A DNA stretch of 52,947 bases from an uncultured Burkholderiaceae bacterium. GTDB lineage: Bacteria > Pseudomonadota > Alphaproteobacteria > Acetobacterales > Acetobacteraceae. The stretch is from contig CAZZVB010000002.1 in assembly GCA_964657445.1 (NCBI GenBank), positions 5,179 to 58,125 of the forward strand, given 5' to 3'. The stretch's first letter is position 1; every line of letters starts with the position of its first letter. This document shows positions 1-52,947 of the stretch, one piece after another. The translations under genes and the position numbers were made by a program. The notes beneath the pieces are model-generated. The model was not told the DNA's origin. It searched no databases and saw nothing but the letters and a program-made list of their open reading frames with translations.

Positions 1-252
1 ACGTTTTCCTACGTCACATTCGAGTCGCTTGCGGCAGGTGCGGATGTGGTCTGCCTGGCCGATAGCGGCAATATCGCGGCGGCGGTGCTACGCCAGCGCC
101 GCGGCATCGTGGCAGCCGATCAGGCGAGCCTGTTTGCGTTGTTCGAGAGCCTGCGCGCGGCCGAATACGTGCGCCTGTGCCGCGAACAGGGAACTGCACC
201 CGGCGAGCTGGTCCGTGATGGAACGAGCGCGACCCTGGAACGCGTCGCATGA
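1..252 (+). CDS. Glycosyltransferase, GT4-like, C-terminal fragment (5' truncated by window)
   Basis: Frame 1 is open from base 1: TFSYVTFESLAAGADVV matches the GT-B (E)TFSxxxxE-x-LAAG motif. Its stop overlaps the next ATG (ATGA, 249-252). Confidence 0.7.
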   Translation, partial: TFSYVTFESLAAGADVVCLADSGNIAAAVLRQRRGIVAADQASLFALFESLRAAEYVRLCREQGTAPGELVRDGTSATLERVA

Positions 253-1319
253 CCATGGTGCAGCCGAGCCAAGCTGGGAAAACCTGCTGTTTCACCAGCT
301 TCACCTACAGCTATCTGTCGCGCGCCCGCATCCTGGCGCAGACGGTGCGCCGCGCGCATCCAGACTGGGCGATGCAGGCCGTCATCGTGGACAAGCCGCC
401 GGCGGGCTTCGATGCGGCAGCGGCGCTCGCCGGGTTCGACCGCGTGGTGGAGGCCGACACGTTGCGCATTCCGCTGTTCAAGGCGTGGCTGTTCAAGCAT
501 GACGTCGTCGAGGCTTGTACGGCGGTGAAGGGCCAGATGCTGGTGGAGCTGCTCGAGGCCGGGTTCGAGAAGGTCATCTACCTCGACCCGGATATCGCGG
601 TGTTTCACCCGCTGGAGGCCATCGAAGCGCGGCTCGACACCGCGTCGGTCATCCTCACGCCGCATCAGTGCGAGCCGAACGAGCTGCCGATCGAGATCAT
701 GGATAACGAACGGACATCCATGCAATACGGCATCTACAACCTCGGTTTCGTCGCGGTCCGCAATGATGGCGTAGGCCGGGCCTTTGCGGCCTGGTGGGCG
801 CGGGAGCTTCATCGTGCCTGCTATGACGCGCCGCAAAGCGGCATCTTCACCGACCAGAAGTATTGCGACTTGGTGCCCGGTCTGTTTGACCGCGTCTATG
901 TCGAGCGCGACCCTGGTTGCAACGTTGCCAGTTGGAACCTCAGTAGGCGCAGCTTGCGCTTCTCCGGCAGCGACATCCTGGTGAACGGCTCTCCTTTGAA
1001 GTTTTACCATTTCACCAAAATCGGCGGCGATGGCGACAGCATGACCGAACGCTACGGCGGCAACAACTCGGAGGTTTTCGAGATTTGGCGTTGGTACAAG
1101 CGGCAGTTGAGAACGACGGCTGTTCCGGGGATCCCAAACCGCTACTGGCTATATGCCGTCTTCTCAAATGGGGAGGCGATCCCGAAATCCGCGCGCGAGT
1201 TCTATCGCGGACGGGAGGATTTGATGACCTATTTCGACGATCCGTTCCAGGTGGACGGCAACAGCCTGTACGCGTGGTTGTTGCGGGAAGCACCGGACTC
1301 GATGGTGAGGGACGCGTGA
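249..1319 (+). CDS. Glycosyltransferase (GT-A fold, GT8-like)
   Basis: 356 aa; YLDPDI DxD motif, YNLGF, DQKYCDL, NVASWNL, FYHF motifs; translationally coupled to the upstream GT. Confidence 0.8.
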   Translation: MTMVQPSQAGKTCCFTSFTYSYLSRARILAQTVRRAHPDWAMQAVIVDKPPAGFDAAAALAGFDRVVEADTLRIPLFKAWLFKHDVVEACTAVKGQMLVELLEAGFEKVIYLDPDIAVFHPLEAIEARLDTASVILTPHQCEPNELPIEIMDNERTSMQYGIYNLGFVAVRNDGVGRAFAAWWARELHRACYDAPQSGIFTDQKYCDLVPGLFDRVYVERDPGCNVASWNLSRRSLRFSGSDILVNGSPLKFYHFTKIGGDGDSMTERYGGNNSEVFEIWRWYKRQLRTTAVPGIPNRYWLYAVFSNGEAIPKSAREFYRGREDLMTYFDDPFQVDGNSLYAWLLREAPDSMVRDA

Positions 1320-1534
1320 CGTACGTCCTGCCGGCCAATGCCGTGACGGTGTAGAGATCCTGCGGAAGCTGATCAATCTGGCACGCTTCCCAATCCGGGA
1401 GGCCCCAGCTGTGCTGACAGCATGAGCATCACACATGAACAAGTATGTTCCCGGATCTATGCTGGCATGGTATCGAACGCTCTTCCGAGTTGCGCGGCGC
1501 TTCGCATCGATCTGGAACGATAAGGGGCCACCCG

Positions 1535-2371
1535 ATGATACCGCGCAATATTTTCCTGATGTGGGACAAGCCACGAGAAAATTGGCCGCCGTTGGTGCGG
1601 GTATGCATAGAGCTCTGGATTGAGATCAACCCGACCTGGAAGGTGGAGGTTTACGATCTCACCAAGGCACGCGAACTCCTCAAGGGGGATATAGACCTCG
1701 ATATCTTTAACTCACTTAAAGTGCAGCATCAGTCCGATCTGGTGCGAACCAAATTGCTCAGCGTGTATGGCGGTATATGGGCTGACGCTTCCTGTTTGCC
1801 GCACATGCCGGCGGATGCATGGATCGGCGATTTCGATGATCTTGATTACGGCAGTATCCCGACCAATGCCTTCGGCATCATAAGCGATAACTGGTTCCTC
1901 TTGTCACGACCAGCCGGTTTTCTCATGACGCGGCAGTATCAGGCCCTGCTGCGCTACTGGCAAACGCCGAAGATAAACATGCCTCAAGATGCCAGGTCCA
2001 TTCACATGATAGCCGAGAGGTGGCAACATTTCGTCTCCGACTATGCTGCGCATGAGTTGCGAGTGGCGCCTTATTTCCTTTGGCAATATCTGTTTCGGCA
2101 GCAGGTCGAAAGCGACGTCGAGTTTCGTGAACACTTCCTCAAGCAGCGTTACCTGTCGACGAACGGCGAATGTGGCTTGGTCATCAACACACTGATGAAG
2201 AACAAGGCTGCCAACATCCCCAACAATCCGCTACCCGATGCGTTGCGGGTTTTCCTTAGGACGACGACCTGCCAGCTTAGCAAGCTGAACCATCATAGCC
2301 ACGAGTTGGACTACCCCTTGCAAGATTTCAGCCAATGCGTGCTGGAGCGAGCCGCCCGCTACTTGCGATAG
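1535..2371 (+). CDS. Capsular polysaccharide synthesis protein (GT32-like DxD glycosyltransferase)
   Basis: MIPRNIFLMW start, SDLVRTKLLSVYGGIWADA motif, NWFL; AAGGGG RBS upstream of ATG 1535 (the ORF-track start of 1445 is probably too early). Confidence 0.8.
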   Translation: MIPRNIFLMWDKPRENWPPLVRVCIELWIEINPTWKVEVYDLTKARELLKGDIDLDIFNSLKVQHQSDLVRTKLLSVYGGIWADASCLPHMPADAWIGDFDDLDYGSIPTNAFGIISDNWFLLSRPAGFLMTRQYQALLRYWQTPKINMPQDARSIHMIAERWQHFVSDYAAHELRVAPYFLWQYLFRQQVESDVEFREHFLKQRYLSTNGECGLVINTLMKNKAANIPNNPLPDALRVFLRTTTCQLSKLNHHSHELDYPLQDFSQCVLERAARYLR

Positions 2372-2502
2372 TCGGTCTGCACTCGACACATCTAGCCGGT
2401 GGCCCGCACACGCTTGTGTTCTTACTTTGTTCGTGATAGAGAGGCGTAGATGGGCCGCGTTCAACCGCTGGCTTCACCTCCATCTCCCCTCAGGAAAATA
2501 GT

Positions 2503-4074
2503 ATGGTCAGGGACACACCGCCCGATTTCCGCCGACTTGCCACCTTGGCCTTGCTGGTCACACTCAGCACTTTGTCATCGTCCCGTCATGCTGATGCGCA
2601 ACTAGGGCCGGCACCCGGTTTAGCGCCTTCCTCACTTGGTCAGCCAAATGGCCCTGCCGCCCTGGATGCAAATGGCCGCGCATCCAACCTGTCCGTGCTG
2701 CCCCAGAATGGCGTTGCGGCTCGTTCGCTGGCGGCAAGGTTGTCTGACCGTCTAAGCCTGTTGGATTTCGGCGCCCGTTGCGACGGCACGACCGATGACA
2801 GCGCCGCAATTCTCGCCGCCGAGGCATCGGGTCGCTGGATCAGTATCCCCGCCAGCCGGATTTGCCGGGCTGCAACCATCAGCCAAGCTGCGATCTCCGC
2901 CGTATTCACTGGCCCTGGGCAGATCATGACGAGCGACGGCAATTTACGCGGCCCGGTAGTCACCCAGATGACGAGCCCGCCCAGCCACAGCGCGGGCTTT
3001 TCGGGCGGCGTGCTCTCCGGCTTTAACGGTGACCTCTCCCATGTGCCGATCGCGATTGAACATCGCGTTAGTGGCGCAGCCACGCTGGGCCAACCGGCCG
3101 CTGGAACCTACCTCATCACGCCGGAGGCTTCGGCTGACCTGATCAACTCGTATAATACCAGCGGCTATAATTCCGCCCTTAGCGGCCTCGCCGGTCGCAC
3201 TGGCCTTGCTGTGCGCCTGACGACCCTTGGGCAGTATGGTCAGGGCGACATGGCGGCCAACTGGTTCACCTGTTTCGCGGCCTCGACCCTCCCCAACTCG
3301 ACGAGCTTTTTAGAAAACCCAGAGTGCTCCGGCCTAACCGGTCAGTTGATCGCCGGCGCCGCGGGCGTCTATTTGCAGGGCATCGGGGACATCAATCTTA
3401 GCGACGGCGGCTTCGACGTTTCCGGGATAGGTGAAACCTATATCCTGCACCGCACCGTGCCGAGTAGCGCCATGGGAACGACCTGGATTGGAAGTTACCA
3501 ATACAGTACCGGCACCGTCCCAGCGGACGCAGCCTTCAGTTCGGCCGGGCCGTTCAATATCGTGCTTGACGCAGTTGATGCGGCCTCCGGCGCCGCGGTT
3601 GCCGCCGGCGCTGGGCAGCGCCTCTATCTCAATTCAACGCAGCCTAACGGCACGCACTTCCCCTCAACGGTGGCTCTCGGCACCGAATATGTGGATTACA
3701 CGGCAACGAACGGGCTAGAACTCGTGGTTGGCGGCAAGCCGGTCGTGCAGGCCACTCCGAACGGCGCTGTCGTGACAGGTCATTTGGAAACCAATGGCCC
3801 GCTTCCAACACTCAGCGCCTGCGGAACGTCCACCTTCTCGTATGGCTCTAACGACAATGCCGGCGTGATAAACTTCAGCGGCTCGCCGACAAGTTGCCAA
3901 ATGAACTTCACGCAGTCTTTTGCGCCGTCGCCCATCGGCTTTCCCGTGTGCGTCTTCATGGCCAATGGCAACAATGCCACCTACCTTGAAGAAGGCGCCA
4001 CTGCCGTGAAGATCATCTTTGCCCGAACCGACTTTGCTGCAATGACAAACGCGATGAACTACATCTGCCGCTGA
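2503..4074 (+). CDS. Secreted Gly/Ser/Thr-rich beta-structured protein with a pectate-lyase-superfamily/tailspike-type N-terminal motif
   Basis: Signal peptide ending ADA-Q; ARSLAARLSDRLSLLDFGARCDGTTDDSAAI motif; CAGGA RBS. Confidence 0.6.
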   Translation: MVRDTPPDFRRLATLALLVTLSTLSSSRHADAQLGPAPGLAPSSLGQPNGPAALDANGRASNLSVLPQNGVAARSLAARLSDRLSLLDFGARCDGTTDDSAAILAAEASGRWISIPASRICRAATISQAAISAVFTGPGQIMTSDGNLRGPVVTQMTSPPSHSAGFSGGVLSGFNGDLSHVPIAIEHRVSGAATLGQPAAGTYLITPEASADLINSYNTSGYNSALSGLAGRTGLAVRLTTLGQYGQGDMAANWFTCFAASTLPNSTSFLENPECSGLTGQLIAGAAGVYLQGIGDINLSDGGFDVSGIGETYILHRTVPSSAMGTTWIGSYQYSTGTVPADAAFSSAGPFNIVLDAVDAASGAAVAAGAGQRLYLNSTQPNGTHFPSTVALGTEYVDYTATNGLELVVGGKPVVQATPNGAVVTGHLETNGPLPTLSACGTSTFSYGSNDNAGVINFSGSPTSCQMNFTQSFAPSPIGFPVCVFMANGNNATYLEEGATAVKIIFARTDFAAMTNAMNYICR

Positions 4075-4154
4075 CGTACATTTCCTGGTGTAATGGATTG
4101 CGACACGTTGACACTGGCAATCCAGCGCCTTACCGCCGATCTCCGAGCAGCCAA

Positions 4155-4877
4155 ATGACGGTGGAAATGTCTGTAGTCTCAGTAGGCGACATAAAGGGAC
4201 TGCTCTTAGCGTTGAAAGACCGGGATTTTGAGCCGGGTTTGGACATCTACAAGGACCTGCTACCGGGCTTGAACGAAGTTGCCCTGAAGTTTGGGCCGGA
4301 GATCGAAGGCAATATATTCTATCCACAAGGCAGCGGAGCCGTTGTTTCATCGCTACCGGATCCTGCTTTGCGTCCGAAACGGCGCAACTTCGCTGCCTAC
4401 GTGATGACTGGCTCGTCACTCCTGGAGATCGGTTTCAATGCTGGCCACAGTGCACTGCTTGCACTTTCATGCAACTCTACTCTTAGCTATCTCGGCCTAG
4501 ACTTGGGTCACCATCCTTATACCCGGCCTTGCTTTGAGTATTTGAGAAAATATTTTGGGCGGCGTGTCGAGTTGCTCATTGGCGACTCGCGCATCACCGT
4601 CCCCGCGCTTCGTCACGCGCCAAGCACTCAATTTGATCTGTTTCACATAGATGGCAGCCACGACTTTGAAACCGCTTATTCTGATTTGTGCAACGTCTAT
4701 GATTTTTGCCAGGATGGCGATGTGATCCTTTTCGATGATACGAACGTGTCTCACTTCCTGTTGGACGAACTCTGTGACTTCTTCGCTCTCAAGGGCTTGG
4801 TGACGCGTATTCACTGCTCGCAGCTTTGGACCGGCGACCACAATGTAGCTCTGCGGGTCAATAAGCCCCATCGATGA
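4155..4877 (+). CDS. Class I SAM-dependent methyltransferase (Methyltransf_24-like)
   Basis: LLEIGFNAGHS motif I, IGDS, FDLFHIDGSH, ILFDD; start uncertain (4155 or 4167). Confidence 0.8.
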   Translation: MTVEMSVVSVGDIKGLLLALKDRDFEPGLDIYKDLLPGLNEVALKFGPEIEGNIFYPQGSGAVVSSLPDPALRPKRRNFAAYVMTGSSLLEIGFNAGHSALLALSCNSTLSYLGLDLGHHPYTRPCFEYLRKYFGRRVELLIGDSRITVPALRHAPSTQFDLFHIDGSHDFETAYSDLCNVYDFCQDGDVILFDDTNVSHFLLDELCDFFALKGLVTRIHCSQLWTGDHNVALRVNKPHR

Positions 4878-4898
4878 GCCGCCCGGCATCAGCCTTGC

Positions 4899-5972
4899 AT
4901 GGGCGCGTGCATGATCATCGCCTCGCCTTCACGCGCCCAAGCTGATCCGCGCGGAACGCCTTTACTCGCCGTCCGCGGACTCACGAAACACTTCCCCCTC
5001 ACCGGCGGCCTGCTGGGTCGCAGCCGTGGTTCCGTGCGCGCCGTCGATGACGTCTCGTTCGCGGTGCAGCCCGGCGAGACGCTGGGCATCGTCGGCGAGT
5101 CCGGTTGCGGCAAGTCCACCACCTCCCGCCTGATCATGTCGCTGCTGCCCCCCACCTCGGGGGAGGTCATCTTCGACGGCTTGCCCACCGGCCCCGGTGC
5201 CGAGAGCGTCGGCGGCATCAGCACCAAGGAATATCGCCGCCAGGTGCAGATGGTGTTCCAGGATAGCTACTCCTCGCTCAATCCCCGCCTGACCATCGGC
5301 GAAAGCATCGCCTTCGCCCCGCAGGTGCACGGCGCCAGCGGCCGCGACGCATCCCGCAGGGCGGCGGACCTGCTGAGCGCGGTCGGGCTCGACCCGGCGC
5401 AGTTCTCCCGCCGCTTCCCGCATGAATTGTCGGGTGGCCAGCGCCAGCGGGTGAACATCGCCCGCGCGCTGGCGCTGCAGCCGCGGCTGCTGATCCTGGA
5501 CGAGCCGGTGTCGGCGTTGGACAAGTCGGTCGAAGCCCAGGTGCTGAACCTGCTGCTGGACTTGAAAGGCCAGTTCGGTCTGACTTACCTGTTCATCAGC
5601 CACGACCTGAACGTGGTGCAGTTCGTGGCCGACCGTGTCCTGGTGATGTATCTCGGCCGGGTGGTGGAGATCGGCCCGGTCGATGCGATCTATGGCCACG
5701 CCCAGCATCCCTACACCGTGGCGCTGCTGGATAGCCGGCCGTCGATGGACCCCGGCAACCGCCGCAGCGATCCACCGCTGACCGGCGACCCGCCCAACCC
5801 GGTGAACCCGCCTTCGGGCTGCCGCTTCCGCACCCGTTGCGCCTTCGCGGAGCCGGTCTGCGCCCAAACGGTGCCGCCGCTGGCGCCAACCGCCGCCGAT
5901 CGGGGGCACGCAGTCGCCTGCCTGGCCGTGCAGCCGGGCAGCGGCCACAGCCGCGCGAGCCTTGCCGCATGA
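4899..5972 (+). CDS. Oligopeptide/dipeptide ABC transporter ATP-binding protein (OppF/DppF-like)
   Basis: GESGCGKST Walker A, LSGGQRQR, LDEP, C-terminal PPSGCRFRTRC; start 4899 or 4911. Confidence 0.93.
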   Translation: MGACMIIASPSRAQADPRGTPLLAVRGLTKHFPLTGGLLGRSRGSVRAVDDVSFAVQPGETLGIVGESGCGKSTTSRLIMSLLPPTSGEVIFDGLPTGPGAESVGGISTKEYRRQVQMVFQDSYSSLNPRLTIGESIAFAPQVHGASGRDASRRAADLLSAVGLDPAQFSRRFPHELSGGQRQRVNIARALALQPRLLILDEPVSALDKSVEAQVLNLLLDLKGQFGLTYLFISHDLNVVQFVADRVLVMYLGRVVEIGPVDAIYGHAQHPYTVALLDSRPSMDPGNRRSDPPLTGDPPNPVNPPSGCRFRTRCAFAEPVCAQTVPPLAPTAADRGHAVACLAVQPGSGHSRASLAA

Positions 5973-6955
5973 GCGAGCGCCTCGTGCATGTGCGCGACCT
6001 ATGCGTCCGCTTCGTCTCACGCGACGCGACCGTGTATGCCGTCGGCGGCGTGGATTTCGACCTCGCCCCGCGCGAAACGCTGTGCATCCTGGGCGAGAGC
6101 GGATCGGGAAAGTCCGTCACGCTGCGTTCGCTGATGCGTCTGAACCCGCCGCGGCGCACGGTCATGACGGGGACGGTGCAGGTCGGCGGGCACGACCTGA
6201 TCAAGGCCTCCGAACGCAAGCTGGCGGATATCCGCGGCAGCGTGGTGTCGATGATCTTTCAGGAGCCGATGACCGCGCTGGACCCGGTGTTCACCATCGG
6301 CAAGCAGATCCGGGAGACCATCCGCAGGCATGAGCGCATTAGCCACGCGGACGCCGACCGCCGGGCGCTGGAACTGCTAGACCTGGTGCAAGTGCCCTCC
6401 GCCAAGCGCCGGCTGGACGCCTACCCGCACGAGCTGTCGGGCGGATTGCGTCAGCGCATGATGATCGCCATCGCGCTGTCGTGCCGGCCGCGTCTGCTGC
6501 TGGCCGACGAGCCGACCACGGCGCTGGACGCCACCGTGCAGATCCAGATCCTTCTGCTGCTGCGCCGGCTGCAGGAAGAACTGGGCATGGGCATGATCTT
6601 CGTCACGCATGATTTGGGCGTCGCAGGGGAAGTCGCAGACCGGATCGCGGTGATGTACGCGGGGCGTTTTGTGGAGGAAGGACCTGTCGCCGCCGTCATG
6701 AAGGATCCGCTGCACCCGTATGCGCAGGGACTGCTGGGGGCGACGGTGCACGCGGGAGCGAGGGGCACGCGGCTGACGACGATACCGGGCTCACCGCCGA
6801 ACCTCGAGAACCCGCCGACCGGCTGCGCCTTCGCGCCGCGCTGCAGCTCCGTCGAAGCAGCCTGTCTGCCGAAAGTGCCAGAGCCGCGCAGCCCCTCTCC
6901 CGGCCGTGCCGCACGCTGCGTCCGCGTGGCCGACCGCATCGCGGCGGCGGCCTGA
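5969..6955 (+). CDS. Oligopeptide/dipeptide ABC transporter ATP-binding protein (OppD/DppD-like)
   Basis: [33 protein letters not shown]; ATGA overlap with the previous gene. Confidence 0.93.
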
Positions 6956-6956
6956 C

Positions 6957-7910
6957 ATGCTGCTCTACATTGCAAGGCGCATCGGCTACTCGATCCCGAT
7001 CGCCCTGGCCGTGAGCCTGGTGTGCTTCATGTTGGTGCACATCGCGCCGGGTGACCCGGTGAACGCGATCGTCCCGCCGGACGCGCCGCAGGAAGTGGTG
7101 AACCAGATCAAGCATGAATACGGGCTGGACCGGCCATTGCCGATCCAGTTCGGGCTCTGGCTGTCGCATGTCGGCACCGGGGATCTCGGCCGCTCGCTGG
7201 CCACCGGCCGCTCGGTCTGGTCGGATTTGTCGGTGGCGCTGGTGAATACGCTGCGGCTGGCACTGGTGGCGTCGTTGATTGGGTTCAGCATGGGGCTGCT
7301 GCTGGGTGCGCTGGCAGGCACGATGCGCGGCACCGTGGTGGATCGGGCGGCAACGACCTTCGCCGTGGCCGGGGTCTCGGTGCCGCATTATTGGCTGGGC
7401 ATGGTGATGGTGGTGATCTTCAGCGTCCTGCTGGGCTGGTTGCCGGCGATGGGCGCGGGACCCGGCGGCAACTCCGACTGGGTGTGGGACTGGGAGCACT
7501 TTCGTTTCCTGCTGTTGCCCGCAGTGACGCTGAGCGTGATCCCGATGGGGATCATCACCCGCACCGTGCGCGGCATCGTGTCCGAGGTCTTGGGGCAGGA
7601 TTTCGTCAACACGTTGCGCGGCAAGGGCCTGCTGCGCGGCGGCATCTTTCTGCACGTGGCGCGCAATGCCGCACCGGGCGCGCTGTCGGTGATGGGCTTG
7701 CAGCTTGGCTACCTGATGGGCGGATCGATCCTGGTGGAAACGGTCTTCAGCTGGCCAGGCACCGGGTTGTTGCTGAACTCCGCCATTTTCCAACGCGACA
7801 TCCCGGTGCTGCAGGGGACGATCCTGGTGCTGGCGCTGTTTTTCGTTGGCGTGAACCTGGTCGTGGACGTGGTGCAGACGATGCTGGACCCAAGGATCAA
7901 GCGGGCATGA
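6957..7910 (+). CDS. Peptide ABC transporter permease (DppB/OppB-like)
   Basis: [41 protein letters not shown]. Confidence 0.93.
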
Positions 7911-7926
7911 GAGACACTGCCGAAAA

Positions 7927-8025
7927 CCCTCTCCCCTTGGGAGTCGGTTGGCTGAGGGGCGACACGCACGGCGCGCCCGTTTGTGCATGCCCCTCACCCC
8001 GGCCCTCCCCACGAGGGAGAGGGGG
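7927..8025. repeat. Intergenic palindromic REP/RIME-like element
   Basis: Outer inverted repeat CCCTCTCCC (7927) / GGGAGAGGG (8015-8023) and inner TGAGGGGC / GCCCCTCA; resembles the short palindromic repeats common in alphaproteobacteria. Confidence 0.7.
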
Positions 8026-8028
8026 ACG

Positions 8029-8922
8029 ATGAGCACCACCACCGCCACCGGCTTGACCATCGCCGTCCCCGCCCAGCGCCGCAGCCGCGGCTACTGGAGC
8101 GGAGTTGGGCGGCGGCTGTCGCGTGACTACGTGACCATCGCATTCGGTTCGCTGCTGGTGCTGATCCTTCTGGCGATCGTGCTGGCGCCCTGGATCGCGC
8201 CGCACGACCCCTATCAGACGTCGATGCTGCGGCGGCTGAAGCCGGCGGGTTACCAGGGCTACATCCTCGGCACCGACGAGTTGGGTCGCGACATGCTGAC
8301 CCGGCTGCTCTACGGCGGACGTCTGTCCTGGACGATCGGCATCACCCCCGTCGTGCTCTCGTTCTTCATCGGCGGCTTGCTGGGCATGATCGCCGGGTTT
8401 GCCGGCGGTGCGGTCAACATGATCATCATGCGCACGACGGACGTGTTCTACGCCTTTCCCTCCGTGCTGCTGGCGGTGGCGATCAGCGGCGCCCTGGGAG
8501 CCGGCATCGGCAACGCCATCCTGTCGCTGACGCTGGTGTTCGTCCCGCAGATCATCCGGGTCGCCGAGACGGTCACCACCGGCGTGCGCAACCTGGACTA
8601 CGTGGAGGCCGCGCGGGCCAGCGGCGCCGGCGGCTTCCTGATCGTGCGGGTGCATGTGCTGCCGAATGTGCTCGGCCCGATCTTCGTGTACGCCACAAGC
8701 CTGATCAGCGTGTCGATGATCCTGGCATCCGGCCTGTCTTTCCTGGGGCTGGGGACCCGCCCGCCCGAAGCCGAATGGGGGCTGATGCTGAACACGCTGC
8801 GCACCGCGATCTACACGCAGCCGGTGACCGCCATGCTGCCCGGCGTGTGCATCTTTGCGACATCGATCTGTTTCAATATGGTCAGCGATGGCCTGCGCTC
8901 GGCGATGGATGTGCGCGCTTAA
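8029..8922 (+). CDS. Peptide ABC transporter permease (DppC/OppC-like)
   Basis: LGTDELGRD, YVEAARASGA, HVLPN, LSFLGLG, EWGLML. Confidence 0.93.
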   Translation: MSTTTATGLTIAVPAQRRSRGYWSGVGRRLSRDYVTIAFGSLLVLILLAIVLAPWIAPHDPYQTSMLRRLKPAGYQGYILGTDELGRDMLTRLLYGGRLSWTIGITPVVLSFFIGGLLGMIAGFAGGAVNMIIMRTTDVFYAFPSVLLAVAISGALGAGIGNAILSLTLVFVPQIIRVAETVTTGVRNLDYVEAARASGAGGFLIVRVHVLPNVLGPIFVYATSLISVSMILASGLSFLGLGTRPPEAEWGLMLNTLRTAIYTQPVTAMLPGVCIFATSICFNMVSDGLRSAMDVRA

Positions 8923-8934
8923 GGAGGCTTCCGC

Positions 8935-10542
8935 ATGACGATTTCACGCCGCGCGCTTCTGGCTGCCCCGCTTGCGGCGGCTTTGCCGTGGGACCTGGCA
9001 CGGGCGGAGGCGCCCGGCGGAGTCCTGCGCCTGGGCATGACCGCATCCGCCGTGCCGCTGTCCAATGGTTGCCCCGACCAGGGCGCCGAGGGGCAGCGCT
9101 TCATGGGCATCACGCTCTATGACCAGCTGGTCGAATGGGACCTGTCACGCTCCGACCAGCCAGCCGGACTGACGCCGGGCTTGGCGACGGAGTGGGGCAC
9201 CGACCCGGCCAATCCCAAGCACTGGGTGTTCACCCTGCGCCCCGGCGTGAAGTTCCATGACGGCAAGCCGCTGGTCGCCGATGACATCGTGTTCTCGTTC
9301 GATCGCGCACTGAAGAAGGGTGACGCGGCGTTCGATCCGCGCGCCTCGGCCCAGGTCGCGCTGCGGCTGCCGACGGTTGCGAAGTGGGGCACTGACGGGC
9401 CGGACAAGTTCTGGATCGAGACGTCGGTGGTGGATAGCACCCTGCCCTACGGCGTCACCTGGCTCGGCATCACACACCGCGGCGCGTGGGAAGCCGCAGG
9501 CAGCAATTGGGACACCTACCTCGGCCGCGCGGTCGGCACCGGGCCGTGGAAGCTGCAGACCTTCAACCTTCGCGAACGCGCCGTGCTGCTGCGCAATGAG
9601 GCCTATTGGGATGCCAAGCGGGTGCCCAAATGCGCCTCGCTGGTGCTGCTGCCGACGGCCGAGGCGAACACGCGGGTTGCCGCGATCCGGTCCGGGCAGG
9701 TGGACATGATCGAAGCGCCGCCGCCGGATGCTGTTGAGTCCCTGAAATCCGCCGGATTCACGACGATCACCAACGCCTACCCGCATAACTGGACGTGGCA
9801 TCTATCGCGGATCGAGGGTTCCCCCTGGAACGATATCCGCACCCGCAAGGCGCTGAACCTGGCCGTGGACCGGGCAGGACTGAAGGAGTTGCTGGGCGGA
9901 CTGATGCTGGAAGGCGCCGGTTTGGTGCCGCCGTCCAATGCGTGGCACGGCAATCCGTCCTTCAAGCTGGTGCACGATCCAGATGCGGCCCGCGCTCTGC
10001 TGAAGGAGGCCGGATATGGCCCGGGAAAGCCACTCAGGACCAAGATCGGGATCTCGACCTCCGGTTCCGGCCAGATGCAACCACTGCCGATGAACGAATT
10101 CATTCAGCAGAACCTCAAGGACGTTGGGATCGAGGTCGAGTACGAGGTGATGGATTGGAACTCGCTGATCGACGTTTGGCACGCCGGAGCGAAGTCGCCG
10201 CTCTCGCGCGGCTGCACGGCGGTCAACTTCAGCTACGGCGCGTTCGATCCGTACAGCGCGTTCATCCGGCTGCTGAAATCGAGCCTGGCGGCTCCGAACG
10301 GCGCCAATTGGGGCTTCTTCTCCGATCCGGCGTACGACGCGTTGTTCGACCAAGTTTACACGACGGTGGACCCGGCGCAGCAGGCCGTGTTGCTGCGTTC
10401 GATTCACGAGAAGATCGTTGACGACGCGCTTTTCCTGTTCGCCGCCCACGACCTCAACCCCCGTACGCTCAGCCCGAAGGTTCATGGTTTCGTGCAGGCA
10501 CAAAGCTGGTTCCAGGATTTGACGCCGATCAGTCTGGCCTAG
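8935..10542 (+). CDS. ABC transporter substrate-binding protein, family 5, Tat-exported
   Basis: SRRALL Tat motif; LRPGVKFHDG, GTGPW; AAGGAGG RBS. Confidence 0.92.
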   Translation: MTISRRALLAAPLAAALPWDLARAEAPGGVLRLGMTASAVPLSNGCPDQGAEGQRFMGITLYDQLVEWDLSRSDQPAGLTPGLATEWGTDPANPKHWVFTLRPGVKFHDGKPLVADDIVFSFDRALKKGDAAFDPRASAQVALRLPTVAKWGTDGPDKFWIETSVVDSTLPYGVTWLGITHRGAWEAAGSNWDTYLGRAVGTGPWKLQTFNLRERAVLLRNEAYWDAKRVPKCASLVLLPTAEANTRVAAIRSGQVDMIEAPPPDAVESLKSAGFTTITNAYPHNWTWHLSRIEGSPWNDIRTRKALNLAVDRAGLKELLGGLMLEGAGLVPPSNAWHGNPSFKLVHDPDAARALLKEAGYGPGKPLRTKIGISTSGSGQMQPLPMNEFIQQNLKDVGIEVEYEVMDWNSLIDVWHAGAKSPLSRGCTAVNFSYGAFDPYSAFIRLLKSSLAAPNGANWGFFSDPAYDALFDQVYTTVDPAQQAVLLRSIHEKIVDDALFLFAAHDLNPRTLSPKVHGFVQAQSWFQDLTPISLA

Positions 10543-10553
10543 ACGCTGCTGCC

Positions 10554-10582
10554 AGGGTCAACTGCCTTGGGCCCTATCTTTT
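10554..10582 (+). terminator. Possible intrinsic terminator of the ABC operon
   Basis: AGGGTCAA...TTGGGCCCT imperfect stem followed by ATCTTTT. Confidence 0.35.
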
Positions 10583-10689
10583 GGCGTCGGAGTGATCGGC
10601 CGGTGGACTAGGACGACAGGCTTCTCGCAAATTATGAATTGCTAAACATAGAGACCCTGATGAGTGTCCATCCTCATTAGGGTTTTCTG

Positions 10690-10944
10690 ATGCTCAAATC
10701 AGCTCTTGCGGCCGGCTTCCTTGTCTCCGTAGTTCAATCGGCAGCCTTTGCGGCCTGCACGGCGGACGACGCCATGACAAAGGCGTCGGACATCTCCGAA
10801 GTGCTTATGCCGAAGCTTTCGTCCAAGCCCGATGAAGCCTCCAAGCTCATGTCCGAAATGGGTGATGCGACCGGTGATGGCGCGGTAACGGCACAGACAT
10901 GCAACAAGCTGGATGCGCTGCTGGCGCGCGCCAAGCAGCTTTGA
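10690..10944 (+). CDS. Small secreted helical protein with two Cys (hypothetical)
   Basis: Signal peptide ending AFA-A; mature CTADDA...TCNKLD suggests one disulfide. Confidence 0.7.
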   Translation: MLKSALAAGFLVSVVQSAAFAACTADDAMTKASDISEVLMPKLSSKPDEASKLMSEMGDATGDGAVTAQTCNKLDALLARAKQL

Positions 10945-10965
10945 ACCGCCACTGGAGTGCACCTG

Positions 10966-11454
10966 ATGCGTAAGATCCTGATTTTGGCAGCGTTGGGCTT
11001 CTTTGCTGCCCATCCCGTCATGGCAAAGACGTTCGAATTGCCGGACGCCAACCCGGCCGTCAGCGTCATGCTTCCGAATAGCTGGAAGCCGAGCGAGGTC
11101 GATACAGGCGTCGAGGCGACATCGCCTGACGGCGAGACCTACGTCGCCCTCGAAACTGCAACGGCAAAGAGCATGGAGTCGCTGATCAGCGACGATATCG
11201 ATTTCCTGACCGAGCAGGGCGTGAAGATCGACAAGTCCACCCAGCAGACCCACGACACGACACAGAACGGCATGCCGGTCTCGTTCTTGCGCTGGTCCGG
11301 CAAGGACAAGGACGGGCCGACCAATGTCACGCTTGGGATTTTCGCGGTGTCCAACAACCTGATCCTGTTGATGACCGCATGGTCCTCACCGGCCGGCGAG
11401 AAAACCCACAGCGCCGAACTGGACCAGATCGTCTCCAGCATCAAGCCGCGCTGA
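10966..11454 (+). CDS. Secreted hypothetical protein (possibly PsbP/DcrB-like fold)
   Basis: GGAG RBS; signal peptide ending VMA-K; xPxxW motif and C-terminal IVSSIKP; strongly biased codons. Confidence 0.7.
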   Translation: MRKILILAALGFFAAHPVMAKTFELPDANPAVSVMLPNSWKPSEVDTGVEATSPDGETYVALETATAKSMESLISDDIDFLTEQGVKIDKSTQQTHDTTQNGMPVSFLRWSGKDKDGPTNVTLGIFAVSNNLILLMTAWSSPAGEKTHSAELDQIVSSIKPR

Positions 11455-11464
11455 TCCGGCCATC

Positions 11465-11500
11465 CCGCCATGCTCATGCTCATGCTCCTGAGCATGGCGG
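11465..11500. terminator. Perfect 12-bp hairpin containing a CATGCT tandem repeat
   Basis: CCGCCATGCTCA (11465-11476) / TGAGCATGGCGG (11489-11500), just after a stop codon; no U-tract. Confidence 0.5.
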
Positions 11501-11600
11501 CCGGCTAGAAGTGACGCCCACGAATATCGGCTGCAGCCAAACTCGAGGTATTTTCCCCAACGGGTTTCCCGCCACGCCGCAGTAGCGCATCTTGCGCATC

Positions 11601-13496
11601 ATGGACCGTTCTACCGCCGAGTGGCTTGAACCCGACGGAGCAGGTGGGTTCGCATCCGGCACCGTCGGGTTGGTTCGCACCCGCCGATACCACGCGCTGT
11701 TGCTGGCCACGGACGGATCGCCGTCCAACCGGTTCGTGCTGGTGAACGGGATCGAGACGTGGGTCGACACTATGACCGGCCGCTACCCGCTCAGCAGCCA
11801 GGCCTACGGCGGCGGTGTGGTGTTCCCCGACGGCCGCGACCACATCCGTGAATTCAGCGCCGACCCTTGGCCGCGCTGGCGCTTCATCCTGCCGGACGGG
11901 ACCGAGATCAGGCACGAGGTCTTCGTCGCCCGGCCCGGCGGGCAGGTCGTGCTGCGATGGTGGGCGGACCAGCCGGTGCGTCTGACGGTGCGCCCGCTGC
12001 TCTCAGGGCGCTTCTATCACGCGCTGCACCACGAGAACCCGGCGTTCGATTTCACCACCCATCGGGACGGTGAGGCGCTCATTTGGCGCCCCTATCCCGG
12101 TATTCCCGCCATAACCGCCTTGGGTACATTCAACTGGGCGGACGACGCAGAGTGGTTCCGCAACTTCTCCTACGCCGAGGAGGTCGCGCGCGGGCTGGAT
12201 GACGGGGAAGACCTCGCCTCACCCGGTCTGTTCACCTGCGACCTGGCCGGCGACAGTGCAGAGACGGCCGATCTGGTGCTGCGCGCCGGGGCGCCGGACG
12301 CGGCAACGCCCGACGCATTGCACACGCAGGAGCATGAACGCCGCAGCCGGCCGGTGCGTGATGTCGCGGCCGATTGCTACCTGGCGGCCCGTGGCGACGG
12401 GCAGACCGTCCTCGCCGGGTTCCCTTGGTTCACCGACTGGGGACGCGACACCTTCATCGCGCTGCGTGGCTTGCTGATCATCCGTGGCCGGCTTGTCGAA
12501 GCGGCGGAGATCCTGCTGGCATGGTCGGCCCTGGTGAGTGAGGGGATGCTGCCCAACCGTTTCCCCGATGGCGATGGCGCGCCGGAGTACAACGCGGCCG
12601 ATGCCTCGCTCTGGTTCATCGTCGCCGTCCATGAGCTGATCGAGGCCGGCGGCGCATCGCGGGCCGTTGTGATGCATTTGCAGGCTGCGGCGACAGCGAT
12701 CCTCGAAGGCTATAGCGCCGGCACCCGGTTCGGCATTGCACTCGACCCGGCGGACGGATTGCTCCGGGCGGGCGTGCCAGGCGTGCAACTCACCTGGATG
12801 GACGCCAAGATCGGCGACGAGGTCATCACCCCGCGCATCGGCAAACCGGTTGAACTCCAGGCGCTCTGGGTCAACGCTCTGGCGATTGCAGGGCGCTGGC
12901 CAGATGGCGACCGCTGGGTGGCCATGGCGCTGCAGGCCCGCGGCAGCGTTGTGGCGCTGTTCCCCGACAAGGCCACCGGCGGGTTGATCGATGTGTTGGA
13001 TGCGGACGGCGTGCCCGGCGCGCGAGACCGCACAATCCGTCCGAACCAGGTGCTTGCGGCGGGCGGGTTGCCCATCCCCGTGCTGACGCCGCGCCTGATC
13101 GCCGGCGTGGTGGCCGTGGCCGAAGCCAAACTGCTGACGCCGCTCGGCCTGCGCACCCTCGCCCCGGACGACCCGGCCTATCGCGGCCGCTACGCAGGCG
13201 GTCCGCGGGCGCGCGACGAAGCCTATCATCAGGGCACGGTTTGGCCGTGGCTGCTCGGGCCGTTCGTGGCAAGCTGGCTCACAGTACACGGCGGCACGGC
13301 GGAAGCGAAAGCCGAAGCGCGCACCCGCTTCCTAGCCCCACTGACCGCGCATCTTCATAGTTTTGGCATCGGCCATGTGTCAGAGGTCGCCGACGGCGAT
13401 GCGCCGCATTTGCCGGGCGGTTGCCCGTTCCAGGCCTGGTCGCTTGGCGAGCTGATCAGGATCGAGGCGATGTTAGGAGAGTCCGATGGACGCTGA
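11601..13496 (+). CDS. Amylo-alpha-1,6-glucosidase / glycogen debranching enzyme (GDE_N + GDE_C)
   Basis: EWLEPDGAGGFASGT, TRRYHALL, AGFPWFTDWGRDTFI, LTWMDA, YHQGTVWPWL, GCPFQAWS. Confidence 0.9.
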   Translation: MDRSTAEWLEPDGAGGFASGTVGLVRTRRYHALLLATDGSPSNRFVLVNGIETWVDTMTGRYPLSSQAYGGGVVFPDGRDHIREFSADPWPRWRFILPDGTEIRHEVFVARPGGQVVLRWWADQPVRLTVRPLLSGRFYHALHHENPAFDFTTHRDGEALIWRPYPGIPAITALGTFNWADDAEWFRNFSYAEEVARGLDDGEDLASPGLFTCDLAGDSAETADLVLRAGAPDAATPDALHTQEHERRSRPVRDVAADCYLAARGDGQTVLAGFPWFTDWGRDTFIALRGLLIIRGRLVEAAEILLAWSALVSEGMLPNRFPDGDGAPEYNAADASLWFIVAVHELIEAGGASRAVVMHLQAAATAILEGYSAGTRFGIALDPADGLLRAGVPGVQLTWMDAKIGDEVITPRIGKPVELQALWVNALAIAGRWPDGDRWVAMALQARGSVVALFPDKATGGLIDVLDADGVPGARDRTIRPNQVLAAGGLPIPVLTPRLIAGVVAVAEAKLLTPLGLRTLAPDDPAYRGRYAGGPRARDEAYHQGTVWPWLLGPFVASWLTVHGGTAEAKAEARTRFLAPLTAHLHSFGIGHVSEVADGDAPHLPGGCPFQAWSLGELIRIEAMLGESDGR

Positions 13497-16203
13497 TCCG
13501 ATGTTCGACACTGCCGAGGGCCGCCGTCTGAAGGCGATCGAACGCGGCGAGGATTGGCGGCGCTGGGGGCCTTACCTGAGCGAGCGGCAATGGGGCACGG
13601 TGCGGGAGGATTACAGCGCCGGCGGCACCGCCTGGGACTATCTGCCGCACGACCAAGCCCGCAGCCGCGCCTACCGCTGGGGCGAAGACGGGCTCGCCGG
13701 GTTTGCGGACGACAAACTGCGCTGGTGCCTGGGCCTGGCCCTGTGGAACGAGCACGACCCGATCCTGAAGGAGCGCCTATTCGGACTGACCAACGCCCAG
13801 GGCAACCATGGCGAGGATGTCAAGGAACTCTATTACTTCCTCGATGGCACGCCGACGCACAGCTACATGCGGATGCTTTATAAATACCCGCAGGCGGCGT
13901 TCCCGTATGACCAGCTTGTCGCGGAAAATGCCAAACGCGGCACCGCCGACCGTGAGTTCGAGCTGGTTGACACGGGGGTGTTCAACGAACGGCGCTACTT
14001 CGATGTGGAAGTGGAGTACGCCAAGGCATCCACCGACGACATCCTGATGCAGATCACCGTGCACAATCGCGGGCCAGAAACCGCTCCGTTGCACGTGCTG
14101 CCGCAGCTGTGGTCGCGTAATACCTGGACCTGGTTTCCCGGCCGGCCGAAGCCGCTGCTGTCGTTGCAAGGAAACGCTGTTCGGGCTGAGCACCCGGCGT
14201 TGGCGCGTACCCGCGTCTGCGAGGTGGATGCTGACGCGGAATGGATGTTTTGCGAGAACGAAACCAACTTCAACCGGCTCTATGGCGTCAGCACCAAAGG
14301 CTTCTTCAAGGACGGTATCAACCAGCGCGTCGTCCATGGCGATCTGGACGCGGTCAACCCACTGCACCGCGGGACCAAATGTGCCGCGCATGTCCGCTTT
14401 GATGTGCCGGCCGGCGGCCAGGCCCGCGTGCGGTTGCGGCTACGGCCGGAGGAGATGCGCGGCGCGACCGGTGACGGCTTCGCCTACTTCGATGACGTCA
14501 TGGAGTCCCGCCGGGCAGACGCCGACGGCTACTACGCCGAAGTGCAGCGCGACATGCCTGACCCGGATGCGAAGCTGGTGCAGCGCCAGGCCTTCGCCGG
14601 GATGCTGTGGTCCAAGCAGTTCTACGCATTGGACGTGCGCCGCTGGCAGGACGGCGATGCCGGTCAACCGGCGCCACCCCCGGGGCGCCGCGAAGGCCGC
14701 AACGCCGACTGGCGGCACATCGACAATGCGGACGTCATCTCCATGCCCGACGCATGGGAGTATCCCTGGTATGCCGCTTGGGACCTGGCCTTCCATTGCG
14801 TCACCTTCGCACTGATCGACCCAGCCTTCGCCAAGGCGCAGTTGCTGCTGCTGATGCGGGAGCGCTACATGCACCCGAATGGTCAGTTGCCGGCCTACGA
14901 GTGGGCCTTCGGCGACGCCAATCCACCGGTGCACGCCTGGGCCGTCATCCGCGTGTTCCAAATGGACCGCATCCTGTCCGGGCAGCCGGACCGGCGCTTC
15001 CTCGAAATGACGTTCCACAAGCTGCTGCTGAACTTCACCTGGTGGGTGAACCGCAAGGACGCGAACGACCGCAACATCTTCCAGGGCGGTTTCCTCGGGC
15101 TGGACAACATCTCCATCTTCGACCGGTCGAACCCGCTGCCCACCGGCGGCAGTATCGACCAGTCGGACGGCACCGCCTGGATGGCGATGTTCACGCTGAA
15201 CATGATGCGGATTTCGCTCGAACTGGCGATCGAAGACGATTCGTATCAGGACATGGCGACCAAGTTCTTCGAGCACTTCCTCTACATCGCCGAAGCCATG
15301 ACGATGGCCGGCGGCATCGGCTTGTGGGACAGTCAGGACCAGTTCTTCTACGACGTGCTGCACTTGCCCGACGGCGAGACGATCCCGATGCGGGTGCGTT
15401 CTATCGTCGGCCTGATCCCGCTGTTCGCGGTGGAAGTGATCGGCAGCCGGGCGTTCGAGGCGCTGCCTGAATTCAGTGAGCGTCTGCAATACTTCCTGAA
15501 CGATCGGCCGGACCTCGCTGCGCTGATCTCCCGCTGGAACGAGTCCGGCACCGGGGAGCGGCATTTGCTGTCGCTGCTGCGCGGCCACCGGATGAAGATG
15601 CTGCTGCGGCGGATGCTGGATACGTCGGAGTTCCTCTCGCCATACGGGGTACGCGCGCTCTCCAAGTTCCATGAGGCGCAACCTTACGTACTACATGTCG
15701 GCAGCTCGCAATTCAGCATTGGCTACGAACCCGGCGAGGGTGTCAGCCATGCATTCGGCGGCAACTCCAACTGGCGTGGCCCGGTGTGGATGCCGGTGAA
15801 CATCCTGCTGGTGGACAGCCTCAGGGAGTTCCACCGCTACTATGGCGATGACTTCCGGGTCGAATGCCCCGTCGGCTCGGGGATGATGATGTCGCTGAAG
15901 GAAGTGGCGGAGATGCTGGCGAGCCGGCTGAAGGGGCTGTTCCTACGCGGCGCCGATGGCCGCCGGCCGTTCCTGGGTGACGACGATCTGTCACAGTCCG
16001 ACCCGGAGTTCCGCGACCACATGCTTTTCCACGAGTATTTCCACGGCGACACCGGCCGCGGTCTGGGCGCTTCCCATCAGACTGGCTGGACCGGCTGCAT
16101 CGCCCTGCTGCTTGCCGGCCCGGACAGCGCCTGGGCCAAGACGACGGCGCAACACCCCCACGCGACCGCTTCCGCACTGAACGGCAAGGTGGAGGCGGTC
16201 TAG
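13486..16203 (+). CDS. MGH1-like glycoside hydrolase (GH63-related glucosidase)
   Basis: WGPYLSERQWGTVREDYS, WEYPWYAAWDLAFH, GGNSNWRGPVW, EYFHGDTGRGLGASHQTGWT; AGGAGA RBS inside the upstream gene. Confidence 0.9.
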   Translation: MDADPMFDTAEGRRLKAIERGEDWRRWGPYLSERQWGTVREDYSAGGTAWDYLPHDQARSRAYRWGEDGLAGFADDKLRWCLGLALWNEHDPILKERLFGLTNAQGNHGEDVKELYYFLDGTPTHSYMRMLYKYPQAAFPYDQLVAENAKRGTADREFELVDTGVFNERRYFDVEVEYAKASTDDILMQITVHNRGPETAPLHVLPQLWSRNTWTWFPGRPKPLLSLQGNAVRAEHPALARTRVCEVDADAEWMFCENETNFNRLYGVSTKGFFKDGINQRVVHGDLDAVNPLHRGTKCAAHVRFDVPAGGQARVRLRLRPEEMRGATGDGFAYFDDVMESRRADADGYYAEVQRDMPDPDAKLVQRQAFAGMLWSKQFYALDVRRWQDGDAGQPAPPPGRREGRNADWRHIDNADVISMPDAWEYPWYAAWDLAFHCVTFALIDPAFAKAQLLLLMRERYMHPNGQLPAYEWAFGDANPPVHAWAVIRVFQMDRILSGQPDRRFLEMTFHKLLLNFTWWVNRKDANDRNIFQGGFLGLDNISIFDRSNPLPTGGSIDQSDGTAWMAMFTLNMMRISLELAIEDDSYQDMATKFFEHFLYIAEAMTMAGGIGLWDSQDQFFYDVLHLPDGETIPMRVRSIVGLIPLFAVEVIGSRAFEALPEFSERLQYFLNDRPDLAALISRWNESGTGERHLLSLLRGHRMKMLLRRMLDTSEFLSPYGVRALSKFHEAQPYVLHVGSSQFSIGYEPGEGVSHAFGGNSNWRGPVWMPVNILLVDSLREFHRYYGDDFRVECPVGSGMMMSLKEVAEMLASRLKGLFLRGADGRRPFLGDDDLSQSDPEFRDHMLFHEYFHGDTGRGLGASHQTGWTGCIALLLAGPDSAWAKTTAQHPHATASALNGKVEAV

Positions 16204-16306
16204 GTAAGCCATCGCCGACAGGGCACCAGAAAGGGCGAGCCGCCTTCTCAGCGGCAAAAGCATCCTGGTTGCGAAACCAACGTGTTCGGGCATACATGGC
16301 TCGCTG

Positions 16307-16693
16307 ATGCGAACCCGGGCCCACCCTATCCGAGCTGGCCTTATGGCGTGGCTGTTTGCCGCGTTGGCTGTGCTTGGGCAGATCACGAATGTCGGCGCCG
16401 TGCCGACAGATATGGATGCCGCTGGGCTGCCGGGCTTTGGCGTCATCTGCAGCAGCGACCATCCCGCCTCTCCAGACGAACACCCGGCCCACCATCGTCA
16501 CACCATGGACTGCACCGTCTGCCCGCTTTGTGCGTCGGCTGCAGTGAATGTGGCGCTGCCCGCGCCGGTCGCGTTCGTGCCTGCGCGGCCGCCTGTTATC
16601 GCCGCGTCTCCGGCCTTGCCGCCACCAGCCCGTGCGCCACCTGGCGCAAATTATCGTCCTGGACGCCCCAGGGGACCGCCCAGCCTTACCTGA
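16307..16693 (+). CDS. DUF2946-type (CruR/CutF-like) copper-responsive leader protein
   Basis: N-terminal hydrophobic segment, VICS, HHRH, CTVCPLC, Pro-rich C-terminus with ARAPP and PRGPP; heads a copper operon. Confidence 0.8.
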   Translation: MRTRAHPIRAGLMAWLFAALAVLGQITNVGAVPTDMDAAGLPGFGVICSSDHPASPDEHPAHHRHTMDCTVCPLCASAAVNVALPAPVAFVPARPPVIAASPALPPPARAPPGANYRPGRPRGPPSLT

Positions 16694-16700
16694 TTTCACC

Positions 16701-16749
16701 TGCCTTGCAGCACCGGCACGTCCGGTTTTGGTGTTTTCTAGTAAAGGCC
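16701..16749 (+). promoter_or_regulatory. Stem-loop predicted to sequester the SD of the downstream outer-membrane protein gene
   Basis: GCCTT (16702-16706) pairs with AAGGC (16744-16748), overlapping SD AAAGG (16743-16747); inner CACC/GGTG pairing. Confidence 0.5.
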
Positions 16750-16756
16750 ATCATCC

Positions 16757-17728
16757 ATGTTCAGAACGGCGGCCGCTGCCATAGCGGCGGTATGCACATG
16801 CCTCTCCGCGCCTGCGTTCGCGCACGTCATCGCAGGCAACCGCGTCTTTCCCGTCACGCTCACAGTCGACGACCCCGGCGTGGCCGACGAGGTCTCGTTA
16901 CCCGCCTTTCAATATACTCGCGACGGCATCGACAGTAGCGGCAGAGGACCCACGCACCAGTTCGCGTTCGGGTTCGAGTACGACAAGACGATTACCAGCA
17001 ACACGGCGCTGATCGTCAACGACGGCTACACGGTCCAGCATCTCAACGGCGCAAAGACACAGGCTGGTTGGCAGAACCTGGTCATCACCGGCAAGTGGCA
17101 GGCCTACACCAACGCGGAGCACGAGTTCGTCGCGTCGCTCGGCATCATTCGCGGGATTGGTGGAACCTCGACAGAGCATATCGGCGGCGACAAGTTCGGA
17201 TCGACAGCGCCGACGGGATATTTCGGGAAAGGGTTTGGTGACATTCCAGTGCCGTTCCTGCGGCCGTTTGCAGTGACGGGCGAGCTCAGCTACGTCGTCG
17301 CCGACGTCAAGCTGAAGCAAATCCAGGTGCAGCCGCCGCTGAACGTCGCTTCAGCCCAGTCAACCGGGATCGCCAGTCAGTTCAACCTGGGGGCAAACAA
17401 TGCTTGGTCGGGCGGATTAACGGTTCAATACAGCCTGCCCTATCTGCAATCGCAGGTGAAGGATGTTGGCCTCGGCGGCTTCTTCGGCAATCTGATCCCG
17501 CTTGTCGAAATGACTTGGACATCGCCCGCGGGCAAGCCGAGCAACCTGGGTACGACATTCACCGCGGCGCCCGGCGTAATCTACCTCGCGCAATGGGGCG
17601 AGATCGGTGTCGAGGCCTTGATCCCGCTCAATCGCACCACCGGCACCACCCTGGGCGCTGTCGCCCTGGTCCATGTTTTCCTCGACGACCTGCTTCCGAA
17701 CACGCTCGGCAAGCCGATCTTCAACTGA
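16757..17728 (+). CDS. Hypothetical outer-membrane beta-barrel protein in the copper operon
   Basis: Signal peptide AFA-H; amphipathic strands (FAFGFEYDK, VITGKWQAY, LTVQYSL, IGVEALIPL); 323 aa, too short for a TonB receptor. Confidence 0.65.
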   Translation: MFRTAAAAIAAVCTCLSAPAFAHVIAGNRVFPVTLTVDDPGVADEVSLPAFQYTRDGIDSSGRGPTHQFAFGFEYDKTITSNTALIVNDGYTVQHLNGAKTQAGWQNLVITGKWQAYTNAEHEFVASLGIIRGIGGTSTEHIGGDKFGSTAPTGYFGKGFGDIPVPFLRPFAVTGELSYVVADVKLKQIQVQPPLNVASAQSTGIASQFNLGANNAWSGGLTVQYSLPYLQSQVKDVGLGGFFGNLIPLVEMTWTSPAGKPSNLGTTFTAAPGVIYLAQWGEIGVEALIPLNRTTGTTLGAVALVHVFLDDLLPNTLGKPIFN

Positions 17729-17739
17729 AAGACCGCACC

Positions 17740-18237
17740 ATGTTCACTCGATCCATTGTCCGCCTCACCGGAACCTTGACGGCCGTCATCGGCCTGGCGG
17801 GAGGCGCGGCCGCCCAGCAACCCGCCCCTATCGAGGCCACCAACGCCTGGAGCCGCGCCACGACACCAGGCATCGCGACAGGCAGCATTTACCTGACGCT
17901 GACCAGCCCGACGGGCGACAAGCTGGTCGGCATCACCAGCCCTGCGGCGGCCCATGCCGGCGTTCATGAGATGCAGATGGACGGCAACGTGATGAAGATG
18001 CGGGCCGTAGAAGGCGGCTTGGACTTGCCCCCAGGCAAGCCGGTCACGCTGAGCCCCGGCGGCTACCACATCATGCTCGAAGGCCTGAAAGCGCCGCTCA
18101 AGCAGGGTGCGACCGTCCCGGTTCACCTTACCTTTGACAAAGCGTCGCCCGTGGACATCGAAGCAAAGGTCCAGCCGATCGGATCGTCGGGGCCGAAGCC
18201 CGTGGCGCCGGCAATGCCCGGCATGAAGATGAATTAG
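17740..18237 (+). CDS. Copper chaperone PCu(A)C
   Basis: AWSRAT, HEMQMDGNVMKMR...LSPGGYHIML motif; Met-rich tail MPGMKMN. Confidence 0.92.
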   Translation: MFTRSIVRLTGTLTAVIGLAGGAAAQQPAPIEATNAWSRATTPGIATGSIYLTLTSPTGDKLVGITSPAAAHAGVHEMQMDGNVMKMRAVEGGLDLPPGKPVTLSPGGYHIMLEGLKAPLKQGATVPVHLTFDKASPVDIEAKVQPIGSSGPKPVAPAMPGMKMN

Positions 18238-18241
18238 GTCC

Positions 18242-18601
18242 ATGCGCCCTATTCTCGTCTTCGCCGTGGTCTCCGGACTCGCTCTGACTGCCGGCAACGC
18301 GTCTGGCCATGCCTTCCTCAAAAGCGCCACACCGGGTGTCGGCAGCACGGTGCAACAGGCTCCGAGCGAGGTGGTGATCACCTTCACGGAGGGCATTGAG
18401 CCGAAATTCACCACCATCTCGGTGCAGGACGGCTCGGGCGCCGACGTCTCGGCCGGGAGCGTCCACTTGGTTGGCGGCGACACGCAACTAGCGGTCGGCC
18501 TAAAGGTGCTGCAGCCAGGCACCTACAAGGTGTTGTGGCACGCAATCGCGGTGGACACGCACAAGACGGAGGGCAGCTTCACCTTCACAGTAACCAAGTA
18601 G
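18242..18601 (+). CDS. copC: Periplasmic copper-binding protein CopC
   Basis: Mature N-terminus HAFLKSATP, FTEGIEP, PGTYKVLWH, VDTHKTEG. Confidence 0.92.
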   Translation: MRPILVFAVVSGLALTAGNASGHAFLKSATPGVGSTVQQAPSEVVITFTEGIEPKFTTISVQDGSGADVSAGSVHLVGGDTQLAVGLKVLQPGTYKVLWHAIAVDTHKTEGSFTFTVTK

Positions 18602-18614
18602 CCCGGTGGGCCTT

Positions 18615-20522
18615 ATGCCGTTCCCGTTCGACATCGACGGCGGGCTCCTGCTCGCCCTCGTGCGTGGTGCGACGGCGGCGGCGCTGCTGTCCCTGTTCGG
18701 CACGCTGTCGTTCGCCGCTTTCGTCATCCCGCGCGCGGCGCGGACCTTCTCAACGGGCGTGGCCATCACGATCGATCGCCGGCTGGCTGTGCTGAGTTGG
18801 GTGAGCCTCGGGCTAGGGGTGCTTAGCGCCCTACTGTGGCTGGTGTTCCAGTCGGCCGATATGGCCGGGTCGATGACGCCACGCCAGGTGTGGGCGGCGT
18901 TGCCGGACGTGACCATGGGGACGTCCTTCGGCCACACCATCCTGCTGCAGCTTGCTGCCCTGGTTGCGACCGCCGTCTCGTTGACGTTCGGCCGCCGCCG
19001 GATTGCCTGGGCAGTCGCGATGGCGGCGATTGCGACGGCTTTGCAAGCCGGCCATAGCCATGCGGCTTCGATGTATGCCGGGCCGAACCTGCTGCTCGCG
19101 TCCGACGTGGTTCACCTCTGGGCGGCCGGCGCTTGGCTTGGCGGGCTGCTGCCTTTGCTGATCGTTGTCCAGGCGGCCTCCCCGGGCGCCGGGGCAACGG
19201 CGGCGCGGTGGTTCTCCCCACTCGGGCAGCTCTGCCTGGTGGCGATGACCGTCACGGCAGCCTTCCAAGGCTGGGTGATGGTGGCGAGCATCCCGGGCCT
19301 GCTCGGCACCGGGTATGGCTGGATGGCACTGGTCAAGCTGGTGCTGTTCGGCGTGCTGTTCGCCTTTGCCTGGGTAAACCGCTACCGGCTGGCCCCCGCC
19401 CTGCTGCGGGATCGCCCTGCCCGAGCGAAGCGGTTGCTGGTGCGCAGCGTGGGCGTTCAAGCCATGTTCGGTCTTGCGATCGTGGCGGCCGCCTCGGTGC
19501 TGAGCAGCCTGCCTCCGGCAATGCACGAACAGGCGGTATGGCCGTTCGCCAGCCGCGTCACCCTGGACACCGTTCAGGAAGACCCGGAGTTCATGGCCGA
19601 ATTGTCCTGGGCGCTGGCGTCGCTCGGCGGGTCGCTGATCCTGCTGGCGGCGGCCGCGGCGCTGCGGCGGGTGTGGACGGGTCTGCGCTGGGGCATGGCG
19701 GCGGTGGCTTGCCTGGTCGCGTGGTTCGCGGTGCCGCACCTCGGCCTGCTGTTCGTGCCCGCATATCCGACCAGCTATTTCCATTCCCCCACCCTTTTCG
19801 CGGCGACCGGCATTGTGCAAGGCGCGGAGCGATTTCCGGACCTCTGCGCGAGCTGTCACGGTGCGGCAGGCCGCGGTGACGGACCTGCCGCGAAAGGCTT
19901 GCCGGTGCCTCCGGCCGATCTCACGGCGGCACATCTCTGGATGCATAGCGACGGCGACTTGTTTTGGTGGCTGACGCACGGGATCGATGCGCCGGAGGGC
20001 GGCCTGGCAATGCCGGGCTTCGCGTCTGCCCTATCGCCGGACGACCGTTGGGACATGATCGACTACATCCGGGCCAACAACGCCGGTCTGGCCTTTCACG
20101 CGACGGGGCAATGGCCGCAGCCGCTGCAAGCGCCGGAATTCCAGGCGGTCTGCAAGGATGGCCGCACCGTCGGGCTTGCCGACCTGCGGGGCGGCTTCGT
20201 GCGGCTTGTATTCGGGCAGGGCATGGCCGCGCCCGGAGTGACCACGATCGTTGCAGGCCCGGCCGCATATCCAGCACCGGGTCTCTGCGTGGTCAGCGGC
20301 GACACCGTGGCACGCGCCTACGCGATCGTGGCGGGCCTATCGCCGGCGGGCATGGACGGTACGGAGTTCCTGATCGATGCGTCCGGCTGGTTGCGCGCCA
20401 TGCAACCGCCGGGTGCCGCGCCGGGCTGGAGCGATCCTGCCGTGCTGATGGCCGCCCTGCGCGATCTTGCAGCGCATCCTCTGGCCGATCGCGCGCCGAT
20501 GAAGATCAATATGCAGATGTAG
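18615..20522 (+). CDS. copD: CopD-family inner-membrane copper transporter fused to cytochrome c and a degenerate thioredoxin-like domain
   Basis: GHSHA, HLWAAGAWLGGL, FS, YGWMALVK (CopD); CASCHG, PPADLT, HSDGDLFWW, MPGF (cytochrome c); TEFLIDASGWLR tail. Confidence 0.85.
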   Translation: MPFPFDIDGGLLLALVRGATAAALLSLFGTLSFAAFVIPRAARTFSTGVAITIDRRLAVLSWVSLGLGVLSALLWLVFQSADMAGSMTPRQVWAALPDVTMGTSFGHTILLQLAALVATAVSLTFGRRRIAWAVAMAAIATALQAGHSHAASMYAGPNLLLASDVVHLWAAGAWLGGLLPLLIVVQAASPGAGATAARWFSPLGQLCLVAMTVTAAFQGWVMVASIPGLLGTGYGWMALVKLVLFGVLFAFAWVNRYRLAPALLRDRPARAKRLLVRSVGVQAMFGLAIVAAASVLSSLPPAMHEQAVWPFASRVTLDTVQEDPEFMAELSWALASLGGSLILLAAAAALRRVWTGLRWGMAAVACLVAWFAVPHLGLLFVPAYPTSYFHSPTLFAATGIVQGAERFPDLCASCHGAAGRGDGPAAKGLPVPPADLTAAHLWMHSDGDLFWWLTHGIDAPEGGLAMPGFASALSPDDRWDMIDYIRANNAGLAFHATGQWPQPLQAPEFQAVCKDGRTVGLADLRGGFVRLVFGQGMAAPGVTTIVAGPAAYPAPGLCVVSGDTVARAYAIVAGLSPAGMDGTEFLIDASGWLRAMQPPGAAPGWSDPAVLMAALRDLAAHPLADRAPMKINMQM

Positions 20523-20616
20523 GGCAGCAGCGCAGGCCCAAATGCCGTCGCTGCGGGGAACCCGACGGCCCCTCCGAACGCTTGTCCGCCGGCACTCCGC
20601 CGCGGATGGGCATTCA

Positions 20617-22809
20617 ATGGGTCAGTCGAGCAGTATCCGGATCGAGGAAGGCCGGCCTTTCCCACAAGGCGCAACCTGGACCGGACTGGGTGTGAATTTC
20701 GCCCTGTTCTCCGCCCACGCGACGAAAGTCGAACTGTGCCTGTTCGATGATAGCGGCGAGACAGAACTAGGGCGCGTGGCCCTCCCGGAATACACCAACG
20801 AGATCTGGCATGGCTTCCTGCCCGACGCTCGGCCGGGGACGGTGTACGGGTATCGCGTGCACGGCCCGTATGAGCCGGAAAACGGACATCGATTCAACCC
20901 CAACAAGCTGGTGCTGGACCCCTACGCAAAGGCCGTCATTGGCCAGATCACCTGGGCGCCGGAGCTGTTCGGCTACGTCATGGGGCAGGAAGACACCACC
21001 TACGACGAGCGTGACAGCGCCAAGTTCATGCCCAAGGGCCGCGTCATCGACCCGGCCTTCACATGGGGGGAGGACCGTGCCCCGCGCATTCCGTGGGATC
21101 AGACCGTCCTCTACGAAACCCACGTCAAAGGCTACACCAAGCTGCACCCGGCGGTGCCCGAAGAACTTCGCGGCACATTCCGCGGCCTCGTGACCCCGGA
21201 AGTGGTCCGCTACATCAAGGAACTCGGCGTCACCAGCGTGGAACTGCTGCCAATCCACATGTTCGCGGATGACAGCTACCTGATCGAAAAGGGGCTGGTG
21301 AACTACTGGGGCTATTCCACCCTGTCATTCTTCGCACCAAGCCGGCGCTACGCCAGCGTGCCGGACTTTGCGTTTTCTGAATTCAAGGAGATGGTCAGCA
21401 GGTTCCACGCCGCCGATATCGAGGTGATCCTCGACGTGGTGTACAACCATACCTGCGAAGGCAACGAGAAGGGCCCGACCCTGTCGTTCAAGGGCGTGGA
21501 CAACGCCAGCTACTACCGCCTGCTGCCCGATCAAAAGCGCTACTACATCAATGATACGGGCACCGGGAACACGGTGAACCTGTCCAATGCGCGCGTCATC
21601 CAGATGGTGATGGACAGCCTGCGCTATTGGGTCACCGAAATGCACGTGGACGGCTTCCGGTTTGACCTGGGAACGATCCTGGCGCGCGAAACCTACGGCT
21701 TCGACCAGGAAAGCGGTTTCCTGCGTGCCGTCGGACAGGACCCGGTGCTGAGCCAGGTGAAGATGATCACCGAGCCATGGGATTGCGGCCCCGGCGGCTA
21801 CCAGGTCGGCGGCTTCCCGCCCGGTTGGGCGGAGTGGAACGACCGCTATCGCGACAACGTCCGCGCCTACTGGAAAGGCGACGCCGGCAAGATCAAGGAT
21901 TTTGCTACGCGCTTCACCGGCAGCAGCGACTTCTTCAATCACCGCGGCCGGCCCGCCTGGTCATCGATCAACTTCCTCACCGCGCATGACGGTTTCACGC
22001 TGAACGACTGGGCGTCGTACAACGAGAAACACAACGAGGCGAACGGCGAAGACAACAAGGACGGCAACAGCAACAACGAGAGCTGGAACTGCGGCGCCGA
22101 GGGGCCGACTGACGACCCGGACATCAACGGGATCCGCGAGCGCCAGATCAAGAACATGCTCGGCACGTTGCTGCTGTCCCGCGGGACGCCGATGATCCTC
22201 GCCGGCGACGAGTTCGGCCGCACTCAAAACGGCAACAACAATGCCTACTGCCAAGACAATGAGATCAGTTGGCTCGATTGGAACCTGGAGGAGAAAGGCA
22301 AGCACCTCGTCCACTTCGTTCGCAAAGTAAACGAGTTGCGTCGCAAGCTGCCAATCCTGCACCGCTCGCGCTTCCTGACCGCGGAGTGGAACGAGGAGCT
22401 AGGCGTCAAGGACGTCACCTGGATGAAGCCGACTGGCGAGGAGATGGACCAGGCAGCGTGGGACGATGAGAACACGCGCTGCATCGGTATCCTGTTGGAC
22501 GGGCGAGCCCAGGTATCTGGCATCAAGCGCCGGGGATCGGACGCAACGGTGCTGATCATCGTCAACTCGTATCATGACGGCGTGCCGTTCAAGCTGCCGG
22601 AGGTTCCAGGCGGCTTGGCGTGGCATTGTTCGATCGACACCAACCTTGAGGGTGACCCGCGCGACGTGCATTTCGAATTCGGCGCCGAATACATCGTTAC
22701 CGGGCGTTCCCTGCTGCTGTTCGAGCTGGAGCTGGACAAGGCCTACATGGAGGCACGCGCGCAGTCGCCGGCGCCTGGCGTCGCCGATTTGGGAAGGAGC
22801 CGGGCATGA
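20617..22809 (+). CDS. glgX: Glycogen debranching enzyme GlgX (GH13 isoamylase)
   Basis: GVNFALFS, NYWGY, DVVYNHT, VDGFRFDL, EPWD, TAHDGFTL, GNNNAYCQDN. Confidence 0.95.
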   Translation: MGQSSSIRIEEGRPFPQGATWTGLGVNFALFSAHATKVELCLFDDSGETELGRVALPEYTNEIWHGFLPDARPGTVYGYRVHGPYEPENGHRFNPNKLVLDPYAKAVIGQITWAPELFGYVMGQEDTTYDERDSAKFMPKGRVIDPAFTWGEDRAPRIPWDQTVLYETHVKGYTKLHPAVPEELRGTFRGLVTPEVVRYIKELGVTSVELLPIHMFADDSYLIEKGLVNYWGYSTLSFFAPSRRYASVPDFAFSEFKEMVSRFHAADIEVILDVVYNHTCEGNEKGPTLSFKGVDNASYYRLLPDQKRYYINDTGTGNTVNLSNARVIQMVMDSLRYWVTEMHVDGFRFDLGTILARETYGFDQESGFLRAVGQDPVLSQVKMITEPWDCGPGGYQVGGFPPGWAEWNDRYRDNVRAYWKGDAGKIKDFATRFTGSSDFFNHRGRPAWSSINFLTAHDGFTLNDWASYNEKHNEANGEDNKDGNSNNESWNCGAEGPTDDPDINGIRERQIKNMLGTLLLSRGTPMILAGDEFGRTQNGNNNAYCQDNEISWLDWNLEEKGKHLVHFVRKVNELRRKLPILHRSRFLTAEWNEELGVKDVTWMKPTGEEMDQAAWDDENTRCIGILLDGRAQVSGIKRRGSDATVLIIVNSYHDGVPFKLPEVPGGLAWHCSIDTNLEGDPRDVHFEFGAEYIVTGRSLLLFELELDKAYMEARAQSPAPGVADLGRSRA

Positions 22810-23105
22810 GACGGCTTCTCCTAAGCATCGGCTTGCTGGCGGCATTCTGTGGGTTTGCGAACGCGCAGACCACAGGCGGACCAGCGGCAGCGCCGGTGAT
22901 CCAACCCGGCAACCATCAGCCTGTTGCTCCGGCAGCCGGCGCAGCGGGACAGTCCGACGTAGCAGCCAGTTCTGCAGCCCCGGTAAGCCGAGCCGATCGC
23001 GCCACAAAGCAGCAATCCGCTATTCCGGCTGGCAAACCCGGACAGAAAGCGCCCACCCAGGGTTCCAAGCCCAAGAGTTTTAACGCACCGATCAAAGCAG
23101 ACTAA
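22806..23105 (+). CDS. Small secreted low-complexity protein
   Basis: AAGGAG RBS, signal peptide ANA-Q, ATGA overlap with glgX; Ala/Pro/Gln-rich. Confidence 0.6.
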   Translation: MRRLLLSIGLLAAFCGFANAQTTGGPAAAPVIQPGNHQPVAPAAGAAGQSDVAASSAAPVSRADRATKQQSAIPAGKPGQKAPTQGSKPKSFNAPIKAD

Positions 23106-23172
23106 CGCGAGATCGTGCCCATTGGGATGGAAGCAGGGTCCATCACCATCCGCATCGGGCCAATGTTATTGT

Positions 23173-24801
23173 TCACGACTTGGCCGCTTCCTCCGCCACC
23201 AGCTCCTTCTTCGACAGCTTCCCGATCAATGTTTTCGGCAAGCTGTCGCGCAGTACGATCTCGCGGGGCAGTTCGATCTTGGACACATAGCGGCTCAGGT
23301 GGTCGCGCAGCATAGCGGCGGTCGCCTCGGTGCCGGGGCGGAGCACGACAAACGCCTTGGGCGCCTGGCCGCGATACGCGTCCGGCACGCCGATCACTGT
23401 CGCCTCGAGCACCGCCGGGTGCTCATACAGCGCGTCCTCCAATACGCGGGGATAGACATTGTAGCCACCGCACAGGATCACGTCCTTGATGCGATCGACT
23501 AGGAAAAGGTATCCCTCGGGATCGAGGTAGCCGATATCCCCGGTGCGCAACGCGCCATCCACGAACACGGCCGCGGTTTCCTCCGGACGGTTCCAGTAGC
23601 CGGCCATCACCTGCGGGCCGCGCACGCAGACTTCGCCGCGCTCACCGGCGGCCAGGAGTCGCTGCGGATCCGCCGGGTCGCGGATCTCGATGATCGTGTC
23701 GGCCATCGCGATCCCTGCCGAACCAGGACGCACGTCGCCGTCCGGCGGATTGCAGGACACGACGGGCGACGCCTCCGTCAAACCGTAACCCTCGACCAGC
23801 TTGCACCCGGTGTAGGAGATGAATCGGTCGCGCACCTCCGGCGGCAGCGGCGCCCCGCCCGATACGCTGAACCGCAGGGACCCGAGTTCCGCATCGCCGG
23901 TTTCCGCCGCGCCGTTGATGGCGTTGTAGATGGTTGGCACCGCGTTCATGATGGTGATCTTGCGGCGCTTCACCGTCCGCAGCATCGCCTTCAGCTCAAA
24001 CCGCGGTAGCATCACGATCTCCGCCCCGACATCGATGCCGTAGTTCAGCACCGACGTCATGGCGAAGACGTGGAAGAACGGCAGCACCGCAAGCACACGT
24101 TCCTGCCCGGGGTGAACGCTGCTCCAATGTCGGCGAACCTGGCTGCAGTTGGCCACCAGGTTCGCGTGGGTGAGCATTGCCCCCTTGGGCAGGCCGGTTG
24201 TGCCGCCGGTATATTGCAGCACCGCCAGATGGGACGGATCGATCGCGACCGGCGCAGGGGCGGCCGACGTGCGGACCAAATCGGCGTAGCGGACATGGAG
24301 CGCATCGCGCGGGATGCGGGCGAGCTGACGGCGCTTGAACAGCCGGAACAGCACGGACTTGGTGGCTGGCAGAATACCCGCCATCGGGCAGACCACCAGG
24401 TGCCGCAGCCCCACCTCGATCGCCACGTTCGCAACCCGGCGGTATGTCGCCTCAAGGTCCAGCACGACCATGATCGACGTGTCGGAGTCACGAATCTGCT
24501 GCGCCAGCTCCCGCTCGACATACAGCGGATTGAAGTTGACGACAGTGGCTCCGGCCCGCAGGGCGGCGAAGTAGAAGATCATGTAGTAGGGTGTATTGGG
24601 CAGGCACAACCCGACCTTGGTCCCCTGCACCACCCCCATCGCTTGCAGCCCCGCGGCGGCCCGATCGACCAGCGCGCCCAACTCGTCATAGCGCCATCTA
24701 CGGCCCAGGAACTCCATCGCGGGCCGGTCGGCGAAGCGCGCGACCGCAAGCTGGAACAGATCCCCTAGGGTTCCCGACCGCATCTGCGTGTCGTCCAGCA
24801 T
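23173..24801 (-). CDS. Long-chain fatty acid--CoA ligase (FadD-like)
   Basis: LQYTGGTTGLPKG AMP-binding motif, EGYGLTE, RTGDIG, GYNVYP, LPKTLIGK. Confidence 0.92.
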   Translation of the reverse strand: MLDDTQMRSGTLGDLFQLAVARFADRPAMEFLGRRWRYDELGALVDRAAAGLQAMGVVQGTKVGLCLPNTPYYMIFYFAALRAGATVVNFNPLYVERELAQQIRDSDTSIMVVLDLEATYRRVANVAIEVGLRHLVVCPMAGILPATKSVLFRLFKRRQLARIPRDALHVRYADLVRTSAAPAPVAIDPSHLAVLQYTGGTTGLPKGAMLTHANLVANCSQVRRHWSSVHPGQERVLAVLPFFHVFAMTSVLNYGIDVGAEIVMLPRFELKAMLRTVKRRKITIMNAVPTIYNAINGAAETGDAELGSLRFSVSGGAPLPPEVRDRFISYTGCKLVEGYGLTEASPVVSCNPPDGDVRPGSAGIAMADTIIEIRDPADPQRLLAAGERGEVCVRGPQVMAGYWNRPEETAAVFVDGALRTGDIGYLDPEGYLFLVDRIKDVILCGGYNVYPRVLEDALYEHPAVLEATVIGVPDAYRGQAPKAFVVLRPGTEATAAMLRDHLSRYVSKIELPREIVLRDSLPKTLIGKLSKKELVAEEAAKS

Positions 24802-24852
24802 CTCGTTTCCCCGGCGTTTCTTGGTCTCCCATCATAGGGAGACAGCGCTGGA

Positions 24853-25290
24853 TCATCCAGGGCGGCGTAAAAACCGTGCAAATGCACTGAGCGTAGCGTC
24901 CGACACGTAATGCTCGATGCCCTCCGCGTCGCTCTCTGCGGCTTCGAATGGCACGCCCACCGCGAGCAGCAGATCGACGACCACGCGATGCCGGGTCCGC
25001 ACCCTATCGGCTAGCGCCTGCCCGGCGTCGGTCAGAAACACGCCGCGATACGGTTTGCCGGTGGCCAGCCCTTCGCGCCGCAGCCGCGCGATCGTTTTGA
25101 CCGCAGTCGCATGGGAGACGCCGAAACGCCTGGCGATGTCGGTCGCACGCGCCTCGCCGCCGTTGGTGAGCAGATCGGAGATCAGCTCCGCATAGTCTTC
25201 CAGCATCGCGGCGCCGCGGGCGGTGCGCGTCCGCTCGAACCGTTCGGCCTGGGTCGGCTCCTCCGGCAGGGTTTGATCACTCGCTGACAT
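24853..25290 (-). CDS. mntR: Manganese-dependent transcriptional regulator MntR (DtxR family)
   Basis: EDYAELI, DIARRFGVSHAT, PYRGVFLT, RHRVV, DAEGIEH; short E. coli-type MntR. Confidence 0.92.
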   Translation of the reverse strand: MSASDQTLPEEPTQAERFERTRTARGAAMLEDYAELISDLLTNGGEARATDIARRFGVSHATAVKTIARLRREGLATGKPYRGVFLTDAGQALADRVRTRHRVVVDLLLAVGVPFEAAESDAEGIEHYVSDATLSAFARFLRRPG

Positions 25291-25416
25291 GTCCAGGTCC
25301 TAACCTAGAACCTGTGTAGCAGGACGCCCGGCGTAGAACAAAATCATGCCCTCGCGTGGATTTGAGCCTCACAGCACAGGATGCACTACCGGCAATGATC
25401 CCATGCGTATTGATCT

Positions 25417-25439
25417 AAGTGTAGCTTAGGCTACAGTTT
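25417..25439. promoter_or_regulatory. MntR operator
   Basis: TGTAGC-TTAG-GCTACA palindrome (25420-25435) matches the proteobacterial MntR box TAGC-N4-GCTA; lies between divergent mntR and the NRAMP-like gene. Confidence 0.8.
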
Positions 25440-25457
25440 GGGTGCATATCCAGACGG

Positions 25458-26858
25458 ATGACACCCCAGGCTGGAAAGACCATCGTGAGTGAGACAGCCT
25501 TGATCTCCGGCCAAACCCCACGAGAGGTACGCGCACAGGCCGCTTACGTCCGCGAGGACCTGCTTCGGGCGCGTGACCGGGCCAAGGTTGCTCAGAACCG
25601 CGAATCTGGACGGCTGTTGCGCGTCCTTTGGCTGCTGGCGGGGCCGGGCGTCCTTGTCATGCTGGGCGAGAATGACGGGCCCAGCATGGTGTCCTACGCC
25701 ACCACAGGAGCCACCTACGGGATCGGCTTCTTCGTGCCATTCATCCTCCTCACCTTCGTCATGGCGTTCGTGGTGCAGGAGATGACGGTGCGGCTGGGCG
25801 TTGCCACGCATCGCGGCCATGCCGAACTGATCTTCCAGCGTTTCGGCCCTTTTTGGGGCTACTTCTCCATGGCCGATTTGGTGATCGGGAACGTGCTGAC
25901 CCTGGTGACGGAATTCATCGCGATCCAAGCGGGCGGGCTGTATTTCGGTATCCCGGCCTGGCTATCGGTCACGGCTGGCATCCTCCTGGTCGTCGCGTCG
26001 CTCGGCCTGCGGCGCTATGCGACGTGGGAGCGTGCGTTGATGGTGCTGGCCGCGTTCAACCTGCTGTTTATCCCGGCGGCGCTCTACGCCAAGCCGGACG
26101 GGGCGGCTCTGGTCCATGCGGTGGCGACGTGGGGCCCGCTGCCCGGCGGCTTCGGCACCGGGTTCGTGACGCTGCTGCTGGCCAATATCGGCGCCACGGT
26201 CACACCGTGGATGATCTTCTTCCAGCAAAGCGCGGTGGTGGACAAAGGCTTGACCAAGGCTGATTTGACGCAGGGGCGGATGGACACTGCAATCGGCGCG
26301 TGCGTCGCGGCCATGACCGCAATCGCCACCGTGGCGGCCACGGCGCCGCTCTTTGCCGCCCATGTGGATGTGTCGCAGTTCGCCAACGGCGCAGATTTCG
26401 CCACCGCCTTGAGGCCGCTGCTCGGCACCACGGGCGCCACGCTGTTCGCGCTGGGGATCTGCGAAGCGGGGTTGCTGGCAGCGATGACGATCTCCACGAG
26501 TTCGTCCTATGCGCTGGCGGAGACGGTGTCGGCTGGGCACAGCCTCAACCTGGGATTTCAGGAAGGGCGGCTGTTTTACGGGGTAGCGATCGGGTCCTCC
26601 ATACTGGCAGGTGCGATTGTGCTGATCCCCGGCGCGCCGCTTCTGGCGATGACGCTGACGGTGAACGTGATCGCAACCATGCTGATGGCACCGGCCCTGC
26701 TGTTCCTGCTGCTACTGGTCAATGACCGGGAGATCATGGGCAGCCTCGCCAACCGCTGGCGAGCCAACCTTGCAGGCGGCACGATCGTCGTCGGCATCTC
26801 ACTGGTTGGCGCGCTGTACGGTGTGATCACTGTTTTTCCCGGCCTGCTCGGGAAGTAG
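25458..26858 (+). CDS. NRAMP-family-related divalent metal transporter
   Basis: GPG..GENDGPSMVSYA, QEMTVRLG, RFG, TEF, NIGATVTPWMIFFQQS, ND.EIMG; about 11 TM segments. Confidence 0.88.
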   Translation: MTPQAGKTIVSETALISGQTPREVRAQAAYVREDLLRARDRAKVAQNRESGRLLRVLWLLAGPGVLVMLGENDGPSMVSYATTGATYGIGFFVPFILLTFVMAFVVQEMTVRLGVATHRGHAELIFQRFGPFWGYFSMADLVIGNVLTLVTEFIAIQAGGLYFGIPAWLSVTAGILLVVASLGLRRYATWERALMVLAAFNLLFIPAALYAKPDGAALVHAVATWGPLPGGFGTGFVTLLLANIGATVTPWMIFFQQSAVVDKGLTKADLTQGRMDTAIGACVAAMTAIATVAATAPLFAAHVDVSQFANGADFATALRPLLGTTGATLFALGICEAGLLAAMTISTSSSYALAETVSAGHSLNLGFQEGRLFYGVAIGSSILAGAIVLIPGAPLLAMTLTVNVIATMLMAPALLFLLLLVNDREIMGSLANRWRANLAGGTIVVGISLVGALYGVITVFPGLLGK

Positions 26859-26868
26859 GAACGCCCGC

Positions 26869-27063
26869 ATGATACCCTCCACCGACCTGTCCAACATTCT
26901 CGATCCCGCGCAGTTCGCGCATGCGCGCAGTCAGCGCTTGCCCCGGCGCAGGCTCGGGCGTGGAATTACCGCGCTGCTCGTTCTGCTGCGCGTCTACGTC
27001 GTCGTCGCCATCCCCATTGTGGTCTATGCCTTTGTTCACGCGCTTGGATCGCCAACGCCCTGA
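26869..27063 (+). CDS. Small membrane protein (64 aa)
   Basis: AGGAA RBS 10 nt after the transporter stop; basic stretch then LLRVYVVVAIPIVVYAFV helix. Confidence 0.7.
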   Translation: MIPSTDLSNILDPAQFAHARSQRLPRRRLGRGITALLVLLRVYVVVAIPIVVYAFVHALGSPTP

Positions 27064-27162
27064 CCAGCGAGAATGGGGTTCCGGCTTCATTGTCCGGGTG
27101 CTCAGGTTTGGCTGCTTAGGCTGGAGGCTGCCATAAACCCAAGAAGATTTGGTTCTTGAATT

Positions 27163-28671
27163 ATGTCAAAATCCGTTCTCGTCCGGAGCTTTGCAGCCGC
27201 GCTCGCCGTGAACCTCCAGCTGTCAGCCGTTCGCGCCCAAACGCCTTCCACTTCTGCACCGGGAACCACGCCGGACGCGGTTCCCGTTCAAGGCCCCGCG
27301 GAGGGTAACTTGCCCGGCGCCCCGGCAGCCAGCAGCGCCTCACCCAGCGGCGTCACCAACGCGGGGGCAAACGCGGCAACTCCGTTGAACGAGTCCCGGC
27401 TGCTGGGCGACATGGGGGGACTACGCCCCCTGCTGAATGGCCATGGCGTTTCTTTCGGCCTGTCTGAACAGTCCGAGCTTTACGGAAACTTCACAGGCGG
27501 CGTCCACCAAGGCGCCATCTACGAGGGCCTGACCGAGGCGGGGATCGGGATCGATAGCAAGGCGGCTTTCGGATGGACGGGCGGCACCTTCAACATCACC
27601 GCTTTCCAGTTCCACGGGCGCGGCCTTACGGCGAACAACGTGCCATCGCTGCTACCCGTCAGCAGCGCGGAACAGACCGCGCGCGGTTTTCGGCTTTTCG
27701 AGGCATGGTATGAGCAAATACTACTGGATAAGCAGGTAGCGATCCGGGTTGGCCAGCTTAGCGCCGACGTCGAATTCATCACGACGCAATACGGCAGCTT
27801 ATTTCTCAATGCCGGCTACGGGTTCCCAACGTTGCCGAGCGACGACCTACCGTCCGGCGGGCCGGCCTATCCGCTCGCCACGCCGGGCATTCGCGTGAAG
27901 TATCAATCGAACGACTCCCTTGCGATCTTGGCCGGCGTGTTCAACGGCAGCCCGGCCGGTCCCGGCATCGGAGATCCGCAACGGCGCGACCTGAGCGGCA
28001 CGGCGTTCCGGCTGAATGACGGCACGTTCGTCATTTCCGAATTAGAGTATGGCATCAACCAAGGCGATAACGCGGCCGGACTGCCTGGCATCTACAAGCT
28101 CGGGGTCTGGTACGATACGTTGGCGTTTCCCAACGAGCGGGAGAATTTCACCGGTCTAGGATTGGGCAGCCTGCCGGCGGGCACGATCGCGGCGCCGCTC
28201 GCACGGAACAGCTTCCGCAATGACTACAGCGTCTACGCGGTGATGGACCAACTGCTTTACAAGAAGCCCGACACCCCGGATGGCGGACTCGGGCTCTTCG
28301 TCCGCGCAATGGGCGCGCCGCCCGATCGCAACCTGGTTGACGCCTTCGTGCAGGGCGGCCTGACGTTCAAGGCGCCGTTTGACGGCCGGGACAACGACAC
28401 CGTCGGGTTTGCCGTCAGTTGGTCCCACGTCAGCAATGACGTTTCGAAGGCAAACTCGTATTTCGCGGCGCTGACGGGTCAACCTGTCCCTGTGCGGCGT
28501 AGCGAGACGCAGCTTGAACTCACCTACCAGGCACAGTTGGCGCCGTGGTTCCAGGTGCAGCCGGACTTTCAATATATAGCCTCGCCCGGCGGTGGCGTAG
28601 CGAACCCGCTGACCGGCCGGCGCGTCCGGGATGCCGCGATCCTGGCAGTGCGGACCAACGTCACGTTCTGA
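27163..28671 (+). CDS. Carbohydrate-selective porin, OprB family
   Basis: LLGDMGGLR, LFEAWYEQ, GPAYPLATPG, GLPGIYKLG, ELTYQAQ, QPDFQYI, terminal Phe. Confidence 0.9.
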   Translation: MSKSVLVRSFAAALAVNLQLSAVRAQTPSTSAPGTTPDAVPVQGPAEGNLPGAPAASSASPSGVTNAGANAATPLNESRLLGDMGGLRPLLNGHGVSFGLSEQSELYGNFTGGVHQGAIYEGLTEAGIGIDSKAAFGWTGGTFNITAFQFHGRGLTANNVPSLLPVSSAEQTARGFRLFEAWYEQILLDKQVAIRVGQLSADVEFITTQYGSLFLNAGYGFPTLPSDDLPSGGPAYPLATPGIRVKYQSNDSLAILAGVFNGSPAGPGIGDPQRRDLSGTAFRLNDGTFVISELEYGINQGDNAAGLPGIYKLGVWYDTLAFPNERENFTGLGLGSLPAGTIAAPLARNSFRNDYSVYAVMDQLLYKKPDTPDGGLGLFVRAMGAPPDRNLVDAFVQGGLTFKAPFDGRDNDTVGFAVSWSHVSNDVSKANSYFAALTGQPVPVRRSETQLELTYQAQLAPWFQVQPDFQYIASPGGGVANPLTGRRVRDAAILAVRTNVTF

Positions 28672-28677
28672 GCGCGG

Positions 28678-29877
28678 CTAGTGAATCATCGGGCAGCCGC
28701 CCTGGTCGAGCGGACGGAACGCCTCGCCGGCTGGAATGGTGGAAACAGGCTCGTAAAGATCCCAATCCGACTTCGACGCTGCCGGGGCCTTGACCCGATA
28801 CACATACATCGGATGGATCGCCCGTCCGTCCTCGCGGATGGCGACGTGGCCGAACACCGGATCGTCGCTCGGCACACGCTTCATCTCGGCAACGACCTTG
28901 TCCCCATCGATGGAATTGGCTCGCTTGACGGCGCGTAGATAGGCCAGCACCGAGGAATAAACACCTGCCTGGTTCTCTGTTGGCACGCGGCCGGGCATCT
29001 GGGCGGCGAAGCGCTTCGCAAAATCGCGGCTGCCGTCGTCGCGGTCCCAGTAATAGGCTTCCGTCAACATCAGCCCCTGCGCCAGCGGCAGGCCAAGCGA
29101 CTTGATGTCCACAATTTGCGTGAACAGGCCGACGATCTTCTGTTTCGGCGTCAATCCAAACTCCGACGATTGCTTGATCGCATTGATCAGATCGCTGCCC
29201 GTATCACCGAACGCGACCACGTCGGAGCCCGAGGCTTGCGCCTGCAACAGATAAGACGAGAAATCCGTGGTGCCGAGCGGATGCTTCACAAGGCCCAGCA
29301 CGCTGCCGCCAAGCTTGTCCACGACTTCCGTAGTATCACGCGCCAGTGCAACGCCCAATGCGTAGTCGAACGTCACGAAAAACCACTTCTTCGCGCCCTC
29401 TTTCGTCAACGTGCGGGCTGCGGCATTGCCCATCGCCCATGTGTCCATCGTCCATTGCACCGTTGTCGGCTGGCAGAACTTGCCCGTCAGATCGGACGTG
29501 CCGACGTTGCTGCCGAGGAAGGTGCGGTTCCTCTCGTGCAGCACCTGATTGATCGCCAGCGCCACACCGGAGTTCACCGCGTCCGCGACCGCCGCCACGC
29601 CATCGCGGTCCACCCACTCACGCACGATGTTGCTGCCGATGTCAGGCTTATTTTGGTGGTCGCCGTAGAGGATCTCGACCTTCAGCCCATCCGCCTCCTT
29701 GGCGAAATCATCCGCCGCCAGATGCGCCGCCACGACTGATCCCTTGCCCGATTGATCGGCAAACGGCCCCGACTGATCGTTGATGACGCCGATTTTGACG
29801 GTGTTGCCAGGTATTTCGGCAAAGGCTGGTAGCGTCAGCACGGCGATCATGCCGACAGCAAGCAGGACGGATTTCAT
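28678..29877 (-). CDS. Branched-chain amino acid-type ABC substrate-binding protein (orphan)
   Basis: MKSVLLA signal, KIGVINDQSG, DHQNKPD, DYALG, DFSSYLLQAQAS, IREDGR; start at ATG 29877. Confidence 0.9.
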   Translation of the reverse strand: MKSVLLAVGMIAVLTLPAFAEIPGNTVKIGVINDQSGPFADQSGKGSVVAAHLAADDFAKEADGLKVEILYGDHQNKPDIGSNIVREWVDRDGVAAVADAVNSGVALAINQVLHERNRTFLGSNVGTSDLTGKFCQPTTVQWTMDTWAMGNAAARTLTKEGAKKWFFVTFDYALGVALARDTTEVVDKLGGSVLGLVKHPLGTTDFSSYLLQAQASGSDVVAFGDTGSDLINAIKQSSEFGLTPKQKIVGLFTQIVDIKSLGLPLAQGLMLTEAYYWDRDDGSRDFAKRFAAQMPGRVPTENQAGVYSSVLAYLRAVKRANSIDGDKVVAEMKRVPSDDPVFGHVAIREDGRAIHPMYVYRVKAPAASKSDWDLYEPVSTIPAGEAFRPLDQGGCPMIH

Positions 29878-29957
29878 GGCGCGGACGACCCCGGAGCTTC
29901 GTTTTGCTACGGGTATAAGCGTCCGCAGGCGAGAGAACCACCCCGTAAACCGACGCC

Positions 29958-30515
29958 TCAGACGCGCAAATGCTCCGGGATGCGCATGCCGAGCCGGGCG
30001 GGAACATCCCAAATCTCCCGCACTGACCGGACGGGCCGGAAACCCGTGCGCAGGTAGGTCGGCAACGCCCGGCGGTGGTCGGCGGTGCACGTATTGACGG
30101 TGACGCCGCGGCTGCTGCTGGCAAACGCTTCGTCCACCGCCGCGCGCAGGAACGCAGGGCCCATGCCACGGCCCACGGCATGCGGCATCAACCCGAAATA
30201 GCTGAGGTTCACATCTGGCCGCGCGCGTCCATCGAGTTCGAAGAAGCCGGCGGGCTCGCCGCCTTGATACAGCACGTGGATCGAAACGGCGCTGTCTTCG
30301 AGAATGCCCTGCAGTGCGGAATCGGGCAGTGCGCGCCGCAGCCACCAGAGGTGCGGAGCGCCGACCGTGTCGTAAAGGTAACGGTAGAACGCCACGGTCG
30401 GCGTCGTAAGGCGCACCAGCGTTGCGTCCTCCGGCAGAAGCGGAACCGGGGCCACCGGCCGGTTGTCCATACGCAGGAACGTCACCGTCACGGCGACCCG
30501 GGTGGACGGTTGCAC
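29958..30515 (-). CDS. GNAT family N-acetyltransferase
   Basis: FYRYLY, AGFFELD, YFGL, GRGMG, TCTADH, YLRTGF. Confidence 0.85.
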   Translation of the reverse strand: MQPSTRVAVTVTFLRMDNRPVAPVPLLPEDATLVRLTTPTVAFYRYLYDTVGAPHLWWLRRALPDSALQGILEDSAVSIHVLYQGGEPAGFFELDGRARPDVNLSYFGLMPHAVGRGMGPAFLRAAVDEAFASSSRGVTVNTCTADHRRALPTYLRTGFRPVRSVREIWDVPARLGMRIPEHLRV

Positions 30516-30559
30516 GGTCTAGCGCTCTACAAAGGCCACGATCGCCGCCCGCTGCCGTT

Positions 30560-32497
30560 TCAGTCGTCGAGGAATGAACGCAGCTTACGGCTACGGCTCG
30601 GATGCTTCAATTTACGAAGCGCCTTGGCCTCGATCTGGCGGATACGCTCGCGGGTGACGTTGAATTGCTGACCCACTTCCTCGAGCGTATGGTCGGTGTT
30701 CATGCCGATCCCGAACCGCATGCGCAGCACACGCTCCTCGCGGGGCGTGAGCGACGATAGCACGCGCGTGGTGGCCTCGCGCAGATTGGCCTGGATCGCA
30801 GCGTCGAGGGGGATGACGGCCGCCTTGTCCTCGATGAAGTCACCTAGGTGGCTGTCCTCCTCATCGCCAATCGGCGTCTCGAGGCTGATCGGCTCCTTGG
30901 CGATCTTGAGGACCTTCCGCACTTTCTCCAGCGGCATCCCGAGCTTCTCGGCAAGTTCCTCAGGCGCTGGTTCGCGGCCGATCTCGTGCAGCATCTGCCG
31001 GCTGGTGCGGACCAGCTTGTTGATCGTCTCGATCATATGGACCGGAATACGGATCGTCCGCGCCTGGTCCGCGATGGACCGGGTGATCGCCTGGCGAATC
31101 CACCATGTGGCGTAGGTGCTGAACTTGTAACCGCGGCGGTATTCGAACTTATCGACCGCCTTCATCAGCCCGATATTGCCTTCCTGGATCAGGTCCAGGA
31201 ACTGCAACCCGCGGTTGGTGTATTTCTTAGCAATGGAGATCACCAGGCGCAGGTTCGCCTCGATCATCTCCTTCTTGGCGCGGGCGCTGTCACGCTCGCC
31301 GCGACTGACCGTTGTGTAAACCCGGCGGAATTCAGCAATCGGGAGCCCGGCATCCTGCGCCACCGCGCCGATCATGGCGCGAAGCTTGGCCGCTTCCTCA
31401 AAATGCTTGGCCGTGAACGTCTTCCAGCCGCGACCGCTCAAGTGGGCTACGCGCTCCATCCAGTTCGGGTCCAGCTCGTGGCCGCGGTATTCCTTCAGGA
31501 ACTCGTCGCGCGGCACCTTTGACTGCTCGCCCATGCGCAGCAGTTGGCCCTCGAGCTGGTTCAGCCGGGTGCTGAGCTGCTTGAGCTGGGTGACCAGTTC
31601 CTCGATACGATTGTTGTGCAGGCGTACCTGCTCCACGCGGCCGACCAGTTCCTCGCGCTGCTTCTCGTAGCTTTTTTCAGACCGGGCGTTGATCTCCTCG
31701 CCCAGGGTCATCGTTTCCAGCCGGCGCGACTGGACCTTATGCAGCTTCTTGTAGAGCGCCTCGATCTCCTCGAAGTTGGCGAGAACCTCGGGCTTCAGCT
31801 TCTCCTCCAAAGCCGATAGCGACATGCCGGGGCCTTCGCCCTCTTCACTGTCGTCCTCCGGCTCAGCCGGCTCCGCACCCTCTGCCTCGGCCCCTTCCGC
31901 CAGCGCTTCGGGGGGCGGGGCGCCGGCGCCCTGAGTTGCCTCCAGGTCCACGATGTCACGCAACAGCATGCGGCCAGCCTTCAGCGCGTCATGCCAGGCG
32001 ATGATGGCGCGGAAGGTCAGCGGGCTTTCGCACAAACCGCCGATCATCATGTCGCGGCCGGCCTCGATCCGCTTGGCGATGGCGATCTCGCCCTCGCGCG
32101 ACAGGAGCTCCACGGAGCCCATTTCGCGCAGATACATGCGCACCGGGTCGTCGGTACGGCCAAGGTTGGCCTCATCCACGTTGCCGGTGGGCTCGGCTTC
32201 CTCGGTCTCCTCGTCCTTCTCGGCCTTGGCGGGTGCGGCCTCGCCGTCCTCGGCTTCCTCGCCCTCGACGACCTGGATGCCCATCTCGCTGAGCATGGCC
32301 ATCACGTCCTCGATCTGCTCAGAACTGTTATGTTCCGGCGGCAGGACTGCGTTCAGCTCGTCGAAGGTGATATAGCCACGCTCCTTGCCGCGCGCGATCA
32401 GCCGCTTGACGGCGGCTGCGTTGGTGTCGAGCAGCGTCGTGTCGGCGTCCTGCTCGGCGGTCGCAGTTTCGGCAGATGCGGCGGGCTTGGTCGCCAT
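30560..32497 (-). CDS. rpoD: RNA polymerase sigma factor RpoD
   Basis: [56 protein letters not shown]. Confidence 0.99.
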
Positions 32498-32525
32498 AAG
32501 ATAGTCTCCAACTCAAATCGGCCGG

Positions 32526-34316
32526 TTAGGCCTCACCATCATCGACCTGGGCATCACGCGACAGCGCGTCCCGGGCCGCGCATAGCGCGACCAGCCGCTC
32601 CTGCGTCGCCGGGTCTGGCGAACGCTCGAAGGCGGCCCTAGCAGCGGCCACCTCTTCCTCCAGGCGAGGCCGGTTGAGCAATCCGAAGAAATGCCACCAG
32701 CCAACTTCTGCCTCCGCCGGCATCGCACCCGGCCCGGCGCAAGCCGGCAACGGCATCGGGCGGTCTGCCAGCACGAGTCTCGCCATTGTGGAGTGTCCGG
32801 ATACCGCGAGGTGGTTCATGAGACCCGCCGAGTCAAGCTCAGAGGCCGAATCATACCAATCAAGAATTGCATCGCGCAGCGAAACGAGCCCTGGTGTGAG
32901 CACTAGGCTGGACAGAGCTTCCGCGACATCGTGGATCAACGCAGGGTGGTTCAGCAGGATGGCGAGCATGGCCCGGTGCCGCTCGGCATTGGCCTCCCCA
33001 CTCTCGACCGGATTGCGTTGCATCGGCGTTGCGCGGGGTGCCCCGGCCTTCTTGCCGCGCCGGGTGGACTCGAAGAAGCGGTCGCGCAAAGCGGTGCGAT
33101 ACTCGTTGGACAATGCCTTGTCGGTGATGCGGGCGGCAGCGGCGTCCAACCGGGCGCGCAAGGCGGCGCGGGCTTCCGGCGTATCGCCGGCGAACCCCTC
33201 CCGCAGAAGGTCGAACAACGCCATGGACAAAGGCCGCCGGCTCGCCAGAACGGCCGCGAAGGCGGCCGCGCCCCGGCCGCGGACCAGCGTGTCCGGATCC
33301 TCGCCCGGCGGAAGTGTCGCCAGGCACAGCGTTCGATCGATGGCGATCAACGGCAGCGCCACTTCGGCGGCCCGTGCGGCCGCGCGCGCACCCGCTGCGT
33401 CGCCATCGAAACACAGTGTCGGCGCATCGGCCAGGCGCCAGATTTCCTCGAGCTGGCCGGCGGTCAGGGCGGTGCCGAGCGGAGCAACCGCGCCGGTGAA
33501 CCCGGCCTGGTGCAAGGCGATCACGTCCATGTAGCCCTCGGCCACGATCACGCCGTGTGGCGACTTGCGGGACCCTTCACGGGCGAGGTCGAGCGCATAG
33601 AGCGTGCGGGACTTGGAATAGACCGCCGTTTCCGGTCCGTTGATATACTTCGGCTTGACGTCCCCAAGCGCCCGGCCGCCGAAGCTGATGGTTCGCCCGC
33701 GACGGTCGCGGATCGGGAACATAACGCGATTGTAGAACAGCTCCCGCGCGCTGCCGTCATCACGCGATTGCATGAGACCAGCCTCTGCCATGCGTGCCGG
33801 AGGAATGTCGGACCGGCCAAGTTCCGCCGTCAGGTCGCCACGCCCATCGCCGGACCAGCCCAAGCCAAACCGGTCGATCGTCTCATCGCTCAGCCCCCGG
33901 CCGCGTAGGTAGGCGAGCGCCTCCCGCCCCTCGCGGCCGTGCAAGCGCCGGGTGAAGCTGGCGGCGGCGAGGTCCAGCACCCCGGTCAGGTCCAGCCGTT
34001 CGCGTTCCGCTTCCACGGCCTGCGGCCAGGGTTTGGGCACGTCGAGGCCGGCTTCGCCCGCCAGGCGCTCCACCGCCTCGATGAACCCGGCGCCGTCGCT
34101 GTTCATGACGAAGCCGATGGCGTCGCCATGCGCACCGCAGCCGAAGCAGTGGTATCCGTCATCGTAAACGTAGAAGGACGGCGTCTTCTCGCCGTGGAAC
34201 GGGCAGCAGCCCTTCCAGGACTTGCCCGACCGCGCGAGCTTGACCTTCCGCCCGACCAGGGCGGCCATCGGGGTGCGGGCCCGCAGCTCGTCCAGGAACG
34301 CTGGCGGAAGCGCCAT
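32526..34316 (-). CDS. dnaG: DNA primase
   Basis: CPFHGEKTPSF zinc finger, KYINGPET, EGYMDVI, CFDGDAAG, DPD. Confidence 0.98.
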   Translation of the reverse strand: MALPPAFLDELRARTPMAALVGRKVKLARSGKSWKGCCPFHGEKTPSFYVYDDGYHCFGCGAHGDAIGFVMNSDGAGFIEAVERLAGEAGLDVPKPWPQAVEAERERLDLTGVLDLAAASFTRRLHGREGREALAYLRGRGLSDETIDRFGLGWSGDGRGDLTAELGRSDIPPARMAEAGLMQSRDDGSARELFYNRVMFPIRDRRGRTISFGGRALGDVKPKYINGPETAVYSKSRTLYALDLAREGSRKSPHGVIVAEGYMDVIALHQAGFTGAVAPLGTALTAGQLEEIWRLADAPTLCFDGDAAGARAAARAAEVALPLIAIDRTLCLATLPPGEDPDTLVRGRGAAAFAAVLASRRPLSMALFDLLREGFAGDTPEARAALRARLDAAAARITDKALSNEYRTALRDRFFESTRRGKKAGAPRATPMQRNPVESGEANAERHRAMLAILLNHPALIHDVAEALSSLVLTPGLVSLRDAILDWYDSASELDSAGLMNHLAVSGHSTMARLVLADRPMPLPACAGPGAMPAEAEVGWWHFFGLLNRPRLEEEVAAARAAFERSPDPATQERLVALCAARDALSRDAQVDDGEA

Positions 34317-34317
34317 C

Positions 34318-34770
34318 TCAGCCGGCCAGGCGGGCTTTCACCAGCGGCGTTGCCCGAGACATGTCCAGTGCGGCTGCGTGCTTCGCCTTCAGCGCGGCCA
34401 TCACCTTCCCCATGTCCTTCGGCCCAGTGGCGCCGGTTTCCGCCACGGCCGCCTCGACGGCGGCTTTTACCGCGGCATCGTCCATCTGCTGCGGAAGGAA
34501 ACCTTCGATGACGGCGATCTCCGCCTCCTCCTTCGCAGCGAGCTCGGGGCGGTTGCCTTGGCGATAGAGCTCCACCGACTCGCGGCGTGATTTCACCATG
34601 CCGCGCAGGACGGACATGACGGCATCGTCGCTCAACGGATCAGCCGGGCGGGCGGCGATATCGGCGTCCTTCACCTTGGCCAGGATCATCCGCAACGTGG
34701 AGGTACGCGCGGAATCGCCCGCCTTCATGGAAGTCTTCAACGCGTCGGTGAAATCGGTTCGCAGGGTCAT
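34318..34770 (-). CDS. GatB/YqeY domain protein
   Basis: MTLRTDFTDALKTSMKAGD, KSRRES, FLPQQM, DMGKVMAALK; directly upstream of dnaG. Confidence 0.92.
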   Translation of the reverse strand: MTLRTDFTDALKTSMKAGDSARTSTLRMILAKVKDADIAARPADPLSDDAVMSVLRGMVKSRRESVELYRQGNRPELAAKEEAEIAVIEGFLPQQMDDAAVKAAVEAAVAETGATGPKDMGKVMAALKAKHAAALDMSRATPLVKARLAG

Positions 34771-34780
34771 GGGAGGCTTT

Positions 34781-35003
34781 TCAACAGAGGGGAAGTCCGA
34801 GTTGACCGGCAAGGCAGCCAAACAAGCCGTCCGCCTATTTCTGCGCCACACGCGGAGGCGTCGAAATGGCAACAGCCTGGCTGCGCTTGGTGACAGCCGC
34901 TTCCTTGACCTCCCCCGGAACAAACCCGGTCAAGAAAGTCGAGGCAGGTCGCCTTGAAACCAGTCGCCGAAATCGTCTGCATCTCACGATCATTAGTCGT
35001 CAT
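34781..35003 (-). pseudogene. Decayed Phd/YefM-family antitoxin
   Basis: ISATGFKATCLDFLDRV; skipping one base in the G5 run (34912-34916) continues as GEVKEAAVTKRSQAVAISTPP, then an in-frame TAG (34835-34837), then LFGCLAG. Confidence 0.7.
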
Positions 35004-35028
35004 CGTACATGACCAGCTCTGCCTGCAT

Positions 35029-35064
35029 TTGCAATGGGAAGTTTTTTCCCACATAAAGCCGGCA
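35029..35064 (+). promoter_or_regulatory. Putative sigma70 promoter of carA with a palindromic operator in the spacer; probably leaderless
   Basis: TTGCAA (35029-35034)-N17-CATAAA (35052-35057); the spacer is TGGGAA-N5-TTCCCA; ATG 35064 sits at the expected +1 with no SD. Confidence 0.55.
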
Positions 35065-36413
35065 TGCTCAGCGTGGACGAGATCTTAGCGCGGCTTGGCG
35101 GCCCCGACGCAGCGGCAAGGCTCACCGGCGTCGGCTTGGAAGCCATCCGCAAGTGGCGGCAGACCCGGGCCATCCCCTCCAAGCACTGGTCGGCCGTGGT
35201 CGCCGCGACCGGCCTGGCGTTCACCGACCTGCAACCCGACCAACGGAGCGCCGCTATGTTCGACACCCAGTCCAGTCCTCCGGGGGCCACCGCCGCATTG
35301 GTGCTGGCGGATGGCAAGGTGTTTTGGGGCCGCGGGTTCGGCGCGTTCAGCGACGGGCGAGTCGGCGAGCTGTGTTTTAACACGGGGATGACCGGCTATC
35401 AGGAAACGCTGACCGATGCGTCCTATGCCGGGCAGATCATCACCTTCACTTTCCCCCATATCGGCAACGTGGGCACCAACCCTGGCGACATGGAGGCAAT
35501 CAACCCGGCCGCGCTGGGCCTGATCGTCAAGCAGGACGTGACCGAGCCCTCCAATTGGCGGTCGATACAGCCGCTTGATGGCTGGCTGAAGGTTCAGGGC
35601 ATGCCGGGCCTGGCCGGCGTCGATACGCGGGCGCTGACCCTGCACATCCGCGATGGCGGTCCCCCGAGCGCGGTCATCGCTTTCCCAGCCGACGGCAGGC
35701 TCGACATCGCGGCGCTGCAGGCGCAGGCCGCGGCGTGGCCGGGCCTGGAGGGGATGGACCTGGCGAAGCAGGTCTCGTGCACGCAGAGCTACGAGTGGGA
35801 CGAGGGTACGTGGTCGTTCCCCGGCGGCTTCGAGCGGCAGACCGACCTGCGGCATCATGTCGTCGCGGTCGATTACGGCGCCAAGCGGAACATCCTTCGC
35901 TCACTCGCGCAGGCGGGGTGCCGCGTCACAGTGGTCCCCGCCGAGGCAACGGCCGAAGATATCCTTCGCCATAAGCCGGACGGCGTGTTCCTGTCCAACG
36001 GACCCGGTGATCCGGCGGCCACCGGCACCTACGCAGTCCCCGCGATCCAGGGCGTGCTGGACGCCAACGTGCCGGTGTTCGGCATCTGCCTTGGCCACCA
36101 ATTGCTGGCGCTGGCGCTGGGGGCCAAGACCTATAAGCTCGACCGCGGTCACCGCGGCGCTAACCAGCCGGTGCAGGATCTCGCGACCGGCAAGGTCGAG
36201 ATCACCAGCCAGAACCACGGCTTCGCTGTCGCCGATGACAGCCTGCCGGACGGGGTGCGGATCACCCACACCTCCCTGTTCGACGGCAGCAACGAGGGGA
36301 TCGCATGCGAGGCCCGGCGAGCCTTCAGTGTGCAGTATCACCCGGAAGCATCCCCAGGGCCGAGCGACAGCGCGCATCTCTTCCGGCGGTTCACCGCCAT
36401 GATGGCGGGCTAA
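35064..36413 (+). CDS. carA: Carbamoyl-phosphate synthase small subunit with an N-terminal Cro-like HTH extension
   Basis: [44 protein letters not shown]; about 64 extra N-terminal residues ([25 protein letters not shown]...IP). Confidence 0.95.
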
Positions 36414-36417
36414 GCGT

Positions 36418-39660
<3,243 letters not shown>

Positions 39661-39751
39661 TCGGACGGCGGGTGGCACGCTTCACCTGCCGCATGGTCGT
39701 GTCCGCTCATTAGACCCGGGTCGCCGGGATACGCTTGGGAAGTTGCCTATC

Positions 39752-40225
39752 TTGCAGAAATTTCCAATGACCGCGCCTGGCCTTGTGCGTCTGGAGGCCG
39801 AACTGCGCGTCCTGAAGTCGCAGGAGCGTCCGGCGGTGATTCGCGCGATCGCGGAAGCACGCAGCCACGGCGACCTGAGCGAAAACGCGGAGTATCATGC
39901 AGCGCGCGAGCGGCAGTCCTTCATCGAGGGCCGCATCATTGAGCTGGAAGAGATCGTGTCCGGCGCGGAAGTCATCGACCCGTCCAGCCTGTCCGGTGAT
40001 AAGGTGAAGTTCGGCGCGCATGTCCGCTTGGTGGACGAGGAAACCGAAAAAGAGGCCACGTACCAGATCGTCGGCATGCATGAGGCTGACATCAAGCAGG
40101 CCCGGCTCTCCATCTCCTCCCCGCTTGCCAAGGCGCTGATCAACAAGAAAGTCGGAGAGACGGTGTCCGTGCCGGCACCCGGCGGTGATCGCACCTACGA
40201 AATCCTCGCGGTCAGCTTCGGTTAG
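39752..40225 (+). CDS. greA: Transcription elongation factor GreA
   Basis: ARSHGDLSENAEYHAARE, SISSPLAKALI; probable TTG start. Confidence 0.97.
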   Translation: MQKFPMTAPGLVRLEAELRVLKSQERPAVIRAIAEARSHGDLSENAEYHAARERQSFIEGRIIELEEIVSGAEVIDPSSLSGDKVKFGAHVRLVDEETEKEATYQIVGMHEADIKQARLSISSPLAKALINKKVGETVSVPAPGGDRTYEILAVSFG

Positions 40226-40253
40226 TCCAGCCGCCCTTTTTTCGGGTCACGCC

Positions 40254-41450
40254 ATGATCAGCCTTGCTGATGTGCAGGCCGCTGCCGGGCGCATTGAGGG
40301 GCGCGTGATCCGGACGCCCTCCCTGTATTCGGACGCGGTCAGCCGGGTAACGGACGCGCACGTCACCCTGAAACTTGAGAACCTGCAGGCTATCGGCTCG
40401 TTCAAAGAACGGGGTGCCGCGAATAAACTTGCCCTGCTTTCCCCAGAGGAACGGCGTGCCGGCGTGATCGCTATGTCGGCAGGCAACCACGCGCAGGCCG
40501 TCGCTCGCCATGCCTCCCTGGCTGGCATCACCGCTACCATCGTCATGCCGCGTTTTACCCCGGCGACCAAGGTGTCCCGCACCGCGGCCTGGGGCGCCAA
40601 GGTCGTGTTGCACGGCGAGACGTTGGTGGAATCAGCGCTCCATGCCCGCATGCTCGCGCAGGAACAGGGGCTGGTGTTCGTCCATCCCTACGACGACCCG
40701 GCCGTCATGGCCGGTCAAGGCACGCTCGCGCTGGAGTTGCTGGAGGATGCCGGGCCGCTGGATTGCCTGCTGGTCCCCGTCGGCGGCGGGGGCATGATCG
40801 CCGGTTGTGCCGCGGTGTGCGCTGCGCTGCGCCCGGGCCTGGAGGTGATCGGGGTTGAGGTCGCGGGCTACGCCTCGTTGGGCCAGACGCTTGCCGGACA
40901 ACCGGTGACGGTCGGCGGGGCCACCATTGCGGAGGGCATCGCGGTGCGTGACATCGGCATCGCACCGCTAGAGGTTATCCGCGCCTACGTCAGCGACGTC
41001 GTAGCCGTGCCGGAGCGGGTGGTCGAGGATGCGATCGCCTTACTGGCCGAGGGCGCCAAGCTGGTGGCTGAAGGCGCGGGGGCGACGGGCGTGGCGGCGC
41101 TGCTCGCCTTCCCCGAGCGGTTCCGCGGCCGCAGGGTCGCAACGGTGATCTGCGGCGGCAACATCGACGCCCGGATTCTCGCCAACGTGCTGTTGCGAGG
41201 CCTGTTGCGGGACGGCCGGCTGCTGCGCCTCATGCTGGAAATCCCGGACCGACCCGGCGTGCTCGCGGACATAGCCGGGCGCATTGCAGCCAAGGGCGGC
41301 AACGTCATCGAAGTCACCCACCAGCGCCTGTTCGCCGCGCCATCGGTGCAGACTGCCGAACTGGAGGTTATGGTCGAAGCCCGCGACCCCCTCCACGCCG
41401 ATGAAATCGCAGCCGCATTGGAAGAACACTACGTCGTACGGCGAGCGTAG
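40254..41450 (+). CDS. ilvA: Threonine ammonia-lyase with C-terminal ACT domain
   Basis: KLENLQAIGSFKERGA (PLP Lys), SAGNHAQ, VGGGG, CGGNID, PDRPGVL. Confidence 0.88.
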   Translation: MISLADVQAAAGRIEGRVIRTPSLYSDAVSRVTDAHVTLKLENLQAIGSFKERGAANKLALLSPEERRAGVIAMSAGNHAQAVARHASLAGITATIVMPRFTPATKVSRTAAWGAKVVLHGETLVESALHARMLAQEQGLVFVHPYDDPAVMAGQGTLALELLEDAGPLDCLLVPVGGGGMIAGCAAVCAALRPGLEVIGVEVAGYASLGQTLAGQPVTVGGATIAEGIAVRDIGIAPLEVIRAYVSDVVAVPERVVEDAIALLAEGAKLVAEGAGATGVAALLAFPERFRGRRVATVICGGNIDARILANVLLRGLLRDGRLLRLMLEIPDRPGVLADIAGRIAAKGGNVIEVTHQRLFAAPSVQTAELEVMVEARDPLHADEIAAALEEHYVVRRA

Positions 41451-41588
41451 GCGCGTAAGACCGGCGAGGGGCAGACTCGCGGATGCACAGACGAGCAACG
41501 CCCGGCGGAGCCCGGAGCAGCAACTTACAACCCATAGACGTTGCCCGAGTGGTCAACCTTGCCCCATGCTGCGCCGCGGAGAACCGCG

Positions 41589-43661
41589 ATGAGCTTCCAG
41601 TCAACCGTCTGCCCACATGATTGTCCGTCCTGCTGCGCGCTTGAGGTGGACGTGTCGGGCAATCGCATCGGCACGGTACGCGGTGCAGCGGCCAACAACT
41701 ACACCGCCGGGGTGATCTGCGCGAAGGTGGCGCGCTACGCCGAACGCCAGCACCACCCCGACCGCCTGACAACGCCGCTGTTGCGCAGTGGGCCGAAGGG
41801 TAGTGGCCAGTTCCGCCCGATCGGGTGGGATGAGGCGCTGGACCGGGTCGCAGACCAGTTCACCGCCATCACCCGGCGGCACGGCGCCGAAGCGGTCTGG
41901 CCATACTACTTCGCTGGCACCATGGGACATGTGCAGCGCGACGGCATCAACCGGCTGCGACATGTCATGCGCTACTCGCGCCAGAAGCTGACGATCTGCT
42001 CCGTCATCACGGATGCCGGCTGGCGCGCCGGGGTGGGGCGCATCACCGGACCTGACCCGCGGGAAATGGCCAAAAGCGACCTGATTGTCATGTGGGGCGG
42101 CAATCCCGTCGCAACCCAGGTCAACGTGATGACCCACATCACGCGGGCGCGAAAGCGCGGTGCCAAGCTGATCGTCGTGGACCCATACCGCACGGGGACG
42201 GCCGCGGTCGCCGACACGCATCTGGCCGTCAAGCCCGGCACGGACGGCGCGCTTGCCTGCGCTGTGATGCACTGTGCGTTCCGCGACGGCCTGGCCGACC
42301 GCGCCTACATGGCCAGTTATGCCGACGCGCCCGAGGCGCTGGAGGCGCATCTTCGCACTCGGTCGCCAGAATGGGCAGCCGCCATCACCGGCCTAACGGT
42401 TACGGAGATCGAGGACTTCGCCCACGCCTACAACACGACACAGCGGGCCTTCATCCGCGTCGGCTACGGGTTCAGCCGCGCCCGAAACGGGGCCGCGATG
42501 CTGCACGCCGTCACCTGCCTGCCCACCGTCACCGGCAAATGGCAGCACGAAGGTGCCGGCGCCTTTTGGAACAACCGCGACATCTACACCTGGGACAAAA
42601 CCCTCATTGAGGGCCTGGACCGGCGTGACCTGTCGGTTCGTGAGCTGGACATGAGCCGCATTGCCTCCGTTCTCGCAGGTGACCGGCGGGACCTCGGTGA
42701 CGGCCCGGCGGTGCACGCGCTGCTGATTCAGAACACCAATCCGGTGACCGTCGCGCCCGACAGCAACCGTGTGCGCCGGGGCTTTGCCCGCTCCGACCTG
42801 TTCACCGTCGTGCATGAGCAGTTCATGACCGAAACTGCTGAAATGGCCGACATCGTACTGCCGGCCACCACTTTCCTCGAGCATGACGACGTCTATCACG
42901 CCGGAGGTCATAGCCACGTTCAGATCGGCCGCAAATTGGTGCAACCGCCAGGCGAGTGCCGGTCCAATCATGAGGTCATCCAAGCGTTGGCAGCCAGGCT
43001 CGGGGCAAAGCATCCCGGCTTCGACATGACGGCGATGGACCTGGTGGACGCCACCCTCCGCGCCTCCGGCTACGAGGGTGCGGATGCCGTGATGGCCGGG
43101 CGCTGGGTGGACCGGCAGCCGAGCTTCCGCGAAAGCCATTTTCTGGACGGCTTCAAGCACCACCCCGGCGGCCGTTTCCGTTTCGCCCCGGACTGGAGCG
43201 CGATCGGCCCCGATCATGCCAATATGCCGCCCCTCCCCGACCACTGGGAAAGCTACGACGCCGCGACGGACAGGCATCCCTTCAGGCTGGTCACCGCGCC
43301 CGCGCGGCAATTCCTCAACACCAGCTTTACCGAAACACCGACATCGCGGAAGCGGGAGGGACGTCCCACCGCCCTCCTGCACCCGGCGGATGCGTCGCGG
43401 CTCGGTGTGGAGCCGGGCGACCGGCTACGCTTGGGCAACAGCCGAGGCGAAGTCGTGCTGCATGCAGCCATCGGGGAAGGCCAGCAACCCGGCACCGTGA
43501 TCGTCGAGAGCGTCTGGCCGAATCGCGCCTTCGAAGGCGGGATCGGCATCAACGCGCTCACCAGCGATGACCCGGCGTTCCCGAACGGCGGCGCCGTATT
43601 CCACGACACGGCGGTCTGGGTCAGGGCCGAGGCCTCGGTACTGGCGATTGCCGCGGAATAG
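41589..43661 (+). CDS. Molybdopterin-dependent oxidoreductase (cytoplasmic, DMSO reductase family)
   Basis: CPHDCPSCC...ICAK 4Fe-4S motif, WDEALD, ADIVLPATTFLE, FLNTSF, C-terminal molydop-binding domain. Confidence 0.9.
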   Translation: MSFQSTVCPHDCPSCCALEVDVSGNRIGTVRGAAANNYTAGVICAKVARYAERQHHPDRLTTPLLRSGPKGSGQFRPIGWDEALDRVADQFTAITRRHGAEAVWPYYFAGTMGHVQRDGINRLRHVMRYSRQKLTICSVITDAGWRAGVGRITGPDPREMAKSDLIVMWGGNPVATQVNVMTHITRARKRGAKLIVVDPYRTGTAAVADTHLAVKPGTDGALACAVMHCAFRDGLADRAYMASYADAPEALEAHLRTRSPEWAAAITGLTVTEIEDFAHAYNTTQRAFIRVGYGFSRARNGAAMLHAVTCLPTVTGKWQHEGAGAFWNNRDIYTWDKTLIEGLDRRDLSVRELDMSRIASVLAGDRRDLGDGPAVHALLIQNTNPVTVAPDSNRVRRGFARSDLFTVVHEQFMTETAEMADIVLPATTFLEHDDVYHAGGHSHVQIGRKLVQPPGECRSNHEVIQALAARLGAKHPGFDMTAMDLVDATLRASGYEGADAVMAGRWVDRQPSFRESHFLDGFKHHPGGRFRFAPDWSAIGPDHANMPPLPDHWESYDAATDRHPFRLVTAPARQFLNTSFTETPTSRKREGRPTALLHPADASRLGVEPGDRLRLGNSRGEVVLHAAIGEGQQPGTVIVESVWPNRAFEGGIGINALTSDDPAFPNGGAVFHDTAVWVRAEASVLAIAAE

Positions 43662-43670
43662 CCCGCAGTG

Positions 43671-43698
43671 TTGTCACAAGGGGGCGGGCTACCCATTT
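43671..43698 (+). promoter_or_regulatory. Possible RpoH (sigma32) promoter of msrB
   Basis: TTG-N18-CCCATTT resembles the alphaproteobacterial RpoH consensus. Confidence 0.4.
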
Positions 43699-43718
43699 TG
43701 CGGCCATAAGCAGGAGAC

Positions 43719-44162
43719 GTGATCATGGCCAACTGGTTCGCCAGCCCAAAGCCCGAAGAGGCGCCCGCGGAGAGCTTTCCCGTCGAGCACAGTGCGCAGG
43801 AATGGCAACTCAAGCTCACCCCCGAACAGTTCCGCGTGCTGCGCCAACACGGCACCGAGCGCGCGGGCACAAGTCCACTGAATTTTGAGAAGCGCTCCGG
43901 TGTCTTCTCATGCGCCGGGTGCGGGCAGGAGTTGTTCACGTCGGATACGAAATACGAGAGCGGCAGCGGCTGGCCGAGCTTCTTCCGGCCGATCGAGGGC
44001 GCGGTCGAGACCAGCACGGACCGTAGCCATTTCATGGTCCGCACCGAGGCGCATTGCAGCCGGTGCGGCGGCCATCTCGGCCACGTTTTCCCCGATGGTC
44101 CGCAGCCGACCGGCGAGCGCTACTGCATGAATGGGCTTTCGCTGAGCTTCCAGCCGGACTGA
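43719..44162 (+). CDS. msrB: Peptide-methionine (R)-S-oxide reductase MsrB
   Basis: [38 protein letters not shown]; CAGGAG RBS (start 43719 or 43725). Confidence 0.97.
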
Positions 44163-44262
44163 CTGCCTGGCTCGGTGGGGCGGGCTACACCCGCTCCACT
44201 CTTGCGGAGTTCCGGTGGGGCGCTGATGGTTCATGAAACCGCAACGCCTCCCGGGGAATGCC

Positions 44263-46431
44263 ATGGCGCTCGAAATCAAAGTCGGCCCGCCGCAACTGGC
44301 CATCCATCAAGGCAATTCGGTGCTCATTACCGAACCGGATGGCCAAATACGATGGCCGACCCCAATGGGGCTATACTTTTTCGATACGCGCATGATCAGC
44401 GCCTGGACGATCTATGCCAATGGTGTGGAATGGGATCTGCTGAACAGCGGCACGCCGTCTTACTATCTGGCGCGGATCTATCTGACGAACCGCTCGATCC
44501 CGACCGAAACCGCCGACATCCCAGCGCGCACCCTCAATCTCGTAATAAACCGCCGCATGGATGGCGGCATCCATGAGGATTACGACCTTACGAATCACAG
44601 TGCCGAACCGGTCCGATTCAATCTCGAGGTCGTCCTGCGCAGCGACTTCGCAGATGTCTTCGAAGTCAAAGCCGATCGCATCGTCCGGCGCGGCCGTATA
44701 ACGAGCGAATGGCTAGATGCCGAACAGATGCTGGTCAACAGCTATGGCAACCAGGACTTCCATCGTTCAATCAGCATCACCGCTCACGGTGGACCCACTC
44801 ACGCGGTGTACGCCAACGGACGCATCAGCTTCGAAGTGGCGCTCGACCCGGGTCAACACTGGCACACCTGCCTCGGCTACGACCTGCATGACGGCCTGAC
44901 GGAATATGCCGCACCTAGCCAGTGCGCGAACGATACGGCGGTATCCGACGAGGGCGAGGTGATGACGGCATGGCGTGCCGGAGTGACCAAGCTGCAGACG
45001 CCGAATGAAACATTCCGCAGGGTGTTCGAACAGTCACTCGATGATATGGCGGCGTTACGTTTGCCTTATTTGTCTGGAATGGGCGAAGAGGCCGTCCCGG
45101 CAGCCGGCTTGCCCTGGTTTGTTGCCCTGTTCGGGCGCGACAGCTTGATCGTCTCCCTGCAAGCCGCCCTGGTTTATCCGGAGTTCGCCCGTGGCGCGCT
45201 GGACGTCCTGGCGCAGTGGCAAGCATCCGAGCGCGACGACTATCGCGATGCAGAACCGGGCAAGATTCTACACGAGCTGCGGCGGGGTGAACTCGCGCAC
45301 TTCAAGCTCATTCCCCACACGCCGTATTACGGCACCGCGGATGCGACCCCGCTTTACCTCATTACCTTGCACACGGCATGGCGCTGCACAGGCGATCTGG
45401 AGCTGGTCCGCCGGCTGCTGCCGAATGCGGAGCGCTGCTTAAGCTGGATCGATGACTGGGGCGACCGCGACGGTGACGGCCTGCAGGAATACCAGACCCG
45501 GTCGCCCAAGGGCTACGAGAACATGGCATGGAAAGACTCGGGGGATTCCGTGATGCATGCGGACGGCAGCACGGTGCATGGCCCCAAAGCGCTGTGTGAG
45601 CTGCAAGGCTATGTGTTCGATGCCTGGATGCGCATGGCTGAGTTATACGATGCTTTGGGCAACGACCATCGCGCGTCCGAGATGCGTGCCAAGGCAAGCG
45701 CGCTGTTCCGGCATTTCAATGAGCTATTTTGGAATGAGGATGAAGGTTTCTACGCTTACGGGCTCGATGGGGATAAGCGGCCCATCCTAAGCGTGGCATC
45801 CAACCCCGGTCACCTCCTATGGTCGGGCATCGTGCCGGTCGATCGTGCCAAGCGGGTCATTGCGCGGCTGATGCAGGACGATATGTGGAGCGGCTGGGGC
45901 ATACGGACGCTTTCCGCGAAGCACCCGAGCTATAACCCATACTCGTACCAGAACGGCTCCATCTGGCCGCATGACAACGGGCTGATCGCGCAAGGCTTCA
46001 AGCGATACGGCTACGCCGCCGAGGCGAATGCAATTGCCCGCGATGTCTTGGGCGCGGCGCAGTATTTCATGCTCAATCAGCTGCCGGAGCTTTACGCCGG
46101 GGTGCAACGCACACCGAGCGGGTTTCCGGTGCAATACCTCGGCGCCAATGTGCCGCAGGCCTGGGCTGCAGGGTCGGTGTTCTCCCTGGTGCAGGCGATG
46201 ATCGGCTTCCAGCCAGACGCACCCAACCGCAGGCTGCTGATAGATCCCACCCTGCCGGATTGGCTGCCGGAATTTACCTTGACGGGGCTTCTGATCGGGC
46301 AGGAACGGTTTGACATCCGTTTTGCTCGCCATGGAGCCGAAACGGAGTTCGAAGTCCTGAGGGGTGACCCGTCCAGGGTCGTGCGACAACCGATGACGAT
46401 ATGGATGCAAGAAGAAAGCTTGCTTAATTAG
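44263..46431 (+). CDS. Amylo-alpha-1,6-glucosidase family protein (GDE_N_bis + GDE_C)
   Basis: GLYFFDTR, DFADVFEV, AAGLPWFVALFGRDSL, EPGKILHELR, WKDSGD, YQNGSIWPHDN, PQAWAA. Confidence 0.9.
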   Translation: MALEIKVGPPQLAIHQGNSVLITEPDGQIRWPTPMGLYFFDTRMISAWTIYANGVEWDLLNSGTPSYYLARIYLTNRSIPTETADIPARTLNLVINRRMDGGIHEDYDLTNHSAEPVRFNLEVVLRSDFADVFEVKADRIVRRGRITSEWLDAEQMLVNSYGNQDFHRSISITAHGGPTHAVYANGRISFEVALDPGQHWHTCLGYDLHDGLTEYAAPSQCANDTAVSDEGEVMTAWRAGVTKLQTPNETFRRVFEQSLDDMAALRLPYLSGMGEEAVPAAGLPWFVALFGRDSLIVSLQAALVYPEFARGALDVLAQWQASERDDYRDAEPGKILHELRRGELAHFKLIPHTPYYGTADATPLYLITLHTAWRCTGDLELVRRLLPNAERCLSWIDDWGDRDGDGLQEYQTRSPKGYENMAWKDSGDSVMHADGSTVHGPKALCELQGYVFDAWMRMAELYDALGNDHRASEMRAKASALFRHFNELFWNEDEGFYAYGLDGDKRPILSVASNPGHLLWSGIVPVDRAKRVIARLMQDDMWSGWGIRTLSAKHPSYNPYSYQNGSIWPHDNGLIAQGFKRYGYAAEANAIARDVLGAAQYFMLNQLPELYAGVQRTPSGFPVQYLGANVPQAWAAGSVFSLVQAMIGFQPDAPNRRLLIDPTLPDWLPEFTLTGLLIGQERFDIRFARHGAETEFEVLRGDPSRVVRQPMTIWMQEESLLN

Positions 46432-46505
46432 ATCGTTTACGCAACTAATAAGACCTGTTTCTCGTCACATCATGTGGGCGGCTGCGGCTGAAAGGTTGCG
46501 CTTCG

Positions 46506-46664
46506 ATGGACTACGAAGATCGCCGGGCGTGGGAGGACGCCTTGAACGAAGCAAAAGTAGCATCCACGCCGCCACGGGAGACGGACTTAGGCTGGCTTTA
46601 TACGACTATAGGCATCGCGGCTGCCCTCGTTGCACTTTGGGCACTTTACAACTGGGCGGGCTAG
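46506..46664 (+). CDS. Small membrane protein, 52 aa (absent from the ORF track)
   Basis: GAAAGG RBS; MDYEDRRAWEDALNEAKVASTPPRETDLGWLYTTIGIAAALVALWALYNWAG has an acidic N-terminus and a C-terminal TM helix. Confidence 0.55.
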   Translation: MDYEDRRAWEDALNEAKVASTPPRETDLGWLYTTIGIAAALVALWALYNWAG

Positions 46665-46677
46665 ACCCACGCCAGCG

Positions 46678-47172
46678 TCAAAGCGCCGCAACCTTTATCT
46701 TGGCTGTATCGCCAGCATCGACCCGGTCCACGACCTGGCGCAATGCGGCCCCGATGGCGCCACTGTCATGCAGTTGTGCGTCATCGCTCAGTAATAAGCG
46801 GACGCTATCAAGATGGATCTGGATTGCCTGCGCCGAAAATTGGCCGGACATGCTGAACCGGTCCAGCAGCGTGCACAGGCTGAACGCAACCTCACCTAGT
46901 TCGGCCAACCCGAATACCGCAGCAACCCCGACCAGACCGTTGCTCAGCGTGTAGAGCTCCAGTTCGGCTGCGGCATCACGCGTAACGGCCAGGGACTTGC
47001 CAAGCGTCACCATGCGGGCCGCACTGGCGCGGATCTCCTCTAACCCTCGGTCACGGATTGTTTGCAATTGGCGGTCTGCTGCCGCAACCGCCTCCAGCAA
47101 GGTCAGGCCGCCGGGTGCGTTGACCAGCTTAGCCAGGCGTTGCCCCGACGATGGTGTAAGCCTTGCTGTCAC
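46678..47172 (-). CDS. Chemotaxis operon protein, CheE-like
   Basis: LAKLVNAPGGLT motif, helical; last gene of an operon syntenic with the Caulobacter che operon. Confidence 0.65.
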   Translation of the reverse strand: MTARLTPSSGQRLAKLVNAPGGLTLLEAVAAADRQLQTIRDRGLEEIRASAARMVTLGKSLAVTRDAAAELELYTLSNGLVGVAAVFGLAELGEVAFSLCTLLDRFSMSGQFSAQAIQIHLDSVRLLLSDDAQLHDSGAIGAALRQVVDRVDAGDTAKIKVAAL

Positions 47173-47783
47173 CGAAGCGCTCCTTTCCCGGAAACCATCG
47201 CATCGATTTCGTGCTGGCTCAGGTTCGGCGCCCGGGCCTCCCCGACGTGAAGAGATAAGTCGTCCCGCCGGCGGCCCTGCTGGCCTGCAGGTGGCCCCAG
47301 CTTCTGAAAACGTCGATCGGGCCCGGCATAGCTCGCGCAGGTGATGAAGGCCCGAGCATCCTTCGCAAGCCAGACAATCCGCTCATACATAATTTGCGGG
47401 GTGATCGGCTTGGCGATGACGAAGCTGGCGCCGCAATCCCGTGCGCGCACGACGTTGCTGTGCAAGGTATGCCCCGCCAGGAGGATTACGGACATTTCCC
47501 GGACGGTGTCCGATGGATGGCGTCGCAGCCACCGAATGAAGTCGTAGGCATCGGGTTGCCCCTCCCCCGCCTGGCAGGTACCAACGATCGTAAGATCGGC
47601 CCCATTGCGCTGGACATGGTCCTGCGCCGCCAAAGCGTCATCGAGCCGGGTCACGCCGCGGACTTTGAAGCCCATAAACACCTGCGACAGGATCTCTGCC
47701 TCGAGCTTGCTGCTTTCGACAACGAGGACATCCAGCCGCCCGAAATACAGCCTCGCATCCAACTCCGCCGGAGACGTGTTCAA
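47169..47783 (-). CDS. CheY-like c-di-GMP effector (Cle-type pseudo-receiver)
   Basis: REC fold (ARDCGA..IAKP) plus an Arg-rich region YAGPDRRF...GRRRDD; Gly at the phospho-Asp position (DLTIVG). Confidence 0.75.
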   Translation of the reverse strand: MNTSPAELDARLYFGRLDVLVVESSKLEAEILSQVFMGFKVRGVTRLDDALAAQDHVQRNGADLTIVGTCQAGEGQPDAYDFIRWLRRHPSDTVREMSVILLAGHTLHSNVVRARDCGASFVIAKPITPQIMYERIVWLAKDARAFITCASYAGPDRRFQKLGPPAGQQGRRRDDLSLHVGEARAPNLSQHEIDAMVSGKGALR

Positions 47784-47785
47784 CG

Positions 47786-48100
47786 CTAGAACAACTCCAA
47801 CGCGCCGGCCGGAGCGTCGGGGCCACTCACTCGCCCAGCTAACCGGTCCGCCAGCCGGCTGACCGGGACGGCATCAAGCAGGTCGTCGAGGTTCAACGCG
47901 CACTCCGGCAGCATGGGGCAGAGTGCGGCCAGGAAACCGGCGAGGCCAGCCAGGGTCTGACTCAGGCGATCCAACGGCTGAAGCCGCTGCACCAGCGAGA
48001 TATCGGCCGCACCGGCTTCGTCCGCAACAGCGGCGAGCGTGGACAGTTCCTCTGCCGCGGCCTGCAGAACAGAACTCAACGGACGCGCTGTGACGCTCAC
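47786..48100 (-). CDS. Small chemotaxis protein (CheU/CheT-like)
   Basis: LQPLDRLSQTLAGLAGFL, LADRL, C-terminal GALELF; follows cheD. Confidence 0.6.
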   Translation of the reverse strand: MSVTARPLSSVLQAAAEELSTLAAVADEAGAADISLVQRLQPLDRLSQTLAGLAGFLAALCPMLPECALNLDDLLDAVPVSRLADRLAGRVSGPDAPAGALELF

Positions 48101-48645
48101 GCAAACAACTCCACCGAACCGTCCGACTGAGCCGGCACGCGCTTCACCCGGCTTTCCTCAGCGAAGACGGCGGTGCCGGGTCCTTGCAGCAGGAACTGGC
48201 GTGCCCGGCCGGCGACCGGCCAATATTCAATCCGGCGCGCATGCACACCACGCAGGCTTCCGCCCGCACAGGCAATGCGCTCGCGCTTTACGAAATGCTC
48301 GGCGAATTCGGCGTTAAGGTTGCCGATGTCGGTCAACCCTCTCACCAAACGTGCGCCGCCAAACAGCTTGGCCTGCAGCCGCTCACGCCGGGCGCCCCGC
48401 TGCAGCAGGCCGTTGACCAGCATTTCCATGGCGTGAACGCCGTGTCGCGCCGCCGGGCCTGCAGCCAAATCGTCACCCGGCAGCAGGAAATGGTTCATCC
48501 CGCCCACTCCGGCCAGCGGGTCGTGCATGCAGGCAGCGACGCACGAACCAAGGATCGTAGTCAGCACCACCTCGCCATCACCGCAGACATAGAATTCGCC
48601 CTGCACCACGGTGATTCGCGTGTTCGTCGCGTCAATGACCGGCAT
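48097..48645 (-). CDS. cheD: Chemoreceptor glutamine deamidase CheD
   Basis: TTILGSCVA, GGMNHFLLP, AKLFGGA, IGNLN. Confidence 0.95.
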   Translation of the reverse strand: MPVIDATNTRITVVQGEFYVCGDGEVVLTTILGSCVAACMHDPLAGVGGMNHFLLPGDDLAAGPAARHGVHAMEMLVNGLLQRGARRERLQAKLFGGARLVRGLTDIGNLNAEFAEHFVKRERIACAGGSLRGVHARRIEYWPVAGRARQFLLQGPGTAVFAEESRVKRVPAQSDGSVELFA

Positions 48646-49034
48646 CAGGTCAGTGGCCCCAACACGGCTTCGATCTTGTCGCGCAACGTCTGGATCGTGA
48701 ATGGCTTGACGAGGAAATTATTGACGCCGAACTGCACGGCGCGCTGCACCAGATCCGCATCGCCCCGGCCGGTCAGCATGATGTAGGCAGTCTTGGCGGT
48801 CGGCGGATAGAGCCGCACCGCCCGCAGCAACCCGAGCCCGTCCAGCTTCGGCATGTTGAAGTCACTGATCACGAGGCTGGCAGAGTTGGTGGCGAGCGCC
48901 CGCATGCCCGCTTCCCCATCCCCTGCCTCATCGAACTCCCGAAAGCCCAATTGCTGCAGGCCGCCCCGGATGAGCTGCCGCATGGACGCCTGGTCGTCCA
49001 CGATCAGGACCCTGACACTTGCAGCGCTCGGCAT
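48645..49034 (-). CDS. cheY: Chemotaxis response regulator CheY
   Basis: [26 protein letters not shown]; CAGGAGG RBS before ATG 49034. Confidence 0.92.
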
Positions 49035-50056
49035 GCGCGACCTCCTGCATGGCTGGCGGTGAGCAAGGCGGTGGCCACTTGCTGCAGCGGGACTTGTGTC
49101 TGCACGGCTCCGAGTTCGTAAGCAGCTTTCGGCATCCCGTAGACGACGCTGCTGGCCTCGTCCTGCCCGATGGTGGTGGACCCGGCGCGGCGCATCGCGA
49201 GCAAGCCCTGCGCGCCATCCGTCCCCATGCCAGTCAGGATCACGCCCACACTCCGGGCGCCAGCCGACGCGGCGACCGAACCGAACAGCACGTCCACCGA
49301 GGGCCGGTGGCCGTTTACGGGGCCGCCATGCGACAGGCGGCAACGCCACGGCCCAGCGCTGGAACCGGTGACCTCGAGATGGGTCAACCCACCCGGCGCC
49401 AGATAGATCTGCCCCGGCAACAACGGCGCCCCGTCCGTCGCCTCGCACACCGCCGCCGCGCATGATCGGTCGAGCCGGTTGGCGAAGGAACCCGTGAACG
49501 TCGCAGGCATATGCTGCGCGATCACCGTGGGCGGGCAATTGGCGGGAAAATTCGCCAGGATCGCCAGCAGCGCCTCAACGCCGCCGGTCGAGGAGCCGAT
49601 GGCGACAACCATGTTGGCCGGCTCAAAGCTGCGAGGCGGCGGCGTAGGGCTTGCCTTGCGCGCTGGCCGCACGCGCGCCGAAGCGGCGACGCAGACGATG
49701 TCAGCCAGGCGGTCGAAGCCGGCGTTGTCGCCTAGACGTGGCTTGGCGACGCAATCCACTGCGCCGAGTTCGAGCGCGCGCAACGTCGCATCCGCCCCGC
49801 GCTGCGTCAGGCTGGACACCATGACGACTGGGAGCGGGCGCAATCGCATCAAACGTTCGAGGAAATCGAGGCCGTTCATCTGCGGCATCTCGATATCGAG
49901 TGTGACGACATCGGGATCGAAGTCCTTGATCGCCTGCCGTGCCTGAAATGGATCTCCGGCTTGCCCCACGACGCTCAGCCTCGGGTCTTCCTCTAGCGCC
50001 CGGGTGATGACGGCGCGCATGGTCGGCGAGTCGTCCACGACGAGGACGCGGATCAT
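49004..50056 (-). CDS. cheB: Chemotaxis methylesterase CheB
   Basis: REC domain plus [33 protein letters not shown]. Confidence 0.96.
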
Positions 50057-50925
50057 GCGGCGACACGCTGGTATGTGGTCACGCCGACATTGGCGAAGCT
50101 CATGGCAGCTTCACTGGGCAGACGTTCGGAATGACCGAGATAGAGGACGCCGCCCGGTTTCAAAGCCTGCGTGAAACGCGCCGCGATACTGGCCTGGGTC
50201 GGCTCGGCAAAATAGATCAGCACGTTGCGGCACAGCACCGCGTCAAAACGCTGCTGCATCGGCCATGGCCCGATCAGGTTGAGCGGCCGGAACGCGACGA
50301 GTTCGCGCAATGCCTCTCCGATCTGCCAGCCGCTCCCGTCACGGACGAACCAGGTGTCGCGCAACGCTGCAGGCAGCAACGCTATGGCTTGGGCGCCGTA
50401 ACGGCCATCCCGCGCATGAGCCAAGACGGTTGTGTCGATGTCCGTGGCCAGGATCCGCACGTCCAGTTTCGCAGCACCCGGCAGTAGCCGCAGCACCGTC
50501 ATGGCGAGCGAATACGGCTCCTCCCCAGTGGAACACGCAGCGGACCAAAGACGCACCCGGCCGCCCTGTTCCGCGGCGCGCAGCAAGGGTGGCAGGACGA
50601 CCTCGCGCAGGTGGTCGAAATGATGCGGCTCGCGGAAGAAGCGGGTGACGTTCGTAGTCAACGCCTCGATCATGTGGCGCCGTTCGGCCTGCCCACTCGC
50701 TCCGTCCAGCAAGGCGCGATAGTCGCTGAAATGCGTCAGGCCCAAGGAACGCAGCCGTTTGCCGAGGCGTGAGTAGAGCTGGGCTGCCTTGCCATCGTGC
50801 AGGATGATGCCCGTCTCGGTCGCCAGCAGCGCCGCAATGGCGCTGAAATCAGCTTGCGTCAGCACAAATTCACCATCGAGCAGGCTCGGTTTGGCCTGCG
50901 GCGTCTCCTGTAAGGTGACGCTCAT
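50053..50925 (-). CDS. cheR: Chemotaxis methyltransferase CheR
   Basis: [41 protein letters not shown]. Confidence 0.97.
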
Positions 50926-51413
50926 GCGGCGGCGGCTTCGACCGCGCCGCCTTCAGCGGGCACCACCAACTCGAGCGATAGCAGGCTCAGCATGCGGTCA
51001 TCGATGGCCAGCAAACCTTGCACAAAACTGCGCATCCGGCTGGAGGCGATATCCGGCGGGGACTGCAACGCTGCATGCGACGCAGTCAGGATGTCGGACA
51101 CGCCGTCCACCAACAGGCCAATGACCTGAGGACCGCCGCCGGGGCGCGCGATCTGGGCGACGATGATGGCGTGGCGTTCCGTAGGCTCGGTCCCTGGAAG
51201 GCCAAGGCGCTGCGCCAGATCGATGATCGGCAGCACAGTGCCGCGCAGATTGATCACACCGCGCACGAAAGGCGGGGATCGCGGCAGCGGTGTCACTGGC
51301 GCCCAGCCGCGGATTTCCCGAACGGTCAGGATATCCACGCAAAACTCCTGCTGGCCAACGCGGAACGTGATCAGTTCCATATCCCCATCGCTGGATATTG
51401 TGGAATCAAGCAT
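50922..51413 (-). CDS. cheW: Chemotaxis coupling protein CheW
   Basis: VREIRGW, GVINLRG, GLLVDGVSDI. Confidence 0.96.
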   Translation of the reverse strand: MLDSTISSDGDMELITFRVGQQEFCVDILTVREIRGWAPVTPLPRSPPFVRGVINLRGTVLPIIDLAQRLGLPGTEPTERHAIIVAQIARPGGGPQVIGLLVDGVSDILTASHAALQSPPDIASSRMRSFVQGLLAIDDRMLSLLSLELVVPAEGGAVEAAAA

Positions 51414-52947
51414 AGGCTTCCCCTAACACTGGTGGAACGGGCAGACAGTCGGGCTCCGTGCATGCGCCCGCAATGATCGCATCGACGTCGAGGATCAGGG
51501 CGACACGGCCATTGCCCATGATGGTTGCAGCCGCAACGCCAGCGACAGGGCGGTAATTTGCCTCGAGGCTCTTGATGACGACCTGCTGCTGGCCCTGGAT
51601 GGCATCGACGATCAGGGCTGCGCGGCGGCCGCCATCCCCCTCAACCAGCAAGGCGACGCTTCCGGCACTCCAGTCCGGCGCATCCCAGCCAAGCAGCGCA
51701 GCGACGCTCAGCAGCGGAAGATACACGCCCCGGATCGCCACGACCGCGCCTTGCTCCCCAAGCGGATGCACATCCTTGGCTGCGGGCTGCAGCGTCTCCA
51801 GGATAGCCGTCAATGGGACGATCAGCGTTTGTCCGGCGACCGTGACCACCATGCCGTCCAACACCGCAAGCGTCAGCGGCAGGCTCATGGTGAAAGCAGA
51901 CCCTAAGCCCGGCCGTGAGGCGATAGCGATACGGCCGCCCAGTCCCTGTACGCTTCGCCGGACGATATCCATGCCGACGCCGCGCCCGGAAATATCGGAC
52001 AAAGCAGCCGCGGTCGAGAAACCCGGCATGAAGATGAGGTTATCCGTTTCCTCGTCGCTCAAAGTGGCGCCCTCTGGGATCAGGCCCTTTGCCACCGCAC
52101 TGCTGCGCACCCGCGCACGGTCGATCCCGGCACCGTCATCCGAGACCTCGATCACGATACGGCCGGAGCGGTGCAGCGCCGCAAGGCGGACCGTGCCTTC
52201 CGCGGGCTTGCCGGCGCGCCGCCGTTCCTCCGGGGACTCAAGTCCGTGATCGATGGCATTGCGGATCATGTGCGTCAGCGGATCTGCCAAGTGCTCGATC
52301 ACGGTCTTGTCCACCTCGGTGCTCTCACCGTCGCACACCAGGCGGACCTGCTTGCCCGTCATCGCAGCAACATCGCGCACCAGGCGGGGCATGCGCGCAA
52401 AAACCGATTTTACCGGCTGAGCGCGTATCGCCATGACGCTGTCCTGGATCTCCCGTGTGAGGGCTTCCAGACCGGCGAGCGCGACGCCGGCGGCAGAGGA
52501 CGTCCCTAACCCGGCAGAGACCACACCTTCCGCCAGCATGGCGCCGTTGATGACCAGTTCGCCGACCAGGTCGATAAGCCTGTCCACCCGGTCAAGATCG
52601 ACACGGATCGTGACCTTTGCCGCCGGGGCGGACTCCTCCCGCGGGGGAGGCGGCTGGGTGCCGGGCACGGCCGGGGCTTCGGCGGCAAGCCCGCGCAACA
52701 GCGCTTCGATATCAGGCTCATCGCTAGGCACGGGGGCCGGCGCAGTGGGGGCCGCCAGGTCGAAGTCGCAATCACCCTCAACGAATTCGAACACTTCGCG
52801 GATCGCTTCGGCAGGCTGTTCGGTCCGCAAGCTTACGGTCCAGGCGAGATACGCGCCTTCCGGCTCCAGCTCCGCAAGACCAGGCAAGTCACTCGCATCG
52901 ACGCTGACCGACGCAGTACCCAACCGCGCAAGCTCCCTCAGCAACAG
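51406..52947 (-). CDS. cheA: Chemotaxis histidine kinase CheA (5' truncated by window)
   Basis: IRVDLDRVD, HMIRNAIDHG, DDGAG, PGFST, SGRGVGMD, LPLTLA, C-terminal CheW domain. Confidence 0.97.
   Translation of the reverse strand: MLLRELARLGTASVSVDASDLPGLAELEPEGAYLAWTVSLRTEQPAEAIREVFEFVEGDCDFDLAAPTAPAPVPSDEPDIEALLRGLAAEAPAVPGTQPPPPREESAPAAKVTIRVDLDRVDRLIDLVGELVINGAMLAEGVVSAGLGTSSAAGVALAGLEALTREIQDSVMAIRAQPVKSVFARMPRLVRDVAAMTGKQVRLVCDGESTEVDKTVIEHLADPLTHMIRNAIDHGLESPEERRRAGKPAEGTVRLAALHRSGRIVIEVSDDGAGIDRARVRSSAVAKGLIPEGATLSDEETDNLIFMPGFSTAAALSDISGRGVGMDIVRRSVQGLGGRIAIASRPGLGSAFTMSLPLTLAVLDGMVVTVAGQTLIVPLTAILETLQPAAKDVHPLGEQGAVVAIRGVYLPLLSVAALLGWDAPDWSAGSVALLVEGDGGRRAALIVDAIQGQQQVVIKSLEANYRPVAGVAAATIMGNGRVALILDVDAIIAGACTEPDCLPVPPVLGEAYA

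What the first reader, a model, noticed from the sequence alone, without database searches (positions are those of the whole stretch)
16307..20522. Candidate TonB-independent copper-uptake system: stalling leader + unknown barrel + PCu(A)C + CopC + CopD-cytochrome c
Seen: five co-oriented genes with gaps of 4-63 nt. Known: DUF2946 leaders (Bordetella CruR, Rhodobacter CutF) control downstream copper genes post-transcriptionally; for CruR the target is a TonB-dependent receptor. Inference: here a 323-aa plug-less barrel takes that position, giving a full outer membrane > periplasm > inner membrane Cu route. The operon has no efflux ATPase or oxidase, which points to acquisition rather than resistance.
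Basis: partly seen in the sequence, partly recalled or inferred. Interest (0 to 1): 0.8.

Follow-up and report, generated by a model that had tools for sequence, protein, structure and literature searches.

The report
Histidine-plugged outer-membrane copper channel operon
Five genes in a row encode a leader peptide of a copper-sensing family, an unnamed outer-membrane protein predicted to fold into a small plugged pore, and three known types of copper-handling protein, which together likely bring copper into the cell without the usual TonB-powered receptors, although neither transport nor its direction has been tested.

Summary
The five-gene run is real: DUF2946 leader, 323-aa protein with no Pfam family, PCu(A)C, CopC, CopD-cytochrome c. 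The unknown protein folds with high confidence (pLDDT 93.6) as a 12-stranded barrel closest to FapF and COG4313. It is not plug-less: about 22 N-terminal residues, starting with a conserved mature His1, align with those channels' lumen plugs. CopC directly follows 93 of 100 His1 barrels and none of 11 clearly His-less ones (only two lineages). New here: the leader's last three codons pair with the barrel's ribosome-binding site, and the pairing co-varies across 63 loci. Control is therefore likely CutF/SecM-type translational, not the Rho type of CruR. A barrel-CopC complex gets weak model support (0.48; best control 0.00). Acquisition is favoured: Cu(II)-only CopCs, SCO neighbours in 25 of 96 loci, few efflux or oxidase neighbours. 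It is not shown, since DUF2946 leaders switch either way. TonB-free copper pores (PcoB, RopAe), CopCD import and the CopD-cytochrome fusion are already published. I found no paper on this barrel family, but Lawton 2016 could not be read. The scan noted this family before on other DNA. Verdict: new variant of a known kind.

The parts
16307..16693 (+). DUF2946 leader peptide (CruR/CutF family), 128 aa; CxxCxxC at residues 69-75, final RGPP at 122-125, three residues before the stop
   Evidence: Pfam PF11162 E 6e-9; CPLC-to-RGPP spacing 46 against 45 in CruR (PMC9426467)
16670..16681 (+). RGPP codons, predicted ribosome-arrest motif
   Evidence: RxPP three residues before the stop in most leaders found; arrest function inferred from CruR and CutF
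16683..16689 (+). Anti-Shine-Dalgarno element inside the leader's last codons (GCCTTAC)
   Evidence: Pairs with 16741-16748 in the minimum-energy fold; pairing probability 0.80; co-varies with the SD across 63 loci
16712..16726 (+). Small intergenic hairpin followed by a T-run; terminator-like here, but the T-run is not conserved
   Evidence: U-tract after the hairpin in 1 of 59 loci
16741..16748 (+). Shine-Dalgarno region of the barrel gene (GTAAAGGC; AAGG at 16744-16747)
   Evidence: sequence; folds
16757..17728 (+). Unnamed outer-membrane protein, 323 aa: inferred signal peptide 1-22, then a predicted 12-stranded beta-barrel of FapF/COG4313-like fold
   Evidence: AlphaFold2 pLDDT 93.6, pTM 0.87; VIA Z 22.4 to FapF 5o65 and 21.1 to Pput2725 4rl8; no Pfam or NCBIfam family
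16823..16888 (+). Mature N-terminal segment (His1 ... R7-F9-P10 ... D16-D17-P18 ... D22), predicted lumen plug and candidate Cu(II) site
   Evidence: His1 follows an AxA signal-peptide end in homologues; D16, D17, P18, D22 and E23 invariant among the 55 His1 rows of A1; model residues 7 and 14 onward align with the FapF and Pput2725 plugs
17740..18237 (+). PCu(A)C periplasmic copper chaperone with H-x10-M-x22-H-x-M motif (residues 76-112); optional member of the operon
   Evidence: PF04314 E 4e-35; motif; present in 16 of 91 loci
18242..18601 (+). CopC with mature His1 (nt 18308) and D83-x-H85, no Met-rich Cu(I) site
   Evidence: PF04234 E 6e-22; 92 of 92 scored partner CopCs have D/E-x-H and 0 of 92 a Met-rich motif; alignment A2
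18615..20522 (+). CopD fused to a monohaem cytochrome c (CASCH at 411-415) and a degenerate thioredoxin-like tail; alternative GTG start at 18606
   Evidence: PF05425, PF00034, PF13442 and weak PF00578 E 0.09; His149 in 80 of 80 and His167 in 79 of 79 aligned homologues; 9 hydrophobic segments

Best explanation
This operon likely imports copper for the cell's copper enzymes: an unnamed outer-membrane protein, predicted to be a 12-stranded pore plugged by its own histidine-tipped N-terminus, would let copper in without TonB and hand it to the periplasmic carrier CopC, which would pass it to the inner-membrane protein CopD and the chaperone PCu(A)C. Shown: the gene set, its conservation, His1, the Cu(II)-type CopC and the co-varying pairing between the leader's last codons and the barrel's ribosome-binding site. 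Predicted: the fold, the plug and a weak barrel-CopC contact. Inferred: a ribosome stalled at RGPP covers the anti-SD and frees the barrel's SD, so stalling means ON. Copper bound at the leader's CxxC most likely releases the stall, as in CruR, so the operon runs when copper is scarce. His1 most likely sits at the periplasmic mouth and binds Cu(II) through its amine and imidazole with nearby acidic residues or His284. The fused cytochrome c may set the copper's oxidation state; this is the least supported step.
For: Fold; ESM Atlas nearest named cluster is PF13557, score 0.95, family on 33% of members (run on homologue P0149). Linkage: CopC within 900 nt after 93 of 100 His1 barrels, CopD near 82 of 94, leader before 74 of 94. 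CopC follows 1 of 13 other barrels, and that one is cut at a contig start. RNA switch: matched tail-SD duplex -9.30 kcal/mol against -7.22 +/- 0.26 permuted (0 of 5000 as low) and -7.35 for synonymous recoding; two control pairings show no excess. With 11 representatives below 60% identity, 2 of 20000 permutations were as low, and the signal peaks on the last 12 nt before the stop. Direction: no Met-rich CopC in 92. SCO gene downstream on the same strand in 25 of 96 loci, against multicopper oxidase 4, CusA-like 3, P-type ATPase 1 and CopB 1 anywhere in the held DNA, mostly on the other strand (single-protein blast queries, lower bounds). A CopC/CopD pair was shown to import copper in E. coli through two histidines (PMC11923076, passages); two invariant histidines with similar spacing are present here. 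The same CopD-cytochrome fusion follows a copper monooxygenase operon elsewhere in this genome. Barrel-CopC model: median 0.48, best of 3 controls 0.00, runs agree in at least 97% of contacts, partner pLDDT at least 87. This is weak support: scores of 0.60 or under were reached by 18 of 157 solved pairs and by both of the 2 (of 215) mismatches that passed. TonB: no PF00593, PF07715 or TIGR01778 match in G000; the complete genome G862 has barrel-CopC-CopD-SCO and no PF00593 match.
Against: No transport, binding or expression data. The SD-hiding mechanism is the one used by CutF, which copper turns ON. PcoB imports copper into the periplasm as part of a defence system (PMC9210255, abstract), so import does not imply nutrition. 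COG4313 channels are thought to carry hydrophobic molecules, and Pput2725 conducts ions poorly (PMC4493636, passages). The barrel has no Met and few His in its lumen strands. His-less barrels form only two clades, so the His1-CopC contrast rests on two events; 7 of 100 His1 barrels lack a following CopC, one lying between cation-efflux genes (L136). Only 36 of 63 leaders keep a CxxC 30-60 residues before the arrest motif, and 26 of 63 at 44-47. Blocking the ribosome footprint raised SD accessibility by more than 0.2 in only 21 of 63 loci, and from 0.16 to 0.27 in the window. Against the nearest relative, the own SD paired better in 37, worse in 21 and tied in 5. The Nitrobacter plasmid copy follows an RND efflux cluster and has no leader. 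TonB C-terminal domains are present in G000, and the barrel is not clearly enriched in receptor-less genomes (4 of 9 against 34 of 112).
Confidence: 0.6

Rival explanations
1. A copper-induced buffering or defence operon. Copper prolongs stalling, as in CutF, and opens the SD; the barrel with CopC and CopD then draws copper into the periplasm and sequesters it, as proposed for PcoB.
For: The SD-hiding switch and short spacer (median 67 nt) match CutF. PcoB precedent. Some copies lie near an RND efflux cluster, multicopper oxidases or CopB.
Against: CxxC with 45-47 spacing matches CruR rather than CutF's CxxxC. No Met-rich CopC in 92. SCO neighbours far outnumber efflux and oxidase neighbours. 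The same CopD fusion follows a copper monooxygenase.
Confidence: 0.15
2. The barrel carries something other than free copper: a copper-organic complex or hydrophobic ligand, as COG4313 channels are thought to, or another metal such as nickel or cobalt in some lineages.
For: Fold relatives carry hydrophobic molecules or polypeptides. Many leaders have lost the CxxC and keep His runs. Neighbours include a Ni/Co transporter and cation-efflux genes. His-less paralogues show that the fold serves other cargo.
Against: The gene after the barrel is CopC with an intact Cu(II) site in 93 of 100 loci. The plug is acidic and begins with His. No chelator-synthesis genes appeared among 169 neighbours scanned in 27 diverse loci.
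Confidence: 0.13
3. The barrel is a closed, membrane-anchored copper store or docking site: His1 holds copper at the periplasmic face and loads or tethers CopC, while copper enters through general porins.
For: His1 is inferred to face the periplasm. The truncated FapF barrel is closed by its plug, and Pput2725 opens only at high voltage. Weak barrel-CopC model.
Against: A 12-stranded barrel with conserved charged residues along its strands (E52, K55, K91, E229, E264, H284) is more than an anchor needs. Its best fold matches are all channels.
Confidence: 0.1

Closest known systems
CopB/PcoB of cop/pco operons (PF05275; PDB 7PGE)
   Same: Outer-membrane barrel that lets copper in (PMC9210255, abstract), encoded beside copC and copD (gene order recalled).
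   Different: No PF05275 match; fold match only Z 12.0 at rank 19. Here there is no multicopper oxidase in the operon, the CopC is Cu(II)-only, and a leader peptide heads the operon.
COG4313 / Phenol_MetA_deg / SphA channels (PF13557; Pput2725, PDB 4RL8) and FapF (PDB 5O65)
   Same: 12-stranded barrel with an N-terminal segment in the lumen; Z 21.1 and 22.4, the two best matches; nearest named Atlas cluster.
   Different: 9-10% identity; no PF13557 hit in 58 aligned members or 40 distant representatives. His1-tipped, acidic, non-helical plug and a conserved C-terminal tail. Known members carry hydrophobic solutes or amyloid subunits, not metals.
CruR-BfrG/CrtA (Bordetella pertussis)
   Same: DUF2946 leader with CxxC about 45 residues before a C-terminal RxPP, heading an outer-membrane transporter gene.
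   Different: The target there is a 22-stranded TonB-dependent receptor, the spacer is 162 nt and control is by Rho. Here the spacer is 63 nt and a co-varying anti-SD lies in the leader's last codons.
CutF-CutO (Rhodobacter capsulatus)
   Same: DUF2946 leader whose stalling opens a stem-loop hiding the next gene's SD.
   Different: CutF has CxxxC, its stem-loop is described as intergenic, and its target is a detoxifying oxidase induced by copper.
CopC-CopD import systems: E. coli YobA-YebZ-YebY and the CopD-cytochrome fusion of Methylosinus trichosporium OB3b
   Same: Cu(II)-binding CopC plus a CopD with two conserved histidines; about 4% of CopDs carry a cytochrome cbb3 domain and a Sco/thioredoxin-like tail (PMC11923076, passages).
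   Different: In the passages read, the outer-membrane step is left to porins or chalkophore uptake; no dedicated barrel is named.
RopAe (Rhizobium etli)
   Same: Porin-like protein for copper entry, induced when copper is scarce (PMC6011978, abstract and outline).
   Different: Treated there within the Porin_2 family, which none of our barrels matches.

Membership tests
DUF2946 (CruR/CutF) leader peptides | Pfam PF11162 match above cut-off, first gene of the operon | tested here: met
   37.1 bits against a cut-off of 23.7
DUF2946 (CruR/CutF) leader peptides | CxxC about 45 residues before a C-terminal RxPP | tested here: met
   CPLC 72-75, RGPP 122-125, spacing 46; not kept in all homologous leaders (26 of 63)
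CruR-type control | Rho-dependent termination, copper turns the target off | not testable with these tools
   C exceeds G in 58 of 63 leader ends, but this is confounded by proline codons; needs a reporter
CutF-type control | Stem-loop hides the downstream SD and can be opened by a stalled ribosome | tested here: met
   Co-varying leader-tail/SD pairing; opening itself is only modest in the folding model
CutF-type control | Copper induces stalling and turns the target on | not testable with these tools
   no expression data available
COG4313 / PF13557 channels | 12-stranded barrel with an N-terminal segment in the lumen | tested here: met
   12 long strands; alignment to 4rl8 from model residue 14 and to 5o65 from residue 7; model coordinates not inspected
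COG4313 / PF13557 channels | Sequence match to PF13557 | tested here: not met
   0 of 58 members at E up to 1; 0 of 40 distant representatives at E up to 0.01
CopB/PcoB | PF05275 match | tested here: not met
TonB-dependent copper receptors (OprC, CrtA) | 22-stranded barrel with a plug domain, over 700 residues | tested here: not met
   301-residue mature chain with 12 strands; no PF00593 or PF07715 hit; no form of 540-2000 residues found, weak evidence
CopC, Cu(II)-only class | His1 and D-x-H site, no Met-rich Cu(I) site | tested here: met
   below the NCBIfam equivalog cut-off (84.5 against 95)
CopD importers | PF05425 match and two conserved histidines | tested here: met
   His149 and His167; equivalence to YebZ H135/H154 inferred from spacing, not aligned
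Copper import system | Measured copper uptake that depends on the genes | not testable with these tools
   needs mutants and ICP-MS

The most novel reading that the evidence does not exclude
An undescribed family of outer-membrane channels (394 clusters at 50% identity with E up to 1e-30) is the dedicated, TonB-free outer-membrane step of CopC/CopD copper import. A COG4313-type barrel is gated by a plug whose first residue is a copper-binding histidine that hands the ion straight to a docked CopC, His1 to His1. Its synthesis is set by an arrest peptide that carries the anti-SD in its own last three codons.
Probability: 0.4. Interest if true: 0.8.

Novelty: new variant of a known kind. Interest (0 to 1): 0.6.

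Why it matters
A 2026 paper states that few copper-specific outer-membrane transporters are known, that they are TonB-dependent, and that porin diffusion is likely too slow when copper is scarce (PMC12914433, passages). This family is a concrete candidate for an energy-independent route, with named residues to mutate (His1, D16/D17, E23, H284) and a named partner (CopC). It would be the first metal role for the COG4313/FapF fold that I could find. The anti-SD in the leader's tail gives a simple, testable rule for how these DUF2946 leaders act. Homologues occur in cultured Nitrobacter, Methylocystis and Paraburkholderia, groups in which copper supply is thought to limit nitrogen- and methane-cycle enzymes (recalled).

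Tried and rejected
Sequence search of solved structures: nothing with the single protein or the profile. Intrinsic-terminator attenuation: a terminator-like hairpin lies at 16712-16726, but such sites occur at chance level in the region (2 found, 2.8 expected) and the U-tract appears in 1 of 59 loci; rejected. The single-sequence fold of 16660-16780 is no more stable than shuffles (z +0.63); only the comparative test carries weight. No sigma-70-type promoter match. Barrel-CopC fusions: L024 is a frameshift at a run of N, and P0299 is an error-laden read-through that still holds CopC's signal peptide; both rejected. No longer fused form was found at 540-2000 residues, weak evidence. Exclusion between the barrel and TonB receptors: not seen. 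Expression: no RNA holder listed. Literature: eight searches listed no paper on this barrel family. Lawton et al. 2016 on CopC neighbourhoods and the Bradyrhizobium copper-starvation paper were not held and may bear on novelty and direction. The neighbour table (File S1) of PMC9973294 was not identified among the three supplementary files listed, which I did not open. A text search of the supplements of PMC11923076 found none of five terms, but figures are not held. The family tree is the quick tree; the careful search did not finish.
Full report
Observation. The five ORFs, strand and gaps are as stated. Pfam identifies DUF2946, PCu(A)C, CopC and CopD plus cytochrome c, and finds nothing for the 323-aa protein; NCBIfam finds nothing credible either. 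The flanking genes are carbohydrate enzymes. The closest relatives are from Acetobacteraceae genomes, so the host family is inferred to be that. The best DNA holders are moss metagenomes, and one of their contigs spans the operon intact.

The unknown protein. It has a 22-residue signal peptide, inferred from the AxA-His pattern in homologues, so the mature chain starts with His. The family is large: 2912 hits among 7998 scored candidates, and 394 clusters at 50% identity with E up to 1e-30. It is patchy: 12 of 401 genomes of the phylum, 14 of 401 of the class and 38 of 121 of the family. From a 58-row alignment, AlphaFold2 gave pLDDT 93.6 with twelve long strands from residue 23 to 286. The best fold matches are FapF (Z 22.4, rmsd 4.2, 239 aligned, from model residue 7) and the COG4313 channel Pput2725 (Z 21.1, rmsd 3.6, 233 aligned, from residue 14). 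The open KdgM and NanC porins align only from residues 22-23, and PcoB scores 12.0 (Foldseek also ranks FapF first). In both top matches the N-terminal segment plugs the lumen from the periplasmic side (PMC4493636 and PMC5557850, passages). Model residue 7 aligns with FapF 92, in a helix whose N-terminus points to the periplasm, so His1 likely sits at the periplasmic mouth. I could not view coordinates, so this is inference. The ESM Atlas, queried with homologue P0149, also points to PF13557 as the nearest named cluster, yet no member hits that Pfam model. It is a fold relative, not a member. Conserved polar residues are His1, R7, D16, D17, D22, E23, K91, E229, E264, H284 and D288. Among the 150 best representatives, 92 had a scoreable N-terminal motif and 70 of these begin with His; 58 could not be scored.

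Neighbourhood. I scored 113 barrel genes from 113 loci (80 close, 6 plasmid, 27 diverse), after dropping 4 with under 600 nt downstream. CopC follows within 900 nt in 93 of 100 His1 barrels; CopD is near in 82 of 94, the cytochrome fusion in 50 of 91, PCu(A)C in 16 of 91 and a leader in 74 of 94. Of 13 others, one is cut at a contig start and is the only one followed by CopC, and one has a disrupted start. None of the remaining 11 is followed by CopC, though 5 are tandem copies upstream of a His1 barrel. On a tree of 61 of these rows, the His-less forms make only two clades, so the contrast is two events. Annotated plasmids of Nitrobacter, Burkholderia, Paraburkholderia, Robbsia and Methylocystis show the same order, with the barrel as 'hypothetical protein'; the Burkholderia copy lacks CopC. 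All 92 scored partner CopCs have the Cu(II) site and none a Met-rich motif (4 more not scored). SCO genes follow on the same strand in 25 of 96 loci, while oxidase, efflux and CopB genes are rare nearby. Exceptions exist: an RND cluster before the Nitrobacter copy, an oxidase and SCO before the Paraburkholderia copy, and cation-efflux genes around L136.

Leader and switch. The leader has CPLC 46 residues before RGPP, three residues from the stop, close to CruR's 45 (PMC9426467, passages and section 10). In both studied systems a stalled ribosome turns the next gene on, but copper relieves the stall in CruR and induces it in CutF (PMC9973294, passages and section 12; bioRxiv 2025.02.05.636593, passages). 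I tested how the stall is read out in 63 distinct loci that had a leader ending in xPP plus three residues, a 30-120 nt spacer and a recognisable SD. Each leader's last 15 nt pair with their own barrel SD at -9.30 kcal/mol on average, against -7.22 +/- 0.26 when partners are permuted and -7.35 when the tail is synonymously recoded. Tail against coding sequence, and upstream leader against SD, show no excess. The effect holds in 11 representatives below 60% identity (2 of 20000 permutations as low) and is confined to the last codons. It is weaker against nearest relatives: 37 better, 21 worse, 5 tied. The anti-SD lies where a ribosome stalled at RGPP would cover it, although folding with that footprint blocked opens the SD only modestly (mean 0.22 to 0.37). 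This points to translational control. Rho is not excluded. I saw no description of an anti-SD inside the leader's tail in the passages read.

Genome context. G000 (89% complete) has two haem-copper oxidase subunit I genes, one copper ATPase elsewhere and TonB C-terminal domains. It has no match to TonB-dependent receptors, OprC, CopB or multicopper oxidases. It also has a copper monooxygenase operon followed by a second CopC-domain gene and CopD-cytochrome gene. A complete relative, G862, has barrel-CopC-CopD-SCO and no receptor match. Across the family, however, the barrel is not clearly enriched in receptor-less genomes (4 of 9 against 34 of 112).

Complex. ESMFold2 gave barrel plus CopC a median score of 0.48 against 0.00 for the best of three controls. 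Runs agreed in at least 97% of contacts, with partner pLDDT at least 87. The tool rates this weak: 18 of 157 solved pairs passed at 0.60 or under, as did both of the 2 of 215 mismatches that passed.

Mechanism and verdict. Most likely (0.6): when copper is scarce, stalling on the leader exposes the SD. The plugged barrel admits copper, His1 passes it to CopC, and CopC feeds CopD, PCu(A)C and SCO-type chaperones for oxidase assembly. Gene content, conservation and RNA co-variation are shown; fold and contact are predicted; transport, copper binding and direction are inferred. Rivals are copper-induced sequestration (0.15), a different cargo (0.13) and a non-conducting dock (0.10).

Against what is known. 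Copper entry through non-TonB barrels (PcoB, abstract; RopAe, abstract), CopC/CopD import and the CopD-cytochrome fusion (PMC11923076, passages), and DUF2946 control of copper operons are published. The barrel family and the tail anti-SD were not found in eight searches, with Lawton 2016 unread. Passages of PMC6189053, PMC6769254, PMC8689200, PMC12914433 and bioRxiv 072470 did not mention the family. Earlier AI notes of this scan describe the same family on other genomes; they are not independent evidence. My reading of the barrel was recorded before I opened them, and the summaries shown did not mention the anti-SD. Novelty: new variant of a known kind. Interest 0.6.

Noticed in passing
L156:5644-11470 (G000 contig C128, + strand): A complete copper membrane monooxygenase operon in C-A-B order (AmoC/PmoC, AMO, Monooxygenase_B), followed by a CopC-domain fusion whose N-terminal half looks PmoD-like (label recalled) and a CopD-cytochrome c gene. 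It is the only such match in 121 genomes of the family. The contig's tetranucleotide profile is atypical (rank 77 of 81 similar-sized contigs), but all four runs tested that hold the window also cover it, at similar depth in X1. Flanked by OmpW, LysR, GST, a short-chain dehydrogenase and an AMP-binding enzyme; substrate unknown. Worth its own study.
   Followed up: partly
L137:5965-6843 (G000 contig C47): His-less paralogue of the barrel (mature start Tyr), with no leader or CopC, near an ABC-type solute-binding protein gene. It groups with Tyr-, Pro- and Asp-starting forms from other genomes.
   Followed up: partly
L034, L039, L042, L053, L056, about 4400-5400: Tandem His-less copy of the barrel directly upstream of the leader and His1 barrel; a second, independent loss of His1.
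   Followed up: partly
G000 whole genome; also G769, G775, G785, G804, G825, G839, G862, G872: No TonB-dependent receptor match in 9 of 121 genomes of the family, including single-contig genomes G775 and G862. TonB C-terminal domains are present in the four of these that were tested.
   Followed up: partly
Leaders of L010, L027, L050, L070, L078 and others: Many leaders in this family keep the RxPP tail but have one cysteine or none, with histidine runs instead; they may sense differently or sense another metal.
   Followed up: no
L157:1-1623 and L155:4581-7399: A third CopC-CopD pair in G000 (contig C235); the matching pair in G862 is followed by a TonB C-terminal-domain gene.
   Followed up: no
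L158:2586-4943 (G000 contig C75): Three tandem genes with TonB C-terminal-like domains next to protease genes of HslVU type (label recalled).
   Followed up: no
L152 (G774:C1, about 3008700-3009600): The barrel gene of the only same-genus genome is split by a frameshift, either an assembly error or a pseudogene (same break in L036).
   Followed up: no
window:24853-25290 (-): ORF that looks like a DtxR/MntR-type metal-dependent regulator, about 4 kb downstream (label recalled, not scanned).
   Followed up: no

What the first reader, a model, noticed from the sequence alone, without database searches (positions are those of the whole stretch)
35029..35255. Cro-like HTH fused to CarA, with a candidate operator filling a leaderless promoter's spacer
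Seen: about 64 in-frame residues precede the normal CarA start region (second ATG 35256, no clear SD) and look like a Cro/YdaS-type HTH. Upstream is TTGCAA-N17-CATAAA, whose whole spacer is the palindrome TGGGAA-N5-TTCCCA, and the ATG sits at the predicted +1. I recall a similar uncharacterised domain being noted on Acetobacteraceae CarA and isopropylmalate enzymes (needs verifying). Inference: carbamoyl-phosphate synthase acts as a trigger enzyme repressing its own operon, using a domesticated phage-like repressor and operator.
Basis: partly seen in the sequence, partly recalled or inferred. Interest (0 to 1): 0.78.

Follow-up and report, generated by a model that had tools for sequence, protein, structure and literature searches.

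The report
Phage Cro switch fused to CarA
In this bacterium and almost all of its family, the enzyme subunit that feeds arginine and pyrimidine synthesis carries a phage-type DNA-binding domain, and a matching palindrome sits inside its predicted promoter, so the enzyme likely turns down its own gene.

Summary
Real and well supported, but not bench-tested. CarA (35064-36413) starts with a Cro-type helix-turn-helix (NCBIfam carph-isopro), found in 288 of 300 family genomes. The palindrome GGGAA-N5-TTCCC fills the predicted sigma-70 spacer. It lies upstream of 77 of 81 relatives with the domain and 0 of 39 without it, and it is the only strong site in this genome. A prediction noted before fetching held in part. 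Four distinct standalone Cro relatives (45-47% identical) carry the same palindrome at the same place, three of them beside cI-like genes. Three Cros of another subfamily with the same helix do not. So a phage promoter-operator-cro unit was likely captured in front of carA. Best reading: negative autoregulation of carAB dosage; metabolite gating is unshown. One correction: the second ATG (35256) does have a Shine-Dalgarno site, so a short form may also be made. Related Cro domains cap about 11 other housekeeping proteins in Alphaproteobacteria. The domain is curated, but I found no paper on its function. This scan reported the same system before in another genome (e1-5279604).

The parts
35029..35034 (+). 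predicted -35 hexamer TTGCAA
   Evidence: sequence; TTG lies just upstream of the proximal operator in 56 of 77 relatives
35035..35051 (.). candidate operator TGGGAA-GTTTT-TTCCCA filling the 17-nt spacer (single copy here; 58 of 81 relatives have a second copy)
35052..35057 (+). predicted -10 hexamer CATAAA (relatives mostly TAnnnT-like)
   Evidence: not found by the strict scan
35064..35066 (+). start codon at the predicted +1 (leaderless; predicted, not mapped)
   Evidence: 6 nt after the -10; an SD precedes the 5' ATG in only 6 of 79 loci
35064..35231 (+). Cro-type HTH domain (carph-isopro, residues 1-56; recognition helix LEAIRKWRQ)
35232..35291 (+). variable linker holding a GGAG (35245-35248) and an internal ATG (35256), likely the ancestral carA start
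   Evidence: low pLDDT at residues 60-66
35292..36413 (+). CarA glutaminase domains (residues 77-449); gene 35064-36413
   Evidence: TIGR01368 437 bits; PF00988 + PF00117
36418..39660 (+). carB, large subunit with oligomerisation and MGS-like domains, 4 nt after carA
39755..40225 (+). greA downstream of carB (start approximate)
34318..34770 (-). divergent yqeY, followed by dnaG (32526-34316) and rpoD (30560-32497); the native alphaproteobacterial neighbour of carA, standing where a phage cI would stand

Best explanation
CarA carries an N-terminal Cro-type DNA-binding domain that likely binds the GGGAA-N5-TTCCC palindrome between the predicted -35 and -10 of its own gene and would block RNA polymerase, so that carAB expression is likely held steady by negative feedback on the amount of the enzyme. 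The promoter, operator and cro frame were likely captured together from a lambdoid cI/cro switch and fused in frame to the resident carA in an ancestor of the family. The old carA ribosome-binding site and ATG survive in the linker in about half of the loci, so a long repressor-enzyme form and a short enzyme-only form may both be made. Shown: the fusion, the fold class, conservation and position of the palindrome, its uniqueness in the genome, and that the motif travels with the domain rather than with carA. Inferred: binding, dimer formation, repression, leaderless start, dual initiation, and that the signal is protein amount rather than a metabolite.
For: Domain in 288 of 300 family genomes; pN below pS in all 3081 pairs. 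Operator (at least 9 of 10 bases, motif fixed from the window alone) in 77 of 81 domain-bearing loci, against 0 of 39 domain-less carA loci, 10 of 1503 control windows and 22 of 4050 shuffles; proximal site at -28 to -30 in 55 of 77; second site in 58 of 81, spaced 38-40 bp in 42 of 58. 29 other alphaproteobacterial carA loci have no domain and a best matrix score of 6.2 or less, against 30.5 here. No regulon: only strong site in G000; in 40 genomes 47 of 75 pattern hits lie at carA, and the other 28 match the 31 control hits. Motif follows the domain: 4 distinct standalone relatives (45-47% identical, no carA in the locus) have a 9-of-10 site at -27 to -29, reached by 0-1 of 5000 shuffles each; L334 sits opposite an HTH+S24 cI-type gene near an AlpA/excisionase-like gene. 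The GlmU fusion with helix VDAVKKW is the only one of 60 other loci with this motif; other helices go with other palindromes, TTVQGW with TACGY in 7 of 11 and SAVSNY-type with TTCAY in 6 of 10. Closest solved proteins are Xfaso 1, N15 and P22 Cro. G038 lacks both domain and operator. 18 of 79 loci have no start codon in the linker, so the fusion is obligatory there. No second protein of this family in G000; the cognate cI gives only 2 weak matches in 61 genomes.
Against: All evidence is comparative, and family members are kin. G087 has lost the domain yet keeps two degenerate sites (best score 16.2). Three distinct YdaS-type Cros with the same EAVRKW helix use another palindrome (GCAAC-N5-GTTGC), so the helix alone does not fix the site. 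The only mapped start in a relative (G. oxydans, 24 reads) lies 28 nt inside the domain's frame, not upstream (PMC5756330 supplement rows). PY54 Cro, from a phage related to N15, binds one operator and is thought not to repress its own synthesis (PMC4488713 abstract and passages). In phage switches CI binds the same operators, so the site does not by itself name the binder. The 5 palindromes of other helix groups were partly defined on the loci counted.
Confidence: 0.62

Rival explanations
1. Strict trigger enzyme: the fusion represses carAB, but DNA binding is gated by UMP, ornithine, glutamine or CarB through enzyme conformation or oligomer state.
For: Two operators 38-40 bp apart in 42 of 58 two-site loci, with 4 at 50 bp, about one turn more, would suit a large oligomer. 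CarB keeps its oligomerisation and MGS-like domains. Sister fusions sit on PyrB and ArgB of the same pathways.
Against: In E. coli, UMP favours the heterodimer and ornithine the tetramer (PMC6245113), the wrong sign for avidity-driven repression. This window and its two sampled congeners have one strong site. The linker is unalignable, 11-60 residues long, a poor allosteric coupler. Related domains sit on partners with no shared ligand logic.
Confidence: 0.2
2. The fusion binds the sites but mainly activates, or mainly controls the divergent yqeY-dnaG-rpoD promoter, as CI does at PRM.
For: yqeY is divergent in 64 of 79 loci, and the distal site often lies 15-35 nt from a -10-like element on the other strand. 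PY54 Cro acts on the divergent gene.
Against: The proximal site is fixed inside an optimal 17-nt spacer, while the distance from the distal site to the divergent -10 varies. Two sites persist where yqeY is over 600 nt away (L020, L022, L044). The window has only the carA-proximal site.
Confidence: 0.08
3. A separate trans-acting regulator (for example a domesticated CI) binds the palindrome, and the Cro domain is vestigial or serves protein contacts.
For: G087 keeps degenerate sites without the domain. The Mic60 fusions show no proximal palindrome (2 of 30, 2.5 expected), so this domain can persist without a visible operator.
Against: The recognition helix is the most invariant part. There is no regulon and no second target. 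The cognate cI was not found beyond 2 weak hits in 61 genomes with one query. The motif accompanies standalone relatives.
Confidence: 0.06
4. Only the short CarA from ATG 35256 is made; the upstream frame is a conserved but untranslated relic.
For: SD + ATG in the linker here and in 37 of 79 loci; the G. oxydans 5' end inside the domain's frame.
Against: 18 of 79 loci have no ATG, GTG or TTG in the linker; synonymous change exceeds non-synonymous change in all 3081 pairs.
Confidence: 0.04

Closest known systems
NCBIfam NF046037 carph-isopro domain
   Same: Residues 4-56 pass the curated cut-off; NCBI already uses the name for such proteins.
   Different: The model output gives only a name. No operator, promoter layout, phage-switch origin or function came up in my paper searches.
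All-alpha Cro repressors of phages N15, P22 and Xfaso 1 (PDB 2hin/6on0, 1rzs, 3bd1) and their cI/cro switches
   Same: Best sequence and fold matches; palindrome inside a predicted leaderless promoter, as in standalone relatives; leaderless cro mRNA is documented for PY54.
   Different: Fused to an enzyme, no cI opposite (yqeY instead), kept vertically across a family, below the Pfam P22_Cro cut-off (20 vs 30.2 bits).
Enzyme-regulator fusions BirA, NadR, PutA, RbkR (trigger enzymes)
   Same: [quoted passage not shown]
   Different: Those use other DNA-binding domains and sense a ligand through the enzyme domain (recalled for BirA, NadR, PutA; stated for RbkR in the passage). Here the domain is a phage Cro captured with its promoter, the target is one promoter, and ligand sensing is unshown.
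E. coli carAB control by ArgR, PurR, RutR, IHF, PepA, PyrH
   Same: Transcriptional control of the same operon (PMC6245113 passages).
   Different: There the regulators act in trans on tandem promoters, and in the passages I read CPS itself is not a regulator.

Membership tests
carph-isopro domain (NF046037) | score above the curated cut-off of 38 bits | tested here: met
   64.1 bits for the domain alone, 59.8 in the full protein
All-alpha Cro family (P22/N15/Xfaso 1) | small all-helical Cro fold with HTH | tested here: met
   AlphaFold2 pLDDT 83, helices 4-11, 14-21, 25-34, 39-49, 53-56; Foldseek ranks 1-9 are all Cro-family chains, TMq 0.55-0.67 but E only 0.08-0.25; profile E 2e-4 to 5e-4
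All-alpha Cro family (P22/N15/Xfaso 1) | Pfam P22_Cro gathering score | tested here: not met
   20 bits against 30.2; the 46% identical standalone relative in L334 passes with 34.8
All-alpha Cro family (P22/N15/Xfaso 1) | standalone gene divergent from a cI repressor in a prophage | tested here: not met
   fused to CarA, with yqeY opposite; met in relatives L334 and L162
All-alpha Cro family (P22/N15/Xfaso 1) | palindromic operator in its own promoter region | tested here: met
   (sequence level only)
All-alpha Cro family (P22/N15/Xfaso 1) | sequence-specific DNA binding and repression | not testable with these tools
   needs EMSA and reporter assays
Trigger enzymes (BirA/NadR/PutA/RbkR type) | DNA-binding domain fused to an intact enzyme | tested here: met
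   TIGR01368 above cut-off; GICLGHQ and QYHPE motifs present (their catalytic role is recalled)
Trigger enzymes (BirA/NadR/PutA/RbkR type) | cognate site at a gene of its own pathway | tested here: met
   site only at carA
Trigger enzymes (BirA/NadR/PutA/RbkR type) | DNA binding controlled by substrate, product or effector | not testable with these tools
   indirect argument against; no direct test
MerR-type spacer-binding activators | over-long (about 19 bp, recalled) spacer and a MerR HTH | tested here: not met
   spacer is 17 nt; no MerR Pfam hit, only a PHROG at E 0.15

The most novel reading that the evidence does not exclude
Alphaproteobacteria have repeatedly captured whole phage promoter-operator-cro units as plug-in autoregulators, fusing them in frame to the first codons of housekeeping genes (CarA, PyrB, ArgB, HisZ, CoaBC, NnrE/D, GlmU, SerA, TorD, a carboxyltransferase, a zinc dehydrogenase, Mic60). 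Each capture turns an enzyme into its own repressor in one step, with a readable helix-to-operator code, and in CarA a retained internal start sets the ratio of repressor form to enzyme-only form.
Probability: 0.45. Interest if true: 0.85.

Novelty: new variant of a known kind. Interest (0 to 1): 0.7.

Why it matters
It names a candidate regulator and operator for carAB across a whole family that includes the industrial acetic acid bacteria, and one operator mutation can test it. It is also a traceable case of a phage switch turned into core metabolic control: the likely donor layout still exists beside cI-type genes with the same operator. If the sister fusions work alike, this is a recurrent one-step route to autoregulation, and a natural set of small repressor-operator pairs.

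Tried and rejected
Strict promoter scan: no site. Homodimer prediction of residues 1-62: no verdict, used neither for nor against. Sequencing-run search: no RNA holder listed, so no reads were laid. Phage-collection tblastn with P0263: no match. Viral scans with P0263, P0283 and alignment A5: no relatives. Domain tree: quick tree only, 68 columns, 7 of 79 branches supported; the L162 row was in the wrong frame through my off-by-one error (also why L162 is missing), so the tree is not used to count origins. It places the GlmU-fused domain among the CarA ones on a long branch, so that case may not be independent. The CarA yes/no label and the linker boundaries came from faulty patterns and were redone. 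Regulon hypothesis: rejected. MerR-type activation: rejected on spacer length and fold. Of the 12 family genomes without the domain I searched 10 for carA: two have an intact domain-less carA (G038, G087), G164 has a frameshifted domain with both sites, and seven lack an assembled 5' end of carA. Within-family helix-to-site covariation (Asp for Glu with CCGGA half-sites in L063, L068) is only 2 cases and is not claimed. Paper searches without a relevant hit; they cover only CC-licensed PMC and bioRxiv, and bioRxiv supplements are closed, so an earlier description cannot be excluded.

Full report
1. Observation. The anatomy is as described: TTGCAA (35029-34), a 17-nt spacer that is the palindrome TGGGAA-GTTTT-TTCCCA (35035-51), CATAAA (35052-57), 6 nt, ATG 35064, and a second ATG at 35256, 64 codons later, all in one 449-aa frame. 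Residues 77-447 are CarA (TIGR01368, 437 bits) and residues 4-56 are the NCBIfam carph-isopro domain. carB follows after 4 nt, then greA; yqeY-dnaG-rpoD run the other way. yqeY lies next to carA in 26 of 29 other alphaproteobacterial loci, so this is the resident carA with something added in front. One correction: GGAG at 35245-48 lies 7 nt before ATG 35256. The strict promoter scan finds nothing, so the promoter is a prediction from conservation.

2. The domain is Cro-like. Pfam P22_Cro and YdaS match below cut-off, and PHROG repressor families match weakly. A profile of 20 homologues finds XPH1, N15 Cro, Xfaso 1 Cro and P22 Cro as its top four PDB sequences. The AlphaFold2 model (pLDDT 83) returns these Cro structures at Foldseek ranks 1-9, with weak E-values as expected for 60 residues. 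In the full-length model the domain is confident, and the linker (60-66) is not. The recognition helix EA[IV]RKWRQ is the most conserved part, and pN is below pS in all 3081 pairs.

3. Distribution. The domain is in 288 of 300 sampled family genomes. I analysed 81 domain-bearing loci besides the window: the 30 best, 41 of the 80 loci, and 10. Six of them are frameshifted or cut in carA. They are top scorers and kin, not a random or independent sample.

4. The palindrome is conserved, placed and unique. With the motif fixed from the window alone, at least 9 of 10 bases match within 200 nt upstream in 77 of 81 loci (all 81 at 8 of 10). The figures are 0 of 39 for domain-less carA loci (distant taxa), 10 of 1503 control windows and 22 of 4050 shuffles. 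The proximal site starts at -28 to -30 in 55 of 77, with TTG just upstream in 56 of 77. A second site occurs in 58 of 81, 38-40 bp away in 42. In the acetic-acid-bacteria branch the whole unit lies further upstream, with a leader. The 29 other alphaproteobacterial carA loci score 6.2 or less on the matrix, against 30.5 here. In G000 this is the only exact site, and the next matrix score is 16.9; the window has a single copy. Over 40 genomes, 47 of 75 pattern hits lie at carA, and the remaining 28 equal the reversed-pattern control of 31. So there is no regulon. Within the family, G038 lacks domain and site. G087 has lost the domain, starts at the old internal ATG and keeps two degenerate sites, which fits recent loss but also leaves room for a trans factor.

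5. The motif travels with the domain, not with carA. Standalone relatives in genomes show the same layout with their own palindromes: 16 of 25 have at least 5 of 6 symmetric pairs at -33 to -21, against 1.7 expected. A viral contig shows one opposite an HTH+S24 repressor (L162). I wrote down a prediction, then fetched 20 viral and metagenome loci and opened 6 more from genomes. Four distinct standalone Cros of the IPxKHW type (L331, L332, L333, L334 = L335), 45-47% identical to the window's domain and without carA in the locus, have a 9-of-10 site at -27 to -29, reached by 0-1 of 5000 shuffles each. Three of them face a cI-like gene, confirmed as HTH+S24 for L334 and as a weak HTH for L331. 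Against the prediction as written, three distinct YdaS-type Cros with EAVRKW (L326, L329 = L338, L341) use GCAAC-N5-GTTGC. The remaining loci were other helices or other protein types without the site, plus one more CarA fusion that has it. So the subfamily, not the helix alone, predicts the site. No second protein of the family is in G000 (89% complete), and the L334 cI domain gives 2 weak hits in 61 genomes.

6. Two possible starts. In 79 fusions (window included) the linker is 11-60 residues long. 53 have an ATG there, 37 with an SD of -5 kcal/mol or better; 38 of 63 linker ATGs have such an SD, against 182 of 1856 other linker codons. 18 have no ATG, GTG or TTG at all, and only 6 have an SD before the 5' ATG. 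So the fusion must be made in at least those 18, and a short form is possible in about half. The only mapped start I found is for G. oxydans carA: 24 reads, 28 nt inside the domain's frame (PMC5756330; I saw outline data, passages and matching supplement rows). It neither confirms the promoter nor fits it, and that lineage has a leader.

7. The wider pattern. In 401 class genomes, 79 have a match above cut-off. I opened 90 of the listed loci. Family scans identify partners as Mic60/mitofilin (16 of 22 scanned), a carboxyltransferase, PyrB, ArgB, HisZ, CoaBC and TorD, and NnrE/D, SerA, GlmU-like and a zinc dehydrogenase. Several of these domains score below the NF046037 cut-off. Palindromes track the helix: TACGY-N5-RCGTA in 7 of 11 TTVQGW-type loci, TTCAY-N5-RTGAA in 6 of 10 SAVSNY-type loci, and GGGAA in 73 of 79 CarA loci but only 1 of 60 others, the GlmU fusion with VDAVKKW. 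The first two motifs were read off some of the same loci, so those counts are partly circular. One of the 7 and one of the 25 standalone loci (L123) come from G331, an unpublished genome. Against generality, Mic60 fusions show no proximal palindrome (2 of 30, 2.5 expected), the three SerA fusions lack the motif, and the fused group as a whole gives 12 of 34 against 4.5 expected. The domain tree is too weak to count origins.

8. Mechanism. A dimer on a site that fills an optimal 17-nt spacer would exclude RNA polymerase (inference from established repressor behaviour). With one target, its own promoter, the simplest function is negative autoregulation that steadies CPS level, possibly reading CarA not yet bound to CarB. 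Metabolite gating is possible but unshown: in E. coli, UMP favours the heterodimer and ornithine the tetramer (PMC6245113, passages), the wrong sign if oligomer avidity drove repression. A caution comes from PY54 Cro, which is thought to repress cI and not itself (PMC4488713, abstract and passages). I put binding of the site by the fusion at about 0.85-0.9, and the full dosage-feedback reading at 0.62.

9. Novelty. It works like a Cro autoregulatory switch and resembles BirA/NadR/PutA/RbkR fusions (PMC5397151, passages), but it is not a phage Cro in context and not a proven trigger enzyme. The domain is curated. Eight paper searches found no description of the operator or function (listings and abstract starts only). 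An earlier unchecked note of this scan reached the same core reading on another genome (e1-5279604, seen after my main tests); it is not independent evidence. What I add here is the standalone phage relatives with the same operator, the internal start, and the sister fusions. Verdict: real, a new variant of a known kind, interest 0.70.

Noticed in passing
L112-L140, L142-L144 and others (class-level loci): The bacterial Mic60/mitofilin homologue of many alphaproteobacterial families starts with a carph-isopro domain (helix TTVQGW type), ahead of a long linker and a predicted membrane segment. No operator lies directly upstream in most; L113, L304 and L305 show GTACGT-rich stretches.
   Followed up: partly
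L145, L146 (PyrB); L147, L148, L284 (ArgB): Cro-like domains fused to two other arginine/pyrimidine enzymes, each with its own N5 palindrome (TTGCG-N5-CGCAA; TTACT/TTGCT-N5-AGTAA) and a leaderless-looking promoter.
   Followed up: partly
L318-L320 (NnrE/D), L149, L150, L285, L286 (HisZ), L157, L288, L289 (CoaBC), L290 (GlmU-like): Further fusions with conserved palindromes at or near -22 to -29; genome G540 carries two different fusions (PyrB and NnrE/D) with different palindromes.
   Followed up: partly
L204 (G087:C3, upstream of 520641): Clean loss of the Cro domain: the promoter now leads straight into the old internal ATG, and both operators show changes at conserved positions.
   Followed up: partly
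G133:C202:563-579: A perfect operator with an AT-rich centre away from the main carA locus, in a genome with two domain matches; possibly a second copy or contamination.
   Followed up: no
L168/L178 (G064:C25:8796-9174): Two carph-isopro genes in tandem, the first with a leaderless-looking promoter and palindrome.
   Followed up: no
window 34771-35028: The yqeY-carA gap is long here (about 293 nt against mostly 110-200 in relatives), lacks the second operator, and is similar in length and one-site layout to sampled congeners' promoters; its content was not examined.
   Followed up: no
PMC5756330 Table S10, row for GOX_RS02765: The 20-nt upstream sequence with an RBS listed for G. oxydans carA matches neither the annotated nor the 'corrected' start of Table S4; it may mark the internal linker start, which I could not place.
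   Followed up: no
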